Shown here piece after piece: positions 1-43,143 of a stretch of DNA of 43,143 nt. The first letter of the stretch is position 1, and each line of letters opens with the position of its first letter. The notes under the pieces are model-generated. The model saw only the letters and a program-made list of their open reading frames with translations. It searched no databases and had not been told where the DNA came from. The translations under genes and the position numbers were made by a program. Source of the stretch: a virus (lineage: Duplodnaviria; Caudoviricetes). Where the stretch lies: IMG/VR virus record IMGVR_UViG_3300003969_000009, positions 1 to 43,143 of that record; one strand, 5' to 3'.

Positions 1-1050
1 ATGCCCACAATCCGAGAGAGAAATGGCCGCTTTCAGGCACAAGTGCGTATCAAACGCGGTGGCGTCATTGTCCACGAAGAATCCGCCACGTTTGACAAGC
101 GCAGCCAAGCGATGGCGTGGGGTTCTGGCATTGAAGACAGCTACGACAGCGGCACCCTGCCGGGAACCCCATCCCGCATGACCGTGGCCGAAGTGGTCGA
201 GGCGCACCGCAAAGCCCTGGAAGCTGCCGAGAAGGACACCAGGGGCCTGACCAACTCCATGAACAACCTGATTGACTCCAGCCTTGGCCGCAAGCCGATT
301 ACCCGGGTGGAGTCTGGCGATGTGGTTGCATGGGGCAAGGAATACGGGGAGACCCGGGCTCCGGCCACGGTACTGCATGCCCTGATGACCCTGCGCACCT
401 GCTACCAAACCGCCCGGGCCGAGCTGGACATTAAAGTGGATGTGGCTGTGGTGGCCGATGCCGTCACCCACCTCACTAAGCTGGGGATTTGCGGCAAGAG
501 CGTGGAGCGTGACCGCCGCGTCACCGATGCCGAGATTGACCTGATTTGCACCCACCATGAAGGCTTGATGGGGACAACCATACCGCTGCGCATTGCCATG
601 AATCTGGCTGTGCAACTCCCGCGCCGAGGTGGAGAGCTGTTCAGCAAGATGCGCTGGGAGCACTACGACGGCGAGACGATCCGGCTGTTTGACACCAAAG
701 ACCCGAAGAAGGTTCGCAACGAAGTGGTGCCGGTGCCGCCATCCGCCCGGGCGATCATTGAGCAACTGCCCCGGGCAAAGACCGGGTTTATCTGCCCTTG
801 GGACAGAAATAGCGTCAGTTCGGCGGTAAGCCGTGCATGCAAGTTGCTGGGGATTCAGGATCTGCACTTGCACGACCTACGGCATGAGGGAGTAAGCCGC
901 CTGTTTGAGCAGGGCCTAGACATCCCCCGGGTGGCAATGATTTCCGGGCACCAGAGTTGGGCCACGCTCAAGCGCTACACCCACCTAAAACCCCGGGATG
1001 TGGTTGACCAACTGACAGCCCACAAGAAAAAGGTAGCCCTAACAGCCTGA
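1..1050 (+). CDS. int: Tyrosine recombinase / phage integrase
   Basis: Catalytic motifs R (PRRGGEL), K (DTKDP), HxxR (LHLHDLRH), H (ISGH) and Y (LKRYTH); N-terminal arm-binding segment (RFQAQVRIKRG). Confidence 0.95.
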   Translation: MPTIRERNGRFQAQVRIKRGGVIVHEESATFDKRSQAMAWGSGIEDSYDSGTLPGTPSRMTVAEVVEAHRKALEAAEKDTRGLTNSMNNLIDSSLGRKPITRVESGDVVAWGKEYGETRAPATVLHALMTLRTCYQTARAELDIKVDVAVVADAVTHLTKLGICGKSVERDRRVTDAEIDLICTHHEGLMGTTIPLRIAMNLAVQLPRRGGELFSKMRWEHYDGETIRLFDTKDPKKVRNEVVPVPPSARAIIEQLPRAKTGFICPWDRNSVSSAVSRACKLLGIQDLHLHDLRHEGVSRLFEQGLDIPRVAMISGHQSWATLKRYTHLKPRDVVDQLTAHKKKVALTA

Positions 1051-1068
1051 ACGATTCGGGGGAATAAG

Positions 1069-1084
1069 CTGTATGCTTCAACAG
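1069..1084 (+). promoter_or_regulatory. LexA (SOS) box
   Basis: CTGT-ATGCTTCA-ACAG matches the CTGT-N8-ACAG consensus; overlaps a TAAGCT -10-like hexamer (1065-1070) and the GTG start at 1084. Confidence 0.75.
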
Positions 1085-1467
1085 TGTTTTACGAAGTCCA
1101 ATGTCTCTACTCGCTTGGCTCAAAGATGCGCCGGCCAGGCCCGCCAATCAAGGGCGAACTGACGCTGCAGAAGTGGCGCGACGGATCGAACCCAGGCAGC
1201 GTTCGGCTACGCGCTGACTTGCAGGGCGCCAATCGCAAACCAGCAACCTATTGCCTGGTGGATGCCGTGGTGGTCAAGATCACAGCGAGCGGGATGGTCT
1301 TGATGGGCACAGAAGTCGTGCCCAGGAACCCCGATTCTTCCAAGTCCAACGTTGAGCGCTACCAACAGGTCTGGTGGTGCCGGCTGCAGCAGGGAGCCAT
1401 GGAGTTCATGCCGGAAGAGGCGCCCGAGTTGCCGAAGTGGCGCCGGGCGTTTGATCCCATGACCTGA
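1084..1467 (+). CDS. Probably SOS-inducible hypothetical phage protein
   Basis: 127-aa ORF directly behind the LexA box; a YQQVWWCR-type motif recurs in small SOS-linked prophage proteins. Confidence 0.7.
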   Translation: MFYEVQCLYSLGSKMRRPGPPIKGELTLQKWRDGSNPGSVRLRADLQGANRKPATYCLVDAVVVKITASGMVLMGTEVVPRNPDSSKSNVERYQQVWWCRLQQGAMEFMPEEAPELPKWRRAFDPMT

Positions 1468-1596
1468 CTACTTCGCCAGCCTGCGCACAATCTCGATGCA
1501 GTACTGCACCGCGGCCGCCTTGGCTGGCTGGCCCTTCTCTTTGAGTTTGGTTCGATACGCCTGCAGCGCTTCAATGACTTCGGTGGCGTCAATCAT
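1468..1596 (-). CDS. Small hypothetical protein (42 aa)
   Basis: Translated by hand: MIDATEVIEALQAYRTKLKEKGQPAKAAAVQYCIEIVRRLAK; its stop abuts the stop of the convergent gene; below the ORF-track cutoff. Confidence 0.5.
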   Translation of the reverse strand: MIDATEVIEALQAYRTKLKEKGQPAKAAAVQYCIEIVRRLAK

Positions 1597-1662
1597 GGGG
1601 GTTCCGTCTCTTCTGGCTGGCGTTGATCGCGCAGCATTTCGTTTAATTGAATATCATCAGCC

Positions 1663-2211
1663 ATGGATCACATCGTCCCTATCGGTTTGCCAGAAGATAC
1701 GCGCACCCAAGCAGAACGGGCAGTCGCCGATGCTGCGCATGAGCGGCGATACATCATCAAAAACTACCAGCGACAGATTATTGAGTCGGAGCTTGTGACG
1801 AAGTCTCTGAAGGATGAGTTGGTCAAGTTCATGGCCGCGAACCCTGTCGCTGACAACGCTCTGGCAGATCGCGTGGCAGGTGGCTTGCAATGGATGCGGC
1901 GTTTCGTTATCGAGCACCCCGCCGGCCCGCACGACACTGCGCCGGTCATGTTCAATGGGTTTCAAGCAGAAGTGCATGCCCTACCACCCGTTGAAATGGA
2001 CGCAGTGGTTCAAACGCTGCGCCGAGTGCATATGCTGCGTTGGCCGGAAATCTTGGCTGATTCGACTTTGAAATGCACCGCGGTAGGTGGCTCCGAGCCG
2101 CTCTATTCCATCGAATTGGCGATGGGCCACAGTGCAGTTGTGGCATTGGACGGGGGCAGAATTCTGTTACTTGCTCTTGATGCTACCGAAGCAGCCCAGC
2201 GAAGGCACTAG
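1663..2211 (+). CDS. Hypothetical protein
   Basis: 182-aa ORF with globular composition; no recognised motif. Confidence 0.65.
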   Translation: MDHIVPIGLPEDTRTQAERAVADAAHERRYIIKNYQRQIIESELVTKSLKDELVKFMAANPVADNALADRVAGGLQWMRRFVIEHPAGPHDTAPVMFNGFQAEVHALPPVEMDAVVQTLRRVHMLRWPEILADSTLKCTAVGGSEPLYSIELAMGHSAVVALDGGRILLLALDATEAAQRRH

Positions 2212-2619
2212 AACATTTTCAAAAGGGTGCCAGACAACGTCACCCGCCTGATTGGCGCCATGTAGCTGCGCCACCAGCAACTGCGGCAGCCCTTTACCTG
2301 GTGAATGCGAACAACTGTTCCCGTGCGTAATCACAATCCCCCACCCTGCCCCAGGACAGCATGCGATTGCATCGCCAACGAATCGGGGGATTGATGCGCT
2401 TCGAACATCGAGCCAAAGCGTTGTCCCCCGCCCCATGCTCCGCTTCATCTTGAACATGGCCGCGGCAAGCGCAACTTCAGGGCAGTGGAACGGGACAATG
2501 CGACCAATCTCGCACCTCAGTAGCTTATGGTTGTCGCAAGGGATGGCAACCCACCTGAAGGGAAACAAGGGGTCTCTTGCTGCGTGGGCGGCGCGCAAAT
2601 CTTGAATCGCTACCGGCAT
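2167..2619 (-). CDS. Hypothetical protein
   Basis: Starts 3 nt after the thermonuclease stop; 45-nt convergent overlap with 1663..2211. Confidence 0.4.
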   Translation of the reverse strand: MPVAIQDLRAAHAARDPLFPFRWVAIPCDNHKLLRCEIGRIVPFHCPEVALAAAMFKMKRSMGRGTTLWLDVRSASIPRFVGDAIACCPGAGWGIVITHGNSCSHSPGKGLPQLLVAQLHGANQAGDVVWHPFENVLVPSLGCFGSIKSK

Positions 2620-2622
2620 GAA

Positions 2623-3051
2623 CTACTTGGGCTGCTTGCGCCATTCCCATGGCGGCTGCGGTGCCGGGTCACGCCACAGGCCTGCATGCACAGCGCGCGC
2701 TGCGGCCTGCAGGGGGTAGAGGACTTCGTAGCCCTTGGCGTAGCGGTCATATACCCAGGCCATGCCGGTGCGCACCTGCTCGGTAGCGACGTCCGTGCCC
2801 CCGCAGCTGACATCGGCCACGGTGCGGCCGTAGCGGTCGGTTGACTTCGGGGCAATACCGGCTTGCTGCAGGTAGCAGAGGTCACGCAGCGACTGCTTGG
2901 ATCGCTGCCCAAAGGGCATTTTGCTTTCTGGGGCGTCTATGGCGCTGATGCGGATCGTGATCTGCTCGTACTGCCCGGGATCACCGCATCGAACCTTGAT
3001 GGTGTCGCCGTCACTGATGGCAACGACCAGGCAAACTAAGGTCGCGAGCAC
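2623..3051 (-). CDS. Thermonuclease (SNase-like) family protein
   Basis: ISDGDTI, RISAIDAPE, DRYGRTVA, GMAWVY and GLW..P.PPWEWR motifs. Confidence 0.95.
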   Translation of the reverse strand: MLATLVCLVVAISDGDTIKVRCGDPGQYEQITIRISAIDAPESKMPFGQRSKQSLRDLCYLQQAGIAPKSTDRYGRTVADVSCGGTDVATEQVRTGMAWVYDRYAKGYEVLYPLQAAARAVHAGLWRDPAPQPPWEWRKQPK

Positions 3052-3053
3052 AG

Positions 3054-3698
3054 TCAGCGCTTCTTTGCCGCCCCAGCAGGTGCCCGCGCAACTATTCCGG
3101 TATCCACCGTCTTGCCTCTGACCACAGCTTTGACCGTTTCGACCGTCTGCGCTATCCGGTTTGGTTCCACCGGGGTTCTTCGGCCTCGTCCAATTGCCTG
3201 TACAAGCTTTGGCGCCCTCCCTTCAGACAAAGCCGCGAAGTCCTCGGCGTGAGATTCGAGCTCGGTGGCCAGTGCTGGGTTGTCTACCTGCAGCGAGGTC
3301 GCAATGAAGAATTTGAACAGGTCGCTGCCGTTCTTGTGAATGATCCCGTTTGCAAGCTCCATCACACCTGCAAATCGATTCTCGCGCTGGTCCTCAGGCA
3401 ACTGCTCCACAGCGTCACGCAGGTACTTGGCCAGCGTCGTCAAAACCCAGTCGTTGATCGAGTCTGCTCGTTCCCGGCCTTCAAGCCGCTCGCGGAGGTG
3501 ATTGTTCTCAATAAGGATTGATGCCGCATTCTCCACGTCCACACTACGGAAACTGGACTCAAGGCGGTGGACGATCTCGGCGTTCATGCTCCGGCCAGCA
3601 GCCTTTGCGGCCTCGGCTATGCGGTCACGCATCCCGTCTTCAGTGAAGCGCACGATGAAGCGCTCTTGCGTTTCGCTTGGGTAAGGTTTTTTCTCCAT
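3054..3698 (-). CDS. Arc/Mnt-family ribbon-helix-helix repressor with C-terminal extension
   Basis: RFIVRFTEDGMRDRIAEAAKAAGRSMNAEIVHRLESS; start taken at MEKKPYPSET (3698). Confidence 0.85.
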   Translation of the reverse strand: MEKKPYPSETQERFIVRFTEDGMRDRIAEAAKAAGRSMNAEIVHRLESSFRSVDVENAASILIENNHLRERLEGRERADSINDWVLTTLAKYLRDAVEQLPEDQRENRFAGVMELANGIIHKNGSDLFKFFIATSLQVDNPALATELESHAEDFAALSEGRAPKLVQAIGRGRRTPVEPNRIAQTVETVKAVVRGKTVDTGIVARAPAGAAKKR

Positions 3699-3710
3699 TC
3701 TTTGATTATG

Positions 3711-3793
3711 GTGCCGACTTGGAATATTTTTATGATTCCAACTTGACATCATTCCGACTTGGCATTAAATTACAAACAATGCCAACTAGGCAT
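3711..3793. promoter_or_regulatory. Four 15-bp Arc/Mnt-type operators and a rightward sigma70 promoter
   Basis: GTGCCGACTTGGAAT (3711), ATTCCAACTTGACAT (3735), ATTCCGACTTGGCAT (3751), ATGCCAACTAGGCAT (3779); TTGACA (3743-3748), 17 bp, TAAATT (3766-3771). Confidence 0.8.
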
Positions 3794-3808
3794 CAAAGAA
3801 AGGGCTTC

Positions 3809-4000
3809 ATGAAATCACCAACAGATCAGGATAGGAACCAAACGCAGGCATACCCGTTACGGCTGCCTCCGGAAATCAAAAACCAGCTCGCAGCTAAAGC
3901 GATACAAAGCCGCCGCAGCCTCAATGGAGAAATTGTCAACCGTCTGGAAAAGTCTTTGGCAGACGATCCAACGCCAACCACACAAGGAGCCGCGCAATGA
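3809..4000 (+). CDS. Arc-family DNA-binding protein
   Basis: YPLRLPPEIKNQLAAKAIQSRRSLNGEIVNRLEKSL; divergent from the Mnt-like gene. Confidence 0.85.
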   Translation: MKSPTDQDRNQTQAYPLRLPPEIKNQLAAKAIQSRRSLNGEIVNRLEKSLADDPTPTTQGAAQ

Positions 4001-4743
4001 ACCAAGTAGTCCCAACTGGTGGCCCAGCCATCACCATGACCAGCCTGGAGCTGGTGCAGTTCATCAATAACCAGCGCGAAGCCGGTGCCGCTGAACTGGC
4101 GCACTCTGACTTCCTCAAAAAGGTGCCTAAAGTGCTGGGTGAACATGCGGGAAATTTTTCCTGCATGTTCGAAGTGGTAATTGGGCAGGGTGCAACGCGC
4201 CCATCCCCAGGCTACACCTTCCCGAAACGCGAAGCCTGCCTAATGGCCATGTCCTACAGCTACGACCTGCAGGCCAAGGTTTTTGACCGCATGACCGCTC
4301 TGGAAGCCCAGGCAGCCCCCATGGCCGACCCCATGCAGGTGCTCAACGACCCGGTGTCAATGCGGACACTGTTGCTGGGTTACAGCGAAAAAGTCATCGC
4401 CTTGGAAGCCGAAAATGCAGCAATGACCCCGAAGGTCAAAGCCTTTGACCGCATTGCCACGTCAGACGGCTCCCTGTGCCTGACGGATGCCGCGAAAACT
4501 CTGCAGATGCCGCCAAAGAAATTTACCCAACTGCTGCAAGAGCGCCACTGGATATACCGCCGCCCAATGGGCAGTGGCTGGCTGGCTTACCAGGACCGCA
4601 TTCAGCAAGGGTTGCTGGAGCACAAGGTGACGACTGGTGAAAAGGGTGACGGTAGCGAATGGACCAGCACACAGCCGCGCATTACGCCTAAAGGCTTGAC
4701 CAAGTTGGCGGAAGTCGTCCGTCAAGTGGAGGAGATGCATTGA
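3997..4743 (+). CDS. ant: Phage antirepressor (Rha-like N-terminus, ANT/KilAC C-terminus)
   Basis: TMTSLELV...REACLMAMSYS N-terminal domain; PKVKAFDRIA..GSLCLTDAAKTL..AYQDRIQQG..RITPKGL KilAC domain. Confidence 0.9.
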   Translation: MNQVVPTGGPAITMTSLELVQFINNQREAGAAELAHSDFLKKVPKVLGEHAGNFSCMFEVVIGQGATRPSPGYTFPKREACLMAMSYSYDLQAKVFDRMTALEAQAAPMADPMQVLNDPVSMRTLLLGYSEKVIALEAENAAMTPKVKAFDRIATSDGSLCLTDAAKTLQMPPKKFTQLLQERHWIYRRPMGSGWLAYQDRIQQGLLEHKVTTGEKGDGSEWTSTQPRITPKGLTKLAEVVRQVEEMH

Positions 4744-4943
4744 CCACCGCAATACGCACTTGCGCCAACTGCCATTCCTACGCAGGAGGCGTGTGCATGA
4801 ACGGTGTAGTTGGGTCAGTGACTGCAAACGGCAGTTGCGAAGACCATCAAACTGACGAAGAAAATGCCCGCGAAGAGGATGCTCTTAACCGCTTCCGCGC
4901 CACCTTGGGTTTGCCGCCCTTGGAGTTTGACCGTGAAACATAG
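4740..4943 (+). CDS. Small Cys-rich hypothetical protein
   Basis: CANC..C..C.D.H; start overlaps the ant stop. Confidence 0.55.
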   Translation: MTTAIRTCANCHSYAGGVCMNGVVGSVTANGSCEDHQTDEENAREEDALNRFRATLGLPPLEFDRET

Positions 4944-4957
4944 AGACCAAAAAGACG

Positions 4958-4991
4958 AAGCCCAAACAGCGTCAACTGTTCAGGCTTCTTT
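4958..4991 (+). terminator. Hairpin, putative terminator or attenuator
   Basis: GAAGCC-CA-AACAG-CGTCAA-CTGTT-CA-GGCTTC followed by TTT. Confidence 0.35.
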
Positions 4992-5029
4992 GAAAACACC
5001 AACCCTATCAAAAGTATGGAGCGTTCAGC

Positions 5030-5365
5030 ATGAATTCTAGTCCCTCAATCTCCTTGTCGGCAATCCCCCTTGCCAAGAACTATCAGGCCGTGCTCCCAAC
5101 GGCAAAGGTGGTGCCTCTGCCAGGTGCCGCGCTGCAGCCGGTCAAAAATGTAAAGAGCCGTGGACGTTTGACCCACGGTGTCATTCCATTCGTAAAGCAC
5201 CAACGTCGCCGCCATGACCTTCTTGCCGGTTTGGCGCGACGCCAAGAATTGCAGGATCTCCACGACAAGCTGCACGCTGCAAGCGATATGCAGAAAGCTG
5301 TGAATGCCAGATTGCGCGAGCTGAATGCAACGGCTGAAGAGTACGTTTTCATTTTGGAGCGCTGA
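5030..5365 (+). CDS. Hypothetical protein
   Basis: GGAG Shine-Dalgarno (SD) upstream; coiled-coil C-terminus; ends 1 nt before the RAMP-like gene. Confidence 0.6.
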   Translation: MNSSPSISLSAIPLAKNYQAVLPTAKVVPLPGAALQPVKNVKSRGRLTHGVIPFVKHQRRRHDLLAGLARRQELQDLHDKLHAASDMQKAVNARLRELNATAEEYVFILER

Positions 5366-5366
5366 A

Positions 5367-5936
5367 ATGGAACAACTCAAACTCAAAATCGTCGGGCTCA
5401 CACCACTGATGTTTCACGCCGACAAGCTGGCCAACCCGCTCCTGCCAGAGTCGAAGACGCACAAAGAGCTGACTTCGAAGCGCAAAAAAACCGATGACGA
5501 CCACGTCGCCATTGCCCGGTCCGAGTTCCTCGCTGGTTGCTACTGGACTGAAAAGGATGGTTTCTTCGTGCCGGGCCAGAACTTCGACGCGACGTTCCTC
5601 GCTGGCGCCAAGTTGCAGAAACTTGGCACAGCTTGGAAGCGCGGTGCACTGGTGGTGGAAGACAAGATCAAACTGATTCATGACGGCCCCACGACGCCAG
5701 AAAAGCTGTGGGCAAGCCCAAGCAACGTGGACTGCCGTGGCGTCAAAGTCGGCACTGCCAAAATCATGCGCTATCGCCCCGTTTTTCTCGATTGGGCCGC
5801 TACGCTTTCTGTAGCAGTTAACACCGATGTTCTCAACATGACGGAAGCGAAAAAGGCCATTGAAGACGCCGGCGCGTTGATCGGTGTCTGCGAATATCGC
5901 CCCCGCTTTGGCCGGTTTGGAGTCAGCTATGCATGA
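5367..5936 (+). CDS. Stand-alone RAMP/Cas7-like RNA-binding protein (Vipr-like)
   Basis: N-terminal strand LKLKIVGLTPLMFH, FFVPGQNF helix region, RYRPVF, C-terminal Gly-rich loop AGALIGVCEYRPRFGRFGV typical of RAMP proteins; no other cas genes; GGAG SD. Confidence 0.7.
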   Translation: MEQLKLKIVGLTPLMFHADKLANPLLPESKTHKELTSKRKKTDDDHVAIARSEFLAGCYWTEKDGFFVPGQNFDATFLAGAKLQKLGTAWKRGALVVEDKIKLIHDGPTTPEKLWASPSNVDCRGVKVGTAKIMRYRPVFLDWAATLSVAVNTDVLNMTEAKKAIEDAGALIGVCEYRPRFGRFGVSYA

Positions 5937-6399
5937 AGTCGCCGAGCTCAAATTGCACCCCGTGTGGCGCCAGGCTGTGCGGGAATTTCTGGAGGCGGGC
6001 ATCGAACCCGGCTTCGTCATCCAGCACCAGTGGCTAGAAGCCCACTTCGGTATGGAACCGCTGGAAGACGAGGCGTCATTGACGGTCGCCCAGTTCCGAG
6101 ATCGGCAGTTCGAATGGCTTCGCAATCTGGAGGCTTTCAAGACCGAGCTGCTTGAGGAACACCAGGTCTGCTTGGTGTCGGTACACGGAGAGGGCTATCG
6201 CGTTGTGCCCCCGTCAGAGCAAACCGGCACCGCCCAAGAAAAGTTTGAGCGCGAAGTGAAACGGTCCTACAAGCAGGCGGCCATGCGGATGAAGAACGTG
6301 CGCATCGCCGAATTGACCGACTCACAGCGTAAGGAAAACGTGGATGCAATCGCCAAGCTGTCCATGCTGCGCGGGATGCATCGAGCAGCATTGGAATGA
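5929..6399 (+). CDS. Hypothetical protein coupled to the RAMP-like gene
   Basis: MHEVAELKLHPVWRQAV...; overlaps the RAMP stop by 8 nt; LVSVHGEGYRVV resembles a winged-helix wing, followed by helical segments. Confidence 0.8.
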   Translation: MHEVAELKLHPVWRQAVREFLEAGIEPGFVIQHQWLEAHFGMEPLEDEASLTVAQFRDRQFEWLRNLEAFKTELLEEHQVCLVSVHGEGYRVVPPSEQTGTAQEKFEREVKRSYKQAAMRMKNVRIAELTDSQRKENVDAIAKLSMLRGMHRAALE

Positions 6400-6405
6400 T
6401 CTCAT

Positions 6406-6766
6406 CGCGGGGCATGGCGGGACTGGGTAAGGCCAGGCCTGGTGTGGCACGCTTTGGTTCGGTCTGATGAGGCAAGGCAGGGGCTGTCAACAGCTGGTTG
6501 TGCTTTCCGAAAGGGAGTGCATCCAGATGCGATCAGCATCACAAGCCGCGGTGGGCCAGGGCTTGGCGAGGTGAGCCCAGGCAAGGCGTGGCAGGGTATG
6601 GGCTGTCAACAGCAGTAAGCGCATCCTGTGCGTTTACTGAAGCGGATAGCTTCACAAGGCGGGTCTTGGCAAGGCACGGCGTGCTCAGGTCAGGCAAGGC
6701 CTGGTTAGGTATGGGTCGTAAACGACAGAAATCCCACCCCTTCCCTGGGGTGGGCTCTTTCTACAA
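6406..6766 (+). ncRNA. Array of three putative guide RNAs made of phased GGY-NN pentamers plus hairpins
   Basis: Tracts 6411-6480 (14 pentamers), 6545-6599 (11) and 6658-6712 (11); all 36 are G-N-Y-N-N and 28 are GGY. Each tract ends in GG plus a 12-nt hairpin (GCTGTCAACAGC twice, GTCGTAAACGAC once), then a longer hairpin; units are delimited by ACAA. Confidence 0.8.
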
Positions 6767-6776
6767 GGAGAACACA

Positions 6777-7178
6777 ATGGATTCGAAACTCTGGACAAAG
6801 ATCATCACATTTCTATGCGGCCTAGGATTCCTGATCTATGGAGCCACTTTCTTCGGCATTCAAGACTGGGACCTGGGCGTGTCCTTGGTGATGGCGTTCT
6901 GCACATTTGCCACTGCAGATTGGGTTGTTGACGCTTTGCGGCGGAGCGAATACCGCAAGTGGCCCTTGGCCTTGTTCTTTGTTTGGTTCAGTGTTGATGG
7001 CAGCTACTTTGCCTATTGGCAAATCGTGAACCCCGACGCCATGATGCGCGGTGCGCAGTGGCTACCGTCCTTGATGATGTATTTACTCTGTGGGGTCATT
7101 TGGTCAGGCCTTCCCACGCCCCGACAATTCCTTGCCCTATTTCGCGAAGCGAAGGATCGCTGCGTGAGCCGCCGATAG
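6777..7178 (+). CDS. Integral membrane protein (about 4 TM helices)
   Basis: AAGGAG SD, MDSKLWTKIITFLCGLG start, four hydrophobic segments. Confidence 0.8.
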   Translation: MDSKLWTKIITFLCGLGFLIYGATFFGIQDWDLGVSLVMAFCTFATADWVVDALRRSEYRKWPLALFFVWFSVDGSYFAYWQIVNPDAMMRGAQWLPSLMMYLLCGVIWSGLPTPRQFLALFREAKDRCVSRR

Positions 7179-7572
7179 GCAGTTTGAGGCCTACGCCGTC
7201 AGCAGCTCTATTTGCCACTTTTGCAGCCGAATACATGGGCGTAGCTACTATGTTTTGCAGCGCCGCCGCGGGCGTGTCAGAGTTCTCGCGTGCGTAGGCG
7301 CGATGCTCGAACGGTGCGACGGCATTCTGATCAGCAGTGGTTCGTAGTTTTCTGCGTAATGCTAAAAGGTCGCTCCATGACATCCTCGCAAGGTCTTCCT
7401 CTGGTGGTATTGCTCCAACTCCGTAAGGGCTGTGCTCAGGGACCAATGTCAGTTTCTTTACCTGTCGTAGAACGCCCCCCCGGAACTCGCCATCAGACAA
7501 GGCACCTGCCGTGCGCTTGGCCAGATTTCGGACTGACGTCAAACTGAGATTTTTTCCATTGTTTTCATCCAT
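7096..7572 (-). CDS. Hypothetical protein
   Basis: MDENNGKNLS... with an APFEHRAYARE motif; 83-nt convergent overlap with the membrane gene. Confidence 0.6.
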   Translation of the reverse strand: MDENNGKNLSLTSVRNLAKRTAGALSDGEFRGGVLRQVKKLTLVPEHSPYGVGAIPPEEDLARMSWSDLLALRRKLRTTADQNAVAPFEHRAYARENSDTPAAALQNIVATPMYSAAKVANRAADGVGLKLPIGGSRSDPSLREIGQGIVGAWEGLTK

Positions 7573-7590
7573 GCTCACCATCCAATCTGT

Positions 7591-8439
7591 ATGAGTACCA
7601 ATACGCACCACGCCGATAATGTTGTCGTATCCATCGTGAATGGATGGCGCGGTGCGACTGCTGTATCTGTTGTTTCCTCAGTCAATGAACTACCAGTTGT
7701 CGCACCGGGCGACACACGTGGGTTATACAAAGGCGGCGAGACTTGGATCGTTGCCAACACCCAGCCGACGTGGCAAGTGGCCCAAACGCTGGCCCACGAA
7801 ATGCTGGGCCATCACAGCATGCGCAAGACGTTGGGTGCCGGTTGGCGGCCGTTTATGCATGCCATCCAAGCTGGTTTGCGGAGCGGTGATCCGCAACTGC
7901 AAGTTGCCCGAGGCATGGTGCGGTCTGCCTACGTTGACGATTCTGGCGCCTTCAATTTGTCGGCCGTAAGCGAGTCGGATGAAATAGCCGCTCTCGTTGC
8001 CGAACTTGGCTTTGATACTGCAAAAGGCCGTTTGGCTATCCATAGACCTATTCAGAAAGTAGCCGCTGCCACCGCCGGCCAATTTGCCCGCGAAGCCCTT
8101 TTTATGGATAAGCCAGCGACGTTTCAAGATCTGGAGGGGGCGCTTCTCACAGCAGAACACACGCTGCGACATGGCGGCCCCCTATGGGGCCTTGGCTATA
8201 GATGGCGCCGCTGGTATGCTTCGGCGATGTCAAAGCCTTGGGACCCCAATCAACCACCTATGAGCATGCGCGAGTCTCAGAACTTACTGCAGGCAGAAAA
8301 GGACCGTGCAACTTGGTGGTCTGAAATGCAGTTCGGCTGGGACAGCCTCGTACTTCTTGGCAGCGTGATTCTCGGAGTTGGTCTTGTGGGCGTCCTGGTG
8401 CTCCAATTGCTTGGCGTATTTAGCAAGTTATTCCAGTAA
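7591..8439 (+). CDS. Zincin-like metallopeptidase with C-terminal TM helix
   Basis: LAHEMLGHH (HExxxH) plus downstream SDEIAA Glu; hydrophobic C-terminus; paralog of 12018..12761. Confidence 0.7.
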   Translation: MSTNTHHADNVVVSIVNGWRGATAVSVVSSVNELPVVAPGDTRGLYKGGETWIVANTQPTWQVAQTLAHEMLGHHSMRKTLGAGWRPFMHAIQAGLRSGDPQLQVARGMVRSAYVDDSGAFNLSAVSESDEIAALVAELGFDTAKGRLAIHRPIQKVAAATAGQFAREALFMDKPATFQDLEGALLTAEHTLRHGGPLWGLGYRWRRWYASAMSKPWDPNQPPMSMRESQNLLQAEKDRATWWSEMQFGWDSLVLLGSVILGVGLVGVLVLQLLGVFSKLFQ

Positions 8440-8440
8440 C

Positions 8441-11400
8441 TTACGTCGCTTCGGAATAAATCGCTTCCGCAGCCGCATGCATGGCCCCGTCCCGGCCCTG
8501 CTCCAGCATTGCGCTAACCTCGCCTGCACCTGCGAACGGTTGCATCACCCCCCGCTTGATCAGCCCCTCGGTGAATCGCTGTGCAAAGCTCGGCGCTGCT
8601 TCAAGCGGTAGTGCTTGCAATTGAGCCTGCAAAGCAGCCACGGCCTTCTCTGGCATGCCAATCTCTGGCGCCCGCATAGCCACCGCGGCCAACAGACCCG
8701 CGCGGCCAGCGGCTTCCGCTGGCTTGACCCCGGCACTGCGAAGTTGCTCATAGGCTTTGGTGAACTCAGGCAGCGTGTGGTGCGCAAGGTCTGGCGCCAC
8801 GTCGCGCATCCTGGCCAACTCGCTGGGCACTGCAGCTTTTCGCTGGCCGCGTTCATGGTCTTGCTGCATCAGATCGGCTACACCGTCCTCCCCAGCTTCA
8901 CGGAGCCGGTCGATCCTGGCCATCGCCTGTTGCTGGGGGTCAACGGCCGGCTGTTCCTGCTCGGCGCGCGCGGCTTCAAGGTCGCCCAGCGGCTCCTTTT
9001 TGCTGCCGCTCTGTGCCCAGGCCTTGAATACAGGCAGGGGAAGCCGTGTGATGGAGCCCATGCCCTTCCAGCCTGGTGCGTAGTTCGCGGCGTAAATCTC
9101 CTTTGCCTCGTTCTCGTCCACAGCGCCCAGAATGGTCTTGTGCTCGTCCAGCTTGCCGGTTCTTGGGTCCACCTGGTCGATGACGAACACCGGCCCGGTG
9201 TAGTCCTTGGGTGTGCCAGGCTTGATGAACACATCCAGCTTGTCGCCATCAGTCGCAGAAGTGCGCCGCAGGTAACCATAGTGATGCCGCATTTCCGTTT
9301 CCCACGGCTTACCGTCTGGATCGACGCCGCGGCGTACCGAGCCCTGGGGGTTCTCGATGGACACGTCCATACCAGCGATGCGGTCGTGCCCCAAGGCATA
9401 GTTGCCGGCGCGCTGCTGCGCTGGGGTCGGCTCCGGCCGGTCATTCATCGGACTCGTGGCCGCGGCGTGCGCCGTCTGATCAATGCTGGCGATTGGCTGG
9501 GTATCTGCGGCCTGCAGTGGAGTTTGTGCACCAGCGTCTGCGAACTGCCCGCCCTCCCCTGTCAACCCAGCGGGCTGTAAGTCGGCAGGATTTCCGGCTC
9601 CGGGTACACCTTGGGTGGGGGCTGCATTGCTTGCCATTGCCGTTGCCGTTTCAACTGGCGTGGTCTGGGTTTCAGTTCCTGCACCTGTTGCTTGCGTTGG
9701 GTCTTGGACATTTGCTATTGTTTCAGTAGCTGCTTGCGCACTATCCACGGGGGCTAGGCTCTGATTTTGCTCGGTTTCCAGTGCCTGCATGGATACAGGC
9801 TGCGACTCAATCGCCGTTTCTTCTTCCGCTGGATTTCCTTGTTCTGCAGCTCCCAAGGCGTCAAGCACTTCCTGCGCGCGCAATGCCTGTGTTCTACCGA
9901 TGAGTAGGCCTTCTCGGCTGGTTGCAATGCTTTTGGCTGGAATGCCGGCTTGCTGCAAAAGCGAGCGCAAGGCAACGGGGTCGCCAGCGATTGCCATGGT
10001 CCCATCCGGCCGCGCCTTACTGGTGAAAGCCGGCTGTGGTGGGGCTTCCTGCGGCACCGCAGGTACCGTCGATTGCGGATCTGGTGCAGGGTCGGTCGGA
10101 ACATCACCGCCCATAGCCTCTTCGGTGGGCTGGGCCCCGGCCATCGTAGACGCACCCAGCAGCGGAACAGCTCGTGAAACGCCTTTTGTCAGGGCGCTCA
10201 TACCGGCAGGCTGTGCACCGGCTCTTACAGCGGGTTTCAAAATGGCGTTTCGCGCGGTCTGCGAGTTCAAGGCCTTGTTTGCAACGCGGCCTACTCCCAT
10301 AACACCGCCAGCAGCAATTGCGGCAGCTCCGGCAACCGGTACGCCCATTGCGCCCAACACTGCCGCCGTGCTCGCTCCACCAGCGCCAAATACACGCTGC
10401 GCATTACCGTGCGCAGCCTCTCTGGGTTTGACGAACTGCGCGGCGATATCCGCCAGCTCTTGCAAGTCGGGGTTATTGATGTGCTTCAGATTCGCAAGCC
10501 GAGCAACCGATATCTCGCCGTCTACCCCGTTGCGCGCTAGGTTTTGCAGCGCCAGCATGTTTCCGTACTGCTGACGCAGTGTCTTGAATGACTGCGCTTG
10601 CTCCGCACCCAAGCTGTCATTCAGGGCATCCATCAAGTTTTTTTTCAGGTCACTGGCATAGAAGGCTTCCGGCGTGTTTCGCTGCCCAATGCGGTCAAGC
10701 GTCTTCTTGATGTTGTAAGCGGCTTGCCCATCAATCTCGCCCCCTGCCCCTTTGGTCAGAATACTGGCGATCTGCTTGTGAATAATCGATGCGCCATCAG
10801 GCCCCAACTCATTGGTAGCTTGGTTCTCAGCCTCTGCCAGCGCCTCCTTAAATTTCGGCGTGATCTTCAAGGTATTGGCCTGCAGAACGGTGTCAAACTT
10901 CCCGCCCAAGTCGTCGGCAGCTTTGCGAAGTGCCCCTGTAACGTTGGGCGAATCCTGCCCGACCGTGCGCGAAAGCGCTCGATTAAGCTGGGTGTTCATC
11001 AGGTCAATCGTTCCCGCCCTACCACTTAGCGGCACATACTCCAGGCTCCCAGCCGTAGCATTTAGCGCCTTGCTGTCTACCAGCCGGTCAGCCGGTATCT
11101 TGATGCCCAGTTCTTGCGCCCGCGTGGCAAGCTGGCGCACCTCGGGAGAAACCTCACCCACTACTGAGCCTATGGCTTTCCTAGCCGCATGAAGTGTTTT
11201 TGCAGTACCGCGAACTGCCGCCGGCACAGCCCCCCCGATAGCAGCTCCGATACCAGCATCCTCCGGATTAACCATTGCTGCAGACACGCCGCCAGTTGCA
11301 GCCCCGGTAGCAACACGAGTGGCAGCGCCAAGGCCTGTACCGGCAAGTTCTCCAACCCTAAACCCCCCAGTTTCTAATCCCGCCGCTACCGCTTTGGTAA

Positions 11401-11860
11401 TAGGCTCCAGCCCAGACATCGCCTTGGTCGCGCCTGCCGCCCGCACGCCATTGGCCATCACGCCACCAGCGCCAGCAGTGCCAGCGATTTCGCCCGCCAG
11501 CTTCCCACCCTGGTACATCCACGATTCCGGCTCTGCGCCCATGGTCTGCAACGCGCTGTCCATGTCGGCACGCCGTTGGCGATTGGATTCCAGGCTCACA
11601 CCCTTTCCGTCCAGCGCGTCTTTCGCCATATCAATGGGCGCCATCAGTGTTGCACCTATCGATCCTGCGCCACGTACCGCACCGGCAAGCAAGTTACCAG
11701 CACCCTGGGCAAGAATGTCAGTTTTGGAGCGCGCGGGCTCTTCTGGTGTCGCCGCCTGGGCCTGGTATTTGGTCCAGGGTCCTTCGGCCTCAGCTGGCTG
11801 GGGTGTGGCCTTCTGGTACTTCGTCCATGGGCCTTCTGTTGCATCGGTAGGTGGCATCAT
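8441..11860 (-). CDS. Large internal virion/DNA-ejection protein with InPase (inorganic pyrophosphatase-like) domain
   Basis: Ala/Gly-rich; duplicated EGPWTKYQ at the N-terminus; GNYALGH..SIENPQGSVRRG..HHYGYL..DGDKLDVFI..DEHK motif of the polyvalent-protein InPase domain. Confidence 0.8.
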   Translation of the reverse strand: MMPPTDATEGPWTKYQKATPQPAEAEGPWTKYQAQAATPEEPARSKTDILAQGAGNLLAGAVRGAGSIGATLMAPIDMAKDALDGKGVSLESNRQRRADMDSALQTMGAEPESWMYQGGKLAGEIAGTAGAGGVMANGVRAAGATKAMSGLEPITKAVAAGLETGGFRVGELAGTGLGAATRVATGAATGGVSAAMVNPEDAGIGAAIGGAVPAAVRGTAKTLHAARKAIGSVVGEVSPEVRQLATRAQELGIKIPADRLVDSKALNATAGSLEYVPLSGRAGTIDLMNTQLNRALSRTVGQDSPNVTGALRKAADDLGGKFDTVLQANTLKITPKFKEALAEAENQATNELGPDGASIIHKQIASILTKGAGGEIDGQAAYNIKKTLDRIGQRNTPEAFYASDLKKNLMDALNDSLGAEQAQSFKTLRQQYGNMLALQNLARNGVDGEISVARLANLKHINNPDLQELADIAAQFVKPREAAHGNAQRVFGAGGASTAAVLGAMGVPVAGAAAIAAGGVMGVGRVANKALNSQTARNAILKPAVRAGAQPAGMSALTKGVSRAVPLLGASTMAGAQPTEEAMGGDVPTDPAPDPQSTVPAVPQEAPPQPAFTSKARPDGTMAIAGDPVALRSLLQQAGIPAKSIATSREGLLIGRTQALRAQEVLDALGAAEQGNPAEEETAIESQPVSMQALETEQNQSLAPVDSAQAATETIANVQDPTQATGAGTETQTTPVETATAMASNAAPTQGVPGAGNPADLQPAGLTGEGGQFADAGAQTPLQAADTQPIASIDQTAHAAATSPMNDRPEPTPAQQRAGNYALGHDRIAGMDVSIENPQGSVRRGVDPDGKPWETEMRHHYGYLRRTSATDGDKLDVFIKPGTPKDYTGPVFVIDQVDPRTGKLDEHKTILGAVDENEAKEIYAANYAPGWKGMGSITRLPLPVFKAWAQSGSKKEPLGDLEAARAEQEQPAVDPQQQAMARIDRLREAGEDGVADLMQQDHERGQRKAAVPSELARMRDVAPDLAHHTLPEFTKAYEQLRSAGVKPAEAAGRAGLLAAVAMRAPEIGMPEKAVAALQAQLQALPLEAAPSFAQRFTEGLIKRGVMQPFAGAGEVSAMLEQGRDGAMHAAAEAIYSEAT

Positions 11861-12017
11861 TTTTTCTCTACGGTTAAGATTGTCCAATGAGTGATTACCT
11901 GTGGGCAAAAGTTTGGTTGGGCGTTGCGCTTTGCATCTGCGCGGGCATTTACGGTTGGCGCCGGGCGGCAAAAGGCCTGCCTCTAGACGACGAAGACGAA
12001 GGCGGCAAGTAGCCTGC

Positions 12018-12761
12018 CTAGATAAACATCCAGCCGCAGACCGTCAGCCCAACGGCAAACGCTGCAACAAACGCCTGGTGTATCTTTCGCGCGCGGTACT
12101 CGGCCCCCCATAGCGGCGAACCGAACCGCACCGTGTGCTCACTGGCGATCAGCATTCCCTCTGCCTGATCGCATGTCACCTCCACGGCCAGTCCAAGGTG
12201 CTGGCGCACCGCCTGCGCCACCAGCGCCTCTGCTTGCTTTCTGATGGGGTCGTGGATCAATATGCGCCCTGAGCGCCTGTCAAAGGTCTGCTCAGCCAGT
12301 GCAGCCAGTATTTCGTCGCCTTCCTGCGACGGTGACAAATAGCGCTTTCCTTTGCCGTCTACATAGACTGCAACGACCCGGGCTCTCAGTTTGCGAAGAA
12401 ACACATCGCCGCCTTTCATTGCAGCCGTTCTCAGCGCCAGCATGAACCGCCTGCAGCCGTTTTTTCCCAAGGCCATCCGTGATCCGGCGTGCCCAATCGC
12501 CTCATGCGCAAGTACTCTGGCGATGTTCTCTGTTGGCTGGGCACCAACTAAATAGACTTTTTTCCGGTAGTACAGGCCCACAGCGTCTTCTGGTGCTGCA
12601 ACGGGTAGGTCTTCCACATAGGGCACAACCTCTACCGTTGGGCCATACTCCCAACCAGCTGCAATCTGCGCAACTTCCATTGCCGCAAGTTTGTTCTTTA
12701 GGGCAATACGCTTCCCGTTACCAGTAATTCGGTAGTCAAACGGCAGTGCCTCACAAGTCAT
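12018..12761 (-). CDS. Zincin-like metallopeptidase with C-terminal TM helix
   Basis: LAHEAIGH plus GDEILA; clear similarity to 7591..8439. Confidence 0.7.
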   Translation of the reverse strand: MTCEALPFDYRITGNGKRIALKNKLAAMEVAQIAAGWEYGPTVEVVPYVEDLPVAAPEDAVGLYYRKKVYLVGAQPTENIARVLAHEAIGHAGSRMALGKNGCRRFMLALRTAAMKGGDVFLRKLRARVVAVYVDGKGKRYLSPSQEGDEILAALAEQTFDRRSGRILIHDPIRKQAEALVAQAVRQHLGLAVEVTCDQAEGMLIASEHTVRFGSPLWGAEYRARKIHQAFVAAFAVGLTVCGWMFI

Positions 12762-12885
12762 GGCCAGTGTCTTCCGGCTGGTGTTGGGATTCCCCGCTGC
12801 TTACCTTGTGCAGGTCATGCAGCGAAAACAGCCCATCGCGGTGCCGAATGTTTGCATTGCCAAAGCCGAGTGTGGATTGAGACAT
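12751..12885 (-). pseudogene. Truncated KilA-N antirepressor fragment (44 aa)
   Basis: MSQSTLGFGNANIRHRDGLFSLHDLHKVSSGESQHQPEDTGHDL; IRHRDGLFSLHDLHK..G...HQP is the start of a KilA-N domain; AAGGAG SD; overlaps the zincin start. Confidence 0.7.
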
Positions 12886-13111
12886 GGTGCGCTCCTTGTT
12901 GAGACTTACAAAGCCTTGTCGGAAGCGTTCTTACGCGCGTCTGGCAAGGCGGCCGGGAGGTTAAGAACCAGTAACAAGCCTGGCGGACTTCTTTCCCTTT
13001 CGGGTGTTGTATCCGTCGCCCTCCCGGCCATTTCATAGAATCCGGGCGCAAAAAAACCGCTGATCTGTCGGGTGCGGTATTCCGCTTGTTAAAGGAGTTC
13101 TTACGCTCCAT
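12815..13111 (-). CDS. Ash/Icd-like ORF overlapping the C4 RNA
   Basis: TAPDRSAVFLRP..WPGG...RQACYWFLTSRPP resembles Ash-family ORFs that span c4 loci; may not be translated. Confidence 0.35.
   Translation of the reverse strand: MERKNSFNKRNTAPDRSAVFLRPDSMKWPGGRRIQHPKGKEVRQACYWFLTSRPPCQTRVRTLPTRLCKSQQGAHHVSIHTRLWQCKHSAPRWAVFAA
12951..13029 (-). ncRNA. C4-type antisense RNA (P1/P7 c4, P4 CI-like)
   Basis: Closing stem GGCCGGGAGG/CCTCCCGGCC, internal CCCGAAAGGG hairpin; exposed GCTTGTTA and GTTCTTA are complementary to upstream (13084-13103) and downstream (12895-12933) target sites. Confidence 0.8.
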
Positions 13112-13129
13112 CCCTCGCGGGACAAGCGG

Positions 13130-13158
13130 ATATTAACCAGCTCTCATCAAAAGTACAA
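13130..13158 (-). promoter_or_regulatory. sigma70 promoter of the C4 cassette
   Basis: TTGTAC, 17 bp, TAATAT on the minus strand just upstream of the a1/b1 sites. Confidence 0.6.
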
Positions 13159-13163
13159 GCTCC

Positions 13164-14720
13164 CTATTTCTTTACCCAGTTCTTGGGGTCCGATGGATCA
13201 CCACCCTTAAAACGGTAGCCGCTATCAACGACTCCTACTTTTGGTAACGATGGCTCCTTTGCTGCGTTGTTGGCCGGCATCGGTGCCAATGCCTTGGTTG
13301 GTGCCCTCCCGCGATCAGCAATGGCGTTCACGCGGTCTTCACTATGGCCGGCATCAATGAAGTCTTGGCGCGAATTCTCCAGAACTTTGCGTGCCAACTC
13401 AGCGCGAGTTTTTAGGTTTCGTTTGATCACGTCTTTATTCATGCTGGGACCAATATCAGCAGATCGCCACGCATCTTGCTCACCAGTTGTGAGTGACGCA
13501 CCGAACATTTCGTGGCGCTGAACAAGCTCAGCAGTTTTGCGATAGTTCTTCCACCAATCCACGGAATCCTTATCAACGCCCATATTGGCGCTTGCACCCA
13601 ATTGAGCCTCTGCCATCATCCCAAGGACACCTTTCCCAGCAAAGTTATCTTTGAATGAGTCATTCAAAGATGACATGGTGGTTGATCCATCGCGCACTTC
13701 TTGCAATTGCTTCAGTACAGAACCAGGCAGTGGTTTCGAATTGTTGCTACCTTTGTCCGCAGGCCCGCCAGGGATGGCCTCAAGTGTCTTGCCGTCACCC
13801 GCAAAGCGGTAGCCAGAAGGTGCTTTGGTGCCACCGCCATCCCCGCCACCGGTCCGCTGCGCCCGGATCATGTTTGCCGCTGCATTTGTAGTTGCCGCAC
13901 CTAACATGCCAGTTTGGTGTGTCGCATCAGCCTTGGCCTTCTCCGCCTTTGCTCCCTGCTCCATGTCCCACTTATAGAACTCCTTCCTTTGCTCTGGCTT
14001 GAAGGTGCCTTCCAAGTCGATTTGCGCGCGCAACAAGCCATTTCCATCATTGGAATACGTCTGAGGTAGAACAGATGTTGACCCATCCGGCTTACTCACT
14101 TGAACTTGCCAAGACTTGCTATCGGGTGACATCAACACCTTTGTCTTGAGTCCACCGCCATGGCCGTCGTGCGGAAACTCACTTACAAACGATGCAAGTT
14201 CATCTGGCGTTTTAAGCGAGTAGATTTTCTTCTTGAGCGCTGCATCGGCTGCCTCTCGCTCCTCAGCTTCCCGCTTGCGTCTTTGATCTTGATAAGAGTT
14301 CTCCAAAGTGAGTGCCTTCTCTGGTGCGCCGTTGGCGCGGTAGGCGGCTGCGATGCGGCCAGTCTGCGCTTCAGGGGTGTTCTCGGCTGCTGCAGCGGTG
14401 TCGGCCTGCGCGCGGTCCAGGTAGCTGCTTCCCCCCACCTTGAAACCGCCCAGGGTCGGCGCTGTCTGACTGGGGCCCATTTCCCCGGGGGCCATGTCGG
14501 TGCCTGCCACCTCCTGCACGCCAATGGGCTTGCCGGCTGTAGCAACAGCGGCATTCTGGTTGCGAAGTTGTCGTGCGTCATCCAAACGCAGCTGGCGCTC
14601 TTCACGCTGCATTGCCCGATCCTCATCAATACGGGCTTGTTCAGCAATCTGCTTCTTGGTGTTCAGGTATCCGGTGCCAAGCCCTGCTGCCAGGGAAAGT
14701 AGTGGTGATCCTCGTGCCAT
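13164..14720 (-). CDS. Internal virion / DNA-ejection protein
   Basis: MARGSPLLSLAAGLGTGY start with GGAG SD; APSGYRF..IPGGPAD and C-terminal GYRFKGGDPSDPKNW motifs; position in the ejection cluster. Confidence 0.7.
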   Translation of the reverse strand: MARGSPLLSLAAGLGTGYLNTKKQIAEQARIDEDRAMQREERQLRLDDARQLRNQNAAVATAGKPIGVQEVAGTDMAPGEMGPSQTAPTLGGFKVGGSSYLDRAQADTAAAAENTPEAQTGRIAAAYRANGAPEKALTLENSYQDQRRKREAEEREAADAALKKKIYSLKTPDELASFVSEFPHDGHGGGLKTKVLMSPDSKSWQVQVSKPDGSTSVLPQTYSNDGNGLLRAQIDLEGTFKPEQRKEFYKWDMEQGAKAEKAKADATHQTGMLGAATTNAAANMIRAQRTGGGDGGGTKAPSGYRFAGDGKTLEAIPGGPADKGSNNSKPLPGSVLKQLQEVRDGSTTMSSLNDSFKDNFAGKGVLGMMAEAQLGASANMGVDKDSVDWWKNYRKTAELVQRHEMFGASLTTGEQDAWRSADIGPSMNKDVIKRNLKTRAELARKVLENSRQDFIDAGHSEDRVNAIADRGRAPTKALAPMPANNAAKEPSLPKVGVVDSGYRFKGGDPSDPKNWVKK

Positions 14721-14730
14721 GGTGCTCTCC

Positions 14731-15843
14731 TTATTTGGTGTTGCGGCGCGGCTTCGCGTCTTCCAGGCGCAGAAGGCGCTTGTCAATGTCTTTGATGGCG
14801 TTCATGGTGTGGCCGGCAAGGGAGATCATGTCCACCACCTTGCCGCCGGGGGCGGTGTCATCGCCCAGGTTCTTGCGAATGGACTGCGCCATTCCACCGG
14901 TGTGAGTCTTGCCACCGTCATCGCCCGGGCTGCCTTTTTTGTACTTCCAGCTCTCGATGCCCGTCTTGCGAATACCGGCCATGGACAGCGATGGCTTTAC
15001 AGGCTTGCGGTCCTTCTTCATGTTCTTGTCGGAGAAACCCCAGAGAGATTTCGATGCAATGGCGGCGCCCCCCAGCTGACCCAATGTGCTCATGCTGGCA
15101 TCATTGTTCCCGGCGGAGTTCACTGCGTTGTACTGCCCAAGCAGCAGATTGCCAGCGGAGCTGTTGACCCCGGCCGCAGCGGATCCTGTGGCGTTCATGC
15201 CGGCCACCTGTTGGTTGGTGATGTTGCCCGGTACCTGGGCATTGCCCACTGCCGAGTTACCGGCTTGCAGGCCCAGTTGGGTCTGGGTTGCATTGGTGCT
15301 GGCGATACCGCGGCCCAGGGCTGCAGCATCTGCCACCTTGGCAGCGCCCACGGTTTCCACGTTCTTGCGGGCCTGGTTCCCTGCACCTGCCTTCGCCGCG
15401 GCTTCGCGCACACCGAAGTTGGACAGACTGGCGGTGAAGTTCCCGCTGTTGACGTCACCACCACGGCTGGCAACTTCGCGGGCCAACGTCGCGCGGGTTG
15501 CGTCGCCAGCACTGCCGATATCGGCCTGAGCCTGAGCGGCTTCAGCGTCCCGGCGTTCTGCCGTGTCATAGCCCAGGGCATCGGCGGCGATCTTCTGCTC
15601 CAGCGGGCGGAAGGTGTTTTTGGTGTAGGCGTACGTCTCGTCCGCCATGTCGTTTTGCTTTTTTGACGTTTCAGTCTGAACCTTGGCTTGATCCAGCGCC
15701 AATGCGATGGCAGCGTCACGTGCGGGCTTGGACTCTGCGTCCTTCTCGCGGTAGTACTCCAGCATGTCCTTACTGATCTGGACATTGGCCATGGCGGCGT
15801 TGCCGATGTTTGGGTCCGGTGCGGGTGCGGAAGATGAGCACAT
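14731..15843 (-). CDS. Internal virion protein with C-terminal peptidase S74-like chaperone region
   Basis: MCSSSAPAPDP start; Ala/Gly/Gln-rich; FSDKNMKKD..WKYK..GGMAQ..AIKDIDKRL C-terminus. Confidence 0.7.
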   Translation of the reverse strand: MCSSSAPAPDPNIGNAAMANVQISKDMLEYYREKDAESKPARDAAIALALDQAKVQTETSKKQNDMADETYAYTKNTFRPLEQKIAADALGYDTAERRDAEAAQAQADIGSAGDATRATLAREVASRGGDVNSGNFTASLSNFGVREAAAKAGAGNQARKNVETVGAAKVADAAALGRGIASTNATQTQLGLQAGNSAVGNAQVPGNITNQQVAGMNATGSAAAGVNSSAGNLLLGQYNAVNSAGNNDASMSTLGQLGGAAIASKSLWGFSDKNMKKDRKPVKPSLSMAGIRKTGIESWKYKKGSPGDDGGKTHTGGMAQSIRKNLGDDTAPGGKVVDMISLAGHTMNAIKDIDKRLLRLEDAKPRRNTK

Positions 15844-15845
15844 GG

Positions 15846-16448
15846 TTACTCTCCTAGACGTTTGTGGAAGACGTTTGCGATATGGGCGTAGCCCAGGTAT
15901 TGATTCAGGCGGTGGACCTGGTTGACCACCTTGCTGTCGGTGTAGATGTCGAGCACGCCCAGGGCTTGCATGCAGGTTTCCATGTACTGCCAAAAGCGAA
16001 TGGCCGTGAAGCCCTGACGATGCTCCGGCAGCAGGAAGAAGGTGTCTTCCTTGCACTCCAGCTGCTGGTCGTGGCGGCTTCGGTAGAGGTACATCCTGAT
16101 GTTGCCCACCAGCGCGCCGGCGGCGGTGCGTGCCGTGAATTGGACTAGGCGGCCAGCGAGCTCGTCCGCTTTGAAGGCCTCGTAATCCGGCAGCATGGCG
16201 CTACCGTTGCGGTGTTTCTCGGTCTCCAGCCAGTGGGCCTGGTGCAGTGGGTGGATCTCGTCCTCGATGTCGGCTATGCGCTCGACGCCAAAGATCAGAC
16301 CGCGGTAGACCTGTGGCGCGAACTGGCTGATGTCGATGGACCGGTCGTAGTGGTCGAAGGCATGCGCTTCCAGCCATGCACAAATTTCAGGCGTGACTGT
16401 CTCACCGAGCTTGCTGGCAAGCGCGGCGCGGAAGGTTTCGAGGCTCAT
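15846..16448 (-). CDS. GNAT-family acetyltransferase-like virion-module protein
   Basis: TAR.AGALVG..EDTFFLLPEHRQG..LGY motif; typical position before the ejection genes. Confidence 0.7.
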   Translation of the reverse strand: MSLETFRAALASKLGETVTPEICAWLEAHAFDHYDRSIDISQFAPQVYRGLIFGVERIADIEDEIHPLHQAHWLETEKHRNGSAMLPDYEAFKADELAGRLVQFTARTAAGALVGNIRMYLYRSRHDQQLECKEDTFFLLPEHRQGFTAIRFWQYMETCMQALGVLDIYTDSKVVNQVHRLNQYLGYAHIANVFHKRLGE

Positions 16449-16645
16449 CCCTGGATTCGGTCCAGCAGCGCGTTCAGGAGCTCCACCTGCTCTGCCGATG
16501 TCGCACTGCTGTCCAGCGGCTTCAGCTTGGTGGCGTTCTTCTCTTGCCCGGTGATGCTGTCCAGGTTCTGCTTCACCGCCTCCAGGCAGCGGTCCACTTC
16601 AGCCATGCCAGTGGTGACTGTGGGGATGGCTACCTTCTTGCTCAT
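16445..16645 (-). CDS. Small hypothetical tail-module protein
   Basis: Overlapping start/stop codons with both neighbours. Confidence 0.65.
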   Translation of the reverse strand: MSKKVAIPTVTTGMAEVDRCLEAVKQNLDSITGQEKNATKLKPLDSSATSAEQVELLNALLDRIQG

Positions 16646-18657
16646 ACAGCCGCCTGTTTCAACTCGGCCATGCCCTGGGCCACGTTGATGGAGTAGACCG
16701 GGATGGTCGAAGAGATTTGCAGGGCATACAGGTCCGACTTCTCGTCGCCCGGCAACTTGAATGGCTTGCTGTCGCTGACCTGTTGGGTAAAGACTGGCTC
16801 TCCGTCGCGGATCAATGTGAACTGCACGGATGGCTCGGTCTGGTCTGGGATTGGGAGAATTGCTGAACCGGCGATCTCATAGACGCCCACTTCGAAGCAG
16901 CAGATTTCGCCATTGACGTTGCGAACATCGGCCAGCAGCGCGGCATTGGCGTCTTGAATACTGGTGTCGTATTCCGCAAAGTCCTCCCAGCGCGCTTGCA
17001 CTTGGGCAACGCTCAGGTTCACTGCGCGGGCCAACTGGTATTCCTTGGACTTCCAAGACGCCAGGTAGCGTTTGATGTCGTTGCTGTCCCACTGGCTGAT
17101 CTCGTTGGCCTTGCCCACGTACAGCCGGCCATCCCATGGGTTGGAGTACAGCGTGTCCACTTGCTCATTGAACTCCAGCACACTGTCCGATTCCTTGGTG
17201 TGCATCATGAACATCCTGGGCTGGTCCGCGGTGTCGTGCATCGCGTAGTAGGCCCCGGCCTGAAAGCCTGCCTTGAAGGTGGACGGCATCATCAGCTGCC
17301 ACTCGTCAAAGGTGAAGAGCCCTTCGGTGATGTTGCGCACGCCACCGGCCGTGGCGACATAGAGCCCGTCATGGCTTGGGTACAGGGCACCGCTGCCGAT
17401 GTCCACCACGCCCCGTTTGGCTACGCATGGCGCCAGCGTGTCGCCGGGGATCTTGGTCAGGGTTGCGGCTTCTGGCACCGTGGCCGTGGCCACATACGGG
17501 AAACCGTCAGTCAGAACGATGGCCGCATTCCCTGCAGCGCACAGCGCGATGCCGGTGCCTGGGAAGGAATAGCGGTTGCTGATAGGCCACGAATAGGGCT
17601 TGTTCTGCTCTGACAAGCACAGCTGATTGCCAGACAGGCCTGCCATGACGCCATTGGCCAGCAAGACAGGGCTATGCAGGTCCTTGGGTGGCGGCAACGT
17701 GTCCAGGGTGGCGATACCTGGGGCAAGCGAAACCGTTGTGGCCGGTACCGTATCGCTGTAGGCAGTCGAGGCAACGGCGATCTCGGCAACGAACCGGTAG
17801 TCGACGTTTGAACCAATGGTGCGGTAGATGCACTTCGTCATGCCCGTGGTGTTGTGGGGAGCCACGCGGGCCCAAGTGTCTGCGCCTGCACTGTAGGTCT
17901 GGGTAGTTGCAAGGTCGACCACCACCTTATTGGTTGCCGTGTCCACGCTGACAAGGTTGAACTTGCCATTGAGGTCCGTCATGCCCGTGACGTCCGCGAA
18001 GACTACTTCTTCACCGGTCGCCAAGCCAAACACCGTGTCCAAAGTGACTTGCACTTGTCCAATGATGGGGGTGTCCTTCACGGCCGCGGACAGCGTACCG
18101 GCATTGGGTGGGGCGGCATTCATGCCCGTGATGTCCCAGCTGCCATCGACTTTGCCAGTCTTCAGCGTTGCGGGGCTAGGCCCGGACTCTTCACCATACC
18201 GGGTGCGGAAGGTGTAAACGTAGGCCCGGTCTTCGTTGGCGCCCACGCCACCCGTCACGGTGATGGCCATGGCGGCTGTCGGCGAGGGCACGCCCAGGAC
18301 AAACCATGCGTCAGGGTACACACTGCCGCTGATGGCGTCAGCGTAAGTCGTCATGCGCGGCTCACCGTCACCGCAGAAGTACAGCCGGCCAAGCGTGTCT
18401 TGAGCCACTGGAGACCGTGCGACGTCTACCACCTTGTCCCACACCAGCCAGTTGTAGACGTCACCGAAGCGGTACCGATACATGGTCGTGATGGCATCCA
18501 GCACGGACGTGTGCACCAGACCAAGGCCCTTGAGTGGATCAAGGCGGCCAGAAGTGATCTTGCAATTGATGGCCTGCTGCGCCTGGTTGTCGGCGATCAG
18601 GCGTTCAGACATGCGCGGCACAGCACCGCGGAAGGCGCGAATGGCGATGCCGGTCAT
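16642..18657 (-). CDS. Tail tubular/nozzle (packaged-DNA stabilisation) protein
   Basis: FRGAVPR start, YVYTF...GEESGPSP, SEQNKPYSWP, YPSHDGL; 671 aa, podovirus tail position. Confidence 0.75.
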   Translation of the reverse strand: MTGIAIRAFRGAVPRMSERLIADNQAQQAINCKITSGRLDPLKGLGLVHTSVLDAITTMYRYRFGDVYNWLVWDKVVDVARSPVAQDTLGRLYFCGDGEPRMTTYADAISGSVYPDAWFVLGVPSPTAAMAITVTGGVGANEDRAYVYTFRTRYGEESGPSPATLKTGKVDGSWDITGMNAAPPNAGTLSAAVKDTPIIGQVQVTLDTVFGLATGEEVVFADVTGMTDLNGKFNLVSVDTATNKVVVDLATTQTYSAGADTWARVAPHNTTGMTKCIYRTIGSNVDYRFVAEIAVASTAYSDTVPATTVSLAPGIATLDTLPPPKDLHSPVLLANGVMAGLSGNQLCLSEQNKPYSWPISNRYSFPGTGIALCAAGNAAIVLTDGFPYVATATVPEAATLTKIPGDTLAPCVAKRGVVDIGSGALYPSHDGLYVATAGGVRNITEGLFTFDEWQLMMPSTFKAGFQAGAYYAMHDTADQPRMFMMHTKESDSVLEFNEQVDTLYSNPWDGRLYVGKANEISQWDSNDIKRYLASWKSKEYQLARAVNLSVAQVQARWEDFAEYDTSIQDANAALLADVRNVNGEICCFEVGVYEIAGSAILPIPDQTEPSVQFTLIRDGEPVFTQQVSDSKPFKLPGDEKSDLYALQISSTIPVYSINVAQGMAELKQAAV

Positions 18658-18986
18658 TCAGTCTTCTCCTTGATGTGGCCTGGGCTGACCTTCTCAATCT
18701 CAACGGCAATGGCATAGGCCAAGGCGTGCCGCGGATGATCTTTGGCCTTCCACAGGCGTTTCAGGGTGTGGCTGATGGTGATTTCGTGTGGTTCCGGCCA
18801 GCCGAACACCAGCGCCCACAGAGTATGGACGGCAATCACATCAGCTACCCAAGCCACCAGCGCACAGGCGGCCAGGTCCAGACGCCACCATGGTGTGCTC
18901 TTGTCGTCCACGTAGCGCAGGGCAGGCTTGAGCAAGACCACCAGCACCACCGGCGACGCCAGCACGATGATCAGTAGCCATGTCAT
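18654..18986 (-). CDS. Hypothetical membrane protein
   Basis: Hydrophobic N-terminus; EITISHTL..PGH motif. Confidence 0.6.
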   Translation of the reverse strand: MTWLLIIVLASPVVLVVLLKPALRYVDDKSTPWWRLDLAACALVAWVADVIAVHTLWALVFGWPEPHEITISHTLKRLWKAKDHPRHALAYAIAVEIEKVSPGHIKEKTE

Positions 18987-19315
18987 AGCTGCGCCCTCAG
19001 TCTTTCCACCTCTTGCTCCAAACTCCAAAGCGCCGCATAGCCGTTGTCACGAGACAGCAGGATTGCATGCACTTCGTGGCGCTCCAGTCCAGCCGCAAGG
19101 GGGTCAGCACACGCACGATCCAGCGCAATGGTCAGCAAGGACTGCCGCGTCAACTTGGCTTGTGCGTCAGCGTGCTGGGCCTCAAGCTCTCGAATCTTTT
19201 GCAACGGCGTAGGTTTGTGGGACTCTTCCCACTGCGCTATTTCTTCGGCTGTCGCTGCTCGGTCGCCTTCCTGCATATCCCCCATGTACAGGCTGCCGTT
19301 TTGCTTGATGAACAT
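18983..19315 (-). CDS. Putative tail fibre assembly protein
   Basis: Directly downstream of the tail fibre; KIRELEAQ..LTR...LRAQL pattern. Confidence 0.55.
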   Translation of the reverse strand: MFIKQNGSLYMGDMQEGDRAATAEEIAQWEESHKPTPLQKIRELEAQHADAQAKLTRQSLLTIALDRACADPLAAGLERHEVHAILLSRDNGYAALWSLEQEVERLRAQL

Positions 19316-20926
19316 TTACCACCCCCTCTCAACGTAAGCCAATTGGCGCCAGTCGGCATTGACGATGGTGGAGGAACTGCCTGTGCCTAGGGTGACCACA
19401 AAGTAGGAGTTTGCAGAGTTCCCTGGCTGCATGTAGACAAAGGTGTCGTTCACGCCAATTGCGGCGAGAGCTGCTGACGATGCGGGGTTTGTCGATGGAC
19501 CAAAAACCTCGTCTCCCACAGCCCAACCGTAAATTGCCGATTTGCACCGCAGCACGTGCGTGGCCTTGCGTGGCTTGCATCCAATCAAGTGCTCAAGTGA
19601 TACCAGCGTTCCCGCAACAATGGTTTGCTCGGTGCTGACGTAGCGGCCCTTGATGGCGTACCACTTGGGAGAGCCTGACCACGAGCCGGAGGTGTGGGCG
19701 CATTGACCGACACACACGCGGTAGACCTGCGTGGCAACGGTGCCGTTGCCCACGTACACCTTGCCCTCTTGGATGTTTACGGTGTGCTGGCCGTTGGTAA
19801 CGCTGGGGGTGCCGCCGTGCTGGTAAATCCACGGCAACGTGCTGACGCCTGCGGTCACAACACCCGCCGCGCTGATTTCCAAATAGGGGTAAGCAGTGCC
19901 CGTGCCCCCTGGGGAGGTGAATGCAGCGTTGGTGATGTTGCCAACACGGTGCAGCCCAGCGCCTGCAAAGCAGGTGGCGCGCAGAGTTGCAGCGGTGGTA
20001 AGTGTGGCGGTGCCAGTGGAGCCACCAAAATCTGAGTAGCCGTTAGTGTCCACCGGGCCAGAAAGCACGGTTTGCGGGACGTCTGGCGTAGCGTCGACTG
20101 ATACAAATGGGTCAACATAGCCGAGTAGTTCTACAACGTCAGCGGCCGTCGCTCGCAGCATAAAGGTGCTTCCTGCTGGAGCTACTATGTTTGCTCCTGT
20201 CTGCGTCACGATGGCAGCATTGTTGGGAAGCGTAAATCCATCTTTCACCGTTACCCGGAGAACGCGGCCAACTGCCACAGTGAAAGCCGTGGGCTGTAAA
20301 GTCCCGGTCAGTTGAATGTCATCCGTGTCAGGAGCCCCTGTGGTTAGGTTGACAACACCCGCAACAGTTGCTACATCGATGCGCGTGGCACGTGGCGATG
20401 CTCCAGTGATTCCAGAATCCTTGAGAGGGCCAGAGGCAGCCGATCCAATAGCAGTTCTAGCTGCCCCTGCATCTGCCGCGGTGAACAGCGCATCACCCAC
20501 CGCACTCACGCCAAGCGCAACACGGCTTAACGCTGCAGTGGCGATTCCAAGCACGCTCTTCCAGAAGGTGGAGGCGCCCGATGCCAAGGCGATAGCGGCT
20601 CCCAAGTCTTGGGCGGTATGCCGAAGCCCAACGATGGAGCCGGCCAGGTAAGACCGGGCTGTCGTACCCTCTTGCCCTCGCAAGCAGTTGGTCATGGATG
20701 CCGCACCAGATGCGCGTGTGCGCACGTACACGATCTCAATGTTCTTGCTACTGTCTTCCAGGACAACCTTGAACCAGTCTTTGCCGACAGTAGGGATCGG
20801 GTCTGTCCCAGTGTCTGCCACTGGGAACAAGTCCGCCTTGGACAAGTCGACGGTCAGGCTTGTGTCGCCGGCAAGGATGTTCGCCATCAAAGGCGATCGT
20901 GCTGCGATGGTGAATTTTTGGGACAT
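19316..20926 (-). CDS. Tail fibre protein
   Basis: N-terminal EIVYV...RGQEGTTARSY.AG anchor; AARTAIG motif; Gly/Thr/Ala-rich beta regions. Confidence 0.8.
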   Translation of the reverse strand: MSQKFTIAARSPLMANILAGDTSLTVDLSKADLFPVADTGTDPIPTVGKDWFKVVLEDSSKNIEIVYVRTRASGAASMTNCLRGQEGTTARSYLAGSIVGLRHTAQDLGAAIALASGASTFWKSVLGIATAALSRVALGVSAVGDALFTAADAGAARTAIGSAASGPLKDSGITGASPRATRIDVATVAGVVNLTTGAPDTDDIQLTGTLQPTAFTVAVGRVLRVTVKDGFTLPNNAAIVTQTGANIVAPAGSTFMLRATAADVVELLGYVDPFVSVDATPDVPQTVLSGPVDTNGYSDFGGSTGTATLTTAATLRATCFAGAGLHRVGNITNAAFTSPGGTGTAYPYLEISAAGVVTAGVSTLPWIYQHGGTPSVTNGQHTVNIQEGKVYVGNGTVATQVYRVCVGQCAHTSGSWSGSPKWYAIKGRYVSTEQTIVAGTLVSLEHLIGCKPRKATHVLRCKSAIYGWAVGDEVFGPSTNPASSAALAAIGVNDTFVYMQPGNSANSYFVVTLGTGSSSTIVNADWRQLAYVERGW

Positions 20927-20952
20927 GGAGGTGGTCCTGTAAGGGGACGGGC

Positions 20953-20979
20953 AAAAAGAAACCCCGCACATGAGCGGGG
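20953..20979 (-). terminator. Intrinsic terminator
   Basis: CCCCGC-TCATGT-GCGGGG followed by TTTCTTTTT on the minus strand. Confidence 0.7.
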
Positions 20980-21007
20980 CTGTGATCCTCGTGCTGAGGG
21001 GATGGGG

Positions 21008-22267
21008 TTAGACGTTGCTCATTGAGGCGTTAGCCAAGGCAAGCATTTCAAGCTGATAGCGCTTCGTCGGGTCAGACATCTTCCACTTCATCCAAGCAGG
21101 ACCGCCAGAAAAATTGCCGCCGTAGTTCCATGCTGCGCCCAATTGCACATTGTTTGTGCGGATAGCGTCGAGTGCCGCTTGGAAATTGGCCGCCTCTGTT
21201 GCCAAGTCCACACTTGTCTGATCTACGGGGTCGCCGTGATAAGTCGAGCCAAATTCTTCCAGGAAGAATGGCTTGCCATATGCGTCAGCCCAGCCCTTTG
21301 TTAGAGCAATCAGCTCCCCGTGGGTCTTCCCCCCGTCGCTGAAAAACATGCCATTGCTCACCAAGTGCGGGTAGATGTGGTTGCAGACGGTATCGAAGTT
21401 CTGCTCACGGTAAATGACCCAAGGTAGGCCATTGGCTGCGCTGTTCCACTTTGCCAAATTGTCAGCGCCGAGGCTGTCAGTCGTTTGGGCGGTTACCGCG
21501 AAACTGTTGCCGATGGGTGATGAGCCAGAAATGAAGCGCCCATAGGGGTCTAGCGAGTTAATAAGTTCGATGCAATTTCGGCTGAAATCCCGCCATTGCG
21601 CCATCGTCATCTTGTCGGTTGCAAGGTAAGTCCCACCTCCAGGGCGTGTGCCCCAATTGAGCCAAGCGGCCTTGCTTCCGTCTGGCGCCCACGAGCTGTG
21701 ATACTCAGGACCATCCGCGTTCACAATTTCGTTGCCAAGACCCCATGCCCAGATTGCTGGAGAGTCTTTGTAACGGCTTACGACCTCGGTGATGAAAGTA
21801 GACGCAAGAATCCATGCGTTGCTGGACTTGTTGCCCAATTGGCTCATGGGTGAATATGTCCCATAAACGTCATAGGTCATGTCACAGAACCCCTTGAGGT
21901 TCCAGAACAGCGCAGGAATCAGCCCAACACCCAACGCCTCTGCATTCGCCACCAGCTCGTCTATCTTGGCGAAGTAAGTGGCCTTCTGTTGGTGGTAATA
22001 GTCATACCAGCTTGATTGACTGTACCAACCGAAAGACACACGGACAAACGGGAGGCCCCACGTCTGCTTAATGTCGCGCAAGTCGGCATAAGTGCTGGCG
22101 ATACCGCCCACACCCATATCGACCAGAGAATTCAGGGCCAGTGAGTAGTGGTTGATGCCCAAGCCGGTGAATGCCTTACCGTTTCGCTTGAAGCCTATCC
22201 CCGAGACATTCAGCCCCTTTTTTGGGGCATAGGCCGGACCTTGTTGGAGTGCGTCTAGGTATGGCAT
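21008..22267 (-). CDS. Glycoside hydrolase family 5-like protein (possible virion depolymerase)
   Basis: GINHY, RYKDSPAIWAWGLGNE (acid/base Glu), NHIY, KPFFLEEFG (nucleophile Glu), AAWNY. Confidence 0.85.
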   Translation of the reverse strand: MPYLDALQQGPAYAPKKGLNVSGIGFKRNGKAFTGLGINHYSLALNSLVDMGVGGIASTYADLRDIKQTWGLPFVRVSFGWYSQSSWYDYYHQQKATYFAKIDELVANAEALGVGLIPALFWNLKGFCDMTYDVYGTYSPMSQLGNKSSNAWILASTFITEVVSRYKDSPAIWAWGLGNEIVNADGPEYHSSWAPDGSKAAWLNWGTRPGGGTYLATDKMTMAQWRDFSRNCIELINSLDPYGRFISGSSPIGNSFAVTAQTTDSLGADNLAKWNSAANGLPWVIYREQNFDTVCNHIYPHLVSNGMFFSDGGKTHGELIALTKGWADAYGKPFFLEEFGSTYHGDPVDQTSVDLATEAANFQAALDAIRTNNVQLGAAWNYGGNFSGGPAWMKWKMSDPTKRYQLEMLALANASMSNV

Positions 22268-23058
22268 TAGAAGTGTGCCCGCAAGCGGTACTTGATTAAG
22301 TTGAACGTATCCAGTGCATTGGCGCTGGACATGTACAAAGAAACCTTCATGGCAGATGCAACGTTAAAGTTGGCCGTTTGGTCGCTTGCAGCAGACCCAC
22401 CCGAAGTGCCAGCAGTTTGCAGCCAGTTCGTTGTATTGATGCCAGTGGCAGAATGAACATCGACCATTGGCGATGGGCAAACATCCAGATTGTTTGTGGC
22501 AGCCATGGAGAAGCCGAATATGTTGGCATCCGAAGCACCGCCAACCGTGCCGATTGCGGCATTAAAGTTGGCAGTTCCGTTTGCGCCAACCCTTCGGCAA
22601 TGCGCCCAGAGTTCAATTTGCGCACCGGGAATTAGTAGTCCAGCCGGGATGCTTACTTGTGCAGCCGTGAAGGTAGCGCCAGTAGTTCCCGTCAGCGATT
22701 GAATGGGCGCAGCAATCGAGCCGCTACCAATCCCAAGCAGAACCGAGCCACCAACTGGCCGCCAGTATGTGCCATCGCTGACCCAATGCGACCCGGCGAG
22801 GCTCGCGCCCACGTCCGTCACACGGATAGTCAGTCCAGTATTACCTGCGGCTGCGGGCTTGGTCGCCCATGTAAACGATTGACCAGAAAGCGGGTATTCC
22901 TCACCATCCGCCACAAGCGCTACCCCCCCGGTGACGGGATTGGTACTGAGCACCGGGATGTTGGCAACCTCCCCGTTCGGGAAGACCAGACCTTCAGCGG
23001 ACTTGCCGTCTGCGGACATCTTGAACCGGGCGTCGGCTGTATCAAATTGAGATGGCAT
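22267..23058 (-). CDS. Putative virion structural protein
   Basis: Gly/Ala/Thr-rich; WVSDGTYWRPVGG motif seen in tail-fibre-like proteins; coupled to the GH5 gene. Confidence 0.6.
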   Translation of the reverse strand: MPSQFDTADARFKMSADGKSAEGLVFPNGEVANIPVLSTNPVTGGVALVADGEEYPLSGQSFTWATKPAAAGNTGLTIRVTDVGASLAGSHWVSDGTYWRPVGGSVLLGIGSGSIAAPIQSLTGTTGATFTAAQVSIPAGLLIPGAQIELWAHCRRVGANGTANFNAAIGTVGGASDANIFGFSMAATNNLDVCPSPMVDVHSATGINTTNWLQTAGTSGGSAASDQTANFNVASAMKVSLYMSSANALDTFNLIKYRLRAHF

Positions 23059-23085
23059 GTCAGTTCCTTCAGGTGTTCGGGGGCA

Positions 23086-23721
23086 TCAGCCCCATTTCTT
23101 GGTGCGCTGTGGTTCGCGGGTGTTGCCTACAGTGGCTTGGTAGGCGGCAAAGTTGACGGCGCCATTCCAGAGCGTGTCGTAGACCATGGCCAGGTCACGG
23201 TCTGTCCAGGGCTTGCGGCCCATGGCCATCAGGCGGGACAGCACGCCATGGCGGAATGCTTCGCTGTGCTGGGCCTTCAGGAAGTCGGGAAGCGTTGTGG
23301 CCGCCACAGTTGGCTTCAAGGCGGCTTTGATCACCAGGCCACCCACGACGGCAGCAGCTGGCACTTCAAGCAGCGTGAGTTCGGTGAGGTCCGCGCTCAG
23401 CGTGAAGGGCGGCTGATTGGGGCGGTACTTCGGGGTAGCGCCAGCGTTCTGGCGGCCTTCGTTGCGGTCACTGAGACGCCAAAGCAGCTCGCCGGCCACC
23501 GTCAGTTCCGTGATGCGCACCAGTTCACTGGATGCCGGTGTGGCCACCGTGTAGGTGCCCTGCTCTGCCACCAGGTCGATGGCGGTCAGGTCTTCACGCC
23601 ATGCACTGGTCTTGGTGCAGAAGTCGCGCGCCACCTCGCGCAAGTGCAGGTCGACCATGGGGGTGGCGATGCCCGGCAGCTCGGGCAACAGCAGGTCGTA
23701 GAAGTCAGCCAGTGCGCTCAT
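23086..23721 (-). CDS. Head-tail adaptor protein
   Basis: LPELPG..ARDFCTKTSAWR..LKPT...PW motif; position after the capsid genes. Confidence 0.7.
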   Translation of the reverse strand: MSALADFYDLLLPELPGIATPMVDLHLREVARDFCTKTSAWREDLTAIDLVAEQGTYTVATPASSELVRITELTVAGELLWRLSDRNEGRQNAGATPKYRPNQPPFTLSADLTELTLLEVPAAAVVGGLVIKAALKPTVAATTLPDFLKAQHSEAFRHGVLSRLMAMGRKPWTDRDLAMVYDTLWNGAVNFAAYQATVGNTREPQRTKKWG

Positions 23722-24044
23722 GACAGGAAGCCCTCAACAAGTTTGGCCATCAGCTCAGCGCGGGCGCTCACGACGTGCTCTTCGTCCTTGGTCTCGCAGC
23801 GGGCGATGACGTAATCCACGACGGGCCGGAAGAACTGGTCGTCAATGGGCAAAGGGTCCGCCGTCCCCAGCGCTGCGATGGGCGTGGAGTAGTTGCCCAA
23901 GAACAGATCGGGGCGTCGGTTCTTGATGGCGTTCAGGGCATCCAGCACGAAGCCCAGGCGTTCGGGCTCCGTGTAGCGCACATTGTTGACATCGCTCAGC
24001 GTGCGGCCCGCAGACGTCAGGACTTCGGCAACAGTGCGGGCCAT
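23718..24044 (-). CDS. Adaptor/connector protein (DUF6682-like)
   Basis: LSD.NNVRYTE.E.L....RPDLF...VVDYVIAR...KD.E. Confidence 0.65.
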   Translation of the reverse strand: MARTVAEVLTSAGRTLSDVNNVRYTEPERLGFVLDALNAIKNRRPDLFLGNYSTPIAALGTADPLPIDDQFFRPVVDYVIARCETKDEEHVVSARAELMAKLVEGFLS

Positions 24045-24050
24045 GGCGCC

Positions 24051-24488
24051 TTATTCCTTCACCGGAAAGGCTTCGAGCAAGGCGGCAGAGACCTTGGCGG
24101 CACCAGATGCGGGGTGAATCTTCACCTCCAGCGACTTGGCCAAAGCGTGCAGTTCTTCCTTGCTCAGGCCGTCGATCACCTTGGCGGTGCCATCGGGCAA
24201 TGTGATGGTGGCGGGCTTGGTGTTTTCCACCGTGGAGCCTGGTGTCAGCGTCAGCTTGTTGGGGTCGACGTCACCGGCAGCGGGTGCTGTCACCGGCTTC
24301 TGGACAGGAGCCAAGACCTTGGCTTGGGCCTGCTCGGTGTCACGCTCGAACACATCGGGATGGTTCAGCAAGCGCGGGGCGTGCTTGTTGTCCACTTCGA
24401 AAGAGTCACCTGGGAACCATGTCAGGCCGGTCAGGTGAATGAATGCTGTCTCGCCATCGGTCTTGGCGCCTACGTACTTGATCTTCAT
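24051..24488 (-). CDS. Hypothetical protein with C-terminal HeH/Rho-N-like motif
   Basis: MKIKYVG start; LSKEELHALAKSLEVKI. Confidence 0.65.
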   Translation of the reverse strand: MKIKYVGAKTDGETAFIHLTGLTWFPGDSFEVDNKHAPRLLNHPDVFERDTEQAQAKVLAPVQKPVTAPAAGDVDPNKLTLTPGSTVENTKPATITLPDGTAKVIDGLSKEELHALAKSLEVKIHPASGAAKVSAALLEAFPVKE

Positions 24489-24570
24489 GGGGAATCTCCA
24501 GAGGAAAGGGCTGGCCGCCACAAAGACAGACCAGCCCTTCTAGTCGCCGCAAACCGCGCGGCAGCGGGGT

Positions 24571-25032
24571 TTACTTCGGACCGTTGCAGTTGCCACCAGC
24601 GATCATGTGGATCTCGGGGTTGCCCGAAATACCAGCTGGCGCAGTGCCCACCAGCAGCTGGATGAACACATCTTCTTCAAACTGGATGGGTTTGAAGCTG
24701 CACTCCAGACGGCCACCGGCTTGACCAACGGTCTGGCCAGCGGCTGCGAAGTACGTGGCGTTGGTGGCCAGCGAGCTGCCCGTGGTGGCGGCGCGATAGC
24801 CAACACCGAACACGAAGGCCGTGCCGGTATCGCAGTCATCCGCCACAAAGGCCAGATCGCAGAGCTGGAAACCAGCGGGCACCAAGAAGTCGATGGTGTC
24901 AGTGCCTGCAGGGGTACCGAGACCACCGCCAGCGGCTGCACCGAGAACAGCCTTATCGGTGATGAAAGCGGCACGGCCATCGTTCGACATGAACGCGGGG
25001 GCCGTGGCCTTTTGAGCTTTGAGACTTGCCAT
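24571..25032 (-). CDS. Putative capsid decoration protein
   Basis: 153 aa, beta-rich, DDCDTG motif; immediately after the capsid gene. Confidence 0.65.
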   Translation of the reverse strand: MASLKAQKATAPAFMSNDGRAAFITDKAVLGAAAGGGLGTPAGTDTIDFLVPAGFQLCDLAFVADDCDTGTAFVFGVGYRAATTGSSLATNATYFAAAGQTVGQAGGRLECSFKPIQFEEDVFIQLLVGTAPAGISGNPEIHMIAGGNCNGPK

Positions 25033-25108
25033 GATTGGCTCCTATGAGTTGAACAGGGGTTTGCGGGCGAATAGCCCAGGGAGGTGGGGCACTGGGCCCC
25101 ACCATCGC

Positions 25109-26410
25109 TTACACGGAGCGCTTACGCACCACGCTGTCGATCACTGCCACACCGAAGTCGGTGGTTTCGAGTTCACCGCTGGAGTTGGGCAGTGCCCAGC
25201 GCAGCTTGTCCTCGGTACCCATCACTTCGCCAGCCAGCTCCAGGTTGCGCCCGAAGTTGGTCTTGTTCTCCAGCAGCGAGTAGGTTTCCTCGCTGGTCTG
25301 GTTGGCACCAGACACCACAGCCAGGGCCTGCGCGCTCAGGAAGATCGAGCGGGCCATTTGGTGGGTGGTCGACAAGCCGGCGGCAATGGTCACGTTGGTT
25401 TCGGTACCAGCCAGGCGGTTGGCGGCTGTGACGTGTGCCACAGCGTCACCGGCGTCATGACGCACGGCGTACTGCATCTTGCGCACCAGCACACCGTTCC
25501 AGAGGATCGGCGTACCAGCGAACAGCGGATGGCGGTTCAAGTCACCGTACTTCGCACGCTGGATGGCGTTGGTCTCGAAGGTGCGGATGTTGTTGCCAGA
25601 CGTGGTGTCCGTGATCATGGCGTCCCAGACCAAGGGGTCCACAAACAGGATGCCCTTGATGGGGTCATCACCGGCTGCGGGGTCACCAGGGATCTGGATC
25701 GGTGCCATCTTGATGGACATTTCGTCCCAGATCGCGGCCAGTTCATCGATGTGCGACAGCTTCATGGAGTCTGTCGTTGCGATGGATGCCAGCTGCGCAC
25801 CGCCTTGTGTCAGGCCACTGCCGTTCACCACCCAGTGGCGGTTGTAGGAAGGCGCCCGGACGGCGTTCACCATCATTTCAGCAAACTCAGGGTCCGAGGC
25901 CAGAGGCAGAACCCAGTCAGTGCCGTCCTGCTTGCCGCGGGTACCGGCCAACAGGGTCAGGCAACGCTGCCAGCGGAATGCCGGGATGGCACGCTTCAAC
26001 TGGGCCAGCGCGTTCATGCGCATGCTGTGGGGCGTGCGCTGCTGGGTCATCTTGCCACCGGCGGACACAGGCAGGGTAGCCATGTCCAGGGTCACGTCCT
26101 TGGTGCTGTACTTCAGCGCAGCGCCTTTGCCTTCGGCATTGCGGTCGCCCATCACGGCGCGCAACTTGACGACGTGTGCGCAGTCCACCTGGACGATGTC
26201 ACCGGGGCCCTTGGCCAGCTCGTCCACGCGCACGATCGGCATTTCAGTCGTGGACTGCTGCTTCAGCTTGCGCATGGCGGCATCATGCGTAGGCATGGGG
26301 CCGGTCAGGGCTTGCAAAGGGGTGGGTTGACGAACAGCCATCGCGCTCAATGCGGTGGAAAACTGCTTGTTTGCAAGGGCGTTGCCCTTGGGTACGGAAG
26401 TGGTCGACAT
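25109..26410 (-). CDS. Major capsid protein (N4-gp56/DUF4043-like)
   Basis: MPIVRVDELAKGPGD, MGDRNAEGKG, GGKMTQQRT, HPLFAG..LWNGVLVRK, DFGVAVID. Confidence 0.9.
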   Translation of the reverse strand: MSTTSVPKGNALANKQFSTALSAMAVRQPTPLQALTGPMPTHDAAMRKLKQQSTTEMPIVRVDELAKGPGDIVQVDCAHVVKLRAVMGDRNAEGKGAALKYSTKDVTLDMATLPVSAGGKMTQQRTPHSMRMNALAQLKRAIPAFRWQRCLTLLAGTRGKQDGTDWVLPLASDPEFAEMMVNAVRAPSYNRHWVVNGSGLTQGGAQLASIATTDSMKLSHIDELAAIWDEMSIKMAPIQIPGDPAAGDDPIKGILFVDPLVWDAMITDTTSGNNIRTFETNAIQRAKYGDLNRHPLFAGTPILWNGVLVRKMQYAVRHDAGDAVAHVTAANRLAGTETNVTIAAGLSTTHQMARSIFLSAQALAVVSGANQTSEETYSLLENKTNFGRNLELAGEVMGTEDKLRWALPNSSGELETTDFGVAVIDSVVRKRSV

Positions 26411-26439
26411 TTGTAGCTCCTAAGAAAGGAAGGCCACCC

Positions 26440-27375
26440 TTACGACTGCACGGGAAGGGACGCCATGATTTCTTCGTCCGACATGCGTGCGTAGTTTTGG
26501 GTAGCAGGTGTTGAGGCAGGTGCCCCTCCACGGAAGTCGCTGATGCCCTTCGGTCCTTCGACCGGAGCGCCTGCGATCACCGCTTTGGGGTCGAGACGGG
26601 GGGCTGCAGGTGCAGCGGGTGCAGCGTTGGGTGCTGCGGAAGGAGTGGGTTGGCCGCGTGGAGCCAATGAGGCTTCAGCACGGCGCGCTGCTTCGGCGAA
26701 TCGTTCGGCAGCTGGCCGGTCTTTCCAGTCCGGGTCCAGGTTCAGCGACTTGTCATAGTCGATAGCCTTCAAGAAGTGACCCTGTTTGGTGGCATCGTTT
26801 TGCCACGCCAACAGTTGGGGCACCTCGTCAATGACCTCCTGAACCTCTGGCGCGTAGTACAGGGGCTCAAACTCTTCAGTAGGCTGCTGTTGCTGGCTTT
26901 GGCGTGTCTGAGCCAATTCCTCTTCCAGGCGGCGCTGGTTGCGAACAATCTTTGCCTGCAGAGGGAAGTCCTGTTCCAGCTGGGCCAGCTCTTCATCCGA
27001 GATGGATGTGTCTACTGGCGCCTTGCCTTGGCGTAGGTCTTCGATCTGACGCTTGGCGTCCTCCAACTCGTCACGCAAACGCTTTTCAGAGCGACGTGAT
27101 GCACGCAGAGCGGCACGGGCATCGCCTTGCGGCTGGGCTGGCTCTGGTGTTGTTGGACTGGCTTCAGCGGGCTGGGATTGCGCGGCTGCTGCAGGTTCTG
27201 CTGTCTGGCCTTCGACCGGTTGGGCCTGGGCTGGTGCGGCAGATGCAGCGGGTGCTTGGCTTTCGTCTGGCTGGGCATTTGCGCCCTCTTCCACAGACTC
27301 AAGCTCGGGCACGATGGCGCTCAAGATGGCATGTTCTTCACTGTCAAACGCTGGATGGTTGGGCTCAAGACTCAC
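26440..27375 (-). CDS. Scaffolding protein
   Basis: Acidic, Ala/Pro/Gln-rich, coiled coil; lies between portal and capsid. Confidence 0.75.
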   Translation of the reverse strand: MSLEPNHPAFDSEEHAILSAIVPELESVEEGANAQPDESQAPAASAAPAQAQPVEGQTAEPAAAAQSQPAEASPTTPEPAQPQGDARAALRASRRSEKRLRDELEDAKRQIEDLRQGKAPVDTSISDEELAQLEQDFPLQAKIVRNQRRLEEELAQTRQSQQQQPTEEFEPLYYAPEVQEVIDEVPQLLAWQNDATKQGHFLKAIDYDKSLNLDPDWKDRPAAERFAEAARRAEASLAPRGQPTPSAAPNAAPAAPAAPRLDPKAVIAGAPVEGPKGISDFRGGAPASTPATQNYARMSDEEIMASLPVQS

Positions 27376-27524
27376 GATTCACTCCTTCACTGTTTGCGGT
27401 CAGTCACCGAGGCACAAGGCCACCGTCATGGGGTACACATCTGGATTGCTGACGACTCGCACCAGATGGCTGCCGCTGCTTACGCACCCCACAGCGCGGC
27501 GGTCTGTGGGGCGGCTCGGAAATG

Positions 27525-27549
27525 AAAAAGCCCGCACTTGGCGGGCTTG
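27525..27549 (-). terminator. Intrinsic terminator after the portal gene
   Basis: AAGCCCGC-CAAGT-GCGGGCTT followed by TTT on the minus strand. Confidence 0.6.
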
Positions 27550-27572
27550 ATGGGTTGGGTGGAAGGCGGCGC

Positions 27573-29187
27573 TTACGCAGCGGCTTCGTTCAAGGCTTCG
27601 TTGATCAGGTCGTCCTCGTTGGCGGCCTGGGACATCAGGTTCTCGGTGCGCGCCAAGGTCTCGGCCACATTGGCTGGCACTTCACCAGAGGTCAGGCGCT
27701 TCTCAACCAGATCGCCCTGCAGGCTGGATAGGCGTGCAGCTGCGCGGTTCTTCTCGGCAGTGGAGACATCCACATCCACTTTGGCGGCGCCGGCTGCAGC
27801 TTCCTGCTGCATCTTTTGTTGCAGCTGCTGTTGCTGCAACTGGTCTGCAGCTGCTTGGGCGTTCTTGTCGCCGGGGGTAGGCAGGCCACTGGCCTTTCGC
27901 AGGCTGTCGGCCACCTCTTGGCGATTCGATAGGCTGGTGCTCTCGATGTAGGCAGGTGCCAGGATGGCGGTGGCTTGCGGGTTGTTGCCCAGTGCCTGGA
28001 TGATTCCGGCCACTTGCTGCTGGGTTTGCTGGCGGTAGGCTGGTGTGTTGGGCGTCTCTGCCAGCGCTGTCTTGATGTCGGCATCCTTGACCTGGTTGAC
28101 GGGCATGCCGGTGGCTGGATCCCAGTCGTTCAGGACCACGGGGCGGCGCGACTTGCCGGAACCCACAAACACCTTCAGGCGCTCTTCCTTGTGGTCCTCG
28201 ATGATCTCGTCCACCAGCGACTCGAACACCGTGCGGCGGAAGTAGCTGTAGTTGTCGTTCATCTCGCCCATGGCCTGCTCGCCCTGCTCCACCAAGATGC
28301 TGTTGGCAATGCCAGAGGTGACGCCAGCCGGGCGGTTGCCCAGTTGGCTTGCATAGCGGCCGGCGGTGTCCTGGATCAGCTGCTTGCTGTCGGCCATAAC
28401 CTGGAACTGCTCACCCTGCATGCTCAGGTCGTTCTTGACCGTGATGGCAGGCTGGCTCTTGTTCATGCGGTTGGGGTTGGTGATGGCCACCAAGTCGGGC
28501 CGCATAACGGCGTCGGCGATATCTGCGATGCTGTTGAACTTGGTGTCCAGCGCGTCGCTATCCATCTGCACTTGGCGGGCCTTCAGCATCCACTGAATGC
28601 GCAGGCGGCGCTCGTTGTACTCGTCCTGGGGGGCAATCATGCCGTCGATCAGGCCGTATGGGCTCTTGTCGTCGTCGTCGCGGAAGGCGAAGAACGGGAC
28701 ATAGGGGAAGCGGCGCTTCTTGGTGCCCTCGTCCAGCAGTCGGTGGGGGCCGGCGTACAGCGCGCGGCGCACCTGGCTGGTGATGCCCTTGCTCACCTTC
28801 ACCAGGCCGCGGGCCACGGCTTCAACGTGGCGGGGGTCGCGCTCGTCATAGGCCACGCGCTTGGTCGGGCCCATGTGCAACACAGCCACCGTGGCAGGTA
28901 CGCGGTACCAGACCTCGTACATCTTGATCATCTTGCGGGCGTTGTCCACCCAGTCCATCTTGCTGACGGTCAGGTTGAACCGGGTTTCATTATCGTAGGC
29001 AGAGCGCAGCGAGATTTCTTCGGGCTCTCCCAAGAGGCCGCCAGCGGTGTCGACCCAGTTCTCCCAGCCATTCACGCTGCGGCGCAAGACTTCCTTGTGC
29101 TGCGGCATGGCGGCTTCGATCTCGTCCAGGTCGATCATGCGGGCACGCACCAGCCAGCGGCAGGAATCGGTCAAGGTGGCACCACGC
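27573..29187 (-). pseudogene. Portal protein, 5'-truncated
   Basis: CRWLVRAR, FPYVPFF..R...PYGLI..MIAPQDEYN.R, TSGIA and Gln-rich tail are P22-like portal features; the N-terminal part is absent and the frame runs into terS sequence. Confidence 0.8.
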
Positions 29188-29872
29188 TGTCTTTGAACAC
29201 TGGGCGGCCAATGCCCTCGCCTGCGCATTCCGGACACTCAGGATTCGGCGCGCGGCGCTTGTCGTAGCCGACTCCACCCTGCGGATCGAACTCCTTCACC
29301 TTCTTCTTGGTGCCAATCGCTTCCTCATTGGCAGCTGCTTGAGCGGCTTCAGCGCGGTCGAACTCGGCTTGCGTGCGCTGATACAGGAAGTTTTCACCCC
29401 AGCAGTGACGGCAGCAACCAATCCGGTACTCCATCAACTCGCGGGGGTCCGCTGTCATGATGGCCCAGGCTTCCTTGATGGCGACATCGGCCGTGATTGC
29501 AGTGCGCTCAGACCGTTCCGCCTTGCCTTTAGTCACCGCGGCCTGAATGTTTGGTTTTGCAAGCCACTTACTTGCCTCAGTCCGTGCCGTCGTTTCCTTG
29601 GCGCCGGGCTTGGCTCTGAGATAAGCCTGTGTGCCATTCAGGTCCACCAAGTACTCTTGAACGAACCTGGCTTCCAACTCCGAAAGCCCAGCCATTGATG
29701 CAGGCGGCGAAGCTTCTAGCGATTTTGGAGCGTTGGTTTTGCTTACTTTTTGAGCAATTGCAGGCTTTTTGCCGGTTTTTGCGGGTGCTGGCTTCTTTAC
29801 AGCCTTCTTCGCGGGTACGGCGCTGCGCGCCACCTTCTTCTTGGCGGCGGTGGACTTCTTGGCGGCTGGCAT
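29171..29872 (-). pseudogene. terS: Terminase small subunit, probably 3'-truncated
   Basis: RFVQEYLVDLNGTQAYLRA..LAKPNIQAA..ADPRELMEYRIGCCRHCWG..PNPECPECAGEG; ends abruptly at PVFKDSVVPP inside portal sequence. Confidence 0.8.
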
Positions 29873-30138
29873 CAGGGTTGAATGGGGGTGGTGCAGATCA
29901 CCAGTGCGGTGCGCAGTTGCACCTCATAGGCTTCGCGCACCACGATCTCGGCGTCCTGGTGCTTCAGCAGCTGGTCGATGGTTGGTTTGCCCGTCAGGGC
30001 CTCAGTGGGCATGGCCGGGCGAGCGGGCACCTTCTCGCGGCATTCCACGGGGATGGGCTCGGCGGTGGTGGTGCGGGCGGTGAAGACGCTGCAGCCGGTC
30101 AGGGAAAACAGGGCAGCGATGGCGGCGATACGGATCAT
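29872..30138 (-). CDS. Outer-membrane spanin (Rz1-like lipoprotein)
   Basis: Lipobox LTGC, Pro-rich, last gene of the lysis cassette. Confidence 0.75.
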   Translation of the reverse strand: MIRIAAIAALFSLTGCSVFTARTTTAEPIPVECREKVPARPAMPTEALTGKPTIDQLLKHQDAEIVVREAYEVQLRTALVICTTPIQP

Positions 30139-30488
30139 GGCTGGGCCTTTCTGCTCCACCAGGCATCTACAGTGGCCTGGGCGCTCTTGCAGTCGTCACC
30201 GGGCACGGCAGCTGGAGTGGTCAGGATCTCGATAGCCTGCTTTCCGGCATCCTCGGCTTGTTGGGCGGCGGCTTCCACCTTGGGGGCGCCTTCGGCGTGG
30301 CGCTTGGCGGCTTGGGTGCTCAGGTTCTTCACGCCTTGGGTGCAGGTCTTGGCCACACCATCGGCCTGCTTGGTCTCGGTGGTGGCCGCCGTGGCGGTGT
30401 CGCGCTGGCCCAGGTAGGCTTTGCCCAGGAATGCGTTACCGGCCAAGCTGATGGCCAGCAGCAGGCCCAGGACTTGAGAAAGACTCAC
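30135..30488 (-). CDS. Inner-membrane spanin (Rz-like)
   Basis: N-terminal TM helix plus periplasmic helix; GTG start overlaps the endolysin stop. Confidence 0.7.
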   Translation of the reverse strand: MSLSQVLGLLLAISLAGNAFLGKAYLGQRDTATAATTETKQADGVAKTCTQGVKNLSTQAAKRHAEGAPKVEAAAQQAEDAGKQAIEILTTPAAVPGDDCKSAQATVDAWWSRKAQP

Positions 30489-30943
30489 GACAGTTCCTGA
30501 ATGCCAAGCTGTGCGCCGGCATCGGTGATGGTGATAACGCGGTTGGAGGCCTTCTCTGGCACGCGGGTGGACACGTGGATCCACTGCTTGCCCTTCACGC
30601 CTTCCAGGATCAGTTGGCCGATACCGAGCACGCTGACCTGTGGTGCCAGAGCCTTGGCGACTTGGTAGGCGCTACCGTAGCCGGGGCACACGAAGTCAGC
30701 GGCATGGCCTTGGGGGTGGTCTGAAGTGCTCGCGGACCCCACGGCCTTGTTCAAGGTGCTGCAGCGGTACCCGGAAGTCACCATGACAGGAGCGCCCAGC
30801 AGCTCACGGATGCGCTCCAGCATCTCAGCGGTGCGGATCAGGCGGGGGATCAGCTCTTCGGGTGGCGTGTTGTCGATTCCAAGGGCTTTGGCCTTGTTGC
30901 TGGCGGTCAGCTCAGCCAACGTGAAATGGGGGGTGAGTTGCAT
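30485..30943 (-). CDS. Endolysin, peptidase M15A family
   Basis: HFTLAEL, TSGYRC..LNKAVG...SDH..G.AAD, WIHVS. Confidence 0.92.
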   Translation of the reverse strand: MQLTPHFTLAELTASNKAKALGIDNTPPEELIPRLIRTAEMLERIRELLGAPVMVTSGYRCSTLNKAVGSASTSDHPQGHAADFVCPGYGSAYQVAKALAPQVSVLGIGQLILEGVKGKQWIHVSTRVPEKASNRVITITDAGAQLGIQELS

Positions 30944-30945
30944 GG

Positions 30946-31179
30946 TTAAACCGTCTCTTTCTTGCGGCAGGTCATGCCTTCCAAGTACTTGGCCGTGTCT
31001 GCAATGCCTTCCTTGTAGGAGTCCTGCAGCAGCTCTTCCATCACCTTGCGGGAGATCAGCACACAGCCGCCTTCAGCCTTGCAGCGCGCCGCGGTCTCGG
31101 GGCTCACCTGCACGTCGCCGGTCTCTTGGGCAATGGCTGGCAGAGCCAGGATGGCGGCGAGAAGGAAGGCGTGTTTCAT
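30946..31179 (-). CDS. Small exported protein of the lysis cassette
   Basis: Signal peptide MKHAFLLAAILALPAIA; C..EGGC motif. Confidence 0.6.
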   Translation of the reverse strand: MKHAFLLAAILALPAIAQETGDVQVSPETAARCKAEGGCVLISRKVMEELLQDSYKEGIADTAKYLEGMTCRKKETV

Positions 31180-31182
31180 GGG

Positions 31183-32730
31183 TTACCCCTGGTTGGAATT
31201 CGATGCGCCCGGAAATCTGGCCTTGCCCCACTCTTCGAGCAAGGTCAGCGCTCTGGTGCCCATATGTCCAAAAATGCCGGTCAGTGCAGCCGTCAGCAGT
31301 GGCGCCAGCCCAGCCCACTCGCATATCCAGAAGCACAGCAGGCCGGCCAGTGCTGATGTGGCCAGCTCGCCCACCAGGTGATTGATGCTCCAGCTGGGCA
31401 ACTCCCCTTTGCGGACTTTGGCGGCCCAGCTAACCAAGCCACCCAGCAGCGCCACACTCAGGATGAAGCCGTACTGTTTCAGGGTGTAGTCCAAAGGGCC
31501 TTTGGTAGTCGTTTGGGCCCATGCGGCTATGCGTGCCAGCTTCTCCGGTGTCGGGTAGAACTGGTGCGCCTGTTGGTCAGGGATGCAGCCTGATGCAACG
31601 ATCAGATCCAGCACGTCGCTGGGGTTGTAGTCAAACTGGTAGAAATAGCCGTTCTCGGCGACAACTGCCCCGATAGCCTGCAAGACCCTGACCGCTTCAG
31701 CCGCTACAGGGGAATCTTTGGCGCCAGCCAAGTTATCGAAACGGTAGGTGTTCTCCAGTGTCCGGTGGCGTTCTGGCCAGCCTGTCCCGACTCGTTCTGT
31801 GGCTGGGCGCAGGCTCCCAAGCAGTGACAGCACTGCAAAGGGCAGCGGCCGTGCCATCATCTGGAAGTCTTTGATCTTGCGTTTTGGTTTTTGGCGGAAC
31901 TGTGCAGGAATGGCCAGCGGGTAGAGGTTGGCCAAGATGCTGTTCAGGCGCCAGGCCATGTCGGGGTGCACTTCCATGTGCGCCGTGCCCTTTTTGTAGA
32001 GCCGGATCTTCATGGCACCGCCGTCGATCGTCACCCACTCGCCCCAGCGGCGCTTCAGAATCTTCACCAGGCTCTCTGTGGCGTGCCATCCCGGTTCTTC
32101 GCGCCCCATGAACTTAGCCACCACGCAACGCAAATCGTTGATCAGGCCGCAAGTGCTGCTGTCCGTGGTGTCATAGACCGACAGCACCCGGGCGATGATC
32201 ATGCGCTTGCCAAATCCCTCCGGCGCATTGGTGACATGGTCACCACTGAGACCGCGGAAGATGCCGTCGACACGCTCTGCCAAGAACTGGGACCGCATGT
32301 TCAGCAGCTCCATGATCGTGGGGCGCACAGCCTCTTCCGTAAAGTCAGGTGCGGTCTGCTCACGAATGGTCTTATTCCATTCATCGCGTCGCTTTTGAGG
32401 CATGAGGTCCAGCACGTCGGTCAATGCCAAGGTCTTGGACCAGTAGGCAGAATTCAGGCTGGCGATGGCGCCCTTCAACTCGAACAGGTTGCGTGCTGCA
32501 ACTGTGTAGCGGCCGTTGCCGTAAGGGTCTTTGTTGCCGTCTAGGAAGTACTCCAGAGCCGCCATATGTTCCGCTGCCATAAGGCCTGCCAGTGCTTCGA
32601 TGCGCGTTCGCATGGCTTTGTATTGGCCCAGCAGCTCATTGAAGATGTCGCTTGATACCGGCGCAAAGAACCGGGCTGTCTCGTCCACCAGCTCCACAGA
32701 AGCTTGTTCCACGCAGTCCATGGCGCTCAT
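31183..32730 (-). CDS. In-frame chimera: DUF4942-like protein lacking its methyltransferase core, fused to a holin
   Basis: DUF4942-like body (FRGLSGDHVTNAPEGFGKRMI..YKKGTAHMEVHPDMAWRLN..QFYPTP), then from about 31525 a 3-TM holin (PLDYTLKQY..ALLGGLVSW..GELATSALAGL..GHMGTRAL). Confidence 0.8.
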   Translation of the reverse strand: MSAMDCVEQASVELVDETARFFAPVSSDIFNELLGQYKAMRTRIEALAGLMAAEHMAALEYFLDGNKDPYGNGRYTVAARNLFELKGAIASLNSAYWSKTLALTDVLDLMPQKRRDEWNKTIREQTAPDFTEEAVRPTIMELLNMRSQFLAERVDGIFRGLSGDHVTNAPEGFGKRMIIARVLSVYDTTDSSTCGLINDLRCVVAKFMGREEPGWHATESLVKILKRRWGEWVTIDGGAMKIRLYKKGTAHMEVHPDMAWRLNSILANLYPLAIPAQFRQKPKRKIKDFQMMARPLPFAVLSLLGSLRPATERVGTGWPERHRTLENTYRFDNLAGAKDSPVAAEAVRVLQAIGAVVAENGYFYQFDYNPSDVLDLIVASGCIPDQQAHQFYPTPEKLARIAAWAQTTTKGPLDYTLKQYGFILSVALLGGLVSWAAKVRKGELPSWSINHLVGELATSALAGLLCFWICEWAGLAPLLTAALTGIFGHMGTRALTLLEEWGKARFPGASNSNQG

Positions 32731-32975
32731 AGCTTTCCTTTGATTGCGGCCGTGCGCATGCTGTCTGCCTGTGAGCCAATGGCTATGTTGAAGGCTGGAG
32801 CGACGTTCTCCAGATCACGCAGTACCTTTCCCTTGCGGCTTAGGTTGGTGCTGCGCTTCTTGGGCTTTGGCTCGCGCAATGGAGCGCGCTCGCGGTAGAG
32901 CTCGTCAAAGGGGCCGCCCATGCTGCGAGCCCTGCCGCCGGCCCAGGGCTTGGGAATGTGAATGGGGCGCGTCAT
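32727..32975 (-). CDS. Hypothetical protein
   Basis: Coupled to both neighbours by ATGA overlaps. Confidence 0.55.
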   Translation of the reverse strand: MTRPIHIPKPWAGGRARSMGGPFDELYRERAPLREPKPKKRSTNLSRKGKVLRDLENVAPAFNIAIGSQADSMRTAAIKGKL

Positions 32976-33277
32976 GCCTTGGACTCCAATCGGGCCTCAA
33001 TAGGTCCTGTCCCAAACAGGCGATCACGCTTAACCTTCTCTGCATCCAAACAAATTTCGGTGTAAGTCTTCCCATGAACCAGCCTGTAGACCCAGTCTCT
33101 GAGAGCGCCGCTGTTGTCCATTCCGGCTTCATGCACCAGCTTCCTGAACTTGGCCGCCGTGTCTGGATCGACTTTGGTTTTGAGCTCGTCAATCAACGGG
33201 CCCATCGGGCTGATCATTCCCGTGCGGCCGTAGGCGCTCAGGGTGTCGTCATCAGATTCAGTGTTTGGGGTGGTCAT
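32972..33277 (-). CDS. Putative DNA-binding regulator (CII position)
   Basis: ELKTKVD..TAAKFRKL..EAGMD.SGALRDWV, RHH-like; downstream of cro. Confidence 0.55.
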   Translation of the reverse strand: MTTPNTESDDDTLSAYGRTGMISPMGPLIDELKTKVDPDTAAKFRKLVHEAGMDNSGALRDWVYRLVHGKTYTEICLDAEKVKRDRLFGTGPIEARLESKA

Positions 33278-33325
33278 GTTGTCTTGGTGGTTTTTGTTGG
33301 AAGGGTTGCCCGCGTGGGCGGCGCG

Positions 33326-33505
33326 TCAGGCTGGACTGAGCTGTGTCTGGCGATCGCGGTAGTACGACTGGAACCAATCGAAGCGATCGGTACCGGGGGC
33401 AAAGGGGTTGCAGCTGTCGATGGAGTCCCCGCGGTCAGCGGCGGCCAAGGCCAGCACGCGGACCTCTTCGCGGGTCAGGGTGTCAAGGCGTTTGATGGCG
33501 TGCAT
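33326..33505 (-). CDS. Small hypothetical protein (59 aa)
   Basis: Translated by hand: MHAIKRLDTLTREEVRVLALAAADRGDSIDSCNPFAPGTDRFDWFQSYYRDRQTQLSPA; abuts the upstream stop. Confidence 0.6.
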   Translation of the reverse strand: MHAIKRLDTLTREEVRVLALAAADRGDSIDSCNPFAPGTDRFDWFQSYYRDRQTQLSPA

Positions 33506-33832
33506 TCAGGCCCCGCTTGCTACAGTTTCAGTAGCTGCTTGCGCAGAATTGGCGGGGCCGCGCAGTTTGTTGCAGCGATGGCAAACCGGATCTACAGCCA
33601 ATGGCCTGCTGTAATCGCGGTGGTCGTACCCTGTGGCGTTGCGACCGCAATCCGCGCATTTCTGGGTGCGCGCTCTGGGCAACAACCCTTTGGAAACGGC
33701 CTTGCTCACGGCTTGGTGAGCCTTGGCAGCGCCAGCGCGCTTGGGCCAGGAATAGAGGCACTTGAAGCACAAAGTGGCAGAGGCGTCGCGACGGCTAATG
33801 TCAACTTTGCAGTGGGTACAAAGCTTGGACAT
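33506..33832 (-). CDS. Zinc-finger / HNH-like protein
   Basis: CxxC pairs; CADCG...YDHRDYSRPLAVDPVCHRCN. Confidence 0.7.
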   Translation of the reverse strand: MSKLCTHCKVDISRRDASATLCFKCLYSWPKRAGAAKAHQAVSKAVSKGLLPRARTQKCADCGRNATGYDHRDYSRPLAVDPVCHRCNKLRGPANSAQAATETVASGA

Positions 33833-34144
33833 TTACGCCCCCTCCGCTACGCTTTCGGTAGCACTCTGCGCAGTTTCCATGCTGGCTTGAGGCACTTCTG
33901 GGGCCCCGTCAGTGCCAATAATTTCGGGCCAGATGCGATGCCAGTCCTTCGGGCGCAAGTCCCAACGCTTTACGGCGCCATTGGTGGCTTGCTCAATCGA
34001 CACACAGTTCTCGGGACTAGGCAGTCGGTCGGCATAGCCATGTTGCCATTGCCGAATCTGGGCCGGGTTCTTCACGCCGATCAGGGCAGCAAGCTGGCTT
34101 ACCGTCAGGCTACCGGGTGAATTGAAGTAGTCATGGAGGTTCAT
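33833..34144 (-). CDS. cro: Cro-like (YdaS-family) regulator
   Basis: SQLAALIGV...IRQW...PSPENCVSIEQATNGAV.RWDLRP.DWHRIWPE. Confidence 0.9.
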   Translation of the reverse strand: MNLHDYFNSPGSLTVSQLAALIGVKNPAQIRQWQHGYADRLPSPENCVSIEQATNGAVKRWDLRPKDWHRIWPEIIGTDGAPEVPQASMETAQSATESVAEGA

Positions 34145-34152
34145 GCGACCGA

Positions 34153-34209
34153 ATTAAATAGCAATTGCTACTGCTTGTCAAGTAGCATTTGCTTCGATAG
34201 CTCGTGCTA
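34153..34209. promoter_or_regulatory. OR-like operators and cro promoter
   Basis: TAGCAATTGCTA (34159), TAGCATTTGCTT (34183), TAGCTCGTGCTA (34198); minus-strand TTGACA (34176-34181), 17 bp, TTTAAT (34153-34158). Confidence 0.85.
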
Positions 34210-34219
34210 CGGTCTATCC

Positions 34220-34699
34220 ATGAACTTGGAAAAGCTGGCCAACTGGCGTATTCAGCGACTGCAAGACTTTGTGGACCTCAAATTCGAGGGAAACAAGGCC
34301 GCGCTGGGACGTGCACTTGGGTACAAAGACGGGGCCTTCGTTGGCCAAATGTTGCGTGGCGAACGCCCCATAACAGAGAAGACTGTGAACCAGATCCAGG
34401 GGCTCATTGGTGGCCGTGGCTGGTTTGCTATGGACGGAGCACCAGCGCAAGTAAACCAAGAGCCTGCCGTCTACACCGTTATCACATTGGAATCGGCCGT
34501 CGCGCGTATTGCCCAGCACCTGGAGTCCGTGGACACCTACAACACCGCCACAGCCATTTCCCTATTCAGCACGCTGGCCAATGATCCCGGCATGCATGAG
34601 ATCGTGGCAGCGGGTTTGAAAACCCTGAAGCCTGAAGCACGTACAACTACAAAGCAATCAGCGCCCGCGCAAGAAACCGGCAGACATAAGGCAGCTTGA
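34220..34699 (+). CDS. CI-like HTH repressor without a recognisable S24 peptidase domain
   Basis: FEGNKAALGRALG...FVGQMLRGERPITEKT HTH; divergent from cro; 159 aa. Confidence 0.8.
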   Translation: MNLEKLANWRIQRLQDFVDLKFEGNKAALGRALGYKDGAFVGQMLRGERPITEKTVNQIQGLIGGRGWFAMDGAPAQVNQEPAVYTVITLESAVARIAQHLESVDTYNTATAISLFSTLANDPGMHEIVAAGLKTLKPEARTTTKQSAPAQETGRHKAA

Positions 34700-34820
34700 G
34701 CTGTTCACGTCGACCATTTTCTGCTTCAACACCTACAAAAGCAGCCGGGCAAGAGTCGTTTGGAATCATGAGTGCACACAAAAGTGTGACCAAAAGTAGC
34801 AACAAGCAATAATCTGTGAC

Positions 34821-35183
34821 ATGACCTTCGCCAAACTTGAACCCTTCGCTTGGATCCTCATGGGCGGTCTTTTGGTGTGGGGCTACCAAGCTGCTACAGC
34901 CAAGAAGTCAGAGAAGGCGGCAGCGGCCACGGTGAGCAATGGACAGCGGGCAGAGTCCATTGCGGCGCAGCTGAAGGCCGGGCCCACCACCCAGGTTTGG
35001 AATACGCCAGAGGGGCAACTGTTGCAGCTGCAGATACCCACGGCCGGGCCCGCCAATCTCTACGTGGAGCAGCGCAACTGCTTGGTGTGGCGTGACGCGG
35101 CTACCAAGACAAGCGCCCTCTTCTGCGCTTCCCCAGAACCTGACATTGATTTCCCCTTAGATCCGCCAGACAAGGCCGAATAG
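34821..35183 (+). CDS. Membrane-anchored hypothetical protein
   Basis: N-terminal TM helix; between cI and the terminator (immunity-accessory position). Confidence 0.65.
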   Translation: MTFAKLEPFAWILMGGLLVWGYQAATAKKSEKAAAATVSNGQRAESIAAQLKAGPTTQVWNTPEGQLLQLQIPTAGPANLYVEQRNCLVWRDAATKTSALFCASPEPDIDFPLDPPDKAE

Positions 35184-35194
35184 TTCCCCCATGC

Positions 35195-35219
35195 AAACCG
35201 CCCGCGAGGCGGTTTTTTT
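35195..35219 (+). terminator. Intrinsic terminator
   Basis: AAACCGCC-CGCGA-GGCGGTTT followed by a T-run. Confidence 0.8.
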
Positions 35220-35248
35220 ACGCCTGTTGCAATTATTTGGCCTTAAGG

Positions 35249-35289
35249 TAGCGTTTGCTATTGACACGAGAAGTAGCAATCGCTACATT
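35249..35289 (+). promoter_or_regulatory. OL-like operators and PL-like promoter
   Basis: TAGCGTTTGCTA (35249) and TAGCAATCGCTA (35274); TTGACA (35261), 17 bp, TACATT (35284). Confidence 0.85.
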
Positions 35290-35419
35290 TCACCGAAGTC
35301 GTAAACAAACCACGACAAGAGCTGGCAAGCGGAGAGGCCAGTAAGCCCGAACAAGTGCGGAGGGCGCTCTAGGAACTGTGTTCCGCAGCGGTTTGCAGCG
35401 ATGTGGAGAGTGCTTTGGT

Positions 35420-35495
35420 GTGGCCGTAGCCAAGTGGTTAAGGCCCTGGGTTGTGATCCCGGTATTCGTGAGTTCGATCCTCACCGGTCACCCCA
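35420..35495 (+). tRNA. tRNA-His (GTG)
   Basis: Acceptor GTGGCCG/CGGTCAC, D arm, anticodon loop TTGTGAT, T arm GTGAG-TTCGATC-CTCAC, discriminator C, encoded CCA. Confidence 0.9.
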
Positions 35496-35623
35496 AAGCG
35501 CTCTCCAAGGTGAGAGCAGCGCAAAGGCCTGATCTCCACCATGTGGGCGGCAACTGTCAGCCCTTTTGGTGGTCTTCGAGTCTTTGCACTGCTCTCGGGA
35601 TCAACCAGTCGGGAGCAGCAACC

Positions 35624-35902
35624 TTGAACCACATCACAGTCGTCGCGCATGGTGCGCCCGGCAGCTTTATGCGCAACGTGCAGGAGAACCCGCAAATTGC
35701 GCTGGACCTTCTGAACGAAGTCAAAGCCGTCATCAAGGCGATCCCCAACCCATTGAATGCAGAGCGTGTGCGCCTGCAGGCCGCCGTGGACTTGGCAATG
35801 CTGGGCCACATCCCCCGCCGCCCCTTGTCCCTTCGCCTCGAGCTGGAAGCCGCGAAAGTGGGTGCCGCTCTGGATAGCGAGTCGCTGGAGCAAGCATCGT
35901 GA
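35624..35902 (+). CDS. Hypothetical early protein
   Basis: TTG start after a GGAG SD; the longer ORF in the track would run through the tRNA. Confidence 0.55.
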
Positions 35903-36279
35903 ACACCGTGCACCTCATTGGCGCCGAAGACGTCTCGCGGGCTGGCCACAACATCGCTGGCGCAGCGGAACAAATGCAGCGCGCCGCAAGCACCATGGAC
36001 ATGGCCATCGAGCGCCTGATTCGCCACTTGGAAGAGCACGCCAATCGCGTCTGTGACGCTCTGGAAGTGAAGTCGGCACCAGCGCCGCGCCGCGTGGAGT
36101 GCTTCCAACGCTTCCACCTTCAGGGCAATGAATGGACCCCCATTCAGTCCATCGGACATGGCGCCTTCATCAAGTGGATCGAAGAGCAGCACGGCGAAAC
36201 CGTTGCCATGGTTGAAATGGCTGACGGCACCGTCAGGACCTTTCAGCCAGACCGCATCAAGTTCGAGGTGCCAGCGTGA
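35899..36279 (+). CDS. Hypothetical early protein
   Basis: [12 protein letters not shown]-terminus; [13 protein letters not shown]-terminus; coupled. Confidence 0.7.
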
Positions 36280-36455
36280 ACGCCCGCCTCCACCCCACCC
36301 TGGCGCTGGCCCTGCTGCCCATGGCCCCCAAAGGCTCCGTCGTGCACAAGGCCTTGCCCTCTGCCCAACCCGTAGACCCAAAGATCCAGCAAGACTGGGA
36401 CCGGGCTCTGAAGCTGCAGCAAGAGCTGCCTGAATGCCTGCGGGGTGTGCTTTGA
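36276..36455 (+). CDS. Small hypothetical protein (59 aa)
   Basis: GTGA overlap; [19 protein letters not shown]...CLRGVL. Confidence 0.5.
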   Translation: MNARLHPTLALALLPMAPKGSVVHKALPSAQPVDPKIQQDWDRALKLQQELPECLRGVL

Positions 36456-36805
36456 ACGCCCATCAACGCCGCTGCGAATCCCGCCGTCGTCACATGGAAT
36501 TGCCGCTGGGCAAGGCCGTGGACTTCAATGCACTGCAAGGTCGTCGCGTCTATGCCTACGGCAGCTTGAGCTGCGACATGACCATCTATGCCCATACCTT
36601 GGACAAGATTGGCAGTGCAACCGTGCATCGCCATGTTCGGCCCAGCAAAGGCGGCCCAGTTGATCTACTGCTGACAGGGCGCGACGGCGCGAAACAGGTG
36701 ATCAGTACCAGCGTGCGCGGGCTGCGTTTGGTGAATCGTGAAGACCGCGCCGCGCGCCCCTGGTGGGCTGATACGCGCCGTAAGGCCAAGGCAGGTGCCG
36801 CATGA
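36452..36805 (+). CDS. Hypothetical protein
   Basis: In frame with the 36434..36805 ORF; exact start uncertain. Confidence 0.5.
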   Translation: MNAHQRRCESRRRHMELPLGKAVDFNALQGRRVYAYGSLSCDMTIYAHTLDKIGSATVHRHVRPSKGGPVDLLLTGRDGAKQVISTSVRGLRLVNREDRAARPWWADTRRKAKAGAA

Positions 36806-36927
36806 CCTACATCGTCCGCATCCCCGGCCTGCGCCTGACCGTCACCGCCACCAGCGTCTGGGACGCCATTGACCAGGTGCGCGCGGCTTATCCACTGCAC
36901 CGCGGTGGGACTGCGAGGCCAGCATGA
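36802..36927 (+). CDS. Small hypothetical protein (41 aa)
   Basis: ATGA overlaps on both sides; MTYIVRIPGLRLTVTATSVWDAIDQV... Confidence 0.55.
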   Translation: MTYIVRIPGLRLTVTATSVWDAIDQVRAAYPLHRGGTARPA

Positions 36928-37565
36928 GCGCGCCTTTTTGCCCCTATTGCGGCCAATTGTCTTTGCTGGTGGACGGCACGGTGATCTATCCCCATCGCCC
37001 TGACTTGGCAGTAAAGAAGTTTTACCAGTGCGCACCCTGCGACGCCTATGTGGGCTGCCACCCCAAGGCCGCACCCAACGGAATGGGTGGCTTCGGTGAC
37101 GGCACAGTGCCCTTGGGCCGTCTGGCCAATGCTGAGCTGCGCCGTGCAAAAGCTGCAGCTCACGCTGCCTTTGATCCGCTCTGGCGCATCGACGGTATGC
37201 GCCGGCGTGACGCCTACAGCTGGCTGGCCAAGTCCATGGGCATGCCAACCCATGAATGCCATATCGGCATGTTTGACGTCGGCCAATGCGAGGCGGTTAC
37301 CCGCCTGCGACACCACTCCCCCACCAACCCATTAGGAGATCACCATGACACGCGAATTCAAACCAGCCCAAGCATTCACCGACAAACCACGCCCACCAAT
37401 TCCCCTGGTGCCCGTCACCAGCAACCAAGTTGCGGCCATCGGCTACGACGAAGCCACCCAGACCCTGGCCGTGACCTTCACACGCGGCCCCGGGTCGATC
37501 TACCACTACCCCAACGTGACCAAGGAAACCCACGACGCCTTCATGCAGGCCGAGTCCATCGGTAA
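36924..37565 (+). CDS. DUF3268-like zinc-finger protein
   Basis: CPYCG..C.PCDAYVGCH..PLGRLANAELR..AHAAFDPLW..AYSWLA..CHIGMFD; 3' end uncertain because it overlaps the KTSC gene. Confidence 0.75.
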   Translation: MSAPFCPYCGQLSLLVDGTVIYPHRPDLAVKKFYQCAPCDAYVGCHPKAAPNGMGGFGDGTVPLGRLANAELRRAKAAAHAAFDPLWRIDGMRRRDAYSWLAKSMGMPTHECHIGMFDVGQCEAVTRLRHHSPTNPLGDHHDTRIQTSPSIHRQTTPTNSPGARHQQPSCGHRLRRSHPDPGRDLHTRPRVDLPLPQRDQGNPRRLHAGRVHR

Positions 37566-37677
37566 GTACTTTGGTGCCCACATCAAAGACCTGCCTTTCG
37601 AGAAGTTCGCGGCCGAGCCTGAGCCCGTGGACGAATCAGGGGCCGCAGTGGACGAACCCGCTGCCCAAGAGACCTAA
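37345..37677 (+). CDS. KTSC domain protein
   Basis: VTSNQVAAIGYD..TQTLAVTF..GSIYHY.NV...HDAFMQAESIGKYF..HIK. Confidence 0.9.
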   Translation: MTREFKPAQAFTDKPRPPIPLVPVTSNQVAAIGYDEATQTLAVTFTRGPGSIYHYPNVTKETHDAFMQAESIGKYFGAHIKDLPFEKFAAEPEPVDESGAAVDEPAAQET

Positions 37678-37786
37678 ACCAATTTCGGGGCGGCGAACCT
37701 CCCTACTGGCAGTCTGGATTGCTCCCCTGGACCGTCAGCACAACTAGCCGCCCCACCCCCTTTCCCACCACTGAAAGCCCACCAAC

Positions 37787-38482
37787 ATGTCCCAGATCCC
37801 ACAAGGCAAATTCGAATTCGCCAGCGCCATCACCGTCCAGCTGCTCAACGTCAACGCCCGCAAGGAGTTGCATGGCGAAGAGCACGTCCAGGCGGTGGAC
37901 CTCAGTTTCCGCGCTGACTTCCCCAACTCCATCCTGGACGAAATCTTTGCGCCAGGCTTGTGCAAAGCCTTCTACTTCAACGCGGCCGGCGACGCTGGCC
38001 AAGAACGCATCGAAGGCCTGCCGGAAACCCTGCCCAACCTGCGCTTTTCCAAGCTGAAGGCGGGCCAGTCGTGGGGTGGCAAAGACAAGCTGGTGGGCTA
38101 CGTGCTGCGCATTGAATTCGGCTTGGGCGATGCCTTGAGCAACATCGAGCTGGAGCTGTGCAAGGTCTACGGCCGCGCCTTTGAAATGAAGGAAGGCGGC
38201 ACCACCACGGTCTACTGGAAGGTATCCAACGCCACAGAGCGCCTGGACACTGAGACTTGCGGCAAGCTGGTGCTGCTCAGTGGTGGCGAAGTCACCATGA
38301 GCCTGAAGGCGCCGGCGGTCCAGCAAGAAGAGAAGGTAGTCGATCCTGAGTCGCCATTCTTGAACAACGACCCCAAGCCGCTGGGCGAAGGTGACGACAA
38401 CCCCGGACAAGGCGCTTGGCCCTTCCCCAATCCAGAAACCCCTGAAGGCGCTCTGGCGGCAGCTGTGGGTGAGGCTGAGTAA
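37787..38482 (+). CDS. Hypothetical phage protein
   Basis: NARKELHGEEHVQAVDL and EGGT motifs; strong codon bias. Confidence 0.75.
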   Translation: MSQIPQGKFEFASAITVQLLNVNARKELHGEEHVQAVDLSFRADFPNSILDEIFAPGLCKAFYFNAAGDAGQERIEGLPETLPNLRFSKLKAGQSWGGKDKLVGYVLRIEFGLGDALSNIELELCKVYGRAFEMKEGGTTTVYWKVSNATERLDTETCGKLVLLSGGEVTMSLKAPAVQQEEKVVDPESPFLNNDPKPLGEGDDNPGQGAWPFPNPETPEGALAAAVGEAE

Positions 38483-38485
38483 GAC

Positions 38486-39394
38486 ATGAAGGCCATCGAC
38501 CTCTTCGCTGGCGCCGGTGGCTTTTCTACTGGTGCCACTATGGCCGGCGTGCAAGTTGTCTGGGCGGCCAACCACTGGCCAGCAGCAGTGCAGGTGCACG
38601 CCAACAACCACCCTGACACGCAGCACGTGTGCCAAGACCTTCAGCAAGCGAACTGGAGCCAGGTTCCCGCCCATGATTTGCTGATGGCGTCGCCAGCCTG
38701 CCAAGGCCACAGCCGTGCCCGAGGCAAGGAGCGTGCGCACCATGACGCACAGCGCGCCACGGCTTGGGCTGTAGTCAGTGCTGCCGAATGCCACCGGCCG
38801 GAGGCAGTGCTGGTGGAAAACGTGCCAGAGTTCGCCAAGTGGCAACTCTTCCCGGCATGGTGCTCGGCCATGGGAGCGCTGGGCTACGCGCTCGCGCCCA
38901 TGATCCTGGACGCCGCGGATCATGGCGTGGCCCAGCACCGCCGCCGCCTGTTTTTTGTAGGCACCCGCAGCAAGCACCCAGTGGAGCTGGACCTGCCGCG
39001 CCGTGATCATGTTGGCTCTGCCAAGATCATCGACTTTGAGGCTGGCCGCTGGTCAGCAATCGACAAAGCTGGCCGCAGTCTGTCCACCTTGTCGCGCATC
39101 ACAGAGGGCCGCAAAGCACACGGCGCGCGGTTCCTCACTGCCTATTACGGCAATGAATCCGGGGGGCGTAGTCTGTCGCGCCCTGTTGGGACCATCACCA
39201 CCCGCGACCGCTGGGCCGTCATCGACGGTGACCGCATGCGCATGTTGTCGGTGGATGAGTGCCGCAAGGCTATGGCCTTCCCAGCCAATTACCAACTACC
39301 AACCCGCGCCAAAGACGCCATGCACATGCTGGGTAATGCAGTGGTGCCCGTGGTTGCCTGTGACGTGATCGAAGCAATCAGGAGAGTCGCATGA
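38486..39394 (+). CDS. DNA (cytosine-5) methyltransferase
   Basis: DLFAGAGG, ASPACQ, VENV, Q.RRRLF, LGNAV. Confidence 0.95.
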   Translation: MKAIDLFAGAGGFSTGATMAGVQVVWAANHWPAAVQVHANNHPDTQHVCQDLQQANWSQVPAHDLLMASPACQGHSRARGKERAHHDAQRATAWAVVSAAECHRPEAVLVENVPEFAKWQLFPAWCSAMGALGYALAPMILDAADHGVAQHRRRLFFVGTRSKHPVELDLPRRDHVGSAKIIDFEAGRWSAIDKAGRSLSTLSRITEGRKAHGARFLTAYYGNESGGRSLSRPVGTITTRDRWAVIDGDRMRMLSVDECRKAMAFPANYQLPTRAKDAMHMLGNAVVPVVACDVIEAIRRVA

Positions 39395-39963
39395 GAAAAA
39401 CCAGCGTATACGCCCGCAAGCAGCGCCGATTGGGCGGCACCTACAACGGGGCCGAGGGCTTCAACGTGATCCAACGCTGCAGGCAGTACACCAGCGAACC
39501 ACTACCGGGCATGGAGTCTGTGGAGGGCACACAGTCTGCCGCCGATAAATCCATGATCCTCGTGCGTGAGGCCTATGTGGCAATGAAGAACACCGCCTGC
39601 ATAGACCCAGCGCACGACTTTGATGTGCTGGCACATGCCATTGGCGTGTCTTGGATCCGGGCGGTGCAGATCGCCGGGAAGGACGACTTCACCAACACCA
39701 TGCTGCCCATCCTGAAAGCTGCCAACGACGCACTGGGCCGCAGCAAAGAACGTTTCCATCGCATCGGCCGCATGGGCTTTGACGGCCCAGCCATCGACCA
39801 GGTAGAGGCCGGCATCGAAGTCTACGAAGCCATCTTGCAGGCCAGCTCACCGGCACAAATGACTGCCGCCACGGAACAGCGCAGCGCAGTTGTGAAAACA
39901 CAGCATGCTCACTTTGGCCCGGCCCCGGTGACGGTGTTGGCCATTGATGTGAGCACCCAATGA
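39391..39963 (+). CDS. Hypothetical protein
   Basis: 190 aa, ATGA-coupled. Confidence 0.75.
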   Translation: MRKTSVYARKQRRLGGTYNGAEGFNVIQRCRQYTSEPLPGMESVEGTQSAADKSMILVREAYVAMKNTACIDPAHDFDVLAHAIGVSWIRAVQIAGKDDFTNTMLPILKAANDALGRSKERFHRIGRMGFDGPAIDQVEAGIEVYEAILQASSPAQMTAATEQRSAVVKTQHAHFGPAPVTVLAIDVSTQ

Positions 39964-40136
39964 CCCGCCTATCCCACACAACCCCGCCAACCCTGCGGGA
40001 AACGATGACGTTCGAACAGTACGCACGCAACCATGCGCGACTGCTGGACGTGAAAGCCGAGCCGATTGCGCTCCAGAAGTGGGCGATAGAGGCTAAGAAG
40101 GTGATTGAAGAACTTGTTAGGAAAGGGACTGTATGA
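39960..40136 (+). CDS. Small hypothetical protein (58 aa)
   Basis: Translated by hand: MTRLSHTTPPTLRETMTFEQYARNH...; ATGA overlaps on both sides. Confidence 0.55.
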   Translation: MTRLSHTTPPTLRETMTFEQYARNHARLLDVKAEPIALQKWAIEAKKVIEELVRKGTV

Positions 40137-40669
40137 CTACAGAAGATTTGATTGCGCGATTGCGCGACACAACAGCATTAAGCGACCCACTGCTGACGCA
40201 TGAAGCAGCCGACGCACTGGAAGCACATGGGCTGGAGGTTGCGGAGCAGCACCGCATGTGGGACACGCTGAATGTCTACTGTGGGCAAGCCGAGCGCCAG
40301 CGCGACGACGCCATTGAAGAACGCGACCAAGCACGCGCAGAGCTTGCGGCTATCCGTGCGACACAAGAGCCGGAACAGGCTGTTTATCTGGTGTGCACTG
40401 GCGAGACACATAACGGCGAGGAAACCTACACGCGCCACGATGTTCTTCCGCCACTTTGTGATACTGAAAAACTCTACGCCTCCCCCGTAGCCAAGGATGC
40501 TGGACTGGTGGCGGATGGGTGGAAGCTGACAGTGCGCGATTTGATAGTTTCCCACTCCATGAACGCTAGCTGTCAGGCTGGGCTTGTTCCCCGGTGCATT
40601 TGCGTGAAGTGCGCTACTGAACGGGCTGAATACATGCTAGCCGCCTCACCAAAGATCGGGGGTGTTTGA
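40133..40669 (+). CDS. Ead/Ea22-like hypothetical protein
   Basis: DLIARLR..EAADALE, coiled coil, KLYASP, MLAASPK mosaic motifs. Confidence 0.65.
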   Translation: MTTEDLIARLRDTTALSDPLLTHEAADALEAHGLEVAEQHRMWDTLNVYCGQAERQRDDAIEERDQARAELAAIRATQEPEQAVYLVCTGETHNGEETYTRHDVLPPLCDTEKLYASPVAKDAGLVADGWKLTVRDLIVSHSMNASCQAGLVPRCICVKCATERAEYMLAASPKIGGV

Positions 40670-40911
40670 TGGCTGACATATCCAAAGAGATGGCGCTTGT
40701 GATTGGCGCAAAACACTCAACACCAACGCAATTTGGACGCGAGTTTTCTGAGGCGCAATGGATGGCAGCGGTTCAGGATATTGCCAAGCTGGGCCGCAAT
40801 GCTGGGCTGGAGGAGGCTGCGCAGGAGTTGAAGGGAGTCACAGGAACCCACCCAATGGTGCTGCGCGGAATTGTTCACGCAGTTGAAATCATCGAAGAAT
40901 TGAAAGGGTAA
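40666..40911 (+). CDS. Hypothetical protein
   Basis: Coupled ORF with an RNAGLEEAA motif. Confidence 0.6.
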   Translation: MMADISKEMALVIGAKHSTPTQFGREFSEAQWMAAVQDIAKLGRNAGLEEAAQELKGVTGTHPMVLRGIVHAVEIIEELKG

Positions 40912-40913
40912 GT

Positions 40914-41156
40914 ATGCCAATTCAAGCAGGCCGATGCGTGCTAATCACTAAGCACCTTGCAGACTACTTAAGGCAGCACTTGCAAAGCGAGCGGCGCAAG
41001 TTAAATGGCTTCGTTGCACTAGGAAATGAGCTGCAAAGAGCCAAGTGGTATGAAGACGCCATTCATTCGCTAGACGCAGTAAATGCAGATACGCAATCAA
41101 AAAGAGCGGCCCTAAAACAACTTCTCCATGAAGAGGTGAAGCAATGCAGCGCGTGA
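40914..41156 (+). CDS. Hypothetical protein
   Basis: Tightly packed in the early operon. Confidence 0.5.
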   Translation: MPIQAGRCVLITKHLADYLRQHLQSERRKLNGFVALGNELQRAKWYEDAIHSLDAVNADTQSKRAALKQLLHEEVKQCSA

Positions 41157-41338
41157 CCATTCCTCGCGAAGCTTTTGATGCCATGTTAGATGCGCTGACT
41201 GGAATTCAGGCTCACTTTGAAAGCGGCAAAGCATTGGCGACGGGTAAAGCAGTGATTGAAATTGATTGTATTGAGGTCCAAGCAACTTACATAGCTGCGG
41301 CTGCCGCCATCGAATCTTTGAAAAACAACACGCCATGA
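41144..41338 (+). CDS. Hypothetical protein
   Basis: GAGG SD; coupled to the next gene. Confidence 0.55.
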   Translation: MQRVTIPREAFDAMLDALTGIQAHFESGKALATGKAVIEIDCIEVQATYIAAAAAIESLKNNTP

Positions 41339-41655
41339 GCACCGATCAAATTACTTTTGTAGCGCTTGTGGCTTTTGTGGTTTTGTTTGTTTACGCATTT
41401 GGCAAGGCCATGGGGATTCACGACCAAAAAAAGCTTTGGCAAGACCACATGGATTTAGGCAACCGTTATCGCTGGGCGGTGGAAGACTTAGACCGCTGGT
41501 GTGGGCACATGTCACCACACGCAAAACTAATCGCTACACACCTTAAGGCCAAGGGCGAAGGCTACAGCGTGAACGCAGGAACCCCAACAGGCATGGAGGC
41601 TTGCACTGTTGACGGATTGCGCACACAACTTGAACGATTGAAAGAACAACCATGA
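41335..41655 (+). CDS. Hypothetical protein with N-terminal TM helix
   Basis: ITFVALVAFVVLFVYAF; coupled. Confidence 0.6.
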   Translation: MSTDQITFVALVAFVVLFVYAFGKAMGIHDQKKLWQDHMDLGNRYRWAVEDLDRWCGHMSPHAKLIATHLKAKGEGYSVNAGTPTGMEACTVDGLRTQLERLKEQP

Positions 41656-43143
41656 CCACCAACCTTCTATCAGTTATTGAGCAGCAGCATAAAGCACTGC
41701 AAGGCGCAGAAAATATTCTGTTATTTGGAACTGGGTATTCACAGTCAGCAATAGAAGCTGGAATTGGCAAGGTGCGCGTTGCCTTGGATGCAGGCCAGCA
41801 AGCGCTGGAGCAGACGCAGGGGGGGGGCGCAGGGGGATGTTGAGTATTACGGGCTTGAGCCTTGGGAGCATGACAAGCAAAGTCCAACCGCAGGTATGAA
41901 CATTGCACAACGTATTCTGCATGTAGGCGGCAGAAATAATGAGGCGGGATATGTAGAGTTTGGCAGCATTCAAGCCGTTGAAGCGTTGGTTCGTCAAGTT
42001 CTGCGCGACCTACCACCTCACCACAAAGCCACCGAGCCAGCACCCAGCACAGAACGCGAGCGCATGGAGACTTTAAGCGCCATGGCTCGGGAGCAACTGA
42101 GCGGGCAAGCAATCGTTTACGACACAGCATTGGGGTCGATGAAATCTGTGCCAAGGACAGAACCCAGAATGGCGAGGGAGCGGGCACATCAAGGAGAAAA
42201 TCATGAGCAGCAAGTACGACCCGAAATGGGTGCAGTGGGTGGACAACAATCCATGGAAAGCTCAGGCAGTGGTCGCAATAGCAATCCTACTGTTCTTGTT
42301 TCCAATATTGAAGCCTTACTGGCCTTGGACGCTGCTGGGGCTTTAGTTCCTCATGGGATTGGCGGGCATGCGCGCAGCTTGCTGAAATCAGCCGCCGCCC
42401 TCCTATCCACCCCAGCACCGCCATCCGCTGCCCTGCCAAAAATCGGATGCGTCCAGCACGACTGCGCAGAATGTCAGGCGCGTGCTGTCATGCCAGCACC
42501 AAGCACGGAGGGGGAGCGGCCAACAAAACCCGGTCTGTTCGCATGGGTTCCAGAGAGCGGAAGCCCTGTGCTTGTGCTGGTAGACAAGAGGCCAAGCGAT
42601 CACAGTCCCGGTGGCGTACTCAATGGGCATGTTCTCCAGTCGCCCACGTTCTATAACGGCTGCGCAATCGCTTCTTGGCCTGCAACAGGCTGGGTTGACC
42701 TTCGCGCCGCCCTCCTGCAATCCGCTGCCATGCCAGTGGGGGAGCTGACGTATTCGCTTGATGCTGATCCACAAGGCATTCGCGCCCGTGTGGTTCAGGC
42801 TGTGCAGGGTGCCCTGACCTTTGGCGCACGGAATGAAAACAAGCCGCCAAAGGGTCATTGGCTGAATGAGATTTGGGAATCTGCGCGTGCAGAAAGAGAG
42901 GATGCCGTAGACCGTGTGGCTACTCTTTTTGAAAACATGGAAACGCCTTACTTGCCAGACATTGCAAATGCCATTGATGGAGCAGCCGCCAGCTCGCAGC
43001 CTGTGCGGGAGCCTCTGACGGATGAGCAGATCGTGGATGCCCTACAGAACTTGGGGCGCATGGGCTTTGGACCCTATGAAGAAGGCTTTGAGGCTGGCGT
43101 TCACCATGCAGAAGCCGCCCACGGAATAGGAGTGCAGCCATGA
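41652..43143 (+). pseudogene. Ea22-like mosaic protein split by a frameshift in a G9 run
   Basis: Removing one G from 41819-41827 joins 41652..41843 to the long frame ending at 43143; PAPSTE.ER repeats, EPLTDEQI..AEAAHGIG end. Confidence 0.6.

What the first reader, a model, noticed from the sequence alone, without database searches (positions are those of the whole stretch)
6481..6766. Covarying hairpin scaffold closes each repeat unit, suggesting RNA processing signals
Seen: every tract ends in GG plus a 12-nt hairpin, GCTGT-CA-ACAGC (6483, 6602) or GTCGT-AA-ACGAC (6715), with compensatory changes. A longer hairpin of unrelated sequence follows (6494-6526 with a GAAA loop, 6613-6639, 6733-6754). 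Units 1 and 2 add a 5-bp hairpin (GATGC/GCATC, GAAGC/GCTTC). All three end with ACAA (6541, 6654, 6763). Structure is conserved while sequence diverges, which is evidence of selection on RNA. Inference: a precursor is cut into three guides of about 110-130 nt, with the hairpins capping the filament.
Basis: partly seen in the sequence, partly recalled or inferred. Interest (0 to 1): 0.8.

Follow-up and report, generated by a model that had tools for sequence, protein, structure and literature searches.

The report
RNase III cassettes between VIPR guides
These hairpins separate the three guide RNAs of a phage's VIPR system (a known CRISPR-related gene silencer) and carry the recognition pattern of the host enzyme RNase III, which likely cuts them apart, after which each half is predicted to refold into a small end hairpin.

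Summary
The hairpins are real. They are the spacers of a type II VIPR array in a temperate phage: vipr (5367-5936; SUSP1 Vipr E 2e-42), vap, then three GGY/NN tracts.

In homologous arrays each internal tract ends in P1-P2-P3. P2 covaries strongly (11 pairs pass a tree-aware null). P1 is almost invariant, and P3 is real but dispensable.

Unit 3's long hairpin is terminator-like, not a P2. ACAA is not conserved (6 of 125). The likely boundary is the P2|P3 junction.

P2 carries the four published E. coli RNase III determinants at the published spacing in 52 of 62 full-length copies (shifted registers 0 of 85; terminators 4 of 58). The same boxes flank all four SUSP1 guides. The window's two copies meet 3 of 4.

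Leader copies (39 of 97 loci, mostly without P1) and P1-loop/P3-loop complementarity suggest a precursor rod that is cut and then refolds into P1 (3' end) and P3 (5' end).

No RNA data and no target for this phage's guides were found. The three VIPR preprints do not mention RNase III; earlier unchecked AI notes of this scan do.

The parts
3743..3771 (+). sigma-70-like promoter (10 of 12 consensus matches), the likely start of the operon ending in the array
   Evidence: consensus match only, 3 found against 1.6 expected
5367..5936 (+). vipr (RAMP-like guide-binding protein, 189 aa)
   Evidence: phmmer to PDB 36pp SUSP1 Vipr E 1.9e-42; H17, K33, R137 and G-loop E176-Y177-R178 present; phrog_4652
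5929..6399 (+). vap accessory gene (156 aa)
   Evidence: 28% identical to the gene after vipr in Felixounavirus CL1, E 2e-13; 34% to that of LESphi2; phrog_5926
6406..6482 (+). guide tract 1, 15 GGY/NN pentamers, some degenerate
6483..6494 (+). P1 of unit 1 (4 bp, 4-nt loop), predicted 3' end hairpin of guide 1
6495..6525 (+). P2 of unit 1, 13-bp stem meeting 3 of 4 RNase III positions; predicted cuts 6496|6497 and 6525|6526
   Evidence: cut sites inferred from PMC1540722 and PMC5141509
6526..6540 (+). P3 of unit 1, predicted 5' hairpin of guide 2
6545..6601 (+). guide tract 2, 11 pentamers
6602..6613 (+). P1 of unit 2
   Evidence: competes with the rod fold
6614..6638 (+). P2 of unit 2, 11-bp stem meeting 3 of 4 RNase III positions; predicted cuts 6615|6616 and 6638|6639
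   Evidence: cut sites inferred
6639..6653 (+). P3 of unit 2, predicted 5' hairpin of guide 3
6658..6714 (+). guide tract 3, 11 pentamers
6715..6726 (+). terminal-type P1 variant
6733..6762 (+). intrinsic-terminator-like hairpin with U-rich tail, in place of P2-P3
   Evidence: 42 of 43 terminator-type terminal tails in homologs carry a variant P1

Best explanation
The hairpins are the spacer cassettes of a type II VIPR guide array, and P2 is likely a cutting site for the host's RNase III that would release single guides from one operon transcript. Shown: vipr, vap and three GGY/NN tracts; P1-P2-P3 after tracts 1 and 2; a variant P1 plus a terminator-like stem after tract 3; covariation of P2; the RNase III box pattern in homologous P2s. 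Inferred: in the precursor, P1's 3' strand (YAGC) pairs with the bases after P2 (GRUG), and P1's 5' strand and loop pair with P3's loop, giving a rod of about two helical turns. RNase III would cut at the P2|P3 junction (6525|6526, 6638|6639), with or without the staggered cut 2 nt after P1 (6496|6497, 6615|6616). The freed ends would refold into P1 (3' end of the upstream guide) and P3 (5' end of the next). Predicted products: guide 2 is 90 nt (two cuts) or 113 nt (one cut); guide 3 is about 124 nt; the 5' end of guide 1 is unresolved because this phage has no leader cassette. Vipr would then coat the GGY motifs and read NN with the 1-nt skip to silence genes of rival phages, as published for SUSP1.
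For: Covariation: 85 structure-blind aligned tails, P2 95% paired, 11 of 11 pairs with double changes, 0 of 500 shuffles; 11 P2 pairs with E<0.05 under a tree-aware null. RNase III rule (PMC1540722; spacing from PMC5141509): W-W at P2 position 5, G-C/U at 6, U.G at 11, U-A at 12. All four are met in 52 of 62 P2 of 29 nt or more and 53 of 85 overall; in held-out P2, 38 of 115 meet four and 90 of 115 meet three or more; shifted registers 0 of 85; pair-order shuffles mean 0.17, maximum 2; terminator stems in any register 4 of 58. In 160 distinct P2, U.G at 11 is 96% and U-A at 12 is 89%; 39 of 43 sequence clusters have median score 3 or more. SUSP1, whose tail is otherwise unrelated, has five such hairpins flanking all four guides, with 11 further hits in 88 kb; predicted pieces are 105, 122 and 116 nt against '~100 nt' reported. 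CL1 shows the same. Leader cassettes before the first tract occur in 39 of 97 loci; 32 keep YAGC though only 10 can form P1; A12-U50 holds in 37 of 39 and position 13 varies. P1-loop/P3-loop complementarity: 15 of 24 types against 3.95 expected, 11 other registers at or near chance; 6 of 13 dinucleotide combinations against 1.9, p 0.007; held-out 2 of 2 and 6 of 7. Rod and three-hairpin folds are within 2 kcal in 25 of 43 tails, and swapping loops weakens the rod (0 of 60 swaps as good). No + strand promoter-like site inside the array. An RNase III domain is found in 4 of 4 related host genomes and not in the phage record (65% complete). The clade uses the VIPR code: 18 of 206 guides match at 85% or better with skip 1, against 0 (skip 0), 1 (skip 2) and 0 (shuffled).
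Against: No cleavage or RNA end was observed. The window's own P2s meet only 3 of 4 positions (unit 1 has U.G at 12, a G-C at the catalytic position 3 and a U.U at 4; unit 2 has C.U at 12) and fail the strict scan. Short P2s mostly lack the distal box: 1 of 23 meets four. W-W at position 5 is met in only 76 of 115 held-out P2. The rule comes from E. coli; a review says the distal box sequence is not conserved across species (PMC3867540). The lower half of the rod has a C-G at the catalytic position and a G.R mismatch, and unit 2 breaks the 12-50 pair. The loop-loop pairs reach only p about 0.02 each and are not significant after all-pairs correction in the tree-aware test; the register was chosen after looking; unit 1's common type needs a 1-nt shift; three of the 7 held-out tails come from one locus. 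P1 and P3 pairs are not individually significant. Two of three predicted SUSP1 pieces are 16-22 nt longer than '~100'. No target was found for this phage's three guides.
Confidence: 0.68

Rival explanations
1. RNase III cuts P2, but there is no switch. P1 and P3 stay folded and their loops kiss, forming a compact cap that works like the SUSP1 3' pseudoknot, or the loop complementarity is incidental.
For: P1 is paired in 99-100% of tails. The loop-loop signal is only two pairs and fits kissing loops as well as a rod. A single box set suffices for cleavage (PMC1540722). Unit 1 favours P1 (0.76).
Against: Leaders keep YAGC without a P1 partner. U50 and G51 are kept in tails lacking P3. A cut at P2|P3 would put P1 and P3 on different molecules.
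Confidence: 0.15
2. The hairpins are barriers to exonucleases. A single-strand nuclease (RNase E, or Vipr/Vap itself) cuts in the short linker after P3, and the whole P1-P2-P3 stays as the 3' cap of each 110-145 nt guide.
For: Three stable hairpins follow each internal tract. The published SUSP1 tail caps the filament's 3' end (10.64898/2026.04.26.720927). The window's P2s depart from the E. coli rule.
Against: ACAA is not conserved (6 of 125). It does not explain leader cassettes before the first tract, nor the position-specific U.G/U-A and W-W/G-C pattern shared with SUSP1.
Confidence: 0.12
3. The cassette is self-cleaving, or each unit is transcribed or terminated separately, so no host nuclease is needed.
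For: Hammerhead-interspersed arrays are reported for other VIPR types (10.64898/2026.04.26.720920, Fig. S19 legend). L117 shows hammerhead-like spacers and L020 terminator-separated units.
Against: No Rfam ribozyme match. The helices abut with no unpaired core. No internal promoter-like site on the + strand, and P2/P3 lack U tracts (4 of 132 internal tails terminator-like).
Confidence: 0.05

Closest known systems
Type II VIPR system of Escherichia phage SUSP1 (bioRxiv 10.64898/2026.04.26.720920, .720927, 10.64898/2026.10.15.759431)
   Same: vipr + vap + array of GGY/NN tracts, each followed by a structured tail; phage-encoded; the clade follows the 1-nt skip code; spacer hairpins with the same RNase III-type boxes.
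   Different: Vipr is about 40% identical to SUSP1-family proteins. The tail is P1-P2-P3, not the ~40-nt H-type pseudoknot; the tail model does not hit the SUSP1-like CL1 locus. The papers describe no processing enzyme.
P. fulva prophage VIPR clade (same preprints)
   Same: Pseudomonas prophage type II systems; Pseudomonas phages Medea1 (74%) and LESphi2 (46%) carry this three-hairpin tail.
   Different: Its published G-loop (C171, D175) differs from I172/E176 here, so it is probably another subclade. Its tail structure is not described in the text I read.
E. coli RNase III hairpin substrates of the T7 R1.1 type (PMC1540722)
   Same: 11 bp between the cut and the loop, proximal box G-C/W-W, distal box U-A/U.G, at the same spacing.
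   Different: Here the site is repeated between guides and overlaps two alternative hairpins. The window's copies each miss one position. Cleavage is untested and the host is likely a betaproteobacterium.
RNase III-dependent crRNA maturation in type II CRISPR (recalled knowledge)
   Same: A host RNase III releases guides from an array.
   Different: There the duplex is formed in trans with tracrRNA on Cas9; here it would be an intramolecular hairpin in each spacer.

Membership tests
VIPR type II | RAMP-like Vipr with G-loop and thumb residues | tested here: met
   E 1.9e-42 to SUSP1 Vipr over 186 aa; residues checked
VIPR type II | adjacent vap1-type accessory gene | tested here: met
   28% identity, E 2e-13, to the gene after vipr in CL1; equivalence to SUSP1 vap1 is by position; weak winged-helix likeness, TM under 0.5
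VIPR type II | vrRNAs of 9-16 GGY/NN repeats | tested here: met
   15, 11 and 11 pentamers
VIPR type II | structured 3' tail after each tract | tested here: met
VIPR type II (SUSP1 clade) | 3' pseudoknot tail | tested here: not met
   different architecture; only a possible 2-bp loop-loop contact
VIPR type II | targets read with a 1-nt skip | tested here: inconclusive
   met for the clade, 18 of 206 guides against 0-1 in controls; no target for the window's three guides
VIPR type II | discrete ~100-nt RNAs bound by Vipr | not testable with these tools
   needs RNA data or a pull-down
RNase III hairpin substrate (E. coli rule) | W-W at proximal box 2 and G-C at proximal box 1 | tested here: met
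   both window units (G.U in unit 2); 79 and 76 of 85 homologs
RNase III hairpin substrate (E. coli rule) | distal box U-A plus U.G, 5-6 bp beyond the proximal box | tested here: inconclusive
   U.G met and U-A not met in both window units; 96% and 89% in 160 homologous P2
RNase III hairpin substrate (E. coli rule) | A-U or U-A next to the cut (proximal box 4) | tested here: inconclusive
   met in unit 2, G-C in unit 1; 44% W-W in homologs
RNase III hairpin substrate (E. coli rule) | cleavage by RNase III | not testable with these tools
   bench test
Hammerhead-interspersed VIPR array | ribozyme core between guides | tested here: not met
   no Rfam ribozyme match; helices abut without a core

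The most novel reading that the evidence does not exclude
Type II VIPR arrays, SUSP1 included, are matured by host RNase III without a tracrRNA or a dedicated nuclease. In this clade each spacer is a cut-and-refold cassette: one sequence first forms a two-turn RNase III rod, then splits into a 3' cap for one guide and a 5' cap for the next.
Probability: 0.4. Interest if true: 0.72.

Novelty: new variant of a known kind. Interest (0 to 1): 0.55.

Why it matters
The VIPR preprints show ~100-nt guides from arrays but name no maturation enzyme for type II systems. A host RNase III site in each spacer would fill that gap and gives single-nucleotide cut predictions testable with an rnc mutant and purified enzyme. 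It would explain how a two-gene system lacks a Cas6 equivalent, and would make RNase III regulation a handle on phage-phage silencing. It would also tell tool builders which spacer features a multiplexed VIPR array must keep. The system itself is known, and other agents of this scan reached the RNase III idea too, which limits the surprise.

Tried and rejected
Rfam scan of 4500-8500: nothing above gathering score.

ACAA as a cut signal: rejected. Unit 3's hairpin as a P2: rejected.

Targets of the window's guides: 8-NN seeds in viral contigs gave 2, 14 and 35 loci, none extending convincingly (best 20/30, 18/22, 20/22). Guides 2 and 3 in 401 family genomes at up to 3 mismatches gave 1 hit against 1 control each; the guide-3 hit L202 was only ORF-listed. 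Guide 1 gave 0 in 121 genus genomes. No self-target. The host is only inferred, so these blanks say little.

No RNA holder listed. A second lay of run X1 on the array laid nothing.

A tail-pattern scan meant as a held-out set returned mostly chance matches (111 of 124 without a tract) and only 2 new tails.

The tree-aware test did not confirm P1, P3 or loop-loop pairs individually. No leader cassette in the window. Homolog cluster look-up gave no organism names. Look-ups of earlier findings by place and by tail words were empty.

Seventeen fetched loci with divergent Vipr or other spacer types were left out of the tail counts; A2 used 85 hand-chosen, low-redundancy internal tails, nearly all from the 132 unique ones.

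Full report
CONTEXT. The window is a 43-kb provirus record with integrase, antirepressor, portal, small terminase and capsid genes. The finding lies behind two genes. ORF 5367-5936 matches the solved SUSP1 Vipr protein (E 1.9e-42) and keeps the RNA-binding residues named in the structure preprint. ORF 5929-6399 is 28% identical to the gene after vipr in the SUSP1-like phage CL1. Three GGY/NN tracts of 15, 11 and 11 pentamers follow. This is a type II VIPR locus as defined in bioRxiv 10.64898/2026.04.26.720920. The nearest named relatives are from Variovorax, Acidovorax and Rhodoferax, so the host is likely a Comamonadaceae member (inference).

OBSERVATION. P1 is a 4-bp stem with a 4-nt loop. 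The third long hairpin is terminator-like and is not recognised by the tail model. ACAA is found in 6 of 125 homologous spacers, and the third copy begins the next gene's ribosome-binding region.

COVARIATION. From Vipr loci a structure-blind anchor gave 220 unique tails in 124 loci, 132 internal and 88 terminal, after leaving out 17 divergent loci. In a MAFFT alignment of 85 internal tails, P1 is 100% paired but nearly invariant, P2 is 95% paired with double changes at 11 of 11 pairs, and P3 is 71% paired because loop lengths differ; 0 of 500 shuffles reach the score. With my own tree-aware null, 11 P2 pairs pass E<0.05; P1 and P3 pairs do not individually. In 135 further tails fitted to the model, P3 shows double changes at 4 of 5 pairs (this alignment leans to the structure). 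So selection on RNA structure is shown for P2 and is likely for P1 and P3.

DIVISION OF LABOUR. P1 follows every tract. P2-P3 follows internal tracts; in many last units a terminator-like stem replaces it, and 42 of 43 such terminal tails carry a variant P1. P2-P3 also precedes the first tract in 39 of 97 loci, where only 10 can form P1. The window has no such leader. A module placed before each guide and swapped for a terminator at the end behaves like a processing signal.

RNASE III PATTERN. PMC1540722 defines, within 11 bp of the cut, a proximal box (G-C, W-W, A-U, W-W) and a distal box (U-A, U.G); PMC5141509 places them at 2-5 and 10-11 from the centre of cleavage. P2 has W-W at position 5, G-C/U at 6, U.G at 11 and U-A at 12, the same spacing. 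All four hold in 52 of 62 full-length P2 and 53 of 85 overall; held-out P2 give 38 of 115 with four and 90 with three or more. Shifted registers give 0 of 85, pair-order shuffles at most 2, terminators 4 of 58. Across 160 distinct P2, U.G at 11 is 96% and U-A at 12 is 89%, and 39 of 43 clusters have median 3 or more. In SUSP1, whose tail is otherwise unrelated, five such hairpins flank all four guides (11 further hits in 88 kb); the predicted pieces are 105, 122 and 116 nt against '~100 nt' reported. Loci L117 (hammerhead-like spacers) and L135 show no boxes. The register puts the 3'-arm cut exactly at the P2|P3 junction. Against this: the window's two P2 meet 3 of 4 positions and fail the strict scan; only 1 of 23 short P2 meets four; W-W at 5 holds in 76 of 115 held-out copies; and a review notes the distal box is not conserved across species (PMC3867540). 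Related hosts encode RNase III (4 of 4); the phage record shows none.

SECOND FOLD. RNase III needs duplex below the cut. P1's 3' strand is complementary to the bases after P2. Leaders keep YAGC without P1, with A12-U50 in 37 of 39 and position 13 free to vary (the 3' side was fixed by the search pattern, the 5' side was not). Tails lacking P3 keep U50 and G51. P1 loop bases 7-8 complement P3 loop bases in 15 of 24 types against 3.95 expected, with 11 other registers near chance; at the coarser level 6 of 13 against 1.9, p 0.007; held-out tails 2 of 2 and 6 of 7. The tree-aware test gives p about 0.02 per pair, not significant over all pairs, and the register was found by inspection. Rod and three-hairpin folds lie within 2 kcal in 25 of 43 tails, and loop swapping weakens the rod. 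Unit 1 is predicted 76% three-hairpin and unit 2 fully rod. The simplest reading is a precursor rod that is cut and refolds into P1 and P3 end hairpins; kissing loops on intact hairpins are the main rival. This part is less certain than the RNase III site.

GUIDE FUNCTION. Decoding 206 homologous guides against 1.49 Mb of fetched loci gave 18 matches of 85% or better with the 1-nt skip, against 0, 1 and 0 for skip 0, skip 2 and shuffles. Many converge on one tape-measure gene, so independent targets are fewer; others hit vipr or vap of other phages. No target was found for this phage's own guides.

WHAT IS IN PRINT. I read the whole text of the discovery preprint and searched its supplement PDF text; part 1 of 6 plus passages of the structure preprint; parts 1-2 of 8 plus passages of the competition preprint; passages of 10.64898/2026.10.21.760802. 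They describe a tail, by-eye covariation and a pseudoknot for the SUSP1 clade, and hammerhead or staggered arrays elsewhere. 'RNase III' has 0 occurrences in all four. Figures, data files S1-S4 and bioRxiv supplements were not visible, so this locus or its tail may be drawn there; subscription journals were not searched. Of PMC1540722 I read the abstract and the first parts of results, discussion and legends; of PMC5141509 and PMC3867540, passages. Four earlier unchecked AI notes of this scan propose RNase III sites in other VIPR arrays. I saw them after my own tests; they are not independent evidence.

VERDICT. A real, selected RNA cassette in a known kind of system. The tail architecture differs from the published one, and it points to a specific, testable maturation route: RNase III cutting about 0.75-0.8, cutting plus refolding about 0.4. 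Interest 0.55.

Noticed in passing
window 4944-5014 (- strand): Weak Rfam matches to sar and ctRNA antisense RNAs, below gathering score, with a terminator-like stem, in the arc-antirepressor region upstream of vipr.
   Followed up: no
L060:4666-4720; L034:2585; L052:2582; L111:2690: Terminal guides of about nine Pseudomonas-type prophage arrays converge on a tape-measure gene; other guides match vipr or vap of other phages, with the skipped base at the wobble position.
   Followed up: partly
window 6395-6541 against run X1: A contig nearly identical over vipr and vap has unit 1 replaced (126 bases by 130 others) while the P3 stretch 6522-6541 is kept, and a different sequence follows: fast guide turnover.
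   Followed up: partly
last pentamer before each tail: The last NN is AT in 117 and AA in 41 of 206 guides, so the tail-proximal repeat may be scaffold rather than guide.
   Followed up: no
L364, L374, L380 (Vipr 34-36% identical): A divergent clade keeps the double complementarity: P1's 3' strand can pair with the bases right after P2, seen as AGC/GCT and GGT/ACC (by eye).
   Followed up: no
L322, L338, L346, L365: The same three-hairpin tails sit beside very divergent Vipr-like genes (21-24% identity).
   Followed up: no
L117, L129, L020, L135: Other spacer types beside Vipr homologs: hammerhead-like (L117), other stems (L129), terminator-separated units (L020), a distinct Gordonia phage tail (L135).
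   Followed up: partly
L095:3103-3161: One tail keeps both the three-hairpin and the rod fold through five coordinated base changes.
   Followed up: partly
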